Part shown: in pieces, positions 1 to 64,000 of the stretch | Layout of the letters: each line of letters begins with the position of its first letter | Numbering within the stretch: the stretch's first letter is position 1 | Source of the DNA: Callorhinchus milii | Lineage: Eukaryota | Reading direction: 5' to 3' | NCBI RefSeq assembly: GCF_018977255.1 | Contig: NW_024704761.1 | Coordinates: 3,906,001-3,970,000, forward strand | DNA: 64,000 bases | Notes under the pieces: model-generated | What the model was told of the DNA's origin: nothing | What the model saw: the letters and a program-made list of their open reading frames with translations, nothing else | The model's database searches: none | Program-made: the position numbers and the translations under genes

Positions 1-3000
1 CTCCTCCCAGAGATTCAAGCAAGAAGGGAAAGCCTGTACATAAGATTCAACACTCAACCCAAGAGAATGTTTACCTGCTGCCTATGAAATTTGATATTGT
101 CGCTGTGACAAGTAAACACAATGCTGTCTATTCACTCACAATCCGACTCAATAATAACTGAGTTTTTAAGCATAGAATACAGTTGATTTGGGTTCCTCTG
201 TTCGCGGGTTTCTATTCCAACGAAGGAGCTGTTGCCCTTTGGAAGGGACTCTGCTCTCATTGTAGGCCAAATGACCTCTTTAAGTCCAGTAGTTCCTGAT
301 GTATTTATTCTTCCAATTTGGCAGCAATCTAATTGGTTTTCAGCTGACTGGAATCAACTGTAGTTTGGCTGAGGACCAAGAGAGAGGTCAATCAATGCCC
401 TTTTCCTTGTCCATGTGATCGATACATTCCGAGCCCTTACATAAAAGTGATTTATTCAGAAGGCAGAGTGTTCAACTGATCTGAATAATGCAGTGTTATT
501 TTTCTTTTTCTTTTATTTCTTTAAAAAGAACACTGCATTATTCAGACAAGTTTGAACAACATTGATTGGCTTCTGTGAGAGAGAGGATGACGAGAAGACA
601 AAATATGTAATACACACCCACACACACGCAAACATAATCAGAGCACACATAAAAAAAATGCTAAACCTGACTGGTGACAAACTCATTGTGCTATTTGGGG
701 AATGCAGTTAATTGGAGCTGAGTAATCATGGTATTGAACGAACATCTCGCTCTGAGAGTCAGTGCAGGCTTGATGGGACAATTGCCTCCTTTTGTGCTGC
801 AAAAATTTCTATGGTCCCACAGCAGAATTCTACCAGGCAAGTAATTGCCTTTGTAAGCGGGAAATCTGCACCAGTGTGGTACAGGAGTTCAGAAAGTCCT
901 GTTACCTACCCCGCCCCCGCGCCCTCCCCAACCCACTATTTTTTTCTTACAATTAATTTTTATTTTTTGTTGCAGATGCGTCAAGTGTAATAATGTCTGA
1001 TTCCAGTAACTAGCTCCTCATTCCATCCATCCATCCATCCATCCATCTTACAAAAGATGACAACCGTGAAAATGAATTTTCCAAGTGACTACGAAGCTCG
1101 CTGAGATTGTTTGAAAGAGTAATGGCTTGTATTTCCTATAAGAAAATGTTAATTAAAGGTGCTTTTAAGCACACAAACAAGAAAAGACGTCAGAATCTGA
1201 GACAGTAGCGTACTTTAATAGGTTATTCACCACCAGGCAGTTGGGAATTTTTACTGTCAACTACACGGTATCATTTTACAGCATAGAAATACGTATCGCA
1301 ACATGCTTTTCTTAGGATTGCTGAAATTCAAATACAATCTTTAAAAAAAAACAGTCGGAATTATAAGAGGAATCACCCAAATGCATGTGTCGCCATTGTA
1401 ATCTCACCACGAGGCTAGTTTTGTACTGTGAATAAAACACGAGTGGAACAGTATCAGGCAATCACTCCAGAAATTGAGGTCGTTCAAAGTTTCAGTCGAA
1501 AATGCTTACGGATTAAGAGCTATTACCATCGTCTCTGTAAGCAGACTATTTTTGGTAATGACATAAATAGGGGTGTGTTACATCTGTGTTACAAATGATG
1601 CTGTAATACAAAAATGCTGCTGTTATTACCGAGTCATTTTCTTAAGAATGCTTCACCATGAAAGACTTTTTTGGGTCGAAATTCCTGTGTCGGCAGAATG
1701 CATAGAGTTTCGTTCACAAAATATACATTCAATTCACTTTACAGTATATTCTGTGACGCTATGTCAAATGCAAGGATTATTATTATATTGTAGCGCCTTC
1801 GACGCGATTATAACAGCCGCCAAAGGTGCTGCGCATAATACCGACCGGGAATTTCTACCGCTTTTGGAGGATTTGCCACACTTGGATTTCTTAATTAAGG
1901 AATCCTGCAAAATTCCTCTCTCCCAGAAACAACGCTCTGGGTGTGCGATTGGAATGTGAATCAGCTTCACAGTGCTGTAAACGGGCAGAAACTGTGCCTC
2001 TCTCACTAGCGTAGCTGGTGAAGTGCTTAACCACATGTACAGAATATAAAAGGTAACGTTAGTGCACCTACGGGAGTCCAACGTGCGATATTTGCAAAAG
2101 GATTTGTGAATAGCTGATGGCGCGGGCACCCAGATTTCTCTCTCTGGAATCTCGCGCTGACACCAATCTGGGATTGTGGCCAAATTAGGCTCCTGTACCT
2201 TCAGGAACTCCAGATCTGCTATTCACAAACTCTCCCAAATATCACAAACTAAACCGTAGTATTGGTTAGAAAAAAGGGTTACACCGCAGACGTGAGACAC
2301 GCTTACCAAAGCCATGTTCCCATTTACAGTTTATCAGAATTAAGTTGAATAAAGAATGACGGGTGGGGTGGGGGCGGGTGGGTGAGGGGGGGGGGTGAAG
2401 AGAGTTTGTGTTTTGATAGATCTAAAGGAGATTGAGTCAGCAAAGTGGAACCTAGTCACCTCTGTGATGTTCGCACCTCTGTGATGCTCATGCAAAGAAG
2501 ATGGAGAATGGGAATTGCCGCGATAGAGAATCTTTCACGCCAGGACATCCTACCGGTGTGAAAGGCGCTAGACAAAAAAAAAGAATAAGGTTGATCATGT
2601 GAGTTGGGTGAACCGTTTGCAAAATGCGTGCGTGTAATGGGGACCCGTTTACAAAATTGACAACCAATGAATCTGTAGAGCTTTCTATTCCATACTTATG
2701 GCACCTGTGCCTCTCTCTATCCACGTGGACTCACAGAACCTGTGTAAAACGCAAACGTTTCCACGTTTCTTGTGTAATAAGCATGCAATTTGCACGACTC
2801 AATGGCCGTCTCCAAATCATCTGCACGGGTAAACCCACTGAGCTGGAGTGAAGACGTCTCAAAATAAAAATGGTCCTTTTAGTCCAAAAGTGTCTCTTTT
2901 GCTGCGAGCCAAAAGCGGGGGATGGAATAAGCTCTGGTATTGTGACTTTTCCCAAATAAATCGAGGTTTAGGGAGTTAGGGATGCAAGTTATTTTTGACG

Positions 3001-3403
3001 GGCAACCGCAACTAGCGGTAAGGGGCTGGACGCTACTTAACTGGTAGTTGGGTCCGGTAGACACACCGGGGTGAGGGTTACGGGGTTTCTATCGCGATTC
3101 TTGTGCTAATCAACGCAACGAACGTGTTGTTCACTTGGGGTGAAGGCTCAGTAGTTCAGGATCAACGTTACACACATACAGATTGGTTAATAGTTTTTTT
3201 TCATATAATGGGAGTCAAGACCAGGAGGCGGGGGCCTGTATATATTTCGGGAAGTGGGGGGGGGGCGGGGGAGAGATGGGGAGGTGACTTGAAGGAGGCA
3301 TTTCAGTAGGACGAGTTTAAACTGCCTTCACAACATACATTGGGCATGGACTGACTAGGGTGGGTGCAGGCAATACCTGCAGCAGGTTGGGGGGGAAACA
3401 GTA

Positions 3404-6400
3404 TCACTTCCTCACTTTGATCAGCGGCTGGTAAATTGGCTTGACGATGACATGCAGGTGCAAGGAGTTGTCGATCAGGTAATCCGAGGTGCGTTTCTGG
3501 AGGTCGGCCCGCAGCAGGAAGTCCCCCGTCTCCTCCGTGCTTTGGTGGAAGTCGTAGATGTGCTTGACGTACGTCCTGCCGTCCTGCCTCGCCCTCACAA
3601 GCACCGTCTTCTGAAAGCTGACCCCGGCGAAGTCCGCACTGTTGGTGGCCGGAGTGACGATGATCCTGGGCCGGACGTCCTCGGGTTTCAGGGCCTGGAT
3701 TGCCCCGTGGTCGGCGTAGGAGGACCTCAGGCTGATGGGCAGCCACCTTGGGGAGAAGAGGACGTTCCAGGTGACCTTTTTGCTCGTGTCGTAATTGCTG
3801 GGCCCCAGTTGGGTTTGGAAGTTACTGCTGCGGTCGTCCCGGGCAGGGTTGTTGATCACCCACTGGGAGCCCCAGGACCCCGAGAGGTAGTTCCTCGGCA
3901 CGAACAGGCTGCAGTTGACGTCGAAGTACTTGGCGAACTGCAGCGGCGTGGTGGAGTGGAACTGGAACGCCAGGAAGAAGAGATCCTGCACCGAGACGTA
4001 ATGCTCGCTCATGAGGGGCGACTCCTTCTGGATGTGGAAGAGGTGCTGGGGGGCGATCATGGCGTAGCGGATGGACCTCAGCACGCTGTCCGACACCGCC
4101 GTCTCGGGCCGGTTCCTGGCCAGCCACTCCTCCACGGCCGAGTAAATCTCCAGCTCGTTCTCCACCACCAGGTCAGAGCGCTGGAGCAAGGACAGCAGCA
4201 GGTCTTGGCTGATGGATTGCCACTCTCCGCTGTGCACCAAGGGCGACAGGTTCCAAGCCAGGAACCTCTTGCACCTCTCCTGGAGCTCCTGGTTGCCCGC
4301 CCTGAACGCGTAGTGATACCAGCCCACCACATGCCCTTGGGGCAAGTCGCTGGCCAAGTGCTGGCTCATGTAATCCATGATACCATGCTCCAGGGCAGTC
4401 ACATGGTACTTGGTGGCCAGCTTGTGTAGGGGCACGGCCTGATCCAACATGATGGTGATCTCGCCGCAGTACAGATACCTGGAGACGAGTAAAATATTCC
4501 CTTTGAGTTGTTAAGACTTTGGAACTCCTTGGCTCTATCCCTCCGCCTGGCCCCCGCACCACCCACCCCCGGCCATCTTCAAATCCCACCTTAAAGCCCA
4601 CCTCTTCGGCCTATGCCTAAACATTCACCGACCACCGAAATCTCTCTCCGGAATTTCCATGTGGAGGTGGGATGCATGGAATTCTCAGTTTGGTTAACTC
4701 TTAAAGCACGGTGATGGGTTCCAGCATGTGTCAGACACCCACCCGGCTGACCACCTCCCCAACGCCCCCCCCCCCTCCCACCAGTGAAGTTGTTGCGAGA
4801 AGGGGGAGTAGGATTGGAGCGGACAGAGTGTGGAGGGGAAGGGGGAGCGGAACTTTAGGTAACAGGAATTTCAATTTACCTGATGAACTTCTCGAAGAGG
4901 GCAGCGCATTCCGCCGTCTCCCGCAACACGAGGGTGGCCACGCTCTGATTGTGTAGCAGGTTCTCGAAGACCTCACTCTGGAGGGTGAGGAGCAGGTAGT
5001 GGGTGTGGAAGACCTTCACCTCGTCCGAGTGAACTGTGTGGACTTTGAGGGTGATATCGCTGGTGTTGGAGTCACGCAGCAGGTCCTGGAGGTGGTCGAT
5101 CAGGGTGGCCGAGTGTTTTATGGTCCAAAGAGAACCCTCGCCATTTAACTCCAGCTTCTGGGCTGTGTGGGAAAAGAAGAAAACGCAACAACCTACAGTC
5201 ACTACACTTTACAGTATATTCTGTGAAGCGCTTTGAGACGTCTCGAAGATGCGATAAGGCGCTGCATCAAATGCAAGGATTATTATTGTTATTATAATGC
5301 AAATGGTCTTTTTTTAAAAAAAAAATAGATATAAAACCATTCAATTTTCACTTTCCAAATGCAACAACAACACAAAAAAAACACAACCAACGAGGGGGAA
5401 GGGAAGGAGAGGACAGGGGGGGTGGGTTAGGGAGATCGTTAAGAAAGTATATTCGGAGTCTAAAATCTTACAACTGTTACTTCCTTTACACACACAAATA
5501 AGATACACAAAATTGGATCGATATAACCAGCGTGAAGCAAAAAAATCTTAATATCCTAACAGGAATCTATCTCATTTGCAGAAAGATGTCTTGTACTAAC
5601 CAGACCAGCAAGGAATTAAAACTACGCCACTTTTGTTGTTGAGCTGTCGCACACTTTAATGAACTTTAAAACGCTTACGCTGTAAGACTCCAGGTGGCAA
5701 AAAAGGAACCGGTGCAAACGGATATTATTGCCAAATCTAACGAAGTGTTGAAAATAATTTATGGCACAAGTCAAGAAACATTTCTATCAATATAATAAAC
5801 CGAGATTATTTAACACTGCCGTGCGCAATTGGCTGCCACGTTTCGCCCGCAAAATACGCAGTCACTACACCTTACAGGATATTCTGTGAAGCGCTTTGAG
5901 GCTCCTCAACGACGTGACAAGGCGCTGTGTCAAACGCAAGGATTATTGCTATTTATAAATCAAGATTTTAGATGCTCCAGATTCATTCTGTCAGGGATTA
6001 AAACGCAAGGATTATTTGAAGGATTATTCGACGTTCAAACACATCTGTCAGATGCTGGGAGTGCAAACTACTGCTCCCTCGTCTGGCAGTAGGGAGAAGG
6101 TGCCTCAGTCATGAACGATGACAAAGAAAATATCAATTCCATTGGCGCGAGTGTTACGCGAATGTTTTTGTGGAGAGCAGGATTATTAAACTTCAGTGAT
6201 CTGAACTGCAGATCTCTATTTACTCTTCGCCGTTGGAGTCAACAAGCGTAAACCCCTTTGCTAATCAGTAACTCAGCCAGCCTTCAAATGCGTCCTGCCT
6301 GCCTGGTCGGGTGGACTTCAAAGGTACCATGACGCTACTTGAAAAAAGCAAATGGAGCTTCTCTCTCTTCGGGCCAACAGATAAAATCGGTCATTCACGT

Positions 6401-9400
6401 CACCCCTGTTTTGAGGGGATATTAAATCCTGTGAAGCGTTTTGAGACGTCCTTCCTGCGCGAAAAGCGCTAAATCAAAGGATTTAGCGAGGATTATTATT
6501 ATTATTATTATTATTACCATTATCATGGGTTACTGTCACAACCGGTAGCTGTACTGGATGAAATTAAGATATGTTAAGCTCTTGGATGATAACGAAATTC
6601 ATTTTTAAGAGCTGTGGTTCTGTGCTAAGAGCTTCGGGTCGACAACGACGACATCAAATGACATTTGTATAGTGCCTTTCGCGTCGGGAGGACATCCCTA
6701 AAGTGAAGGGCAGCAACATGGCACAGCATATGTTCGAGCTTACAGTGGTCCTTTCATTGGGAACTTGGTTCAGCTCCAGGCCTGAGCTCCAGCTAAGCTC
6801 AATGGCTCTGGAGGGGATTCAGTGAAAGGCATTTGGGAGGATGTTAATCAGTTTCCACCAGACATAACTTAACCCCAAATTGACTTGAAGTCAGCAATAG
6901 CTGTGAAATCCCAACCACCCCAACTTTCACTGGCACCGATCCTCCAGATGAGTTGGTCACTTCACCTCACGGCCTCACGTGGAACCTGGTGAGCCCCGGC
7001 CCGCTGGCTACCAAGTTTGCCTACAGAAAAATACTCACTACATAGATTCATACAGCACTGTACCGCACTGCAACAAGCCATTCGCTCTTTATACTCCACG
7101 AGTCTTCACCCACTCGCAAACATGTTGCCACGTTACATGCCATATGGGGATTCCATTGCCAGACATGTCACCCTGGAGTCAATTCAGCCCCGAAGAGACC
7201 AGACATAGTAATTATCCACACATTTGGAGGGAGGGAGCTATTCAGCCATTGTGTTGCTGCTGTTGCTCTTTTTCTAAATCACTCATTAAAAAAAATTAAT
7301 TCCACTTTCCAGCTCTGTCCCTACATGTTTTGCCCCCGTAATGTTTTTTTCTCTCTCTCTCACTGCTCACGTGCCTGTGTCCATTTCCTTAAGGAACGAT
7401 CCCATTGTTCCAGCCTCACTCAACAACAATTGCCACCTTTGGCTCAGCCTCAGAGTTTACGCTGCTCCTAAAATGAACATTGATGATACCTCAACTGAAA
7501 ACTGGTTGAAAGGGAACATCTTAAGCGTTTGAAGCAGTCACGAGATTGGTTCCGATGAAGAAGACCCTTTGACCCATTTGGTCTCATCCCCCCATGCAAA
7601 GCCACCTTATCAAACTGTTCTTTAAGTGAATTCCAGTGTCCTGGCCTCAACCACCTGACCAGGTTACTTGTTACCAGTCGTTAGTCCTCCCGGGCAAAGA
7701 AACACTTCCCGGGGTCTATTCTCAATTGCCCTTTGCAACCATAAACCTGCGTCCTCTTGTTCTACCATCTCGGTGCATCCTAACATATTGTTCAACAACG
7801 ACAACTTTCATTTATGTAGCGCCCCTCGCGCAAGATACATTATACAAACTTACCTTTGGCATTTCTATCCAGAGGTCCACTCCCCTTCAACCTGTTATTC
7901 TCTCTCCTCCCCCCCCCCACCCCACCCCAGACACACACCATTTCCAATCTGATAACCGCGATATAATAACTATTAAACTGACCAACCGTTGTGGTCATAT
8001 ACAACTCAGTGAATATATGTCCTGCATTCCTAGGTGCAACCATTTTAAGGGGTGGGGGGGAAAAAAACACAAAACAAAAGGATTGTAACAATTATTTTAT
8101 TCAGAAACTACAGCTAGTGTATAAGGTTGAACAAGATGGGTCTACATGTGGCAGGCTTGACTACCTCTGGCTTTGACAGTTTGGAAGCTCTGACCTGAGA
8201 GGTTTTGACAGAGCCCAGTGATACATGCAAGAAGCTTCTCTGCTGCCAGCGATATCTACTAACGAGACGTGGGAGGTCAGGCTATCTATCCGACTGCAAG
8301 GTTTACCATGTGTCAGCCTGGCAAAGCGGAGAGTGTTCTGACTTAGAGCACTTTCCACTCTGAGTCAGAAGGTTCTGGGTTCACATTGGGACTTGGAATC
8401 ACACAGTCTAAGCTGACATTCCAATGCAGCGCTGGGGGGGTGGGGGGTGGTTGCATTGTCGGAGGTGCCATCCTTCGGATGAGATGTTAACCGAGGTCTC
8501 ATCTGATTGTTCAGGTGGATGCGAAAGATTCCGTGGCGCAAATTGAAAAGAGAGTTTCTCTCCCGGTTTCCTGGCCAACAATCCCCCAAATAAAATTTGG
8601 TGACTCACTTTGTGGCTGTTTGTGGGACATTGCTGTGTACAAACTGGGTGCTGGGTTTCGCCCACAAAATATACAACCAAACCACTTTTACAGTGTATCC
8701 TGAGACTTCTCAAGGACACGATAAGGCGCTGTGTCAAATGCAAGGATTATTATCGTTATTACTATCCTGTTGACTAAGGGCTTCTGCATCCCCTTTAGTC
8801 ATCCCTATTTTGCGACGTTCCAGGGACTAGCCGAGGGATGGGATTTGCTGCCTGCCACCTTACACTTTGCTGATGTCAGGAAACAGGCTTCCGTCCGGGT
8901 AACAATTACTGGAAGCATTACCCTGGTCTTCATCCTCTCCCGCTCCCGTGTTCCTGTCCGCAGTCACTGGGGCCCATTTTGTCGTGTCTTCCCGTGTAGT
9001 CAGAAGACCTGAGTTGTCTGACTGAGTGAGAACCTTCGCATGGGTGTCTGGGCTGAATCTTCCTAGTGACTTGCTGAGACCTAGGGGAAACATAAAGGAG
9101 ACTGCAGAAGATGGACCGAGGGCAATACTTCCAAAAAGACTTACAAAAAAGAACGTGGCTTGATCTGAGGACAGAACGTTACAGCTGTAAAACCCAAAGT
9201 ACCTTTTAAGCCACTGCCCCCTGGCTACCTTATGTTGTAAGTGGGTGGAGCTTGCTTGGATGACTTGAATTAAAGTTTTTTTTTGTAGATTTCCATGAAT
9301 TTGGTCGGGCTATCAGCAAAGATAATGCACTCTTGTATGGCTCAGGCCCATCCCGCTGGGCAAATGTGTGAAGCTGAAGGTAGCGTCCAATAATAAAACC

Positions 9401-11921
9401 AGACTTACCCTTGTAAGATTTCTCTCTGAAGGCCTTAGTTCTAATTGAAAAGTGGCCTCTGCAGTGGACAGAGCTCCTGGTTTCCATGTGAGATCCTCAT
9501 CAGTGGATTAGCCCCGATTATGCACCTGACATCATCAATGACACCCATCCAACGCTCCTTCCTCCCGATCCATCTGATACCTCACGGGCGACATTTTTCG
9601 TCTGGGTAGTCTTCTCCCAAAATCAAGCCTGGGCGATGTTGAGTTTGGGTGGACGCTTCTCCTTAACCTTCTCATCTCGACCGTTTCCTTGTTCCTCAAT
9701 GAACTCCACTTCCTTGTCCAGCACATTACACGAGCTGACCTCATCAACTTGTCCCCAAAACAGCTCCCCCCCCTCCCCTCCTGCTCCTCTACCTTAGCTC
9801 TCCATACCTTTGCTGCATCTCTGGGGCCTGTTTTTGCCCTAACCACATTGATCCATCTCTCTGAGGTAGATTCAGGTAAATAAACAGAACCTCTCCTCAG
9901 CAACACAAAGTATGAAATACGGGAGCAAAACCCACGGATGCATCCCTGGCAATTAACAGGATGTGAACTCTGCAATAATTCCCAGATTGGAGATGCTCAC
10001 CTGCTCCTATGGACCTCTATAGGCGACCATGACGGCAATTGACTCTCCTCCCCCATTTTAATAGGCATGGCCTTCACCAACTTTGATGTAATCTTCGTCG
10101 GAGAGTCATCGAGCAGCATAACGACTGAATGGATGAGGCACCAGAACATTTCCTATTCTTTAGACCCGACTAGTGATGCCCTCAAACTCCTAGCACCGGA
10201 GGCTGATGTGGGATACTGATGCTTCACTGTTACCCTAGATCAGAAACCAAACTTTGGCCAACAGGGACCAGGACTTCAGACGTCCCTCCAAATGGCCAAC
10301 TGTCCTGCTCCATCGCGGAAACAGTGCTTTGATCTCAGATCCCTCCCCGGTGCTTACAGACATAGGAGCAGGAGCCCAGTCAGCCATTCTATTAGATCAC
10401 GGCCGATCTGTACCTCAACTCCATTTAACCGCCTTTGCTCTCCATCCCTTGATGTCCTTACGTGAGCAATTTATTTTTTGCGATCGAAGCTTCAAAAATT
10501 CCACAACCAGGAAAGGACCAGGAACGATGTTACCTGTTATTGGATGCGTCTCCTGTCGCCGTTCCATTCCCACCTCCCTCTAACTCACCCCACACTCCCC
10601 CACCACCCCACCCCCCCCACTCCCCCCCAGACACTCCCCTTCAGCAGAGGTGATCGCGAAAGTAAAAGGGTTGGTTGGCAACGGCGAAAGGTCACATTAC
10701 CGAGAGCGCCAGGAGGTAACAGTGAAAAGTGCCGGAAAGCTTGAAATTCGGTTTGGCACTGGCACCTCAGTCGCCCACCCCCTCCCCACACCCACCCCCC
10801 ACACCCCGCACCCCCCACACTCCCCCACCCCCTTCCCCTTCTGCGCACCATTAAAGCAGCATAAGCAGATCTCTCTTTCATCACAGTGTAACAAACCCAG
10901 AATATTCAACGAATATCACCAGTGGAAGCTGAGAGTGTTGCAAACTTCACTGTCGGAGCTGCCAAAAGCGAATAAAGAACCATTTAGACAGTGGGGTGCA
11001 TCGTTCTTTTAACTTGCCCCAGTGCCCAGCTCGCTGACAAGGGAGGGTTAGCAGCTGTGAGTGGATTAAATGCACCAGAGCATCAATTATGTAGACTGAT
11101 ACAGTCTTTGAATTAATACGGTGCTAATACTAAATTATTAACACATTTTTACGAATGAATGATTCACCCACAAAATATAGAGTCTCTACGCTTTACAGTG
11201 TATCCTGTGAACCGCTTCAAGACGTCTCGAAGACGTGATAAGGTGCTATATCAAACGCAAGTATTATTATTATTACATATATAATGATTATTAATTAATA
11301 ATTCCCATTAATGCTGAAAGAGCTGCTAAACCTGTACTGAGTGAGTAAGACAGCGTCGCATCGCTTTAAAACCTCAGCTTCGCAAAACTTTCCCCAGTTA
11401 ATCATCGTAATTAGAGTGCAGAAGCTTTATGTCTCAAATATGTCGAAAATAGACAATAGACAGGCAGCTAAATGCACAAAATAAGCTAACATAAAACCCC
11501 ATCACTTCCAGTGTTTGAACCCATGCGAAGTTTTGCACTTGCAAAAACATGTAACATTTTTCGATGGGGCGGAGGTGGGTGGGGAGGGGGATAAGGAGAG
11601 AGGGGGTTGGGGGGGGGGGGGCGGTGGTGGGGGCAAAGAGGCAACATAGTCAAGCAAGCTAGAGGTTCTCAATTCATATTCCATTCCTTTAACGTATCAC
11701 GTGGAATCTTTTTCCATTGACAAAGCAGGGCAGTGTTTTTTCGTACACACGACTCCCTCTTCCCTGTACCAAAGGGAACAAAAACAGAATTGCCGCGTGG
11801 AGGGAAGGGGAGAGGAGGTGAGGGGGAGTGGGGGGGATCGCAAAGACAACAGATTGCTCCTACCTCCTTCGGCCACAGCGCTCTGCAAAGCCAAGGTAGC
11901 GAAGAGAATCAAACTCTTCAT
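3404..11921 (-). CDS. BTBD17: BTB/POZ-BACK domain protein 17; 3 coding exons: 11921-11864, 5162-4880, 4478-3404 (471 aa)
   Basis: Signal-peptide exon [19 protein letters not shown]|gtagga, BTB exon (AQKLEL...SDITLKV...FEKFIR) and BACK/C-terminal exon (YLYCGEI...[11 protein letters not shown]...SFQKTVLV...[10 protein letters not shown]). GT-AG junctions are phase-consistent (58+283+1075 nt). Closely resembles vertebrate BTBD17 and matches human synteny with GPR142/GPRC5C. Confidence 0.95.
5183..5297 (+). mobile_element. SINE 3' fragment in BTBD17 intron 1
   Basis: cagtcactacactttacagtatattctgtgaagcgctttgagacgtctcgaaga...caaatgcaaggattatt matches the shared 3' module. Confidence 0.8.
7640..7775 (-). 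mobile_element. CR1 LINE ORF2 3' remnant
   Basis: The minus strand reads degenerate RTRG...KG...FF.....WN, typical of CR1 ORF2 C-termini. Confidence 0.5.
8335..8764 (+). mobile_element. Near full-length Deu-domain SINE with (ATT)n tail
   Basis: tRNA-like head remnant, Deu-type core (ttcggatgagatgttaaccgaggtc...gttcaggtgga...gctgtttgtgggacattgctgtg) and 3' tail aaggcgct..tcaaatgcaaggattattat. Many further copies occur in the window. Confidence 0.75.
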
Positions 11922-13387
11922 TTTCCTCTGGATTTCTCACCGCAGAAGGGTTTGGCGTCCGGCGATGGCTACAAACTCACTCGGAGTAGGATGTGGATCG
12001 ACGGATCTTTATTTAGGGCAACGCTCTTTTGTCAGCTACTCCTCCCGGGCAAAAGACTTTTTCTTATTGGTAGATGCTGTCACTCGCCGCCATGGTAACT
12101 TGGTCAAATCCCTGGTCCTCTTCACTGCCATCCAGTGATGCGTGAGAACCTGCACAAAGGACGGAGGAAAATAATACAGATACACTCAAACACACACACC
12201 ACACACACTACACACTCACACAACGCTCAGGCTGAAACGTGAGTGAATTCAGAAACCCCAGAGGCACACAGAGATGAGCCTTTCTCTCTCTCTCTCTCTC
12301 TCTCTGTTTCCCCCACCCCATCCCCTCCTCTCCTCCTTTCAACCGTGGCGGAGAGGAAAGAAACTCGAAGCCGGTTCTTTCTTTCGCCGGTCGAGAGATA
12401 AAAGAAAAGATTAAATGTCGATGGACGCTTCATTTTTAAGTATTAATTCAGTTGAAAGAGACAACGCCTTCTCTGCGACGAGGGTTCACACAGCAAGAGC
12501 AACTTGCATTTAAATAGCGGGATAGCGTCTCGGAGCGCTTTACGGTCGGGTAGTACGTGGGGAGAGGTGTCAGCTCCGCGCTCTGACCTCTGAGCCGGCT
12601 AATCGATGTTAGATCAGGTTTGCAACACAAATGGGTCTGGGCTGACACTGTGACATGTGCGAAGGGTTTATTGAATAGCCGTCTGTTCTGAACTAATTAA
12701 ATTTGGCAGCATTTCACCACTGGCTGCGAGAGCTGGATAATTCAGTTACTCAAAGCCCTGCCAGCCAGCCAGCCAGCCGTGGGTATTATTCCACACGGTC
12801 ACAAAAGAATTAAAGGGTGAGGTGGGGTTGGGCAGGTGGGGGGAAGGAGAGGAGAGGGGATAAATTCTCAACGTGGAGTTTGACGAGAACGTGGAATCCT
12901 CGGCCACAAATCGCGCGGGAGGACGAGTCAGTCCGTCGACCCTTTGAATAAGGGAAATCGGTCAGACCCCCTTCTCCAAGAGAAGGAAGATCGCAACGAC
13001 AATAATCCTTGCATTTGGTGCAGCGCCTCACCACGTCGGAAAGACGTCTCAAAGCGCCTCGCGGGATTTTCACTGTGAAATGGAGCGACTGGGCATTTGT
13101 AGGCAAACGCGGCAAAAGAAGTCACCCTCTTCCCCCCCCCCCCGCTCCATCCTCGCCACTTTGTCCTGAAACATTAGTTCGGCTTCTTTGAACAAAAGCG
13201 TGGAGCTCGGGTGACAATGTGAGCAGCACAGACGGCCGGACAGTGGGGGTTAGAGCAGGGCTCCCAGACCCCTGGGGGCCACACTCCTCTCTCGATTGGA
13301 ACAAATTGCGCAATTGAATCATCCCGACTCCCCGCTGACAACCTCTGCTCTATCCTGGGGTCGAACGAAAGGCTGATGTGCAGTTAC

Positions 13388-13445
13388 CTTCCTGGCTCTC
13401 AGCAGCAGTTGGCAAATCACTCTCTAATTTGAAGTGTTGAAGAGA
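13388..13445 (-). other. Candidate non-coding first exon of BTBD17, spliced to an acceptor at 12149
   Basis: Minus-strand donor GAAG|gtaact near 13387 and acceptor ctttgtgcag|G at 12150/12149 upstream of the ATG. Inferred from splice motifs only; the 5' boundary is a guess. Confidence 0.35.
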
Positions 13446-15863
13446 TTCTGTGTGTGTGTGTGTGTGTGTGTGTTGTTGCAGGGGAGAGGCGGGGGGGAGG
13501 TTTTTTTGTGGGGGTGGGGGAAAAATACTTAAAAAGAGAAGGAACCAGCAGTGCTGTTCTCCGTTCAGTTTGCCACAGGGCAGCCAAAGAGTTCTAACAT
13601 GAAATTAAAATCAGACTCAGTTCAATCGATCCACAGAGCACACAAATAACACCCCAAGGAATTCCACCGCGAGTGGCATTTCAAATGACTCCAAAGGCAG
13701 CAGCTTCCAGAGCAATGTGATAACAATAATTATGATTATTCATTATAATAATTGCTGGGTTTGATGCAGAGCCTCGTATAACGCTGTCAGAACTCCTTCC
13801 CCATCAGAGACAGTTTCTCCCCACGTTCTGGCTGATGATGCCCCAACAATATTCCCGACACAGTTGTTATTGGGGCATCGCTGTGTGCAAAATTGCCAGC
13901 TGGGTTTGCCTACAAAAACTCACAGTCACTAACAAGAATATTAACATTTGTCACATTTGACACAGTGCCTTTCACATCTCTAAATGTTTTATGGGATAGA
14001 CTGTAAAAGTCCAATGTTTGTATTTTGTAAGCAAACGCAGCAGTCAATTTGCGCACAGCGACGTCCTACAAACAGCTAAGGATTGAGTGAGTAATTTTAT
14101 TTAGGGGATTGCCGGGAGAGAGCAACTCTCTTCTCTTTTCTAATAGTGCCTCGTGTAGGAGTCACTTGAACCTGTGACCCTGAGGTGAAGTAAGGACCGA
14201 CACAAATTCTTCAATCAATTGATTTTGATGAATGCAAATTAGTAAGGTTATATAAGTTACAATCAGTTAATCAACCAAAGGTGATGCTTACGCATAGTCA
14301 GTACAATTCACAACGAGTAAAGTTGGCTGGACCAATGTTGTGGAAGAGATGGAGGAAGAACCAACTTGACCGACTAATACCAAGATTGTTTTTTTTAAGT
14401 GTCGATCGTTGATCAGTATTTTGATGGTTGCCTCGATCTTTTCCTTCGTGTAAATCCTTTTAAGATGCCTGGTCACGGGTAGTTAGTCCGTTCTCCAAAC
14501 CCCTGCTCTTCTAGGCTCGTTGAGAATTATCCTTTACGTTTATATCTTGTTAAAAACGATACGCGTCGACCTTGTAAAGACGCCTGGCGTCGGCTCCACA
14601 ACAACATCTTTGTCTCCAGTTCGTCTCAAACAGTTCGTCTGAGTACCGCGGATTTTACACTGATCCTGTAGCAACAGCGTCTTATCAACGATGACGTTGA
14701 AACTTTTTGTTCTGTAAATGTGCTTCCAACCCGTTTTCCGTTATCCTTGGCCTCCGTGCATAAGTAAATAAGTCCATGAGTCATGGCGATTTTTTGGGAC
14801 CGTTTAAAACAGTTCCACCCGAACAAGGTCCTGGGATTAACGTCTCATTCGAAGGACGGCACCTCCGTCCGACAATGCCACACAACACCAGCGAGTCGGA
14901 GTGTCAGCTTAGACTTAGCGCTCGAGACGGTTCGAAGTCAGAGGCCCGCCTTCAAACAAAAGTATTGTTTATGATGGAACTAATATGAAGAGACGCTGAA
15001 ATTAAAAGTTAGCTCCTTCAGGGGGAAAGGAGAAGACACACTGGTTTACAATTGGTGGATAAATCTTCGCAACGTGCATGTTTCACAGAAAGCAGCGTTG
15101 CTGGAGGTTTATCCGCCTTCAAATGATGATCACCAATGCCCTCGCACAAGCTGACATTACCAGCTGTTGCAGTAACACAGAGGCACACCGCGTGTGACAT
15201 GTGCAAGGCTTCATTTCGCCACAGCGGGTTAGCGCACACACTGCGTGAGGATGATTATTGTTATTTACTTATTTATTTACCTATTTGTTATAAGCTTTCG
15301 GCTGCCGGAGGCACTTGTGTCAATGGGTCGCTGTTTACAAATCACTGCCGAACTGTGAACATCGTCGAAATGTCTCACAGGGTGAGCGCTTCACGGGATT
15401 TATCACGGAGTGTAGCGATTGTGTACCGCGGGCTGACGAGGCAGGCAATTTGCACACAGCGACGTCCCCGCAAACAGATATGAACCCACAACCCTCCCCC
15501 CCACCCCACCACCCAACCTCGAGGCGAGAAGAGTCAGAGAGAAACAGAGCGTGTGAGCGAGCGACCTGTGGCTGAGACCTGTGGCGTGCACAGAAATCTC
15601 TCTAAATTGCCACAGTTCATTTACGCATTAAACGGTAATTACGTCAAGCGGCGACTGAAAGGGCGAACAAATTAGCCGCCATTTAAATTGCAGAACAACA
15701 CCGACCCCCAACCCGCAAATAGCCCTCCCACCCCCACCACCACCACTGACCCACCCGCCTGCTTGCCCCCTGCCATCCACACGGTATTAAATCGAATCAG
15801 CCCGTTACAATCACTTGCGAGGCTGCTGTGAGGTCGAGCATAACAGGCAGCGAGGCGACCATC

Positions 15864-15874
15864 CTTATTTATAA
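15864..15874 (+). promoter_or_regulatory. TATA-like box of GPR142; putative 5'UTR exon ~15900-16419
   Basis: TATTTATAAG is followed by a GC-rich leader, a strong donor GAG|gtgagt at 16420, and an acceptor ttttttttaacag at 17113 upstream of the ATG. Confidence 0.45.
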
Positions 15875-17204
15875 GATTTCAGCCTGGCTTCGCATTTGCT
15901 GATCAAGCACAGGGGCTAAAACCAACAAGAGCCCTCTGTGCCTGACGCTCTCATATCTTGGCGACAGCATGGATAAATTGCATTCAGCCTCATTTGCGAC
16001 GCTCTGGACTCTCACCTGCCTCTCCGGCTCCACCTCTAATTGCCTGCGTCGTTCCAGCCCTCCCCCCTTCTCGTCGCAGGCGAGCGGGCGAGCGAGCGAA
16101 CGAGCGAACGAGGCAGCGGAGAAATAGTTTCTCTGTTTAACACAACGTTTCTGTCTTGCGCCCGACATCCTCCGCTCTCGGGACGCAGGTTATTTTGCTG
16201 CTGCCCGCTTCAGCCCTTTACGGCTTGCGAGGACGAGGAGAGGAGTTTGGGGTCAGGAAAGAAGAGTCTTTTGACTGTTCGTTTTGTCCAGAGATCAGAG
16301 GCAGAACGGAACATCTTCATCACTGCCGCAAACAGGTATTAAGCTTAAGAGAGATGTGAGTTGCCTGCACCAACCTGGACAGGGAGAGAGTACAGCCAGC
16401 GAGACAGTGAGCAGCTGAGGTGAGTGGCTTCTTTGCTAACGGTTTATTTTCTAACTCGGCTCCTCGTCAGCCCAGATTATATTAAAACCAACAGATTTGG
16501 GGAACGGCCGAAAACACGAGGTTGCCGCAGTTTTACAGCAAAATCGCTCCGAGACACTCTCCCGACGCGAAAGGCGCTGTATCAAATGCAAGGATTATCA
16601 TCATTAAAAAAAAATTTGATCACTCAATCCACGACTGTTTGCGGGACACTGTTGCCCGCAATTGGCTGTCGCGTTTCGCCCAGAAAATACGCAGTCAATT
16701 CACTTTACAGTGTATCCTGCAAAGTACCTTTGAGACGTCTCAACGATGTGATAAGGCGCTATGTGAAAAGCAAGGATTATTGTCATTATTATTGTTATAA
16801 CAACGCCCTTTCCAGATGGATCTGTATGTTGACATAATAGAGGAATAAATGGGCGGAAAGGGGACGAAAGGTCCCGATTGTATAAAACTGGTTCAATGGA
16901 GAACAATTCACTCTCCTTCATGATCAGTATTTTGTCACAGTTTAGCTCAGGTTGTCTAAGTCCCATCTCCATCACACGCTGTAGCGGCACATCGTGGATT
17001 TCTGAGAATCGTCAGCTATTTTTGCTGCGAGCCGACAATATAGCCCTAATTAGAATAATAATCCGTGCATTTAACATCCCATCTGCAGTCGTTTTTGTGT
17101 TTTTTTTTAACAGTGTTTGATGTTCTCAGTAACTTGAAGGAAGCCCAGAGCATCTCCACGGGTCTCACACTGGCCACTCGCACGGTTGCTCCCCAGGCGC
17201 TCGC

Positions 17205-18089
17205 ATGTTCCTGCCCACGGGGGAAATGATCGAAGGGGAAATGAGCGAAGGGCACAACGCCACCCCACCGGGCCCCTCGCAGGGAGTGGGGGCAGCGGAG
17301 ATGGAGAAATCGCCCTGCGTCCTGGGAGTCATCCCGCTCGTTTACTACAGCGTCCTGCTCTGCCTGGGATTGCCTGGTAAGTCAGCCACAACAACAGTTT
17401 GCCTTTATATAGCGGTGTAGAGTCCCGGAGTCCAAGAGCCAAGGCTTCAGATCGCTGTCCTACACACAACACCAAAGCAAAGAGTTTTTTTCGAACAGCG
17501 CCGATGGGGTCTTTAACGTCCACCTGAACAGGCACAGGCGGGACCTCGGTTTAACGTCTCATCCGAAGATTTGGCTGCGGGCTGCTGCCTGCTGCGCGCG
17601 CTTGCGTACAAAGTACACAGTCACTACACTTTATTATTATTATTTAGACTCAGAATTGCAGCCCAATTTGTACCCCTCTCCCCCCGCAAAAAAAAAACTG
17701 TTTCAAAATTTCCACGAGACTACAACTAAAACGAATTACATTTACGCGGCGCCTTTCATGTCGGGAGGACGTCCCAAAGGGCCGGACAGTCAAGGGTTTG
17801 CACCCGAGCTGAGGGTTGGCATCAGGCGGCGTGGGGGGAAGGGAGGGTGGGGGGGTTTGGAACGTGACCGAAGGCGCGGTCGAAGAGGAAGGTCTTGAGA
17901 CGGCAGCAATCAGCAGTGATTCATGACGATGTTTCAGACAGAGAGATCTTATTACCAGCCAGAGCTTGTACTCACGTTGGCAGGAACATTGCATTTGGTG
18001 CCTGCGAATTGAATTTATCTCAGGTCTCCCATCCCCTCTCACACACACGTGCACACAGACACACACGCACACACACACACGTGCACACA

Positions 18090-18124
<35 letters not shown>

Positions 18125-19767
18125 CTCCCGACATCAACGGCTGATTCATCACTTGCTGTGTTACAGCCATTCGAATTGGATCACAGAAAGTGGTAAAGCA
18201 ATCAGACGAAATCAGAGCAAAGGAGCTTCACTGACCCAACGGGTGGAAACGACAACATATTGGGCGGGTGAGGGGGGTGTGGGGTTTGGGGAGGCAATGA
18301 GGTGGGGTAGAAATCTCACCCGGGTCTAGATTTACGTACTATTTAACGAGGCGATAAAACGCAAAGATTATTATTATTATTGTTATTTCAGAGGGTGCAG
18401 AACTTTGCAAATTGATGAATTCAGCCTTAACTTTCAAGTCGTCTTTTCTTTTAACCCCCTTTGTTCTTGAAAGAAATACCCCTTCTTTGCCCGTTCCTCC
18501 AATCACACGGATTAAGAAATTCTGGACTCCTGGAATTCTGAAATACTACGTTGTTAATAAGAGTCAAACGGACTTTATTCCCGGGGATGAATCTCTACCC
18601 GATCAATCTGGTGTGGAGACAGACCCCCCTCCCCTAAGCACGGTGATGGGTTTCCGTGTGTGTCAGATACACCCCCTCACCCCACCTCCCCGGCTGACCA
18701 AAAAGAAAAAGAAAACAGTCTTGCAGGTTGAGTGTAATTTCAGAGCTCGGGGTGGGTGGGGGTGGGGGGGGCGGGCAGGCTGCAGGCACGTGGTGTGTGA
18801 ATGGATGGAGACGTGTGTGTGTGTGTGTGTGTGTGTGTTTTTGTTCGATGGTCGAGTGTCTGACTGGCTTATCGTTGCCACATGGACGTGCTGATGTGAA
18901 GGTACATTCTGTTCCCATCAAAACACGGTCCAGCGGAGCTCAGTGTGTACTCGCGGTAACTTTCTCTCTCCTTTACCCTCAGTGAACGTCCTGAACACGG
19001 TGGTCCTCTCCAGCCTGGCCGCCAAGACCAAGAAGTCCTCCTATTGCTACCTGCTGGCCCTGTCGGCCTCCGACCTGCTGACCCAGTTCTTCATCGTGTT
19101 CGTGGGCTTCATCCTGGAGGCTGGGCTGCTGGCCCGCGAGTTGCCGGAGGCAATGGCCCACAGCGTGAGCGTCATGGAGTTCGCCGCCAACCACGCCTCC
19201 ATCTGGATCACTGTTCCGCTCACCGTGGACCGCTACTACGCCCTGTGTCACCCGCTGAGGTACAGAGCCGTCTCGTACCCCGGCCGAACCTACAAGGTCA
19301 TAGCCACCGTCTTCGTGGCTTCCCTCCTGACGGGCGTGCCGTTTTACTGGTGGTCGGATCTGTGGCGGGTCAGGAGCCCCCCCACCCCGCTGGACCAGGT
19401 GCTGGTATGGACCCACTGCTTCATCATCTACTTTGTGCCGTGCACCGTGTTCCTGGTGGTGAACTCGATCATCGTCCACAAGCTCGGGCGCAGGAGGGCT
19501 CCCAGCGGGCGTTCGGGCAAGACAACGGCCATTCTCCTGGCGGTCACTACCGTCTTCGCCATCCTCTGGGCCCCTCGTACTGTGGTCATCATCTACCATC
19601 TGTACGTCTCCTCGGTCAACAGGGACTGGAAGGTCCACCTGGCCTTCGACCTGGCCAACATGCTGGCCATGACCAACACCGCCGTCAACTTCTTCCTGTA
19701 CTGCTTCGTGAGCAAACGCTTCCGAGTCACCGTCAAGGAGGTCGTCAGGTCGTTCTGCAAGAGGTGA
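17205..19767 (+). CDS. GPR142: Class A GPCR GPR142; coding exons 17205-17376 and 18983-19767 (318 aa)
   Basis: SPCVLGVIPLVYYSVLLCLGLP|V joins in phase 1 to the 7TM exon (EFAANHASIW, TVDRY, GVPFYWW, LWAPR, DWKVHLAFDLANM, NFFLYCFVSKRFR). Diagnostic residues fit GPR142 better than GPR139, and it lies between BTBD17 and GPRC5C as in human. Confidence 0.93.
18040..18120. repeat. (CA)n microsatellite
   Basis: Seen directly. Confidence 0.95.
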
Positions 19768-21290
19768 CCAGCTGCCCTCCTGTGGGTGTGTGTGTGTGTG
19801 TGTGTGTGTGATGGGGTTGGGGGGTAGAGAAGGGGGAGCGAGAGAGAGGAGAAAGCCTTCAGATGGATTTCCGCGACGTCTCCTCATGTCGTGAGCTTCT
19901 CGTGTCCGCTGTGCGTTTGACCTCCGCCGTGAATCAGCGGCGCAGAACGGGAGCTGCCACCCCAAGGCAGAGACATCCCGACCCCCGTCGTTTGCTTGTG
20001 GTAAACGGTGCCGTTTGCACGTGTCGTAAATGCTATTGTACTGGAAGTGAAACGTGGCAATAAACACCGTCGGCGCTGGGTTCCCGCGTTTGTAACCAAG
20101 TTTGGCCTCGTCTTTCTCGACGCTCGCAGGCGGACGGGCGGAGAACGATGGGGCCCGGTTTCGGGGAGCAATTTTCAGGACAGACACCGGGAAGTTTGTC
20201 TTTACCCAGAGGCCGGGTGGCGGACTGGCTCCCCATTGGGGCTCGGGATTGTCAGGGGAAAATGGGGGGGGGCGGGGGGTGGAGGGGGAGAGGGAGGGTG
20301 GGGAGGCAGCAGGTCGGCACGAAACATCCATTGAACTAAGCTGCGCCGGGCGGGAAGTGCCGGGAGCAAATCACAGGGGCCGCTCGGGAAATTTCACAGA
20401 AATTTCACAGTCCGCCCCTGCCCGAGGGTGATTTAACAACTATAGCCACCAAAGTTCCTCCTCAGTTTCAGCCGTAAAACCGTTTAAACGTTCAGAATGG
20501 GCGGAAATTACGGAGCATTCTAATTCGGAAAGCCGGTTTTCCCCGCAGTTCTTAAACACAACCCCACCCCACCCCCAACCCCCCCCCCACCCCCCCGACC
20601 CCCACCCACCCCACTTCCCCACCCTCAAGAAATGTTTTGCAAATAAAGTCCGAATGCATTCGCAGAGTCTTTCAATACACTTGATTAAATTCCGAAGGCT
20701 CAAGACCGACGGGAAATATTCCGGACTCCGGGAATATTTTCGGTGGCCGCATTTGCCAACAAGGCCACCGGAGGGAGACGCTCCTCCTCCTCGTTGCGTG
20801 ATCCTTATGGGGGACGTTTTTACTCGATTTGTTTTGGGTCAACCGAGTGTCCGATACGTGTGTGGAAACCCATCACCGCTGCTTAAGAGTATCCAAACCG
20901 AGCTGAGAATTCCATGCATCCCACCTACACGTGGAAATCCCAGAGATAGATTGGTGGGATGGAATGCGCATTCTCTCTCTCTCTCTCCTGGAGGGATGCA
21001 TCCTGCTTACCTAATTCCGGAAAGTATTAGGCGCGGGTTGGCAAAAGACGAGGCTCGGGGGGGCAGCCCGGAGCATGCGTTGGGGGGACTGCTGGAGTCT
21101 AACCAGCTAAAACCGCACAGCAGTGAGGGCCACTGCTCCGTGCTGCTGAACCTCCGAACCGATTTGCACACAGTATCGCAAGGTTATAAAAGTCAGATTT
21201 AATTCACGGGTAATAACATGGACTTCGCTGAGCAGCACGTGCGCTGAAGACAGTCAGATCCACCCGATAATTACCAGATCATAGAAGGTG

Positions 21291-21324
<34 letters not shown>

Positions 21325-22701
21325 CCATCACATCCGGACCATTGCAAACAAAGGATCAAACGCACTCGGTATGAAAGCGGAGCACAGGACCCAATGTGTG
21401 ACTTACCCACAGCGAAGGGCGAAGGTGGGAATAATAATCCTCACGTTTCACACAACCCCTCGATCTTCCAAATGTCTCCAAGCAGGCGATGCTTCGAACA
21501 GCCATCTGCGGAAACTCATTTCGCGTCATGTTACAACTTACATTGATATCGTGCCTTTCACAAGCTCCGCCACTGCTGAGCGCTCCGACACCCCTGCCCG
21601 GGTGAAGGCCCGGCGACGTGAACGCAGGTTGTTTTAGTTTCATGTCGGTGGGGGGGCAACGTCTTAGAGAGTGTCAAAAAAAAAGTTCGATTTTTTTTTT
21701 TTTGCTTTTACGATTTTTAGTAATTTACCAAAATTTCCCTGGCGAGGAAGTCTGTGCCTATTGTACAATCCTTCAACCCGATGGTGGGCAGATGTATCTC
21801 AGACCTGCACTGAATCTAAGCGTCCCGAGACACGAAAGGCGCTATACAAGTGCAAGTTGCTGTCGTTGGATCAGTCTGGGCCGGTCCACATACAGGGGTC
21901 TCTCTGGAAGTGCTGTCAACGTGTGGAAGGCATGTGATTCCCACAGGCAGCCACGAGATGGAGGTAATTGCTTAGCTGACGTGATACACGTGTACGTATC
22001 TTTCCTCACTAATAACCTGTAATTATAAACAAGTCGCACAAGTAAATATAAAGTAAAGAAAGAAATGTTGAAAGAGTTTACAATGAAGGGTATTTGACTC
22101 GATAACTTGGTCCAAGAGGGGTAATAAGAGTCCCAGAGGATAAATACTACAGTTTAAACCTGTTTAGAACAGCCACCTCTATTCAGCAACCTCCCGATGT
22201 CAACAACCACCCTGGAACAGAACTGGCCAATTTTCCATCATAAACCACCTCTATTCAGCCTAACGCAACCAGTGGCCGTGCTTCTTGTTAGCCCTGTCCG
22301 TATACGTTTACAGGATGGTACCAGTCCGTGGATTGAGTGACCAGAAAAAAATGTAGTCACTCATCCCACGACTGTTTGTGGGACGCTGCTGCGCACAATT
22401 GGCCGCCTCGCTTCGCTACCATAATACGCACAATCAGTTCACTTTACAATCCATCCTGTGAAGCGCTTTGACACGTCTGAATGGCGTGGTAAGGCGTGGT
22501 ACTTTTCAGCGGCTGGTCGGGCGGGCTGCTCAGCAGGGCGTCAGCATGTCTCAGGAGACCAGCCTGAGTCTACGCCCCGGCCCACAGGAATTTTTGGCCA
22601 ATGCAAACAGTAATTATTTGCACTTTGCATTTGAATTATTACTTCATTCAAACCAGATTAATTTGATATGTGCACCGTATTTTTCTATGCACTTTGAAAT
22701 T

Positions 22702-22737
<36 letters not shown>

Positions 22738-22950
22738 CCTTACATAAAAGCTACTTTGGTCCCACCCCTGAGTGGTTGTTGATGAAAGTAATGAGAATAA
22801 TAATATTAATAATAATAATCCTTACACTTGATGCCCAGAATCTTCCACGTCAGTAGGACGTCTGAATGTGCTCCACAGGATTCACAGCCATGTGTAATCA
22901 TTGTGTATTTTGTGGGCGTGAAGAATCCCTACGTGTGAGAGGCCACCTTA

Positions 22951-23164
22951 GAAACAGGAGGAGGCCATTCAGCCCCTCGAGCCTGTTCCGCCATTCTATC
23001 AGATCATGGCTGATAGGTACCTCAACTCCAATTACCTTATTTCATGGAAACAGCTCAAATTGAGACATTAGGGCCAAAAGGCAGACCTTCGGGATCAAAA
23101 AATCTGCAGAAATCTAATAAACTGGCGGAACAGGTTTGATGGGCTGAATGTCCTCTTCCTGTTC
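22951..23164. mobile_element. Two CR1 3'-end fragments in inverted orientation
   Basis: aggaggaggccattcagcccctcgagcctgttccgcca (minus) and tggcggaacaggtttgatgggctgaatgtcctcttcctgtt (plus). The same end occurs at 35387-35490. Confidence 0.65.
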
Positions 23165-24419
23165 ACCGAAATTCCTGTGCTCTTAAATCACTTCACAGAG
23201 AGAGTTTCTTTGCTCATAGAAAATGTAGTGAACCCGCAAAAGAGGGAACTATTTTCAACTCCCAAAACTTTCAGAAAACAGAGAGGTCATGAGAAAAAAT
23301 TCTGTTTTCAACAAAACATTTAACCTTGCTGGTCCCTTCGGGGGAAACTCTCAGTTCCTGCTAAATGCATCGCCTGTCTGATTCTCACGCTTCAGATACC
23401 AAGTAAATCTCCTCCTGCTCTGCCCAGACTTGGGGTCTTATAATATTAATAATAATAATAATAATCCTTGCATTTGACATAGCGCCTCGTCACGTGTTTG
23501 AGACGTCTCAAAGCCCTTCACAGGATATTCTGTAAAGTGAAAGTGGGACGTCCTCCCGACGTGAAAGGCGCTATACAAATGTAATTTTGTTGTTGTTGCT
23601 GTTGAATTGACTGTGTATTTTGTGGGCGAAACGGGGAAGCCAGTTGCGCACAGCAGTGTGTGTGTGTATATATATATAATAATAAAAACGCTTGTTACAG
23701 TGTCTAGAACTTACAAAGTGCTTCACAACACCACAGTGCTTTCTCTCTGTCCGCCCCCCACCCCCCCACCCCCCCCAAGCACTGTATTGGAACATCACCC
23801 TAAACTGCGTGAGCGCAAAGCCCCAACACAGAGAGACTGAACCCGCAATCCTCTGACTCAAAGTTGAGAGACACGGAGAGAGAGTGTTATCACGTGAGCC
23901 AGGCTGACACCTCCTCATTATAATATAATATATAACATAATAATAATCCTTGCATTTGAGATAGCAGCTTATCATGGCGTTGAGGACGTCTCAAAGCGCT
24001 TCACAGATACACTGCAAAATGCAGTGACTGTATTTTGTGGGCGAAATTAATAATTCAATTATTAACGCAAGGGAGTATGCCTGAAACAAGGGCAGACAAT
24101 AATAATAATCTTTTTGCGTTCGGTATAGCGCCTTCTAATAATAATGATCCTTATTATAATTACTATCATCACGGCGTCGAGACATCTCAAAGCGCTTCAC
24201 GGGATTTACTGTGCGACGGTATTTTGTGGGCGAAGAGCGGGGCGGTGCACAAAAGAGCAGGTCTGGATTGACAGCTGGTGTGAGAATTAGGGAGGGGGAA
24301 GGGGTGGGGAAGGGGGAGTGGGGGGGGGGGGGGGGAAGAGTTCCCTGGTGTGGGAGACGCTATCAGCCTTTAGGATTGTGCTGAATCTCACAGGCTGATG
24401 TCACATTCTGATGTCAGTG

Positions 24420-24707
24420 CTGAGAGGCTGGAGTCACACACTCACTCGCTCGCTCGCTCACTCACTCAGTGAGTGCAGTTCTCTCCTCTTTACTCCCGTC
24501 TGTCCGAAAGTGGGATAATAATAATAATAATAATAATAATACTATTAAGCGAGTGCCAAGGAGGTGGCGGAGGAAGCTGACTTTGCCTCGGTTTCCTGGA
24601 TCTGTCAGTTGACAACACAAACCCAGGAGTGTGGCACCAGGACAGAGCTTTGCTTTACTTGGGATCTCACTGCCTGAACTTGTATCCAGTCTGTCCTGCT
24701 GCCTCAG
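24420..24707 (+). other. Putative non-coding exon 1 of GPRC5C
   Basis: Strong donor CAG|gtaaga at 24708 downstream of a G-rich promoter-like tract. The next good acceptor (caacag|G at 27767) precedes the ATG. Contains an (AAT)n tract. The start coordinate is approximate. Confidence 0.5.
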
Positions 24708-25067
24708 GTAAGATCTCACTCCGTCTCCATGTCTCTCTCTCTCCCTCTCTCTCTCTGGATTTCTTTGTCCGTCTTTTGCACCTTGATCATGAGAATTCAT
24801 CATTATTATTATTATTATTATTATTAAATTGTTGATTATTGGGGGATCCCCCCCCCCACCACCACAAAAACACAGCCACAACAGGTTCTCCCCCATACAT
24901 GTATTAAGTTGCAAAATATTTGAAGTTGTTAAAGAAAAAGCATAATTTTGGGGGGCTTTTTTTTTAAAAAAAGGAAAGCGTGGGGAGAAGGTGTATGGGG
25001 GGGGGGGGGTGGAGTGGGTGGGTGGGGGGGGGGAGATAAAGTGGATAAAAAGATTGGGTCTGATTTG

Positions 25068-25256
25068 AGTGTGTGTCTCTGTCTTTGTCTGTGTGCATGT
25101 GTCTTTGTGTGTGTGTGTGTGTGAGTGTCTGTATGTGTCTTTGTGTGGTGTGTGTCTGTGTGTGTGTGTTTATATGTGTTTTTGTGGGTGGGTGCATGTG
25201 TTTTTATGTGTGTTTGTGCCTGTCTGTGTGTGTGTGTGTCTGTGTGTGTGTGTGTT
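25068..25256. repeat. Degenerate (GT)n tract
   Basis: Seen directly. Confidence 0.9.
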
Positions 25257-25592
25257 GTGCTTCTGCTGCTGATTTTCAGGTTGGACGTCTTGTGTTAATT
25301 CAGATTGCCCGGGTCGGGTGGCAGTGAGTGAATCAGATAGTGAAACAAGGTGCTTTGAGAAAGGGGAGCAGGGCAAGTCCGGTCAAGACGGCGATTAAAA
25401 GCCCGACTGTTCTCAGTTGTTAGTGCAACTGAACATCCACCGCACTCTGGCTTCTCCCTGAGCAGAGGTGGCAAGTCTGAGACCAGGGCTTCGGGTCAGC
25501 CTTGGGGTTTGTGTGTGAAGCTCACACAGAGACGGAGGGAGCTTGGGTTTAGTACACAGGGGTTCCTGAGTTGAGTTGACAATTAAGACTGA

Positions 25593-25770
25593 ATAATAAC
25601 AATAATAATCCTTGCCTTTGATACAGCGCCTTATTGCATCTTCGAGACGTCTCAAAGCGCTTCACAGGATATACTGTAAAGTGAATTGACTGTGTATTGT
25701 GTGGGTGAAACGCGGCAGTCAATTGCGCACAGCAGCGTCCCACAAACAGTCGTGGATTGAGTGATCGCAT
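25593..25770 (-). mobile_element. SINE 3' half in GPRC5C intron 1
   Basis: Reverse complement of the shared 3' module with an (AAT)n end. Confidence 0.8.
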
Positions 25771-27346
25771 TATTATTGTTATCAATAAAGTTATTGTTAT
25801 CTATGCTGGGATATAAATAGATATACTGTACAGCAGGATATTGTTTCATAGGGCAATTATAATTTGTAAAGCGCTTCAGGGCACTTATTGCATGTGGAAG
25901 ATGCTATATTATTAATAACAGCTTCCCTGCGCCACCCACACACTCCTACACAGAGTCGCTTGTCAACACTTTTCAGGTACTCATTGCCAGTGAATAATGA
26001 TCTTATTGTATTAAGTTTATAAACACCTTTCGGCATAACTCTGACCCTTTTTCTTGGGTGGGGGAGTGGGGCCTGAACAATAACTTAATTTAATTAATTA
26101 ATTGATGTTTCACACAAGTTTTGCCCCACCCTGACAAGGAACCAGGAACTCAAACCGTGGGGCTAAATTTCCACTTATCCCTCGTGGTATTAATTAGCAC
26201 AAGGGAACACCACAAAATGGGCTGTTGCTTCTTAATTAGCGCCGCAATTGCCAATTTGCCCGCACTCACCTCACCTCTCCGCACCCAGTCTCCAATTCTT
26301 TGAGACTCATCACAGCCTTTTCTCGTGTCCCGGCCGACAATTCCCTAAATACAATTGATCGCTCACTCCACGGCTGTTTGTGGGACAAAATACAGTCACT
26401 TCACTTTATGGTGTTTCCTGTGATATTAGAGATTGGGAGCAACCGGGCGATCGCAGTTAGGTATAGCCAGCGGGTATTTCCTTAAATTGCTCCGTGCGAC
26501 AATTAATATGAGGAACATCTTGAGGAACGCACGCAAATTCTGCTGCTGTAGAGTCTCAGGAACGGCCACCCAGTCTTAGCCCATTTTGTCTTAACGTTTC
26601 AGATTTAAATGTAAGAAATTTGGGGGGAGAGGGGGGGTTCAGCCTAATCTGGAAGCCAGGACTTTGAAAGGAGGACCTTACGAATGACGACTGAATTGAA
26701 GAGTTGGCTGGGATTCCCTTAAGGATTTTAAAAGCAAAAAAATTTGTCTCAAGGCTATAGCAGGTTGGAATTTCAGGACTTCGGGTGGTCATTTGGGAGC
26801 CCTATGATGCAGCTCTCTGGGAGATTGTAACCACGGCTACAAACAACGTTGAGCCATCCCCCCAGTGCCTGAATTTCGGGACCAAACCTCATTAGCAAAT
26901 CATTTTCCAAGACCAACCAGTGCTGATTTGACAAACATCTGCTCATTACTGAGCTGTTCGTTTGCAAACCTGTGCCAGTCTCTGCCTCTGAATGAAAGAT
27001 TTTGTGTGTTTTTTTGTGTTAATTGGATAATTGGGGGAGGTTTGCATTTCAAAGGGGGCAAAATAACTCTGTGCATCACTTCCCCACCTCACTGCCTCTT
27101 TCCCCTCCCCCCACCGTTACTCAGGAATTCCATACCAGAGCCGCTCTGATTCCCTCCCTCCCTCCATCTCCTTATTCAACTCCTGACTTAAGATCTCCCT
27201 CTTCGACCGTGCCTTCGACCACACTCTTCCCCACCCGCCCACCCCCTTGACTCCCAAGACCTAGTCGGGTACAAACCCTTAACTGTCCCAACGGCTTGGC
27301 ACGTCCTTCCGACGTGAGGTACTATATAAATGTTCTTTGTAAAATA

Positions 27347-27575
27347 ACTATTGCCTTCTTTTTTCTTGCATCGTCAATACCTCTGATCCCATCATCTCCT
27401 GTCCTCCAGCTAATCTTTTCCTTTGTCTTTCTTTCCCCGCCCTCCCATCTCTGCCGGTCCTTATCAACTGCTCCCTTCCAACATCCCCCAGTTCTGACGA
27501 AAGGTCATTGACCTGAAACGTTAACTCACTTTCCTCTCTTCGGAGATGCTGCCTGACCTGCTGACTTTTATTTTA
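27347..27575 (+). mobile_element. Penelope-like element terminal fragment
   Basis: Pyrimidine-rich segment plus hammerhead plus gatgctgcctgacctgctga; homologous over ~230 bp to 42545-42780 in reverse orientation. Family assignment comes from the hammerhead-bearing end. Confidence 0.6.
27490..27526 (+). ncRNA. Minimal type-I hammerhead ribozyme motif (Penelope-like-element type)
   Basis: AGTT-CTGACGA-A-AGGTC att GACCT-GAAAC GTT-AACT: both core boxes, 4-bp helix I, 5-bp helix II and palindromic ACGT helix III. Confidence 0.7.
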
Positions 27576-27814
27576 AATGTAATTTGTTATTGTTGTCGCA
27601 CTTTTAGTCATCGTCCTGCACCCCCACACACAGACCCCACCCCCTCCCCTCGATTTTCTCCCCCACCCGTGCCCCCCAACCCCCCCCTCGCAGCTCAGTG
27701 ATGCCTTCTCTCTTGCACCGCAGCATCACGTGGCTGCTGACTGACCTCGCTTCTCCTCCTCAACAGGTTGGGGACCATAGAGCGCCAGCCCAGGGGGGAG
27801 GCCAGTGGGTGGCG

Positions 27815-30800
27815 ATGGCGGGCTGGCCCTGGAGCTGGGCATGTGTCAGTGTCCTGCCCTTGGTTGGAGCTGCCATGGTACCTCAGGGGTGCGGGCCCGA
27901 CGTGAACGCCCTCTACTTCAACCTGTGTGACCTGGGTGCCGTGTGGGGCATCGTCCTGCAGGCGCTGAGCGGGGCCGGAGTGCTGAGCTGCTTCGTGTTG
28001 GCGCTGGTGTTGCTGGCCAGCGTCCCCTTCATCCAGGAGGGCAAGAAGAAGAGCACGGTCGGAACTCAATTGCTCTTCTTGTTCGGCACTCTCGGCCTCT
28101 TCTGTCTGGTCTTTGATTTCGTGGTGAAGATGAACTTTGCCACCTGCGCCTCCCGCAGGTTCCTCTTCGGCCTCCTCTTTGCCGTGTGCTTCTCCTGCCT
28201 GCTGACGCACGCGCTCAGACTCAACTTCCTGAGCAGGAAGAACTCGGGGCCCAATGGTTGGCGTGTGATGGGCTTGGCGTTGACCCTGAGCTTGGTGGAG
28301 GCCATCATCAACACCGAGTGGCTGGTCATCACCATCTTGAGGAACAACGCCACCTCCTCACCGGTGCTCGGAGATCCCTGCGACATCGCTAACATGGACT
28401 TTGCCATGGCTCTCATCTACGTGATGGTTCTCATGGCCCTGACCCTAGTTCTGGGCTTCACCAGCCAGTGGGGGAGCTTCAAACACTGGAAGAAGCACGG
28501 CGTGTTCATCCTCGTCACCATCTGGCTCTCGGTCGCTATCTGGGTGGCCTGGATCACCATGTACGTCTACGGGAACGAGGCCTTGGGGCGCGAGGGCTGG
28601 GACGACCCCACCCTCGGCATCGCTCTCGTGGCCAACGCCTGGGTCTTTCTCTTCTTCTACATTGTCCCCGAGATCTGCCAGGTGACGAAGGCGGGGATGG
28701 AGCAGACCTATGTGGAGGAGGTGTATCCCACCAGGGGTGTGGGCTACGAGACCATTCTCAAGGAGCAACAATCTCAGCACATGTACATAGAGAACAAAGC
28801 CTTTTCAATGGATGAGCCCAATGCAGGTGAGACTTGGGGTGGTTGGGGGGGTGGGGGTTGCTCTCTGGTGGAGTCTCGTCTTCACCTGATCCATCCCCCC
28901 CCAAACACTCTGCCATGTACCCAATGCAACACATTGGACATTTCGACAACGTGATCGGGCACGATATTAAACATAGGAATTCTTATAAGCGGAATGGTCA
29001 ATTATTGGTGTGAGGATATTGGATAACAAGCGCTTACTGAAGGGGTTGTGTGGATAACCTGTGGATTTGGGCTTTTTTTTTTTGCAGCTAACAAAAGCCA
29101 GTCACCTTACGGTGGTTACAGCAGCCAACTTCGCAGCAGCGTGTATCAGCCCACAGAGATGGCCCTGATGAACAAAAATAACGTGAGTCGCTTTATATTT
29201 CGGAGTCGGGGCAGTGGGGGAAGTGGGAGGGGGGGGTTACGTTACTGCATCTCACACTGTAAAGTACATCACAGCATCAATACTCTCTCACCACTAAAAC
29301 ACTGCCCTGCTCAGTCCTCACCAGCCTCTCCCCTGCTCAGTGCCTCGCTCTGTGCTGTCTCGCTCTTTCATCTGCCAAAGCCTGGCCGGGTGAGACAAAG
29401 AGATACTGTAATCAAACTCAGTCCTGGGCCCAAAAGATTTCATATCGGATGTCCAATTTCAACACTCCGATTGGATTTCCTTTTCTGTGCTTCCAGCCAC
29501 CGTGCAGTTAAGTCATTCCCATTTGCCTTCGACTGTGATTTACCCTCGACCTTGCAAATCAGATTATATCAAATTCTCAAAACAACTCTGCCCAAACGCA
29601 TTACATGCAATAACAATCCTCGCGTTTGAACCGGCGCCTAAAAATATCGCGAACGTCTCGTCGTGTTTCACAAACTGTGAAGTGCAGTTGCTGCATTTTT
29701 TTTTTTAGACGAACCCCAGAAATATGGAGACAATTCACGTTACAATATATTCCGTGTAGCGTTTTGAGACGTTTTGAAGACGTGAACAGCGCTATAATCA
29801 AACGCAAGGATTATATTTTATTATTTTTAAACGCAGCAGCTAATTTGCACGCAGCAAACCGTGAAGTGAATGATCAACTTGATCTGGGGGATTGTTGCCA
29901 GGGAGAAGCAAGTTCCTTTCTGTTTTCCGATAGTGTCACAGGCTGCTGAACGTCCACCTGTACAGGCACAGATGGGAACTTGGTTTGACGTCTCATCCAA
30001 AAGCTCCTCCAACAATGCGAATGCAACCTCCCACCCCCTCCGCAGCGTAGCCCGCAAAATAGACAGTCAATTCACTTTACAGTATATTCTGTGAAGCGCT
30101 TTGAGACGCCTCGAAGAAGTGATAAGGGTCTATATCCAGGGATTAATATTATTTTATTATTATAGCACGAGAGCATCACTGTTGACCCCAGCGTGGGTGC
30201 TTGAAACCCACAACCACCTGATCCAGAGACACCTTTTAATTATAACAGCACCGATGATTGCGCTGCGTGTTGATGCCTCCGATTAGCGGCTCCTGAATTT
30301 CCCGCAGAAATTGGGTTTTGTTTGAAGGCCGGAATCGCACGAGAGGAATTCTCTCCAGCGACCTCGCGTGCCGTCTTCTGGGATTTAATAAACACAACAT
30401 TTATTTTCGAGCTGTTGGAAAACAATATCATTAGCTTAATTACCAACAATTATTATCAGGGTTAAATGGAAGGAGTTGCTGCATGTTTTTAGTTACAAAA
30501 TGACTGATATCCTCTCGGGATGGGGAAAGCGAGGTGGAGGGATTCGGAACTAGCGTGTCCGTGTTGAGAGGAGGTGAGGGGCCAGAATACGTGGTGGAGG
30601 GAGTCAAAAGACATTTTGGTTTAATCATTTACGAGCGTGCTCGTGATCTTGCCCACAAAATGCACAGTCACTACACTTCACAGGACATTCTGTGAAGCGG
30701 TTTGAGAGGTCTCGAAGAAGTGATCAGGGACTATACCACATACAAAGATTATTATTGTGAAACTCAACCATGTTAGTCTGTGCTACTCTCCTCTTTCTCT

Positions 30801-30991
30801 TTCTCTCACCCCTTCTCAACCCTCCCCCTCTGCTCCAGCAGCTGGAGAATCCCTATGACCATTACATCCCGAGAGTCACCATTAACCCGTCGGCGATCTC
30901 CAGCAATGCCTCCACACTCCGAGCAGAGGACGTGTTCGCAGCCGGGAGCCGGCAGCCCCAGCCCGAGGGCGGCCACGTAAGGAACTTCTGA
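27815..30991 (+). CDS. GPRC5C: Class C group 5 GPCR GPRC5C (RAIG3); exons 27815-28826, 29088-29182, 30839-30991 (~419 aa); possible alternative last exon at 32166
   Basis: Signal peptide followed by GCG...YFNLCDL..WGIVL, TCASRRFLFG, INTEWL, WDDPTL, YPTRGVGYETILKEQ, ENKAFSMDEP, SVYQPTEMALM and STLRAED. Splice phases are consistent. Confidence 0.95.
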
Positions 30992-32819
30992 CACCCCAGA
31001 GCATGACGGCAGCGAGACAACCCAGAGATAGGTAAAGCTCACCCAAAGGCGCTATCTATCCAAATGTGATTTGGTGCTGTTTGTCCCATCGCTGCGCCAT
31101 AACACAAGACCTTTCAGTGACTAGCTCTGAGCGAGGTTGACTAGGATAATAATAATAATAATAATATAATATTCCTTGCATTTGATATAGCGCCTGTTCA
31201 CATTGTCGCGACGCCTCAAAGCGCTTCACAAGGGCGGGCACCCTCCGACAATGCAACCCGCCGCCCGAAACACAGCGCCGGAATGTCAGCTTAGACTGTG
31301 TGATTCCAAGCCATTTGGATCTTGAGGGGAGAATCTTTTTAACAGCTGGTTGGAAAGCCCAAGCAGGGGCCTCCCTCGAGCAACCAGCCTGTCTTCAGGT
31401 GTGACGTGAAGGGCATTGCATTGCCGGCCCATTCACAGAGCAGTGATGGGTCGTATTGCGAATGCTGCAGATGCACATGGAGCACCTGATTAACCCAACT
31501 TCCCGCAGAGCAGAGAGCAATCTGTCAGCGTCCTTACCTTTGGGGTGAATTGGGATTGTTTTGTTTTATTTGCCCGACTCAGCGGGTGGTGGACGATATA
31601 AAGATCAGTCAAAGGGGGCCCTTCAACCCGTCTGATCTCATCCTTCCAGAATACCCACACCCCATCACAGAGTCGAGCTATTCTGTTCTAAGACGAGCGA
31701 GGTATTTGTGTTTCTAAAGCTACATCCGTCTGTCTACTCTTGTAAGAAATTGCCGCTTTGCGCACGTTAAAGTATTGATAGGGACGTGCTACAAATGACT
31801 GAATTCAGACAGTATCCCTCCCTATAAAAGTCTGCGTCAAAAAATAACCGAAAATAGACAATAGACTGGAAGGAGACAAGAATTCAGAGCTTCGCTCTCA
31901 GGAACTCCATTGAGACGTCCCTCCTACTCGTTCAAGACGCATCTCAAAATGTGCCTCTGTGACTGCGCTTTCATTTATCTCTCTCTAACCCCCTCCCCAA
32001 CTCTGTCCAGCACTGTGAATATGCTTTGGAACTTCCTCCCGACATTAGGGGCGCTCTGCAAATGTACACTGCATTGTATGCATTTATTTGAATCGTCTTT
32101 TCCCCCCCATCTTCCCCAACAAATTATTAACATGCTTTTTCTTTTGTTGTTTTTGATCTGAACAGGCTGATGGCCCCCCTTGTGGATAATCGCCATAGCG
32201 ACCAGAGCCCCCGGCCACTGGGCACATCTCAAACTGAACATCGGGAACCGTAACCTTGAGCCTTCGCTGAACCCCCTCCCAACCCCACAGCCCCCTCCTC
32301 TCGGAGAGTTGAGGGGAAAGGGAGGATGGGGTGGACAATCCTCGTGTCCAAAATGGAAGCAAAAACAACCCACAAAGACCGAAAGCCGCTGACTTTGATC
32401 ATCGCTGAGCACAAGACAGGACAGGACAATGGCAACCGTAGAGGACCATCGCCGTGATCTGGAATGCAGGAACAGGAAGAGGCGGTTCAGCCCACCGAGC
32501 CTGTTCGTCCGTGGCAGATATTGGACTGTGGCAGATCGTTTAACCCCATTTACCTATCTTTTCTGCATAACCCTTTTTAGAACAGTGGAAATGTATCTCA
32601 TTGACCTTGCTTCCCAAAGCAGTATCTATTGTTTGTGAGCTCACCTCAGTGAATTTGAAAGGATTTTTTTTTGTGTGTGTTTGGTAGATTAAAAGTCACT
32701 CGGTGACCCTCAACACATCCACCGAAGATCCCTCAGAACTGCTTAATGCGTCCTTGGACATATCTGTCTCCTTTCCACATCTCATGGGGCAGTTTGTCAG
32801 AGGCAGATATCCATCTCAC

Positions 32820-33100
32820 ACAACAACACATCATATTTACGCAGTGCCTTTCACGTCGGGAGGACGTCCCGAGGCGCTGGATAGCGTCAGGAATTTGGAC
32901 CCGAGCTGGGCGTTGGGAAAAGGGCAGGGAGGGTAGGGGTAGGAGGGTGAGCCTAGGCCCAGTCAAAGTGGAGGGTCTTGAGATGGGCCTTGAAGGAGGC
33001 AAGGGAGGGAGTGAGGTGAAGGGTCTCTGGGATGGCGTTCCAACGGGTGGGGGCAGAAAGGCTGAAGGCTCGACCACCCGATGGTGGGGTTGGTCAGGCG
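32820..33100 (-). mobile_element. L2-type LINE 3' end
   Basis: Reverse complement gives ...ccttcaaggcccatctcaagaccctccactttgac...gggacgtcctcccgacgtgaaaggc...(TTG)n. Similar copies lie at 4510-4640, 17730-17905, 27105-27340, 33680-33875 and 63770-64000. Confidence 0.65.
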
Positions 33101-36100
33101 GGGGTGGCATGGAGCAGGCCGGTGCCATTGCTCTGATAGGAACGGTTCAAGCCAGCTTTTTAATGCGGTAAAATTCCCGGGTGTTAGTTAGCACCAGGAA
33201 TAGGTACGCAACACCAGGGTCACACAGGAACCTCTGCATTTCCTTCACCAACCAGTTGCTTGTTTCCCTTTGTGGGTGAAAACAGGCTCAATCCATTAGA
33301 CGCCGAAGAATGTGGATAAATGTCTAGATTTCTGATTACCTGCTGTTTGTTTTACTTCGTATCCGCATGTACACACAAACCAGAATGGCTCACCTACAAC
33401 ATACACAACACTTCACAGTGAATCCTGGGAAGTGCTTTGTGAAGTGCGCCCAATATGAAAGGCACTATATCAAATGCAAAGCTTATTGTAATGTCCCCGT
33501 GCTATACACAGGCCGGTGCTTTTGCAGCGAGTTTCATGATATGTTGACGTATTCAGTGGAAGCTGGTACTTTGGCGCAGGCTAAGACTATAGGGAATTCT
33601 GTTTGTCAGCAAGGTTACTGAATACCCATACCACAGAAGACTTGCCCCCTGTATAAAAGCTATCAGCCTTTGAGTGAGTGCCAGCCATCTCTCCCTTCCT
33701 TCAAAGCCTGTCTCAAGACCCTCCTCTTTGACCGATCTTCGGTCACCTTCCTACCCCTACTCTCCACTCCTCCTGATCCCAAACCCCAGCTCGGGTCCAA
33801 ATCCTTGACGGTCCAGCACCTTGGGACGTCCTCCCGATGTTAAAGGCTCTATACAAATGTGATTTGTTGTTGTTTGTTCCCCCCCTTTCTCTACCTTTAG
33901 GAAAATGCACAGAATCCTACAAAATTAAGCCCGCTTTCAGTCCTGAGCAGATCTCGTGGTCACTGCTCACCAGGCTATCAGTAATAACCACAGGCGCCTG
34001 GTTAACAGCCCAAAGTCTCTTTAGCACTCACCCAGACAGCTGAACAAAAGTCGTATTAAAATAACAAAGGGGGCGAGTTTCCAGTCCACTGACAACAAGG
34101 CTTACAATAACGTGCACTGGCTTACTAGAAATTCCTGGCATTTCCTGAGAAAAACAATCCCTCGTCCTGTGGGTAGGTCCTTGAGAGGCCAAATCAGCCT
34201 ATAAATAGGGTACTCAGAGCAGTGCAGCGCGCCGGACTCAAGCTGCATGGATCAGTATCTATTCCACTGACAGATGGTGGACTGCAGCTCAGCAGCTGCT
34301 GCTGTCAAGGGGAATGGCGATGTGATACCTTAAGTGTATCGGAGGATGGATCGTTGCTGAGATTTATCTCCAGGCATCGCGTCTGTGGACAGGATCGACA
34401 AGGGAACGCGGGCTACAGCTCTCTTTGGCATGGCATTGACCGATCATGTGGCCACTGGCTTTTATATGGAGCCACAACCCTAATGACCCTTGACATCTCA
34501 AGAGCTTCACAAGATTTACCGTGAAGTGCACTGTATATGTATTTTGTGGATGAACGCGGCAGCCGTAAAACAAACAGCGAAGTCACACGCGCAGCCAAGA
34601 AGTGAGTGAACAATTTTACCCGGAGGGATAGTCAGCCAGGAAACGGGGCGAAAGAAACTCTCTTCTCTTTTCAAATAGTGCCATGGGATCTTTAACCTCC
34701 AACCTCGGGTTTAACATCTCATCCAAAAGACAGCACCTCCAACAATAGAGCCCCACACCACCCCCCACCCAGCACTGCATTGGAGTGCCAGCCAAGACTA
34801 TACATTCAAAGTTCCTCCCGACTCAAAGGCAAGGCTGTTACTAACTGAGCCAGGATGACATATGTGTTAAGAGAGCATCACGTTCATTAGCCTGGGATTA
34901 TGTTCCCATCGAGCGGGGCTCAGGTTGTTGACTCTGTACACAGGCAGGAAGGAAGGAGAGGACAGAAGGTGAGAGAAGGACATCGGACGAGATGAGGCGG
35001 CAGTATACAGATCGTCTTACCTAACTAACATCCCAGCAAATTGTTGCAAATAGACAGGAAACAACAGCAAGTCCATGAATAATTTAGCGAGCCAAGCGCA
35101 GTCAAAATGCATTTGCAACCCAAAACTCCCTCCCCCGATACTGACATCTGTGCTGAACGCTGAGATTTAGAGCTGCAGCAGTTATCCCAGTCTGACTGGG
35201 ATGGTGTTTCCAGAATCAGCAAAATGCCGGAATTGGCTTTGGAGCCTCCAAGTCCAAAGTTTGTTGTTCAAGGCCCATGTTGGGGACTCTGAGCTCACAG
35301 TCTAGGCTGACACTAGTCTCTTCTCCTGCCCCCCACCCTCATCACAGCATCAAAGCTGCTTTTTAAATGAGTCAAATGTCCTGGAGCTAAGGCGGGTAAT
35401 TGGAGTTGAGGTACAGATCAGCCATGATCTAATAGGATGGTGGGACAGGCTCAAGGAGCTGAATGGCCTCCTCCCATTCCTATCTTTCTATGTCCTGGCA
35501 TCAAGCCCTGTTCACGTAGGATAAGCGTCTTGGAGCGCACGGAGAAGGGGTAAAGGCAAGGGGCCAGGATGGGAAGAAGAAGAGAGGAAGGAAAGAAAGG
35601 AATGAGCGCAGGTTCTAGTGAAATAAAAGGAAAAATGACGAGGAACATTTTAACCCCAGTCAAACAGACCACAGGACGTGGCTCGGGACAAGCAAGCTCT
35701 CTTCGAGGGAGACACGCACATATCAGCTTTGAAGCTTCAGCACGTCAACAGGAATTTTTGAGGTTGCCTGATTTTCTGCTGGGCTGCCAGTTCAAATAAA
35801 GCCAAAGGACAAAATAACAGAGCCGCCACTGTTTTTTTCTGTTCACAATAATATAAGATAGCAGACGGCGAGCGGCCTTCCCGGGATTCAGAAACCAAGC
35901 TAGTAATTACCCCAACGGCTCTTCAAATGTAAAGCCCTCCTGTTCTGCTTTCCTCCAACCTTCAGGGGGGGTGGGTATGGGGGCGAACAATCGGTACAGG
36001 GTCTGCAAGAACCAAGATTATCCCCCCCACCAACAGTCAGAACCCATCCGATCATTTCAGTCTTAAAATTTTCAATTATTGGAAATGCTTAAATTTGGTT

Positions 36101-36107
36101 TTAGTTA

Positions 36108-36470
36108 TGGAGTCCTGTAACGTAGTGGTTAGAGCACTCGTCTCACAAGTGAGAGGATCCGGGTTTGAGTCCCAGGCAGGGCAAAACCTTAGCCAAGTTC
36201 CTTACTCCACATGCCTCCATTTACCCAGCAAAATAGGAACATGGTTGTTAGTCGATTGGCAGATCGCTTTCCCGTTGGTATATAATCCCTCAAAATCTGG
36301 TTCCTCAATCCACGACTGTTTGTGGGACACTGCCGTGCGCAATCGGCTGCCACGTTTCGCCCATAAAATACACAGTCAATCAACTTTACAATATATTCTG
36401 TGAAGCGCCTTGAGACGTCTCAACGACTTAATAAGGTGCCATATCAAATGCAAGCATTAGCATTATTATT
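36108..36470 (+). mobile_element. tRNA-headed SINE (CORE-like segment plus shared 3' module)
   Basis: Head ggagtcctgtaacgtagtggttagagcactcg...gggtttgagtccc (A/B boxes), then ccttagccaagttccttactcc, then the shared tail. Confidence 0.75.
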
Positions 36471-39400
36471 AGATTGGGACTCTGGGAAAACTGGCTTCCC
36501 ACATTCAGACTGAACATTTGCTCCCACTCGCTCACTTGTGAAATGTGCCCAGTTGATCCCACGGTGATTTAATCCTGTGCAGATGGCATTATCTTCACTT
36601 CCCATTGAAGTAAAATCTCTGGCTGTTAAATTGCTGCCAATAACAGCAACAAGGCATTGGTAAAGTAACAAAGAACATTTGCAGTGATGGCCTTCAGATT
36701 ACAAACACAACCACTGAGGAGAATTTATGCTCAGACAGTCCTGTTTCTCTGTTAATCTTCCCAATTTCTATTGTTCAACTATGTCCAGACCTGCCCCGTA
36801 GCTGGGAACCTCTCCTGCAATCACTCACTCGGCCCATTGTTCAGCTAACAGGGTTTACAACAGGGTTCTGGCTCGTTATTAACAGCCTGAGCTGCAAAAA
36901 TCTCTTTTGTTCATAGGCTTAAGATCTTTGCCTTCAAAAATTTTAGATCGTGCGAGACTTTAGCAAACAAACGAGTCTTAAATTCCATCTCAATTTGGAA
37001 GCTGATTTTTCTACACTCCCCAAAGAAGATCTAGAGACTTTCACGTTCACTCCAGGATCCAACACACTCCAGGATCTAATAGAATGAGGAGCCATAAGGA
37101 ATACAGAAGCCTTGGCATATGGTGCCGAGCTTGACAAACTGGGGGTGGGGAGGTGGGTTTGATGTGATATGTTGCACTCATAGTCTGTGGCTTCACAATA
37201 ATTACTAGGGGCGTTGTCGTGAATTGGATCCTTCTGACGTTAAGGGTACCACGGGGCTATTATAGCTTGCTACAGGCCGTTGGGGACAGCCGATTCTGTA
37301 ATCTGTGGTGTTCAAGAGTACGAGCAGGCCTTTGTGTTTTACAGAACGTGTAGAGTCTTGTTTACAGCTGGTGTAGAGCCCACAACACGGGCAGGGACAT
37401 CAAATAAACAGTGATAAACAGGCAACATGATTACACAACACGGGGCTGGAGTGGATGTGCTGCCTGGATGTTCATTGTTCCAGTCTGTGTGTGTGAGAGT
37501 GTGAGTGTGTGTGTGCACACCAGTCTCTTTAGAGGCAAAGGGTATCCTAGCAGAGCGTGAGGGAGCAAGGCTGGAGGAAGGGTTTGGGGGGGGAAGAGTT
37601 TCAGAGAGCGAAGGCAAAGTGACCGAAAGCTCTCCCACCCACAGTGTGGCAGAGGGGGTGTGGGACATGCAGCATGCCTGAGTTGGCAGAGGAGAAGAAG
37701 TGGCTGGAGGAGGAGGACCCCAGGAGATCACAGAGCCAGGTGGGGCGAGGCTGCGGAAGCATTTGACGTTTTGCTTCCTTTCATCGAGCAATGCAACCCC
37801 TTAAAGCTAGGAATTTCTGTGCTGGAGCTATTGCACTCAAACACAGGGTCAGACAGAGAAACTTTCTTCTACATTTTGACATTAACGCTGGGCAGGCTCT
37901 CTGGTTTGCGTTTCTTTCAAGTTTGATTATTAAATAAACATTCCTCAAAAAAATACTCCCCCTCCCCGTTTTTTGCTGCCTTGACAAAACCCCAGCGGGA
38001 ACAGAGAGTCTCTGTAAATGGGGACCCAGCAAACGGAACCAGCGCCACAATGGGGCACCCTGACTCTGCCTCGCCCACAAAGGCACAGTTTCTCCTCATT
38101 GTCCTCTTCATAAAGACCAATACACCCCTCATTGAAATTTGCAATGGAAGGCACACATGCCTCAAGGGACACTGATCCTGCAAGAAACCAAAGCAAAATG
38201 GGATAGTTTCCAAAATGTCCAGCTCATCAAGTGATGAGCAACTACACACACACATTGCTGGAGGTGCTGTCTTTCAGATGAGATGTTAAAACCAATCGAC
38301 CGATCCCATGTACCTGTTCAGGGAGACGTTAAAAATCCCACAATGCTATTCGAAAAGAAAAGGGAGTTTTCCTCCCTCTGCCCTGATAAAAAAAAGGTCA
38401 GTTATTACACAGCTGTTTCTGGGTGTTGCTGTGCACAAGTTGGTTGCCGTGTTGGCCTACAAACAAAAAAGGCATCAACTTGACAGCAAATTCCTGCGAA
38501 GAGATGTTTTGAGGTTAAAAGTGCTGATATTGAATGCAAGGATGATTATTATTATTACTAAATTGATAGTTCTCACTCACACGATAGCTCTCACAGGTTC
38601 CACAGTCCATCCTCCCGGTATCTTGCTTAAGGGCCCATTGCTCTTCCTGTGTGAGAGGCTGGGCAGTGGACAGGTTGTTTGACAGCTGATCCCAATCCTA
38701 TCCTCAGCCCACGTCTCCCTTCCCCCATCGCCCTTTCCAGAGTGGGGTGGGGGGGGGCAGAAAATCCTCTCACCTTTGCCCTCAGTCCCGTCGCTGGGTT
38801 CAAGAGTGAAAAGGCATAGTGCAAATTTGGAATCCAGCCTTTTTGGAATATTTGACCCTCAGCCTGACTTTAATTACATTGGGAGCTCTAGGCTTTCCAA
38901 TCCCGCTTCATTAATTTCCTGAGCTGAAAAAGTGGAGCCATCCGCTGCCTCAATTATTGACAGGATGTAATTGAAAATAGTTTGATGGGGAGTGGGCCGG
39001 GCGTTTCTGTAAACAATAATCTAACTTCTTACAAGGCAATCCACCTGAAAAATGCAAATATTGTACGACAGGACGTGTGTGAAATGCTGATTACTCATGT
39101 CTGTTAACTTATTACATTTTCTGGAATGAATGTTCTGTAAAACGAATGACTCTGTGAGTTCCAGAGAAATACTGTGCCCGGGTGAGTGCATCCCCGTGAG
39201 TGTATCTGGGTTTCAAATTTGGTTAACTGTATTTAGACGACCACAGGATCGGTGTGTGTGAGCGCCATTGTGATTTCGTTTGACGCCCTGTTTGGTGCGA
39301 AATCTTCCGTGACGTGGATGGTTGGGGTGAGGAGGCGAAATGCATCTCTGACAGTTTGTTTCGGCTCCTCCATAGTCTCATATCGCTGTTTGGTAACGGG

Positions 39401-42400
39401 AAGGGGGTGGGGGCGGGTTGGCTGTGTAACAAGACTTTGTGAACATCTTGCACAAATCCCACCGTGCTCTGATTTATTGTGCAGTTTTTAGGCTTTTTTT
39501 AAATGAATACTTTTAAGGTGTGGGACCTGTGTTGAGCAGTAAATTCGCATGGTTAGAAGATGGGGGAATCACTGTGGCTGTGCCTAGGTTAAGAGCTGAT
39601 AAACACTGTGCTCAGCCAAACTCTCTGACATCTGAACGCTTGCGAATTAGGTTCCTTTAATCTGAACCCTGTGGAATTTCGTTATCAGGCGACATGTCAA
39701 AGAAACTTTTTTTTTATAATACGCTCCTTGTCTAGGATTTCGTCTCTGCTCTCACTCAGTTGAAGGGTGTATGGGTTTACTCAGTGATTCATCAGTCACC
39801 CTAACGTCACTCCGCCACAGTGCATTTCCACCTCAGTGCAACCCCCAAAATTCAGTGTTTCTGTTCTCACTTGTACGGGTTAAAAGTATGGATGGAATGA
39901 ACTAATGGCTCCCGTGCTACACAATATCAAACAAAGTGAGTTCGCTGACATAGGGCAATGGCTTGGAAGACCATGGATCCATTCCTACAATGTCAACTTG
40001 ACTCAAACGTTCACACTCTGGCCTGTGAGTCAGAAGATTGTGAGTTGAAGCCTCACATCAGAGCTATGGGCTGATATAGTTCACTATTTTCCTTACGGAA
40101 ATCCTGGGTGTGGTTGCACTGACCCTGGTCACAGCAAAGGCATCCTTATTTTGTGTACCAATAACATGTTATGGGCAGGGAGTTTGGTGATAAAGTTGAC
40201 ATAAAACAGTATCATGTGCTGAGCTATCATGTGCGGTCACCTTTCCTTTATAGGCTCTGCTTCTCCTTAAACAGCTCTGCAAGGTTGAGGGCAAAGAGGA
40301 CATTGAAAGAGGACTACTTCCCTCAGTGAACTCGGCAGGGTCTATCTTGTGTACTCGCATTTAGGGTTAACAACAGCATAGTTAGGGTTAAAGTCAAGTG
40401 CATTTGAGGGAATTATAATGTCAACACTTCAGAACATTGGCCAATGTTTTTTTTGAGGGGGGAAGAGAGAAGTGAGATGGACATTTGTTAGGGCCTTTAA
40501 CGTTGGGCTGATGTTACAGCTGAGGTCTTTCTTTCCAATAATATCACAGAACAGGTTCAGGTGAAGAATCTTCGACCCATCGGATCTTATTCCTACCCTT
40601 CCGTCTTCCCATTACAGCAACCTCCCTCCCAGGTAACCCCATACCAAAACTCAAGCACTTGTGCGCGCAGGATGCAGATTTGGGATTTCTGCCTCTCGTT
40701 GAATTGAGCTTTTCAAAGCAAAGAATGTTGCCCCAGCGAAATGTTCTATACCTTGTGCACCTGCCAGCAACTGGCATAACTCATAGACCGCCATTAATGA
40801 CTGGAATGTGAGGCATTCAAGGACATGATTCAACACAGAAACATATAAAAGGGCAGGGCACAGCACTTTCATAGAGAGAGAGAGAGAGAGAGAGACAGAC
40901 TTCACAGGCACGATGGGTCGAACAAGCTCCTTCTGTGCTACAGTATTAAATTCTGGGTTCGTTCGCAGTCTAGTTGTGCGCAGGAGAGTTGGACGAGGTG
41001 CATAAGAGGTCTTTGTGTGTAATAAATAGTGAGAGTCTTTCTGAATCTCAGGAAGGAAGGTCAAAGGACGTAACTCTTTCAAGGCACCATAGACAATATT
41101 CAAAGGAGCTGAAATAAAGTTAAACAGCTAGCTCAAGGACAAGGCTAAGATATATTCAAAGCTTACATTGTGCAGGGCTCAATATATCCAGCCTTTTTCC
41201 CCCCTCTGCACAATGCATTCCTGACGGAACAGCATTAATTGCAACCTGCTGATCTGATAACAGCACTACTCGCTCCATTATTTGTTCCCTTTTAATACCC
41301 TGAACTTTATATTGCGCCAATATGCCTAGCACGCGGGAGACTATAAAGGAAATAAACATTGTAATACAGAATAATGTTGCACTTCATTAACAGAGATGAT
41401 GCCCTTCGGATGAGACGTTAAACCGAGATTCCCGTTTGCATATCAAAGATTCTGTAACGCCGCTCGAAAAGGTTTTTTTCTCCTTGGTGTCCTGGCCTCC
41501 GGATAAATTGGCCTTTCACTTCATGACTATTTATAAAATGAGACCTGGCTGTGAGCAATAATACCTGCCATGTTTCCCACAAAAAACAGCACCACACTTG
41601 ACAGTAATCACTGTACAGTGCTTTGAGCTGCGATAAGATGCCATAAAAATGCAATTTATTTTTTCTCCTCATTTCCTCCATTAACTTGTTTTCAATAAAG
41701 ACCGCAAAACAGACCCCTCTTTGCTCGTCTCAGGTAACAGGCCTAATGTCAACACACCAGATGGTGGCTTCTCTCCAACGTTAATAGATTTCTGCTGAAA
41801 GCACTCAACCCCACAAACTGCTATGTCCTGTTCTTGCTTGTCCTGCAGTAAAAGAGCTGACAACACGCAGAAACATCTTGTCTCAAGGACAGCACCTCTT
41901 TGAGTGCAACAACAACTTGCATTTATATAGTGCCCTTCACGCGAGGTCGCAACACACTTCAGGGTCAACTCAGGCTGTAACATCAAGCACAGACACGGGC
42001 AACCAATCGCACAACCTTAATTCCTTGTAAGTCAGGATAAGTGCAGAATAGGTCATCTTTCCATTGCTTCGGGCCAGACAATTTGCGCTTATAATATTCT
42101 TTCATGTAGGAGGATACCTCAAAAGATCTTTACAAGGATTAAGTAGAAGCCTGAGCTGGGGAAGGGGGAAAAAAATCAAAGTATCATTTTTCAACAAGTT
42201 ATGAAAGCAGAAGTAGATGAGGCGAGGCAGAGGGATTTGGGCAGTTTTTCAGAGGGTGAGACGAAGAGTCTGAAAGCTCATGCTTTGATGGTGGGGAATG
42301 TGAAGCAGGCCAATTGTGGGAGATTCCTGTAGAGGAACGACAAGCGGAATATAAATGTGCTTCTCTCACCTCACTCATCACCCAAAAGATCACACACGGT

Positions 42401-42544
42401 GTGCTCTTGCCCAATCTGTAATAACACTCTAATTAATGCGGGCCTCTTATCTGCATTTTTTACAAAGCTGAATAGTTACCACCTTTTTAATCTCAGTTTT
42501 ACGGCTTTGAGGATCAATGAGATTTATTGTAACAAAGAAAAGTC

Positions 42545-42780
42545 AGAAATAAAAAACGAAGTCGCTGGGAACACTCAGGCAGGATCTAAGGAGGAAAGTG
42601 AGTTAACGTTTCAGGTCGATGACCTTTCGTCAGAACTTGGCGATGTTGGAAGGGAGCAGTTGATAAGGACCGGCAGAGATGGGAGGGCAGGGAAAGAAAG
42701 ATAAAGGAAAAGATTAGCTGGAGGACAGGAGATGATGATATCAGAGGTGTTGACGGCACAAGGCAAAAGAAGGCAATAGT
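42545..42780 (-). mobile_element. Penelope-like element terminal fragment
   Basis: Reverse-complement copy of 27347-27575. Confidence 0.6.
42601..42637 (-). ncRNA. Minimal type-I hammerhead ribozyme motif, second copy
   Basis: Reverse complement AGTTCTGACGAAAGGTCATCGACCTGAAACGTTAACT is identical to the 27490 copy except for one helix-II loop base. Confidence 0.7.
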
Positions 42781-43261
42781 GGGAGATTATAGAAAGAAAA
42801 GATGTGTCTGAGACCCAGAGGATGTGTGAATGATTATAGAAGAGGGGGAGTGGGGGGCAAGGCTGAGAGAACATGGGAGCTGTGTTTAAGGTCCCATCTT
42901 AAAAGTCAGATGTCATTCACATTTGGGAAAGGAAACTTGGCATTTCTCCACTCATATTAACCATTAGGAACATTTATTGTGGTGACTCATAGCTTTTGCT
43001 CAACGGGTTACCTGGTTACACTGAACCCAAACAAAACAATGTCTGTCCCAACGCTCGGAAGTGCTGCCTAACACTTATCATAGTCACAAGCTCCCCGGGT
43101 GATTCAGTGGATAAATCAACTGGTGAGTGATACGGATGAGGCTGGTTTCAGTGGCAGGGGAGAGCGTAAAGAGAGCTAGGGAAGGGGAAATAAAGCCCCA
43201 CTTGACTTCAGTGTACTCAGGCTGGAGAGCCAAGTCTCTAACGATAATCCATACATTTGAT

Positions 43262-43575
43262 GCAATAATAATCTTATTGATTCTCAATAATAGTGCCTTT
43301 CACGTTGGGATGCCAAAGTGCTTTGTGGGATAAATTGTAAAGTAATTGTGACTGTGCGTTTTTTTTTAAGGCAAATCTGGCAGCCAATTTGCACACAGCA
43401 ATGTCCCACCAACAGCCATGAAGTGAGTGGAGTGACCAATTTCATCTGGGGAATTATTAGCCAGGACACTGGGAGAAACTCCCTTCTCTTTTCGAACAGC
43501 GCCACGGGATCTTCCAACATCCACCTGAAGAAACACAGATGAGACCTTGGTTAATGTCTCTTCAGAAGGGCAGCA
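43262..43575 (-). mobile_element. Deu-domain SINE
   Basis: Reverse complement of the core and tail seen at 8335-8764. Confidence 0.7.
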
Positions 43576-46113
43576 CTATCAGTCCCCACAGTCTGCTGAT
43601 ACTATGCAAAACAGATACATGGCAAGGTACTGAAGGACATCTGCAGGAGCAGACCACAGGGGGAAAAAAATAGTGCTTTGAGGGGAAGAAAATTGGTGAA
43701 ACTTAACGAGCAAAATGAGAATGAATGGTGGCCCCTCCAGGGAGCTCCTGCCTGGAATTTATTTTTATTTATGCTCTCGACTTTTGTTCTGCCAATTCTC
43801 TCTCCTCCCTTTCCTCCTTTCCTCCCCAAAGCACGTACTCTCACCGCCTAGAACAATTTTCAACCCACCCCAGAGCTTATTTGCATCAAGGGATGGATTG
43901 ACACGGAATCAAAGCTGGTCTGTGGTAGCAAAATTAGAGGGATCCGTCAACAACTAGTGTACGATACAGTATGTGACTAAAGCGGCAACCTTCACAGAGA
44001 ACGGTGATTTGAGAACATATTTCCTAACATAGCTTGTGCTTAGGTTATCGGCTACAAAAAGAGAATTATTTGAGGCAATTAATCCCAAGTGAACCACGGA
44101 TTCTCAATCTTTAAATTTCTGCTCTGTTACAAGAATGGAGGTTTCTGTAAACAAAATTACTCTCTTCATCTCTGCCAATAATGAATTCTCTTCTGCCAAT
44201 GAGCTACCGAACGTGCATTTTTATAGCAATAAAAAAGAGACGACTTCTCAACAAACCTTCAGATTAATTGGTCATTCACCCAGTGGCTGTTGTTAGACCT
44301 TGCCCTGGCAAAACTCTTCAGTGCATTTCATTATAAATACCCTTCCCTCATGACCGCACTTTAAGAGATGTGTTGACGCAACACTCTTCTGTAAAATACA
44401 AGCTCTTCCTTACTGTAGAGCAGGCGTTTGTGTTAATTTGTAAGGCAATTAGAACTTACTATAAAAGTTTACATTTGCAAAAACACAGCAATTTAGGATC
44501 TGAATTCAAATCACTCCCTGCATCGTAATCCACCAACTCCTGAACAACCTGAAGAAAATGCTCCATCACTGTGCAATTCCTGAGCACTGCACAAAGCTCT
44601 AGCTCAGAGCTAGCAAGAGTACAAAACCTCCCATGTGTTTTCAGTCACTATTTACTATAACTATAGCAACGTCTTTGTATGAAAATGCACTTCAGTTGAA
44701 TCTGATCAGTTGAGTTATCCTTTGCTTACGAGTAAAATAAAAAACTTTTGCGAGTTAAGTAAATTGCTTTCGAAGGCAGCACAGAGGGTACAAAATCACT
44801 GGTGCCCTGAACTGACCTCGTGAGGTCTCAGGCGTTGCGAGATGGATCATTTACAAATGTTCTTTCTCAGACAGCTGCCCGAGAACTCAACTGATAAACG
44901 TGGCTGGCACAGAGAAGTGCTGGGAAGACAGGTGGGTGGGCTCTGCGATAGGAGCCCAGCTCATACAGCAGGTCTCTGCTGCGTGTTGAAGTGAGATTAC
45001 ACGGTGTCAAAGATAAATCTCAACAGCATCAACATTCCACTAAAATTGGCATCCATCACGTACAAGCCTGGCCTGGCGAGTGTTTGTGTGCAGCCGGAGG
45101 AGCCCGATTTGGCGCAGACACTATGCGACAAATGGCCTCGTAATTTATGTTTATTGAGCGACAAAGTATGACTTTGGAACTCTCTGCCTCAATCTCTCTC
45201 TGCCTTGCCTCCCCCATTTTCAGATCACGCCTGAAGGCCCTCCTCTTCCACCGTTCTTACGGTTACTTCTCCCCTCGACTCGGCGTCACCGCTGAGCGCT
45301 CCGAGACGCTACCCCACGCGAAGGACGCTCGATGGTTAACGAACGAGTCGTGCACAGCCGGTCCTTTGGTTTCACAAGTTAAGCCGCACTCGTTGGAAAT
45401 ATTTCAAACACCAAAAAGTGGGACAACATTCGAAATGGAAGAGTATCACTGGCTTTATTCAATGTGTAAGAGGTTCTTTTCCTAACCAGTAAATAGAACA
45501 GCTTCTCATTATTTCTCCTTGGGAAAGGCTAACCCACCCCTAGCTCCCTGCGTCCTTTTGTAATACAACCAGCCAGAGAGGTAAACAAGAAGCAGCTTGC
45601 GGAAACTCGGGGTCGTTGTTTAGCTGATGGAAGCTGAATTTATGCCTGTGCCAATCCCTTGGGAAAAACAAACATCTGACCATTTTGTTAGGACTCTTGA
45701 CCTCTCCACAGAAGAGAAGGGTTAGGTTTCCCACTGTTTGCACCAGGGATTAAACTCTCTCTGTTATTTGTACAGTCACTGATTCTCAAACAGTGCAGCT
45801 TTGACAACGGCAGCCAGTTGTGTACTACAGGGAGAAATCTGCAGACCCAGCCTCTTAGAGGGCTTCATCACTGAGCAGGCCTGTGACTCGTCATTGTTAC
45901 GTATTAGATCTGGCTAATTGATACAGCGCCTCATCACTTTCAAAGTCTCAAAGCGCTTCACAAGGTGTATTGTTAGGTGTATATTCTGTGGGCGAAATGT
46001 GGCAGCCAGTTGCAATCCACAGATAAGAACGTAACTGACAGATCAACAAGTATGGAGTCCTCATTTGCATCATCCAAGGCTGGATGAGAGTCTGACTCAG
46101 CATAACAAGCTGG

Positions 46114-49100
46114 TTATTCAGGATTCCTTCGCTTATCTGTACTGTCCTTATTCTTGGACAGATTTTGTTGCTTCCGTTTCTTTAGTTCTCTGTAAGCCTT
46201 CACCACCCTCTCTCGTTCCTCCAGCATCATCCTCTGGCGAGCCATGGACATTGTGGACACTTTAGCGCCTCCTGGCGTCTTGCGGGTGCTTTCTGATGTG
46301 CTTTTGTTTTGCTCGAACAGAGCCTTCAGAAGTAATGCCTTCTGGCCAGACTGGAATAGCAGACACTGGTATTAACATACGTAGGAAGACATGGAAAGCA
46401 CCATTGAAGGCTAGATATGAGTGCTCACTTCCTCACTACACATTTAAGAAATAACCTGGAATTCACCACCTTGTACTAAAAATTTATATTTGCCCCCCCA
46501 GATTTTTCAAGCTTCTCCCAGATGTGAAAACAATTTAACAGTAACAGGTAAGGATTTCAGAGTGGAATGAGGTTTAACTGCAGAGCAAATAAATTGAGTT
46601 GATGCTTTTATTCCTTATCAGACCACTTGTAAACACAACTCTCTGCTCTACAAATACTGGGATGTGACGTTTCCACCTTGTGTCAATACTACTCCTGGAG
46701 TCTGGAAGGTCATGAATCCAGCTCAACACAATAGGCTACACACACTAAACATTTACTGCAGCTGCCAACAGAGCTTGTACTGGTAGACAGGAACGGTTGA
46801 ACTCTTCTATAAAGGCTTTTGAATACACAATGTCCGTGCTTTTTGGTGGGAGAACAAGATGTGAAATATTTACCCTCTCCGTTTGCTGGCTTTTCCTGGG
46901 TTTAGCTGTGAGGGTCGGGGGCTGCAGCACCACTTCTCCAAAACTCACAGGATCTGCAAAACAGGATCAGCGATTCTCTGAACAAAGAACTGTATGTTTA
47001 CACTGAGAATGACTGAATTCCAATGCTTCAGAGAGATTTATTATGGCTTTGTCTTGTGGATAGGGGTAAAAGAGTTAAGGGGGAAGGGAGAGAAAACTCC
47101 TCTACTTCCCTCTTCCTCCTGTGCACCCAATACATCTTAGCTCAAAGCACAAACGTGCCGCTGATGGCAATGGCCAGCTCGAAGCATATTAAAGCAGATC
47201 AGTCAGTCAGCAATCATGAGGTGAACGAAGCATGCTAGGAATTGATGGTTTCACTCCTGGATGAGGTGAGCCACCCAGTGGACAAATTAGTTTAAACATC
47301 ACACCAGGAGCAGAGTGCTGCCCAAGTACAGTACCAGCCACACCACACTCTGGATATGGCAACACAATAATAACGCTTGCATTTGAATCTAACCTGCCCA
47401 GGAATCTAACCGAGGTCCTCTCGTTTGCGAGGCGAGCGCTCTAACCACTACCCTACGGCACTCCACAACAACACAAGTAACATGAAGACACAGCCGGCAC
47501 CAGCACATAATAATAATAATCCTTGCATTTGATACAGCACTTTTGCACGTCTTCTCGACGTCTCAAAGCACTTCACAGAATATACTGTAAAGTGAATTAA
47601 CCATATATTTGTGGGGGGAAATGAACGCGCACATGGAACGCAAGCGGAAAGCGGGACGCTCAATGCTACGTTACCCGTTATATACCTGAGAGCATTTCTT
47701 TCTCTCGGTCCACCTCGTTTCGCTCAACTTTCTTTCTGTTCAACCTCTCCACTCTCCTTCTGTCAAAGCTATTGGATGCAAACAGAAATTAGTCAACGAA
47801 CACAATGCAGCATAGTGAGAATAATACTTGCGCTTCAAATAGGGCCTCGTGTCGTTGAAACATGTCAAAGCACTTCTCAGGATTTACTGTAAAGTGCAGT
47901 GAATTCATAGGTGAATGAACCTGAAGAGAATGTAAGGTGCTTAACCCTTCAGCACAGTACAGGCTCACCTCAGCACATCTGCTGTGCAGCATTCCACAAT
48001 TCTTTTTCATTGGGACTCAATTTAAAGGAAGTTACATGGAAGAGATGGGCAGTTTTCTTGAAATTCATTGTGGGCAGAACCAATAGCATGGATTACGTAC
48101 TTTTTCTTTCGCTCTGATTTAGGTTTGACCAGGCTCTCCTCCTGCTTCGGCTCTTGCATCTCAGGGCAACGGTACTCTTGATTTCGCGTCAGAAACATGA
48201 CGTACTGCGACTCCCGGTCCATCCGCTGTATGTAGGCTCTCTCCGATTCCCCCTTCTTCTGCTTAAACTTCGGAACAGCTATGTAATCCTGCGGTTTTGA
48301 GTGTCCTGAAGCGGGTTTCGCTGCTGGGGCCACTGTTTACAAAGAGCAGATTTCTGTGGTTAAGTATTTCCCTCTAATTTTTAAAAAAACAATATTCTAG
48401 TTTCGCGGCACTTTTTGGGGATAAAAATTACAGGTTCTCCAAACAGCCCTCCACAGTCATGAAACGTCAGCCAAGGCAGCAAGTGTTGAGAGCGAGTCCA
48501 GCCGAGTCTTGTCCTGATCTCAACTAATGTCCACACTCGGTTTGCAGCGGGGATCACAGAGATCAAAAGCAGAAACTCTGGCTAAGTCCTTCTCCACCCA
48601 ACCCCAATACAAAGCCAATGAGGATAATTGTCATGCTCCATCCGCTATTCCGGGAATAACGGATATTAGCAAAAACACACTAATAAAGACTTAAGGAAGG
48701 ACAATTTTCACCATGCCGTGATTGTCAGTGGCTGCATCAGAGTAATCTGAATGTCTGAGGGGTATTACTGAAAGCAACTATCCTTTACCAGCGTTCTTCT
48801 TTGGCTTATTCATCCGTTTCTTCAATTTCTCTTTACTTCTCATTATTTCACGAAGTTTGTACGGAATCTCCTGATCGTCGACGTTCTTGGGCCTCATGTT
48901 GATCTCCTTGGGTTTCCTACGCAGTTACAAACACAGGCTATTACGACGGCCAAAACTGCAGTAAAATACAAATAGCCCATTATATTGCGGCCAATTATAT
49001 TCAATCTGCCCGCGCCCCCCACTTATCCCCTCCTGCGGCCATCCTTCGATTGGACAAGCGCCTCATCAAGTTGCCAACGCGTCTCAAAGCTCTTCACGGG

Positions 49101-49876
49101 GTGTACCGCACAGTGTAGTGACTGGCGTATCCTCTTGCACTTGACCTCAGAGCGCTCCACGGAGAGTCAGCGACTGTCGAGTGTCGCGACTCTCACTGCG
49201 CACACCCCCCCCCCCCCCCACCCCGCCCGCCCCCCGAAATGCGTCAGCCTGTCACAGCGGCGGCGCTCCCGCCTCTCGGGACAGAAGGTCGCGGGTTCAG
49301 GCCCCGAGTCGGGGGCTCCGAATGGCACGTTCTAAGCTGACGTTCCAGTGCTGCGTTGTCGGGAGGCGCCGTCCTTCGGACGAGACGTTAAACACGAGGT
49401 CCCGCTTCCCTGTCCTGGTGGACGTTAACGATCCCGCGGCACTACTCCGAGTTTGTTTCCCTCTCTCCCGGTGTTCCCGGACGACAATCCCTCCAACCCC
49501 CCACCCCTCACTCCCTCAATCCTCCCCTCCGCCACCGCCTCCGCCCCAACCCAATGCAATCGGGTGCCTCACGCTCCGCGACTCGGGGACTGCGCCGCCG
49601 CCGCCGCCGCCTTTCACCCACAAAACACGCGCAAAAGTCACTACACTTTGCAGCATATTCTGCCCAAGCGCTTAGGGACGTCCGGAAGGACGTGACGGGG
49701 CGACGTGTCAACAAACGCAAAGGCCGACGGGGGAATGGTCGCCCCCCCACACACACCGCCGCACCGCACCTCTGGAGCTGCAAGTGCCCGGGTACCGGGC
49801 CACTCGGAGCCGCGGCTTTGCCTCTCCTCCTCCTCCTCCCCTCCCCCGGGGCCGGTGCCCCGCGTGTCCCCTTCAT
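46114..49876 (-). CDS. CCDC137: Coiled-coil domain protein 137; exons 49876-49770, 48916-48789, 48332-48101, 47768-47686, 46953-46874, 46350-46114 (288 aa)
   Basis: Motifs PKNVDDQEIPYKLREIMRS, IAVPKFKQKKGES, VSFGEVVLQPPTLTAKP and SMARQRMMLEERERVVKAYR. Six GT-AG exons sum to 867 nt in frame. Head-to-head with OXLD1 as in human. Confidence 0.93.
49290..49715 (+). mobile_element. Deu-domain SINE in CCDC137 intron 1 (CpG-rich copy)
   Basis: ctaagctgacgttccagtg...ccttcggacgagacgttaaa...ggtggacgttaacgatccc core. Confidence 0.7.
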
Positions 49877-50174
49877 GGCTTCGGGGAGAAGCGACACACG
49901 TGGCCCTGACAACGGCGGCGAGTGGCGGCGGCGACCCTTGACCTCGGGGAGGAGGAGGAGGTGGAGAGCGTCTCGCGCTCCGATTAGCCGGACTCGCTGT
50001 CGCTCAACGGATCCGGCCAATCGCCCGCTGCCGGCGGCCCGCCGGGCTGTTCGTCACTTCCGTTGTGGGCGGCTACTTCCGGGGCCAAGGATGACGGGAG
50101 GAGGGAGAGCGGGATCCGCCGGTGGGAAAATGGCGGCCTAGCGACCGCGCCGACTCTCCTTCCCTCCCTCCCTC
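49877..50174. promoter_or_regulatory. Bidirectional CpG-island promoter shared by CCDC137 and OXLD1
   Basis: About 300 bp between the divergent ATGs, CpG-dense. Contains CCAAT (50017), ETS/GABP-type ACTTCCG twice (~50056, ~50075) and YY1-type AAAATGGCGGC (50127-50137). Confidence 0.8.
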
Positions 50175-51875
50175 ATGCGCCTCCTTCCCCTCCTCCCGGT
50201 CAGGGCCTGGCGGCGGCTGTGCGTGTGCGGGGGGAGAGCGGCGCGGGGCGGTTCCGGTCACCCTCTGGCCTCGGTAAGTGCCGAGTTAACCAGCCTCACC
50301 CCTCCCCGCACCGCCCCCCCCCCCCCACCCCATGACAACAACAACAACAACAACAACAATAATCCTTGCATTTCTGACACAGCGCCGCCTCACGCCTTCG
50401 AGACGTCTCAAAAGCCCTTCACACAACACCCAACACAACACAACGCGCCGCGCGGCGCAGCGAATGGGCTGTACTTTTTTTTCCTCTCTCGCGCGAGCGG
50501 CGGAGGAGGGCGGCCGAGATACCGATAGGGCTTACGTTGCCGCCGTCCACGTCGACGGGAGAACGTGACAGAAGCATTGCTGGCCAAAGCCGGAGGGTCC
50601 CGAGCCCCGACAGCGGTGTGCGCCCCCATCTCTGCTGGGGTGGGCATGGTCGACAACAACAACAACTTGCATTTATATAGTGCCCGCCCCACCCTCATTG
50701 CAGGGTAGCGTCCCGCAGCGCTTAAATCACGACGCTCGGCAGCAACTGACTCCCTGTGAAGTGCTCCCTGGGGGTTAAGCGCACGAATAAACCCCGGCTC
50801 TGAAAACCATTCGCCTTGGCCGTCGACGCGCCCTCTCCGTTGGGATCGGAAGACAAAGGTTGCGTCTCAAGAGGGAATCGGAAGTGCACCGGCCTCTGGA
50901 TCAGACGGTTGTGGGAATGTCTCTCTCCCTGTGTCCCAGCCGACAAGCCCCCCCCCCCCCCCGTACTAATTGGTCGTTCACTTCATGGCTGTCACGGTGC
51001 GCCAAAATGGGCTGCCGTGTTTGCCCTACAAAAACCTGTGAAATGCTTTGGGACACCCTGATTTGAGAGGTGCTGTAGCAAATGCTGTATCTCATTATTA
51101 ATAAAAAGTGTATGTACGTTGGGCTGACTTCACTGACCAGGCTCCTGTGTAATGGCCACTTGGCCGAGGTACCGTTTCCTGCTGGCAACCACATACAACT
51201 TTAACCCAGCAACGCCTAAAGAGAGGAGGCAGAGAGAATTGGACAAATGTCTCTGCCAAAGCCAAGTGCATTTAACTATGTTTGTCCAATTCTCTCCAGC
51301 ACTGTAGTGGTGTCTCAGTCATCCAGCACCAGGCCAGCAGGTGTAAAACCTGTCCAATTGTTCAGGACACCGTGACTTAACATGAAAACATATTGAAAAT
51401 ATTCCTTTATTTCACAGATTCTTACACAACAGCCTTTAAGGTTCTTGCCTGGCAGAGACGGGTGGACAGTGAACTTGCCTTTTTTAGCATGGTCTTTGAC
51501 TTCCTACAGGCCTGGACTCTTTAAGACTTTTCAGTTAACACGCTGTACCTGTATATTTGTCACATGCAAATGTTTTTTTACTTCGTCTGGGAGGGTGAGC
51601 TGTGAAGATAATAAACAGAATGGTCCTAGTCACCTTCAGAGTAAAGACCAAAGAGATTGGGGCAACAGGCCTATGCCCTTCCCACCACTTCCAACCACTT
51701 GCTGTATGAGTGGCTGCCAAAATTGTGTGTGGGTCACGTACGCAGAGGAGTTGATGAAGAATTTCCGGATGGAGGAGAGAAGGCCCTTGAAATGATTGAG
51801 GAGCACATTGAGGATGAAACCCTGAAAGCCTTTCTTAAGATGGAAATCCGGTTGAGGATGCAGGACAATATATGA
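50175..51875 (+). CDS. OXLD1: Oxidoreductase-like domain protein 1; exons 50175-50273 and 51418-51875, with an apparent 1-nt frameshift at ~51766
   Basis: [21 protein letters not shown] is in one frame and [29 protein letters not shown] in the adjacent frame; both match OXLD1. Arg-rich N-terminal exon ends in a G|gtaagt donor. Confidence 0.88.
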
Positions 51876-53248
51876 GTGCAATGTATCCTAGTTTTGTGTG
51901 ATTTCTAGCTCAATGAAGCTCAGATCCTTTAAACAGTGACACTCCCAGCTGCACAAATTAATCTGATTCATTGGGAGTGTTGTGACTTATTGCAGACACA
52001 TCATAAATTATATTCTAAATTAAATTAAAACCTGACCTCTTTTAACTCATTGCTGTTGGATGTCACTGTCTGCAGCTCTAAACCTCGTCTACTTGTGTCT
52101 GCCCAGCATCTGCCAGCTAGAATATTGTCGAGGGTTATTTTGAGCTGTAAATTAAAGCTTTAAGTACGGATTGAGTTAAACAAGCTTCTGTTTTATTTCC
52201 AGGCAGATAACTTTGCAAATACAATGGAAGAGGAAACGTGCCATGGTCTTTAGCAAATAACTTCAAACCATTAAATACATGACAAATTTGCAGTTTGCCT
52301 GGAGTAAAACAGCCATCTATCTATATTACAGAAGCTGAACATCATAGCATGCAAAATAATGTTCAATAATCTGTTGTTGAAAAGTGATTCGCAAACACAG
52401 TGGTACCACGTCTCTCGTTTCAATCTAATGCAGTACTTTTCACATTCATCCCAGTGACTGTGCAGCACAACTGGAAGAGAAAAATCATTTTACTGCTCTG
52501 ATACATAAGCGGTTCTGTCTACATTGCAAAGTCTCACACTTCATTCTCAAATTCTAATAGGAATTCTGCTCGGTGATGTAATTCTATGCCAACCACCTGT
52601 TACCCTGAATTTGCTGAGCATACAAAGTAAACTCCACCTGTATGTAATAATACAAGCACATTTGTACTCTGCCCCGGTTTCCTCCGTTGTTCATGTCCTG
52701 AAGGGTTCGGCCTGCAGGATGTATTAAAAAGCCAGGGACTTATCTCCTGTGTGCTGCTGTAGCACATTCTCCTTCCCACACAGGTGGAATGTGTGTTCAC
52801 AAAATACACAGTCAATTCACTTCATAGTATATTCTGTGATAGTGCTTTGAGGAGCCTCAATGGCATGATAAGGCGCTATAGCAAATGCAAGGAATATTCT
52901 TTTTATAATGTGATTGAGCACAGATTCAAAGAATATAAAGGGTGGGGGTGCAGTGACTATTACACAGCGGTAATTCATCTCGTGTAGTGACTTGGAGGTG
53001 ACAACCGCTTGCATTTATATAGCGGCCTTCACTCAGTGCAGCATCTCGGAGCGCTAAACGGTGGCAGAGCTTGGCAAACCCAAGGTGCCAAGTTTGTGCT
53101 CGTAGTGGATTTTATTTTTAAAAAGTTCGCCTGTTTCTGTTCAAAGCTCCTTCCATTAATTAAACCAACTGATGTCGTACAAGTACAGTAGCAGAGATAT
53201 TTATACGGATCGTTTTGTTTTTAAAATCCACTGTCTTGATTCTTGTCG

Positions 53249-53567
53249 GAGTCCTGTGGCTCAGTGGTTAGAGCACTCGCTTTGCAAGTGAGAGACCTGA
53301 GTTCAATTCCAGGCAGAGGGCCAAACCTTGGGCAAGTTTCCTTACTCCACACAGAGCCTAATAACAATCCCTCCAAAACCAAAAACAATAATAAATTGGT
53401 CATTTTCAATCTACGACTGTTTGTGGGACATTGCTGTGCGCAATTGGCTGCCGCGTTCGCCCACAAATATACAGTCAATTCACTTTACAGTGCGTTCTGT
53501 GAAGCGCTTCGGGACGTCCTCCCGACGTGAAAAGCGCTATATCAAATGCAAGGATTATTATTATTAA
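53249..53567 (+). mobile_element. tRNA-headed SINE
   Basis: ggagtcctgtggctcagtggttagagcactcgctttgcaagtgagagacctgagttcaattccaggc head, ccttgggcaagtttccttactcc, shared 3' module and (ATT)n. Confidence 0.8.
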
Positions 53568-54074
53568 GGGGGTCACAGAATACGAGGAAGCATAATTTTT
53601 TTGCTTTCGTCACGTATTTATTTTTGGGGAGGATCCATGTTATAAGGCTACATCCTGTTTATGTGCAAGATAGGAACCTGGGTGGATTGTGAGTGCCTCA
53701 CAGGAAGAAGAGCTTTGTCAGACCATGGCATGAAGAATATGGATTAACCTTATCAGAGAGTGAGGGAGGTTTGCCATATAGAATGGGGGGGGGGGTGGGG
53801 GGGGCACCGAGCTGTGGAGAATTCCTGAAACCAGTCTGAATTTTGTCAGCCGGGCTCGGCCGATGGCAGTCTTGCCTCTGAGTAAGGCTCAGGCCCCTCT
53901 TCAGAGCTCACGGTCTGGGGGGGGCGACACCCCACACGCTTCTGTTTATCTCGCAGTAACGAGAAACCCGGTGGCGGTCAAGTCGATTGACGGATCGCTT
54001 TCCGGAGGGGTGGAGGTGGGGGTGGGGGGGTGTGGGGGGGGGGGGTAATAATCCCTTCGAAAATTAAAAGCGCG

Positions 54075-54290
54075 TTCACTCAACCCACGGCTGTTCGTGG
54101 GACGCCGCTGCGCGCGGTTGGCTGTCGCGTTCCGCCCGCGGAGTCTTAACAGCCGACGCACTTCCGCGGCGCGTTCCGCGAGCGGCTTCGAGACGTCTCC
54201 AAACGACGCGACCAGGCGCTGCGCGTCAAAGGCTCTCATTAATTACTATTGATATATCGATTATTAATATCATTATTATTATTATTATTA
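54075..54290 (+). mobile_element. SINE 3' half, strongly GC-shifted
   Basis: Colinear with the shared 3' module and ends in (ATT)n. Confidence 0.7.
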
Positions 54291-54424
54291 CGCATAACGA
54301 TAAGAGGGCCCGATCAGCTCGTTGGGTCTGTGTGGTGTTATAGTACAGACTGTGCAGATGGGATAGGATGTGGCAGTCAGACACAGGGCTGTGGATAGGC
54401 TGAGCTGTCAGTCACACAGACTGG

Positions 54425-54490
54425 AGTGAGTGAGTGAGTGTGTGTGTGTGTGTGTGAGTGAGTGAGTGAGTGTGTGTGTGTGAGTGTGTG
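54425..54490. repeat. Compound (GAGT)n/(GT)n microsatellite
   Basis: Seen directly. Confidence 0.9.
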
Positions 54491-54607
54491 TTGTAGGTAC
54501 AGTCATATGGGACTTTGACGCACTGACGTGTCCCGGAGACTGCGATCCTGGTGTTGGGATTTGCTGAGTTCATTATCCTCAGGAAACCAGAGCCCTGAAG
54601 TCTGGGA

Positions 54608-54761
54608 NNNNNNNNNNNNNNNNNNNNNNNNNNNNNNNNNNNNNNNNNNNNNNNNNNNNNNNNNNNNNNNNNNNNNNNNNNNNNNNNNNNNNNNNNNNNN
54701 NNNNNNNNNNNNNNNNNNNNNNNNNNNNNNNNNNNNNNNNNNNNNNNNNNNNNNNNNNNNN
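54608..54761. other. Assembly gap (N run) in the SYNGR2 promoter region
   Basis: Run of Ns. Confidence 1.
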
Positions 54762-54860
54762 CCCCCCCCCTTGTGTGTAAAAAAAAGAAAAGCCCTGCAA
54801 TTATTTACAGCGTATTTTAAAATTCTCCTTTCGAGTTCTTTTCATTTTTTTCGCACCGAA

Positions 54861-57800
54861 ATGGAAGGGAACGTTTACGGAGCGGCCAAAGCGGGCGGTG
54901 CCTTCGACTTAGTGAACTTTCTGAAACAGCCGCAGACCATCGCCAGGTTCCTGAGTTGGGTGAGTGAAAAACCCCCCTCCAAAAAAAAAATATATCTATA
55001 AATCTATATGTATGTAAAATGACATCGCTGTCTGATCAATTGAGACATTTGTTGCACTCCCCTCCGCTATACCTGTGCGGCTACAATGTATCCGCGATGT
55101 ATCCCCTTTCGCTCGTCCGATGTTTGCGGAGTGTTTTTTCTTCTCAATATTTTTTCTTTTATTTGGTAAAATCGCGACATGTGTTTCTTTTCGAAACGGG
55201 TTTTTCCTTAAAACAAAATAGGATGTTTTTTTGGTTCGAGTGAGGCTTCTGGTTCCAAGAAAAAAAAACCCCAAACCCCCCCCCTCTCCACCCCCCCCCC
55301 CCCCTCCACCCCCCGTCGGTCGGTGTTTTTTTTTATTTTGTATTTCTGTCCCCATTTTCAAGGTTTCGATTCGCTTTAAAGCGAAATCGAAATGTGTAAA
55401 TACATAGATATGTGTCGTGGCTTTTTGATACGATCTTGCACTTGGTGATTTTTTTTATGTGTGTGTGTGTGTGTGTGTGATGACTAATGATGAGGAGGAT
55501 TTTTATTCCTTTAATACTCAGATCCCCTCCTCCTCCTCTTAAGAAATTCGAGTTTTAAAAGCAAAAAAAGATAATCAAGAGTGTGTCACTTGATGAGATT
55601 CACTTCTTGTTTATCTCACTCTCGTTTCTCCTGAACCTGTCTGTAACATTGCCAACTGCAGGCCCGAAATAAACCCATAGAAAGTCTTGTGTGTGTGTTT
55701 TTTTGCTGCACAACAACCCCCCCCCCCTCCCCTGTCTTTCACCTACTTCCGCGTTGTGAACTTCAGAGAATCACATGCTCGGCCTCATGTTTCAGGTTCA
55801 AAGAGGAGAAGGGATGAATCCAATCCCAGTGCTGGGAAATAAACATATACACATACAACTCAGGCACTCACTCACTCACACACAACAACAACCCGCTCAG
55901 CGCTTGCTGACTACCCTACTTTTAAAGCGCAGGACTAGGCAGAGAACCGGCACCACGTTTAGGTACGCGGTCCACGCGCTCAAGGTGGCGTGCAGACGCT
56001 TACGCTGGAATAAATGCCCGAAAGACGAGCCTTGCAACGAATGATGTGCTTGCAGAGCGCGTTAAGTGCTGCGTAAATGAAGCCCTCGAATAAGTGCCCC
56101 CGTGTGTGAAACATTGCTGGTGTTTCAGCCCTTGTCTCGGGTCAACAACAACAATAACAAATTGCTTTAAGATAGTGCCTCTCACGTCGGGAGGTTCAGG
56201 TGGTGCATTAAACCCCATTCGCGCATTAACCACAATCGCCGTACTCTTGTTTTCCCTTTGCCTCAGATAACAGGCCTTCGGTGTTGCCTTTTTAATGCAG
56301 TTTTCTCGTAGGGGCCTCGGCGAGTGTGTGTGGGTCATCTTTTAAAAAAATCATTCAACGTTCTTTCTGGGTATAATAAACGGGCACCGGTAATCTGGCT
56401 GATTCACATCTCAACCCAGGCAGCTCCAGGGGATGTAGGGAACCCAGTCAGAAAAAAAGTCCTTGATGTTGCTATTGGAATAAGTCAGACAGGACGAGGT
56501 GAAACAGCAAAGCAGCTTTGGTCAAGAACAGGCTCTTTTCTCTGAGTGCTTCCTCTCAGGACATGAGAAGCTCAGAGAGTGAGAATGGCAAAGAGGCTGA
56601 GAAGTGGTGTTGAGAACAGTGACGTGTTTCTGCACTGTTGGGTCTATCGGCCATTTTTAGCTGTTGTGGTATTTTGATCTGCACCAGGAAGTAAGGTCGA
56701 TCATTGCCACATGAGTCTTGGATGTGGCGTGTTGCTAACTTGGCTTTTTTTGTGTTGTTGCGCCGTTTTGTTGCAGGTCTTTGCAATAGTTGTCTTCGGC
56801 TGCATCGTGAGCGAGGGCTATGAAAACACCCACACATCTGGAGAGTTGAAATGCATCTTCAATGGAAACACCAACGCCTGCCACTACGGTGTGGGGATCG
56901 GAGTGACTGCATTCCTCATCAGCACCGTCTTCTTTGGGCTGGATGGCTACTTCCCCCAGATCAGCAACATCACTCAACGCAAACACATCGTGATTGTTGA
57001 CCTGGTGGTTTCAGGTAGTGAATCCTGCACGCACTGTGGGTTTTAGTTTCCAGGCAATAAGGAGCGGAAGGGGGGGGTAGGGAGTGGGGGTGGGTGGGGA
57101 GGAGAGAGATGCTCTTACATTGACTCTCAGCACTTTAATAGAATTTCAGTATTCCCACTGCTTATTTTAATGTTTATAACTGGACTGCTTCCTGTAGCTA
57201 GCGCCAGTCTGATTGAGTTGGCAGTGCTCTCGTCTCTGAGTCAGAGGGTTGTGTATTCGAGCCGCCACTTAGGGCTCATGGTCCACGGTCGTGCTCCAGT
57301 ATTTTGCTGGAGGACTGGGGTGGAGAGTAAGTGAGCCGCACTTGGAAATGCCGTCCTTTGGACGAGACGTTAAAAATCGAGCTCCGTCGGCCTGTTCGGG
57401 CGGACGTTAAAGGTCCCTGCCAGGACTCTATTCCCCCCTCTCCAAAAGAGAAGGGGAATTTCTTGCACTGACATGTCCAACCGAGCCTCCGGTTAAAGTA
57501 TTCGTTCACCTCATAGCTGTTCGTGTGACGTGTGCCGCGTGTGAAGTGACCGGCGCATTTGCCTGCGGTGGTGGTCTGAGTGGGGGGTGGGGGAAAAAAA
57601 AACTCTGCCCTCGCCCGTCGGTAGGAATAACCGTGAAGTGTGTGGAGATGTTTCCCCGCGATTAAACCTGAAAATAGCTTCGCCGCCTGGCGGGTTCACG
57701 CTGCCGTTTTCTCTGGTTCTCCTGTAGCTTCCTGGACCTTTCTGTGGTTTGTCGGCTTCTGCTACCTGACCAATCAGTGGGGGTCCACTCCCCTCAAGGA

Positions 57801-58711
57801 GTACGGGGTGGACGCCAGCCGAGCCAACAGCGCCCGGGCTGCCATCGCCTTCTGCTTCTTCTCGATTTTCAGCTGGGTAAGGCGCGAGCGAGGCCTGGCT
57901 CGGGATTGCGCGGGTCCAGGGACTTGCAGGATAGAGGTATAGCTGCGTGGGGTCTTCTGGGTCTCGGTCTGCGCCTCTCCCGAAGGCAGCCGACCGCGGC
58001 AAGCAGTCGTTTCTCGCTCTCGACCGGGGCGCCCGCCGTTATCGCGACGCCCTTTCTTGCGAGCCATCGAACGGGCACGGAACCAAACGGAAGGGGTTTT
58101 CGAGCTCCCATTTGCTTAAGATATTCTGAACAAAACAGTAATAATCCGGTCTCTCAATTCCACGACCGTTTGCGAGGGTGGGGGGTGGGGGGGGAAGGAA
58201 AGGGGGGCAAGGGGGGGACACTACCGGGAGCAATTGGCTACCGGGTCTGTGCCCACAAAATATACAGTTGACAACAACAAGGACAACAGCAAGATTATAT
58301 TTGTAACAGCACCTTTCACGTCGGGAGGACGTCCCAAGGCGCTGGACAGTGGACAGCATCTCAAGCCACTTAAACAGAGCATTCTCGCGAAGCGCCTTGA
58401 GGTGCCATCCTGCCCCCACCCCCCACGCCCCCCTTGTCATTCTGCCTGGTTGACGGTCTGACCGCCCTTCTCTCTCTCTCTCTCTGTCTCTCTCTGTCTC
58501 CGGTGTCGCACAGGGCTTCCAGACGTGCTTCGCCCTGAAGCGATATCGCATGGGGGTGGAGGACTTTTCCGACAAGTACACGGACCCCACCCACGACACC
58601 GCCGGGCCGTACTCTGCTTACCCGAGCAATGCCGACGACAACTACCAGCAGCCGCCGTTCACTGCTGCCCCGGAACAGGGCGCGGACGAGTACGTGCCTC
58701 CCGTGTACTAG
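54861..58711 (+). CDS. SYNGR2: Synaptogyrin-2 (MARVEL domain); exons 54861-54959, 56777-57014, 57728-57876, 58514-58711 (227 aa)
   Basis: MEGNVYGAAKAGGAFD, EGY...C.FN...AC.YG, YFPQISN, WTFLWFVGFCYLTNQW, ARAAIAF.FFSIFSW and C-terminus YQQPPF...YVPPVY. Convergent with TK1 as in human. Confidence 0.94.
57215..57565 (+). mobile_element. Deu-domain SINE in SYNGR2 intron 2
   Basis: ctctgagtcagagggttgtg...ttggacgagacgttaaaa...cctgttcgggcggacgttaaagg. Confidence 0.65.
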
Positions 58712-60926
58712 AGGGGCGAAGCGGACCCGGAGCCCTGCCCGAGCATCTGAGACAGCTTGCCAACGTAACGCAACGACGGCGCTCCGTGGCCTTTCCTTGT
58801 AATATCTTTATGTGGCTTTCGCCCCTTTTTCCCCCCCTTCCCTTTTTTTTGTCCCACCCCTCTTTTTTTTTGCTGGGCCTGCAGTGAGTGTCATGACCCG
58901 CTTCCCAGTGTCGCTGCTTCAATGTGAGTAAGTGTGAGTGAGTGAGTGTTGCTGAATAACTCTACTCCCCCCCACCCTCTCCCTCCCTCCCTGGCAGAGG
59001 GATGCACCCAACCCTTACCTTACCTCACACACACCCCATTCCCACCCCCCACCCCATCACCCCACCGAGGAATCGGGCACGCACTCACTGATTGCACTCT
59101 CAACCCAGCCCTCTCCCCATCATAGAACGTACTAATTCCCCTCTTCCCCTCCCTACCTCGGCCCGCAACCTCTTCTCATTCATTCATTCTGAGGAGGGAG
59201 GGGGTGGGAGGGGGGGATATCGGGGTGGGCGATTTTGGGACGGGTGTCCTGACTCTTGCTCGGGATCTCCCTACTCGTTTCACTTTCCTGCGCAGAATGA
59301 AACCTGTGCTGGACATGCCGTGTGTATTTGAGCTTGATGGCAGAAGCCCTGGTTACAGGTGAGCCTGTAACTCACTCCACTGGCGTGGTTCGGCTTCTCA
59401 CACATTCACAGTGACTGGTCCGTACAGAGACAAAGAGAGAGAGAGGGGTCCTCTCCCCTTCCCTCCCCTTCACCCAATTCCCCTCCCGACAACACCGTCC
59501 CTAACTCAATCCACACAGCATTGGGTCCGTCATGTTCCCCTACTGTTTTGGGTATTTGTGTGTTTTAATGGCAGCAGCTTAAACCCGATCAGGGGTTTGC
59601 CTGGGTGAGGTGTTTGCTTGTTAACATCTGGCAGTGGGTGGGGGAGTGGGAGAGGGAGGGCTTGTAAAGGGGCTGTCTGTAGCCAGGCTGCCTCTCTGCG
59701 GGGTTACTGTGAGGAGTGTGGAAGCGCTGGATTCCTTGCGGTGTTTTCAGAAAGAATTGGAAGTCGGTCGCAAACACTTACCATCATCCTTGCTGGCAGC
59801 AGATTCCAGCCTGGGGAGTGACTGTGAGTGTGGGTGGGGGAGGTTGGGTTGGGATGCGATCCACACCCAATCTCAGCACAGATCCTAACCCCTTAAGGTA
59901 CAGTCCGAGTTACCTGCTGTGTTCTTGCCCAGGGGAAGATTTCATCTGGGAGGGAGGAACAGTTCATTTTCTTTTGCTTTTTAATTTAAAAAAAAGCTGA
60001 ATCAGTGAAACAAAGCGGGTTGAAAGAGGGAGGGATTGATTTATTTTACTGTAGTCCCGTGATAATCTCCACAGGTTCTGGTTTGCTCCTAGTGAAGGAT
60101 GGCGATAGGACTGCTTTTGATAACTTAGATTTATTGAGGATTTTTTTTGTTGTGTTGCTTCATATTGTGTATTTTGTTTCGTCTGCTAGTAGAAAGGGGG
60201 AAAAAAATCACTTGAGTAAAAACGAGAATTTTATATTCTTTTTATAAACTACTGAAATGGGTCTTTAAAATAGGAGAGAGGACATATTCGCTTGACTCTG
60301 ATTTGTACTGATTGAATGTAAAATATCAAATTGTATGTTTGGGAAATTGTTGGGGCTGAAGTGTAATCGAGACTCTGACTGGCGGTCACACTTGGCTTGT
60401 TGTTGCTGCTTGGAGGGGACTGTGCCAGAGACTGGGGTGGGGGTTTGGGGTTGGATTGTTCCCACTTAACAAGTGGGGAATAACTTGAGGTGTAGTTTGT
60501 GAATGGAGGAACGGTGGATATCAGGTCACGACTACCTTCCCACCATGTGCAGTAAGTGGGCGCTGCGGAGAAGCTAGACCGTCCATGCCTCGCTCACATC
60601 AGCGCGACTTCCGTACAAGATGCACGTCCAAGTAAAGCTAAGCCTTTGATTTCCCCCTTTGCACTTGTGAGTGAATGGTCTGCATGCACTTCACCTGCAT
60701 TGGGTTGGTCAGTGCCCATTGCAAACAGTGCCTTCACCTTCTGCCTTAATGTTGATCAGATGCACCTCAGTGGAAGGGGAGCGAACCCCTGCACACCTCC
60801 CATTGTACCAAAAAAAATCACTGTTTCTTATTTAAATCTATTAAAACCTCTTGATTTTGTTTCCTACGCTTATCCACAGTGGTCACGTCCAGTTATGTTC
60901 CTCCGATGCCATGATTATTCAACCTA

Positions 60927-60932
60927 AATAAA
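60927..60932 (+). terminator. Candidate polyadenylation signal of SYNGR2
   Basis: AATAAA followed by a GT/T-rich tract, about 2.2 kb after the stop codon. Confidence 0.45.
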
Positions 60933-63496
60933 ATTGGTTGATGTTATTTGAAAGAAACGATTAAACAGATCACTGAGGCTGTTACTTGGTCAGGCTGTCC
61001 ATCCGTCCATCCATCCTCCCCCACCACCAATCCCAGTTTAGGTGAAGTACATTTCACTTACTCTCTTGATCACTCCCAACTGTGGCTATCAACAGAACAA
61101 AGGTAACAAGAGGCTGGGAGCTGCTGCTCCCGAACTGGACGGTGGTGGTTGTAGGTTTAGAGAGGGAATAACTTTTGTAAAGTGTGCTTAACTTTCAGTC
61201 CTAGAGCTGCTCTTTGCAACCCTTGCTTTTAACTGGTGCTGTGTTCAATCGCATCGGCAAAGAATGTTTGATTGAATGGTGGTTTGCCCTGAAACACACA
61301 ATGCAGGGCAGACCATCAGCTGAAACTACCTACATGCTAAACCCCAATCATTTGCTAGTCTTTGTGACCAAACCAACACTGGCGAGTGTTAGTGCTAGAA
61401 CAGAGTTTAGAAGACAATTCAGTACTTATGCTAGGAATAAAGATGACTTCACATGGCCCAACAAAGTGCACTTTTAATACTGGCGTTGCATATTGAGCAC
61501 TTGTCTTCCCACAGATGACTCATGTTTTACTCATAAAGAATAGCCTTTGTTTCACAAATCACACCCACGCAAAATGAAACTGCACTATACCCACAAAATT
61601 TGGATTACTTTTTGAACCAATGACATTTGTTCAAAACCGAGTGTCTCTCTGAGCAGTCTTAGGACCAGCCCAGTTGATCTGTAATAATCTCGTGGATAGT
61701 CCATATCGGAGGTGTCTTTAGATAGATGACATTTAATGGTTCACGTTTTCAAGCTAGCCTGCAGTGTTAAAATAAACCTGAAAGAACACTGGTTCGGAAT
61801 ATGGAGGAGTGGCGGTGTTGTTAATGCTGTGGCCTTACCTTCGTTGATGTGCCTTCCAGTTCTTTCCGCTACTGGCTGATGTGTTGCAGCTTTTGCTGTG
61901 ATGTACTTTCATTCTCTAAAGCTGTTTGTGGGTTGAAGTTTCCAGTAAATCATGGGAAGTTTTATTGATCAGGAAGTCGTTCAATACTATCCAAATAAAC
62001 ACCCTTTGGAAAGCAATGGGGAAATGTTGAGTGTTTTTTCAAATGTATCGTTTTTGGATGAAAATAGTTTGGTGTTGTAAGTGGTACCAGCACTGGGTAT
62101 GGGCAATGGTTTCAAAATTAATCCGGTTTAATGTACAAGGGGAATGGAGCCAGGATTGGCAAAGCAGCCTTGTGTAACTCTGGTAGATTTTCAGCATTTT
62201 TTTGTTATGTAGAATTGCGTAGAACTTTACAGTAACAGGCCATTCATCCCAACTACAAAGTTCGCTTACAAAACAGTAACTATACTTGCCAATATATTCC
62301 TGTGAAGTGCTTGAGACATCCTCCCTTTATGAAAGGTGCTATATCAAAATGTAGATTTATTAAATATTCCATGCTGGTGTTGATACTCCACACTCTCTCC
62401 CAACCCTCAAAATAGATTTGAGTGCATGATCAAATTGGACATCTTTGATCCAACCCCCAACTCAAAAGACCTTCCTTTGGCAAAGCTATTGCAAGAGGGT
62501 CGCTCGCTGGATTGCTGTCCACTTCACACACAGAATCCAAGTACTGACATTACAGGCAAGTGCAAAATGCAGCCAGTACAGACTAACAACTGGAGATTCA
62601 AAGAAACAAACCCCACATAACATGGCTTAAAGAAGTAATGAACCTCTGACCTAACAATGTAATGATTTAAACAATGTTTTTAATGTGTTCAGTTACAAAA
62701 TTCAGTTACACAAAAATTTTACGCATAAGAGGCACCCGAATATTCCAAAGCCCAGTAAACGATTTTACAGCAAATAGGTCACCAAAGTGTTAACAGTGTT
62801 TGTCCCGTATTGAATGTTGTTCCAGTATTGAGACAGAGCAGTGCTTGCTTATGCAGTGTGAGAAGCTGCCTGGAATAATGGTTCTGCTGCCTAGAGAAAG
62901 TAAGTGCAATGAACACTGCAGTTAGCAAGATAATTGAGTTCACAAAACACAGGAAAGACCAGAAGGTGTTGCATCTTCTCTCCGAATTCTGTGAGCGGGA
63001 TGCGTCCCTCCAGGTAGTGTGCATATTCCGTTACAATAAAGATCTTTGAATTTCCATGTGTAGATGGGATGCATGAAACTCTTTAGTGTGGATATTCCTA
63101 AGCATTGCGATGGGTTTCCTCGTGTGTCAGACACCCGGCTGACCCGAAAAATACTGACATTTATTAGACCTTAGCCTGCGAGACCAATTTTTTCTTAATC
63201 ACGCAGATTTTGGCAGATAACTCTTCAATTCAGCCTTGATCTGGAAGCCAGTTTCTATAAACTGAATGCGAAAACCAGCTTCCAAACCCAAGGCTGAAGT
63301 CGAGCGCAATCTTAAAGGCAAAAGTGGTCAAAGAGGCTAAGACTAGGTGGAATTTGGGGGCTTTGAATAATAGCCTATCCAGGGCTATTGTGGCAGTGAA
63401 CTCACACAGCATGTGGTAGTTGTAGCAAATGGGACCATCCCTGATGTATATTGAAAGCACCTTTGAGCGGGTTTGGGGGAGTTGAATCCTGATGAG

Positions 63497-63697
63497 CTAA
63501 TTCAGGCACAGATTTTCTAAGGCCCTCCTCGGTGTTTTACTAACTTTCTGATTGTCGAAGTGTTTCAAGTGGAGGGAAGTCTCGTCCTTTCTTCCCAGAT
63601 TTTCTTTTTCAGTCTTTCTCTGCAGCGGCTCCGATTCCCCAAAGTAGCAGCGCCTGCACGTGGCTCGGTATATGTCAGTCCCACCGATGACCTCCAC
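63497..63697 (-). CDS. TK1: Thymidine kinase 1, last coding exon (gene continues beyond the window)
   Basis: Acceptor cag|GTG, then VEVIGGTDIYRATCRRCY (lasso loop and Zn-binding CxxC) and a KEN box. Adjacent to SYNGR2. Confidence 0.9.
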   Translation of the reverse strand: MEVIGGTDIYRATCRRCYFGESEPLQRKTEKENLGRKDETSLHLKHFDNQKVSKTPRRALENLCLN

Positions 63698-64000
63698 CTG
63701 CCAGAGGGAACAACTGGTTAACCAGCTAGATACCCAGCCACACCTGAAACAATAAGTTATACTTACACAGCACCTTTCATGTCAGGAGGATGTTCCAAGG
63801 CGCGGAACAGTCGAGGTTTTGCACCCAAGCTGGGGTTGGAATCAAGAAGGGTAGCGGCCAAAGGGGGATGGAAGGATGACCGAATGCACGGTCAAGGAGG
63901 AAGCTCTTGAGATGGGCTTTGAAGGAGGCAGGTAGGTGGCGAAGCGAATGAGCTCCGGAGATGGCGTTCCGGAGATGGAGTTTGGAGGGTAGGGCGGACA

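Follow-up and report, generated by a model that had tools for sequence, protein, structure and literature searches.

The hammerhead motif upstream of the first coding exon of GPRC5C is very probably a silent, non-cutting passenger. It is the family-standard minimal hammerhead ribozyme (min-HHR) of a Penelope-like element (PLE), carried in a 240-bp end piece of the element that is inserted in a GPRC5C intron. The stretch of DNA analyzed, referred to as the window, is 64 kb long. The features that define the motif and its setting are as follows.

27490–27526, plus strand: min-HHR, a minimal type-I hammerhead (direct sequence reading and descriptor match)
27334–27573, plus strand: 5'-truncated end piece (3' UTR/pLTR) of a Penelope-like element (repeats 87–93% identical, on many contigs)
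27327–27333, plus strand: left copy of a candidate 7-bp target-site duplication, TAAATGT (junction; short and AT-rich)
27574–27580, plus strand: right copy of the same candidate 7-bp duplication, TAAATGT (junction; short and AT-rich)
27105–27596, plus strand: older, unrelated interspersed repeat hosting the PLE piece in its tail (blastn)
42575–42890, minus strand: sister copy of the PLE end piece, outside GPRC5C, with an intact motif at 42601–42637

The 37 nt of the motif (27490–27526, plus strand) read AGTTCTGACGAAAGGTCATTGACCTGAAACGTTAACT. Helix I has 4 bp and pairs AGUU (27490–93) with AACU (27523–26). The CUGACGA box occupies 27494–27500, and an extra A at 27501 is unpaired between positions 9 and 10.1. 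Helix II (AGGUC/GACCU) has 5 bp, an A-U closing pair and the loop AUU. The GAAA box lies at 27515–18 and the palindrome ACGU at 27518–21; positions 15.2–16.2 are palindromic, helix III is absent, and the predicted cut site, GUU^, falls at 27522/27523. Every element in the definition of a min-HHR is present: the CUGANGA and GAAA boxes, an NUH triplet, the unpaired 9/10.1 base, a short helix I, and a palindrome in place of helix III. The conserved G10.1-C11.1 pair, a typical feature of the min-HHR consensus that lies outside the published descriptor, is absent; an A-U pair stands there instead. A sequence-only reading had proposed a hammerhead at this site, and each helix, box and the cut site that it assigned was borne out letter for letter and by descriptor matches. 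Its description overlooked the A-U pair at 10.1-11.1 and the existence of hundreds of intact repeat copies.

A chance resemblance to the hammerhead consensus is so improbable that we reject it. The min-HHR descriptor matched twice in the 64-kb window, at the GPRC5C-intron site (plus strand) and in the sister copy (minus strand), and had no match in 150 first-order Markov simulated windows. The motif also lies in a PLE end repeat, where such motifs are described (PMC4209133). Two subfamilies of the repeat differ by a double change at 10.1-11.1: subfamily A has A in 19/20 and U in 19/20 copies, and subfamily B has G in 31/36 and C in 27/36. They also differ in helix I (A-U versus G-U). The double change suggests that the hammerhead structure mattered in the source elements, and together with the empty simulated windows it decided us against chance. 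What speaks for chance is a folding z-score of −0.14 for the 101 nt around the motif and an Rfam scan of the window at gathering threshold that called no hammerhead family; we do not count the Rfam silence as evidence against the motif. The scan returned only a tRNA-like match (53254–53316, plus strand, 38.9 bits), probably the head of a tRNA-derived SINE.

The end piece aligns to its family over 27347–27564, beyond which there is a short deletion, and the family's last ~30-nt tail is missing. The older repeat in which it sits, which we take to be a LINE2/SINE-type 3' tail, has further blastn copies in the window at 33700–33874, 32851–33056 and 17756–17899. The first of these runs continuously across the insertion point and carries no PLE insert. 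A contig of sequencing run X11 spans 26347–27517 and links unique flank with the PLE piece; its crossing of the joint between flank and element rules out misassembly as the source of the insertion. The X11 letters differ from the window at 27271 and, inside the insert, at 27440; no differences are listed within the motif, of which this long contig reaches only as far as 27517. We propose that the reverse transcriptase/endonuclease of a source element would have copied the end of an RNA into the older repeat at an AT-rich position. The nearest PLE copy lies 15 kb off and is inverted. The GPRC5C and sister copies differ by one loop letter in the motif and have eight non-majority letters in common, which suggests local copying or gene conversion.

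The family is abundant. The 33-mer of the subfamily to which the GPRC5C copy belongs has 121 exact matches in the genome, an intact-core pattern covering both subfamilies has 764, and a 20-mer from the PLE tail has 5,133; the reversed-pattern control gave 0 in each case. From the first 100 tail-20-mer matches listed, all on contig C1, we took 83 copies at 79 loci; selection by the tail means that they were chosen independently of the motif. Inverted element sequence lies just upstream of the 5' end in 31/83 copies, and family copies exist both with and without the tail. The family thus shows 5' truncation, adjacent inverted copies and an optional tail, hallmarks of endonuclease-positive PLEs.

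Four locus pairs were examined as possible full-length or tandem elements, plus two more for context, and only one locus, L033, holds RT/GIY-YIG-like remnants. There the PLE end piece lies downstream of broken frames with a YIDD motif, in a fragment that we take to be RT-like, and a GIY-YIG-like domain. The top Atlas match of the L033 frame scores 0.93, and 11% of the members of that cluster have GIY-YIG, which is a lead only; Pfam gave no match on three L033 fragments. An inverted copy lies upstream, and the sister copy (42575–42890) is collinear with L033 from the frame's stop codon on. Through L033, the end piece takes the position of a terminal repeat downstream of an RT/GIY-YIG frame. The layout of L033 and its inverted copy matches the Penelope-like architecture described in PMC8557442 and PMC4209133. 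Membership of the end repeat and linkage to a GIY-YIG-like frame therefore support the earlier assignment to Penelope and to the min-HHR class. Other candidates were set aside. At L031, 2355–2442 and 7030–7117 were considered as a pLTR pair; they are 4.7 kb apart with near-identical flanks and looked like a local segmental duplication. An RVT_1 match at L034 appears to be part of a different LINE. An 826-aa open frame at L079 (582–3062, minus strand) joins a PLE GIY-YIG-like C terminus and 3' UTR to a LINE2/CR1-type endonuclease-RT. It was rejected as an intact PLE, being fused with another LINE and without a matching end piece, and probably reflects one element nested in frame within another by chance. 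None of the 150 GIY-YIG-like matches scored contained a long intact PLE frame.

The gene context rests on the following features.

27767–28826, plus strand: GPRC5C-like large first coding exon, 7tm_3 (Pfam 7tm_3, E 1.7e-32; spliced contigs)
24515–24707, plus strand: candidate upstream GPRC5C exon, with donor CAG/GTAAGA at 24707
3404–4510, minus strand: BTBD17 (Pfam), upstream of GPRC5C
18895–19767, plus strand: GPR142-like 7tm_1 frame
46114–48336, minus strand: CCDC137-like exons
54519–55001, plus strand: SYNGR2-like exons

The closest Atlas clusters of the 27767–28826 exon product are GPRC5-family members, one of them named GPRC5C-like. The names GPR142-like, CCDC137-like and SYNGR2-like are our presumptive labels; by synteny, BTBD17 and the GPR142-like frame fit the GPRC5C identity. 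The motif lies 241 nt upstream of the acceptor at 27767, on the same strand; together with the 7tm_3 domain, the GPRC5 clusters and the spliced contigs, this confirms the earlier claim of a GPCR first coding exon with its acceptor ~240 nt 3' of the motif. Assembled contigs of four sequencing runs (X1, X3, X5 and X11) were used, of which X1, X3 and X5 were taken by guess to be RNA. Contigs of X1, X3 and X5 join three GT-AG introns downstream of 27767. Those of X1 and X3 enter the window at 27764 carrying 190–193 other letters, which agrees with an AG acceptor at 27765–66 and splicing into 27767 from a distant exon. The donor at 24707 is the best among those listed and agrees with both the 3-letter contig overlap and the 190–193 extra 5' letters. 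The motif is therefore likely to lie within a GPRC5C intron, the upstream exon being a candidate. Intron sequence upstream of the motif (26598–27242) is covered by contigs of an RNA-like run. Cover at 19312–19975 is present in X11 and absent in X1, which hints that the X1 intron cover is not DNA.

We asked whether the core of the hammerhead is retained better than its surroundings. The motif is fully intact in 11 of the 83 anchor-selected copies, or 11 of the 56 that span it; the remaining 27 were left out of the core counts because they fail to cover the motif or cover it with gaps. In the 56 copies, changes from the commonest letter of the column at non-CpG positions were found at 34/524 sites in the core and 49/896 in the 3' flank (p = 0.48), and CpG core positions were changed at 16/92. 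At A/T sites, the 3' half of the core was slightly less changed than the flank (13/336 versus 36/715, p = 0.44). A set of long copies was drawn from 110, the 83 plus 27 tail-selected copies, of which 18 extend well upstream; two tail-selected loci that repeated anchored ones were left out, as was L049, the locus of the query itself. At A/T sites, these 18 gave 8/126 for the core versus 12/157 for the flank (p = 0.82), and at G/C sites 4/41 versus 10/131 (p = 0.74); CpG core sites were changed at 6/31. Copies with the harmless N7 C-to-T change somewhat outnumber those with the fatal G8-to-A change (~50 copies by hand count, 41 of them among the first 100 of 121 listed, versus 33 exact genome copies, p = 0.08). 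From these comparisons, which test the family and not the single copy, the catalytic core of genomic copies appears to decay about neutrally, like its flanks. The sequence-only reading had itself named a core no better conserved than the flanking repeat as an outcome that would speak against it, and at the family level this is the outcome.

The GPRC5C copy differs from the commonest letters at 0/36 motif positions and 13/175 flank positions (p = 0.13); set against the unbiased pool, the figures are 0/36 and 3/52 (p = 0.27). It differs from the sister copy at 1/37 motif and 17/172 flank positions. Neither the 0/36 nor the 1/37 contrast appears decisive. The intact state of this copy weighs little, since it was picked for being intact and an equally intact sister sits on the opposite strand, outside GPRC5C.

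Cleavage of the GPRC5C transcript is not expected from folding predictions. Helix III cannot form in the monomer, and ViennaRNA instead predicts an inactive hairpin in which the core letters UGACG pair with CGUUA around the cut site, so that both are buried. The pair probabilities of this hairpin are 0.65–0.99 in the 37-mer, 0.51–0.68 in a 243-nt context and 0.31–0.39 in a 471-nt context. The double hammerhead is predicted at −9.7 kcal/mol versus −18.2 kcal/mol for two monomers, hence unfavorable by 8.5 kcal/mol, in nearest-neighbor energies that leave out tertiary and Mg2+ stabilization of the core. Three features of this copy are of a kind that slows cleavage: the A-U pair at 10.1-11.1, a GUU triplet, and a 4-bp helix I lacking any loop that could make tertiary contacts. 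The motif stands alone, with no second unit in tandem. According to PMC4209133, a lone min-HHR stayed uncleaved and dimers cleaved at a low level. PMC11167929 describes the hammerhead of PAc (Poseidon of Anolis carolinensis) as uncleaved without the element's protein and reports no RNA-seq reads ending at its cut site. We suggest that the motif would work in its source element either as one half of a tandem dimer or assisted by the protein that the element encodes, whereas alone in nascent GPRC5C pre-mRNA it would fold into the UGACG/CGUUA hairpin. With core and cut site hidden in this way, the motif is predicted not to cut the transcript, and the intron would likely leave by splicing uncut.

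The earlier proposal of RNA-level control of GPRC5C is thus unsupported: the core decays like its flanks, the copy is solitary, the predicted fold is inactive, and single min-HHRs in published work remained uncleaved on their own (PMC4209133; PMC11167929, without protein). In its strongest form, the proposal would have a domesticated intronic ribozyme cut GPRC5C pre-mRNA with the help of trans partners, PLE protein or host chaperones and so tune splicing or expression. We consider this highly unlikely. An intact sense-strand core lying 241 nt before the acceptor, the unchanged motif (0/36), the RNA-like cover of the intron (26598–27242), the 764 potential trans partners and the conserved intronic hammerheads of amniotes in RECK, CTCL and DTNB (PMC6155905) are in its favor. 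They are set against the lack of family-level constraint, a weak A10.1-U11.1 pair, a GUU triplet and a loopless 4-bp helix I, the predicted 8.5 kcal/mol cost of the active dimer, the want of a long intact frame among the 150 GIY-YIG-like matches, and the normal acceptor in spliced contigs. Were a host pre-mRNA cut in trans by a minimal PLE hammerhead, the hundreds of intact copies might together make up a network of control at the RNA level, and the origin of conserved intronic hammerheads such as that of RECK would be shown.

The insert could instead act through its 5' signals. The 5' ends of the copies pile up at helix I, with 26/83 at the equivalent of 27490–27492 and 34/83 at 27487–27495 (anchor-selected copies), compared with 4/83 near the cut site (27519–27527). 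This preference for helix I over the cut site argues that the RNA templates copied by the family were not ribozyme-cut. Upstream of helix I, a long pyrimidine tract ends in CAG, and at the resulting site, CAG/TTCTG (27489–27492), transcripts of the family may begin or a 3' splice site may lie. Such a site might give GPRC5C a minor alternative start or a cryptic acceptor, a reading in line with the pile-up and the pyrimidine tract, with D. virilis Penelope, in which the intron ends where helix I begins (PMC4209133), and with a start site in the pLTR (PMC8557442). The contigs point the other way: those of X1 and X3 that are listed enter at 27764 with their 190–193 other letters, as in splicing from a distant exon, and 27491 is used by none of the joints listed. 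We regard a promoter or splice role as very unlikely. Co-option of the GPRC5C copy by either route, trans-paired intron cutting or an alternative start or acceptor at 27490–27492, is improbable; the copy retains ~155 nt of sequence 5' to the point where the family's RNA appears to start, with its motif unchanged throughout. If true, this would be the first PLE minimal hammerhead controlling a host gene. Read as a relic, the motif matters little and is one more remnant of a described element class.

Comparison with known systems leads to the same verdict, that the GPRC5C-intron motif is an ordinary relic of an element class in print since 2014. No relevant literature linking GPRC5C with a ribozyme was found, nor any on hammerhead ribozymes in the chimaera genus; the supplements of PMC4209133 may list cartilaginous-fish motifs. 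Min-HHRs were described in the pLTRs of metazoan PLEs (Cervera and De la Pena, 2014, PMC4209133). Like those, the motif has a type-I core, an unpaired 9/10.1 base, a 4-bp helix I and a palindromic 15.2–16.2 without helix III, and its family, like theirs, runs to thousands of copies per genome, most of them single and truncated. It departs from them in its GUU triplet, in a helix II of 5 bp (7–8 in S. mansoni) and in A10.1-U11.1, whereas the sister subfamily has G-C as in the consensus. As in PAc, the hammerhead lies near the PLE end, the tail is optional and the target is AT-rich; the PAc hammerhead, however, is described as cleaved only with active protein, and the GPRC5C locus is a truncated end piece alone (PMC11167929). 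The type-I hammerheads of RECK, CTCL and DTNB likewise lie within introns of protein-coding genes, but they are canonical and conserved across species at one locus (PMC6155905). The GPRC5C-intron motif is minimal, lacks the helix III and loop-loop contacts of the RECK-type fold, and is still inside a high-copy repeat. Animal non-LTR retrozymes are also PLE-derived, hammerhead-bearing and non-coding (bioRxiv 10.64898/2026.07.22.740005); they are described as tandem arrays, whereas the GPRC5C copy is a single unit whose nearest relative is the inverted one 15 kb away.
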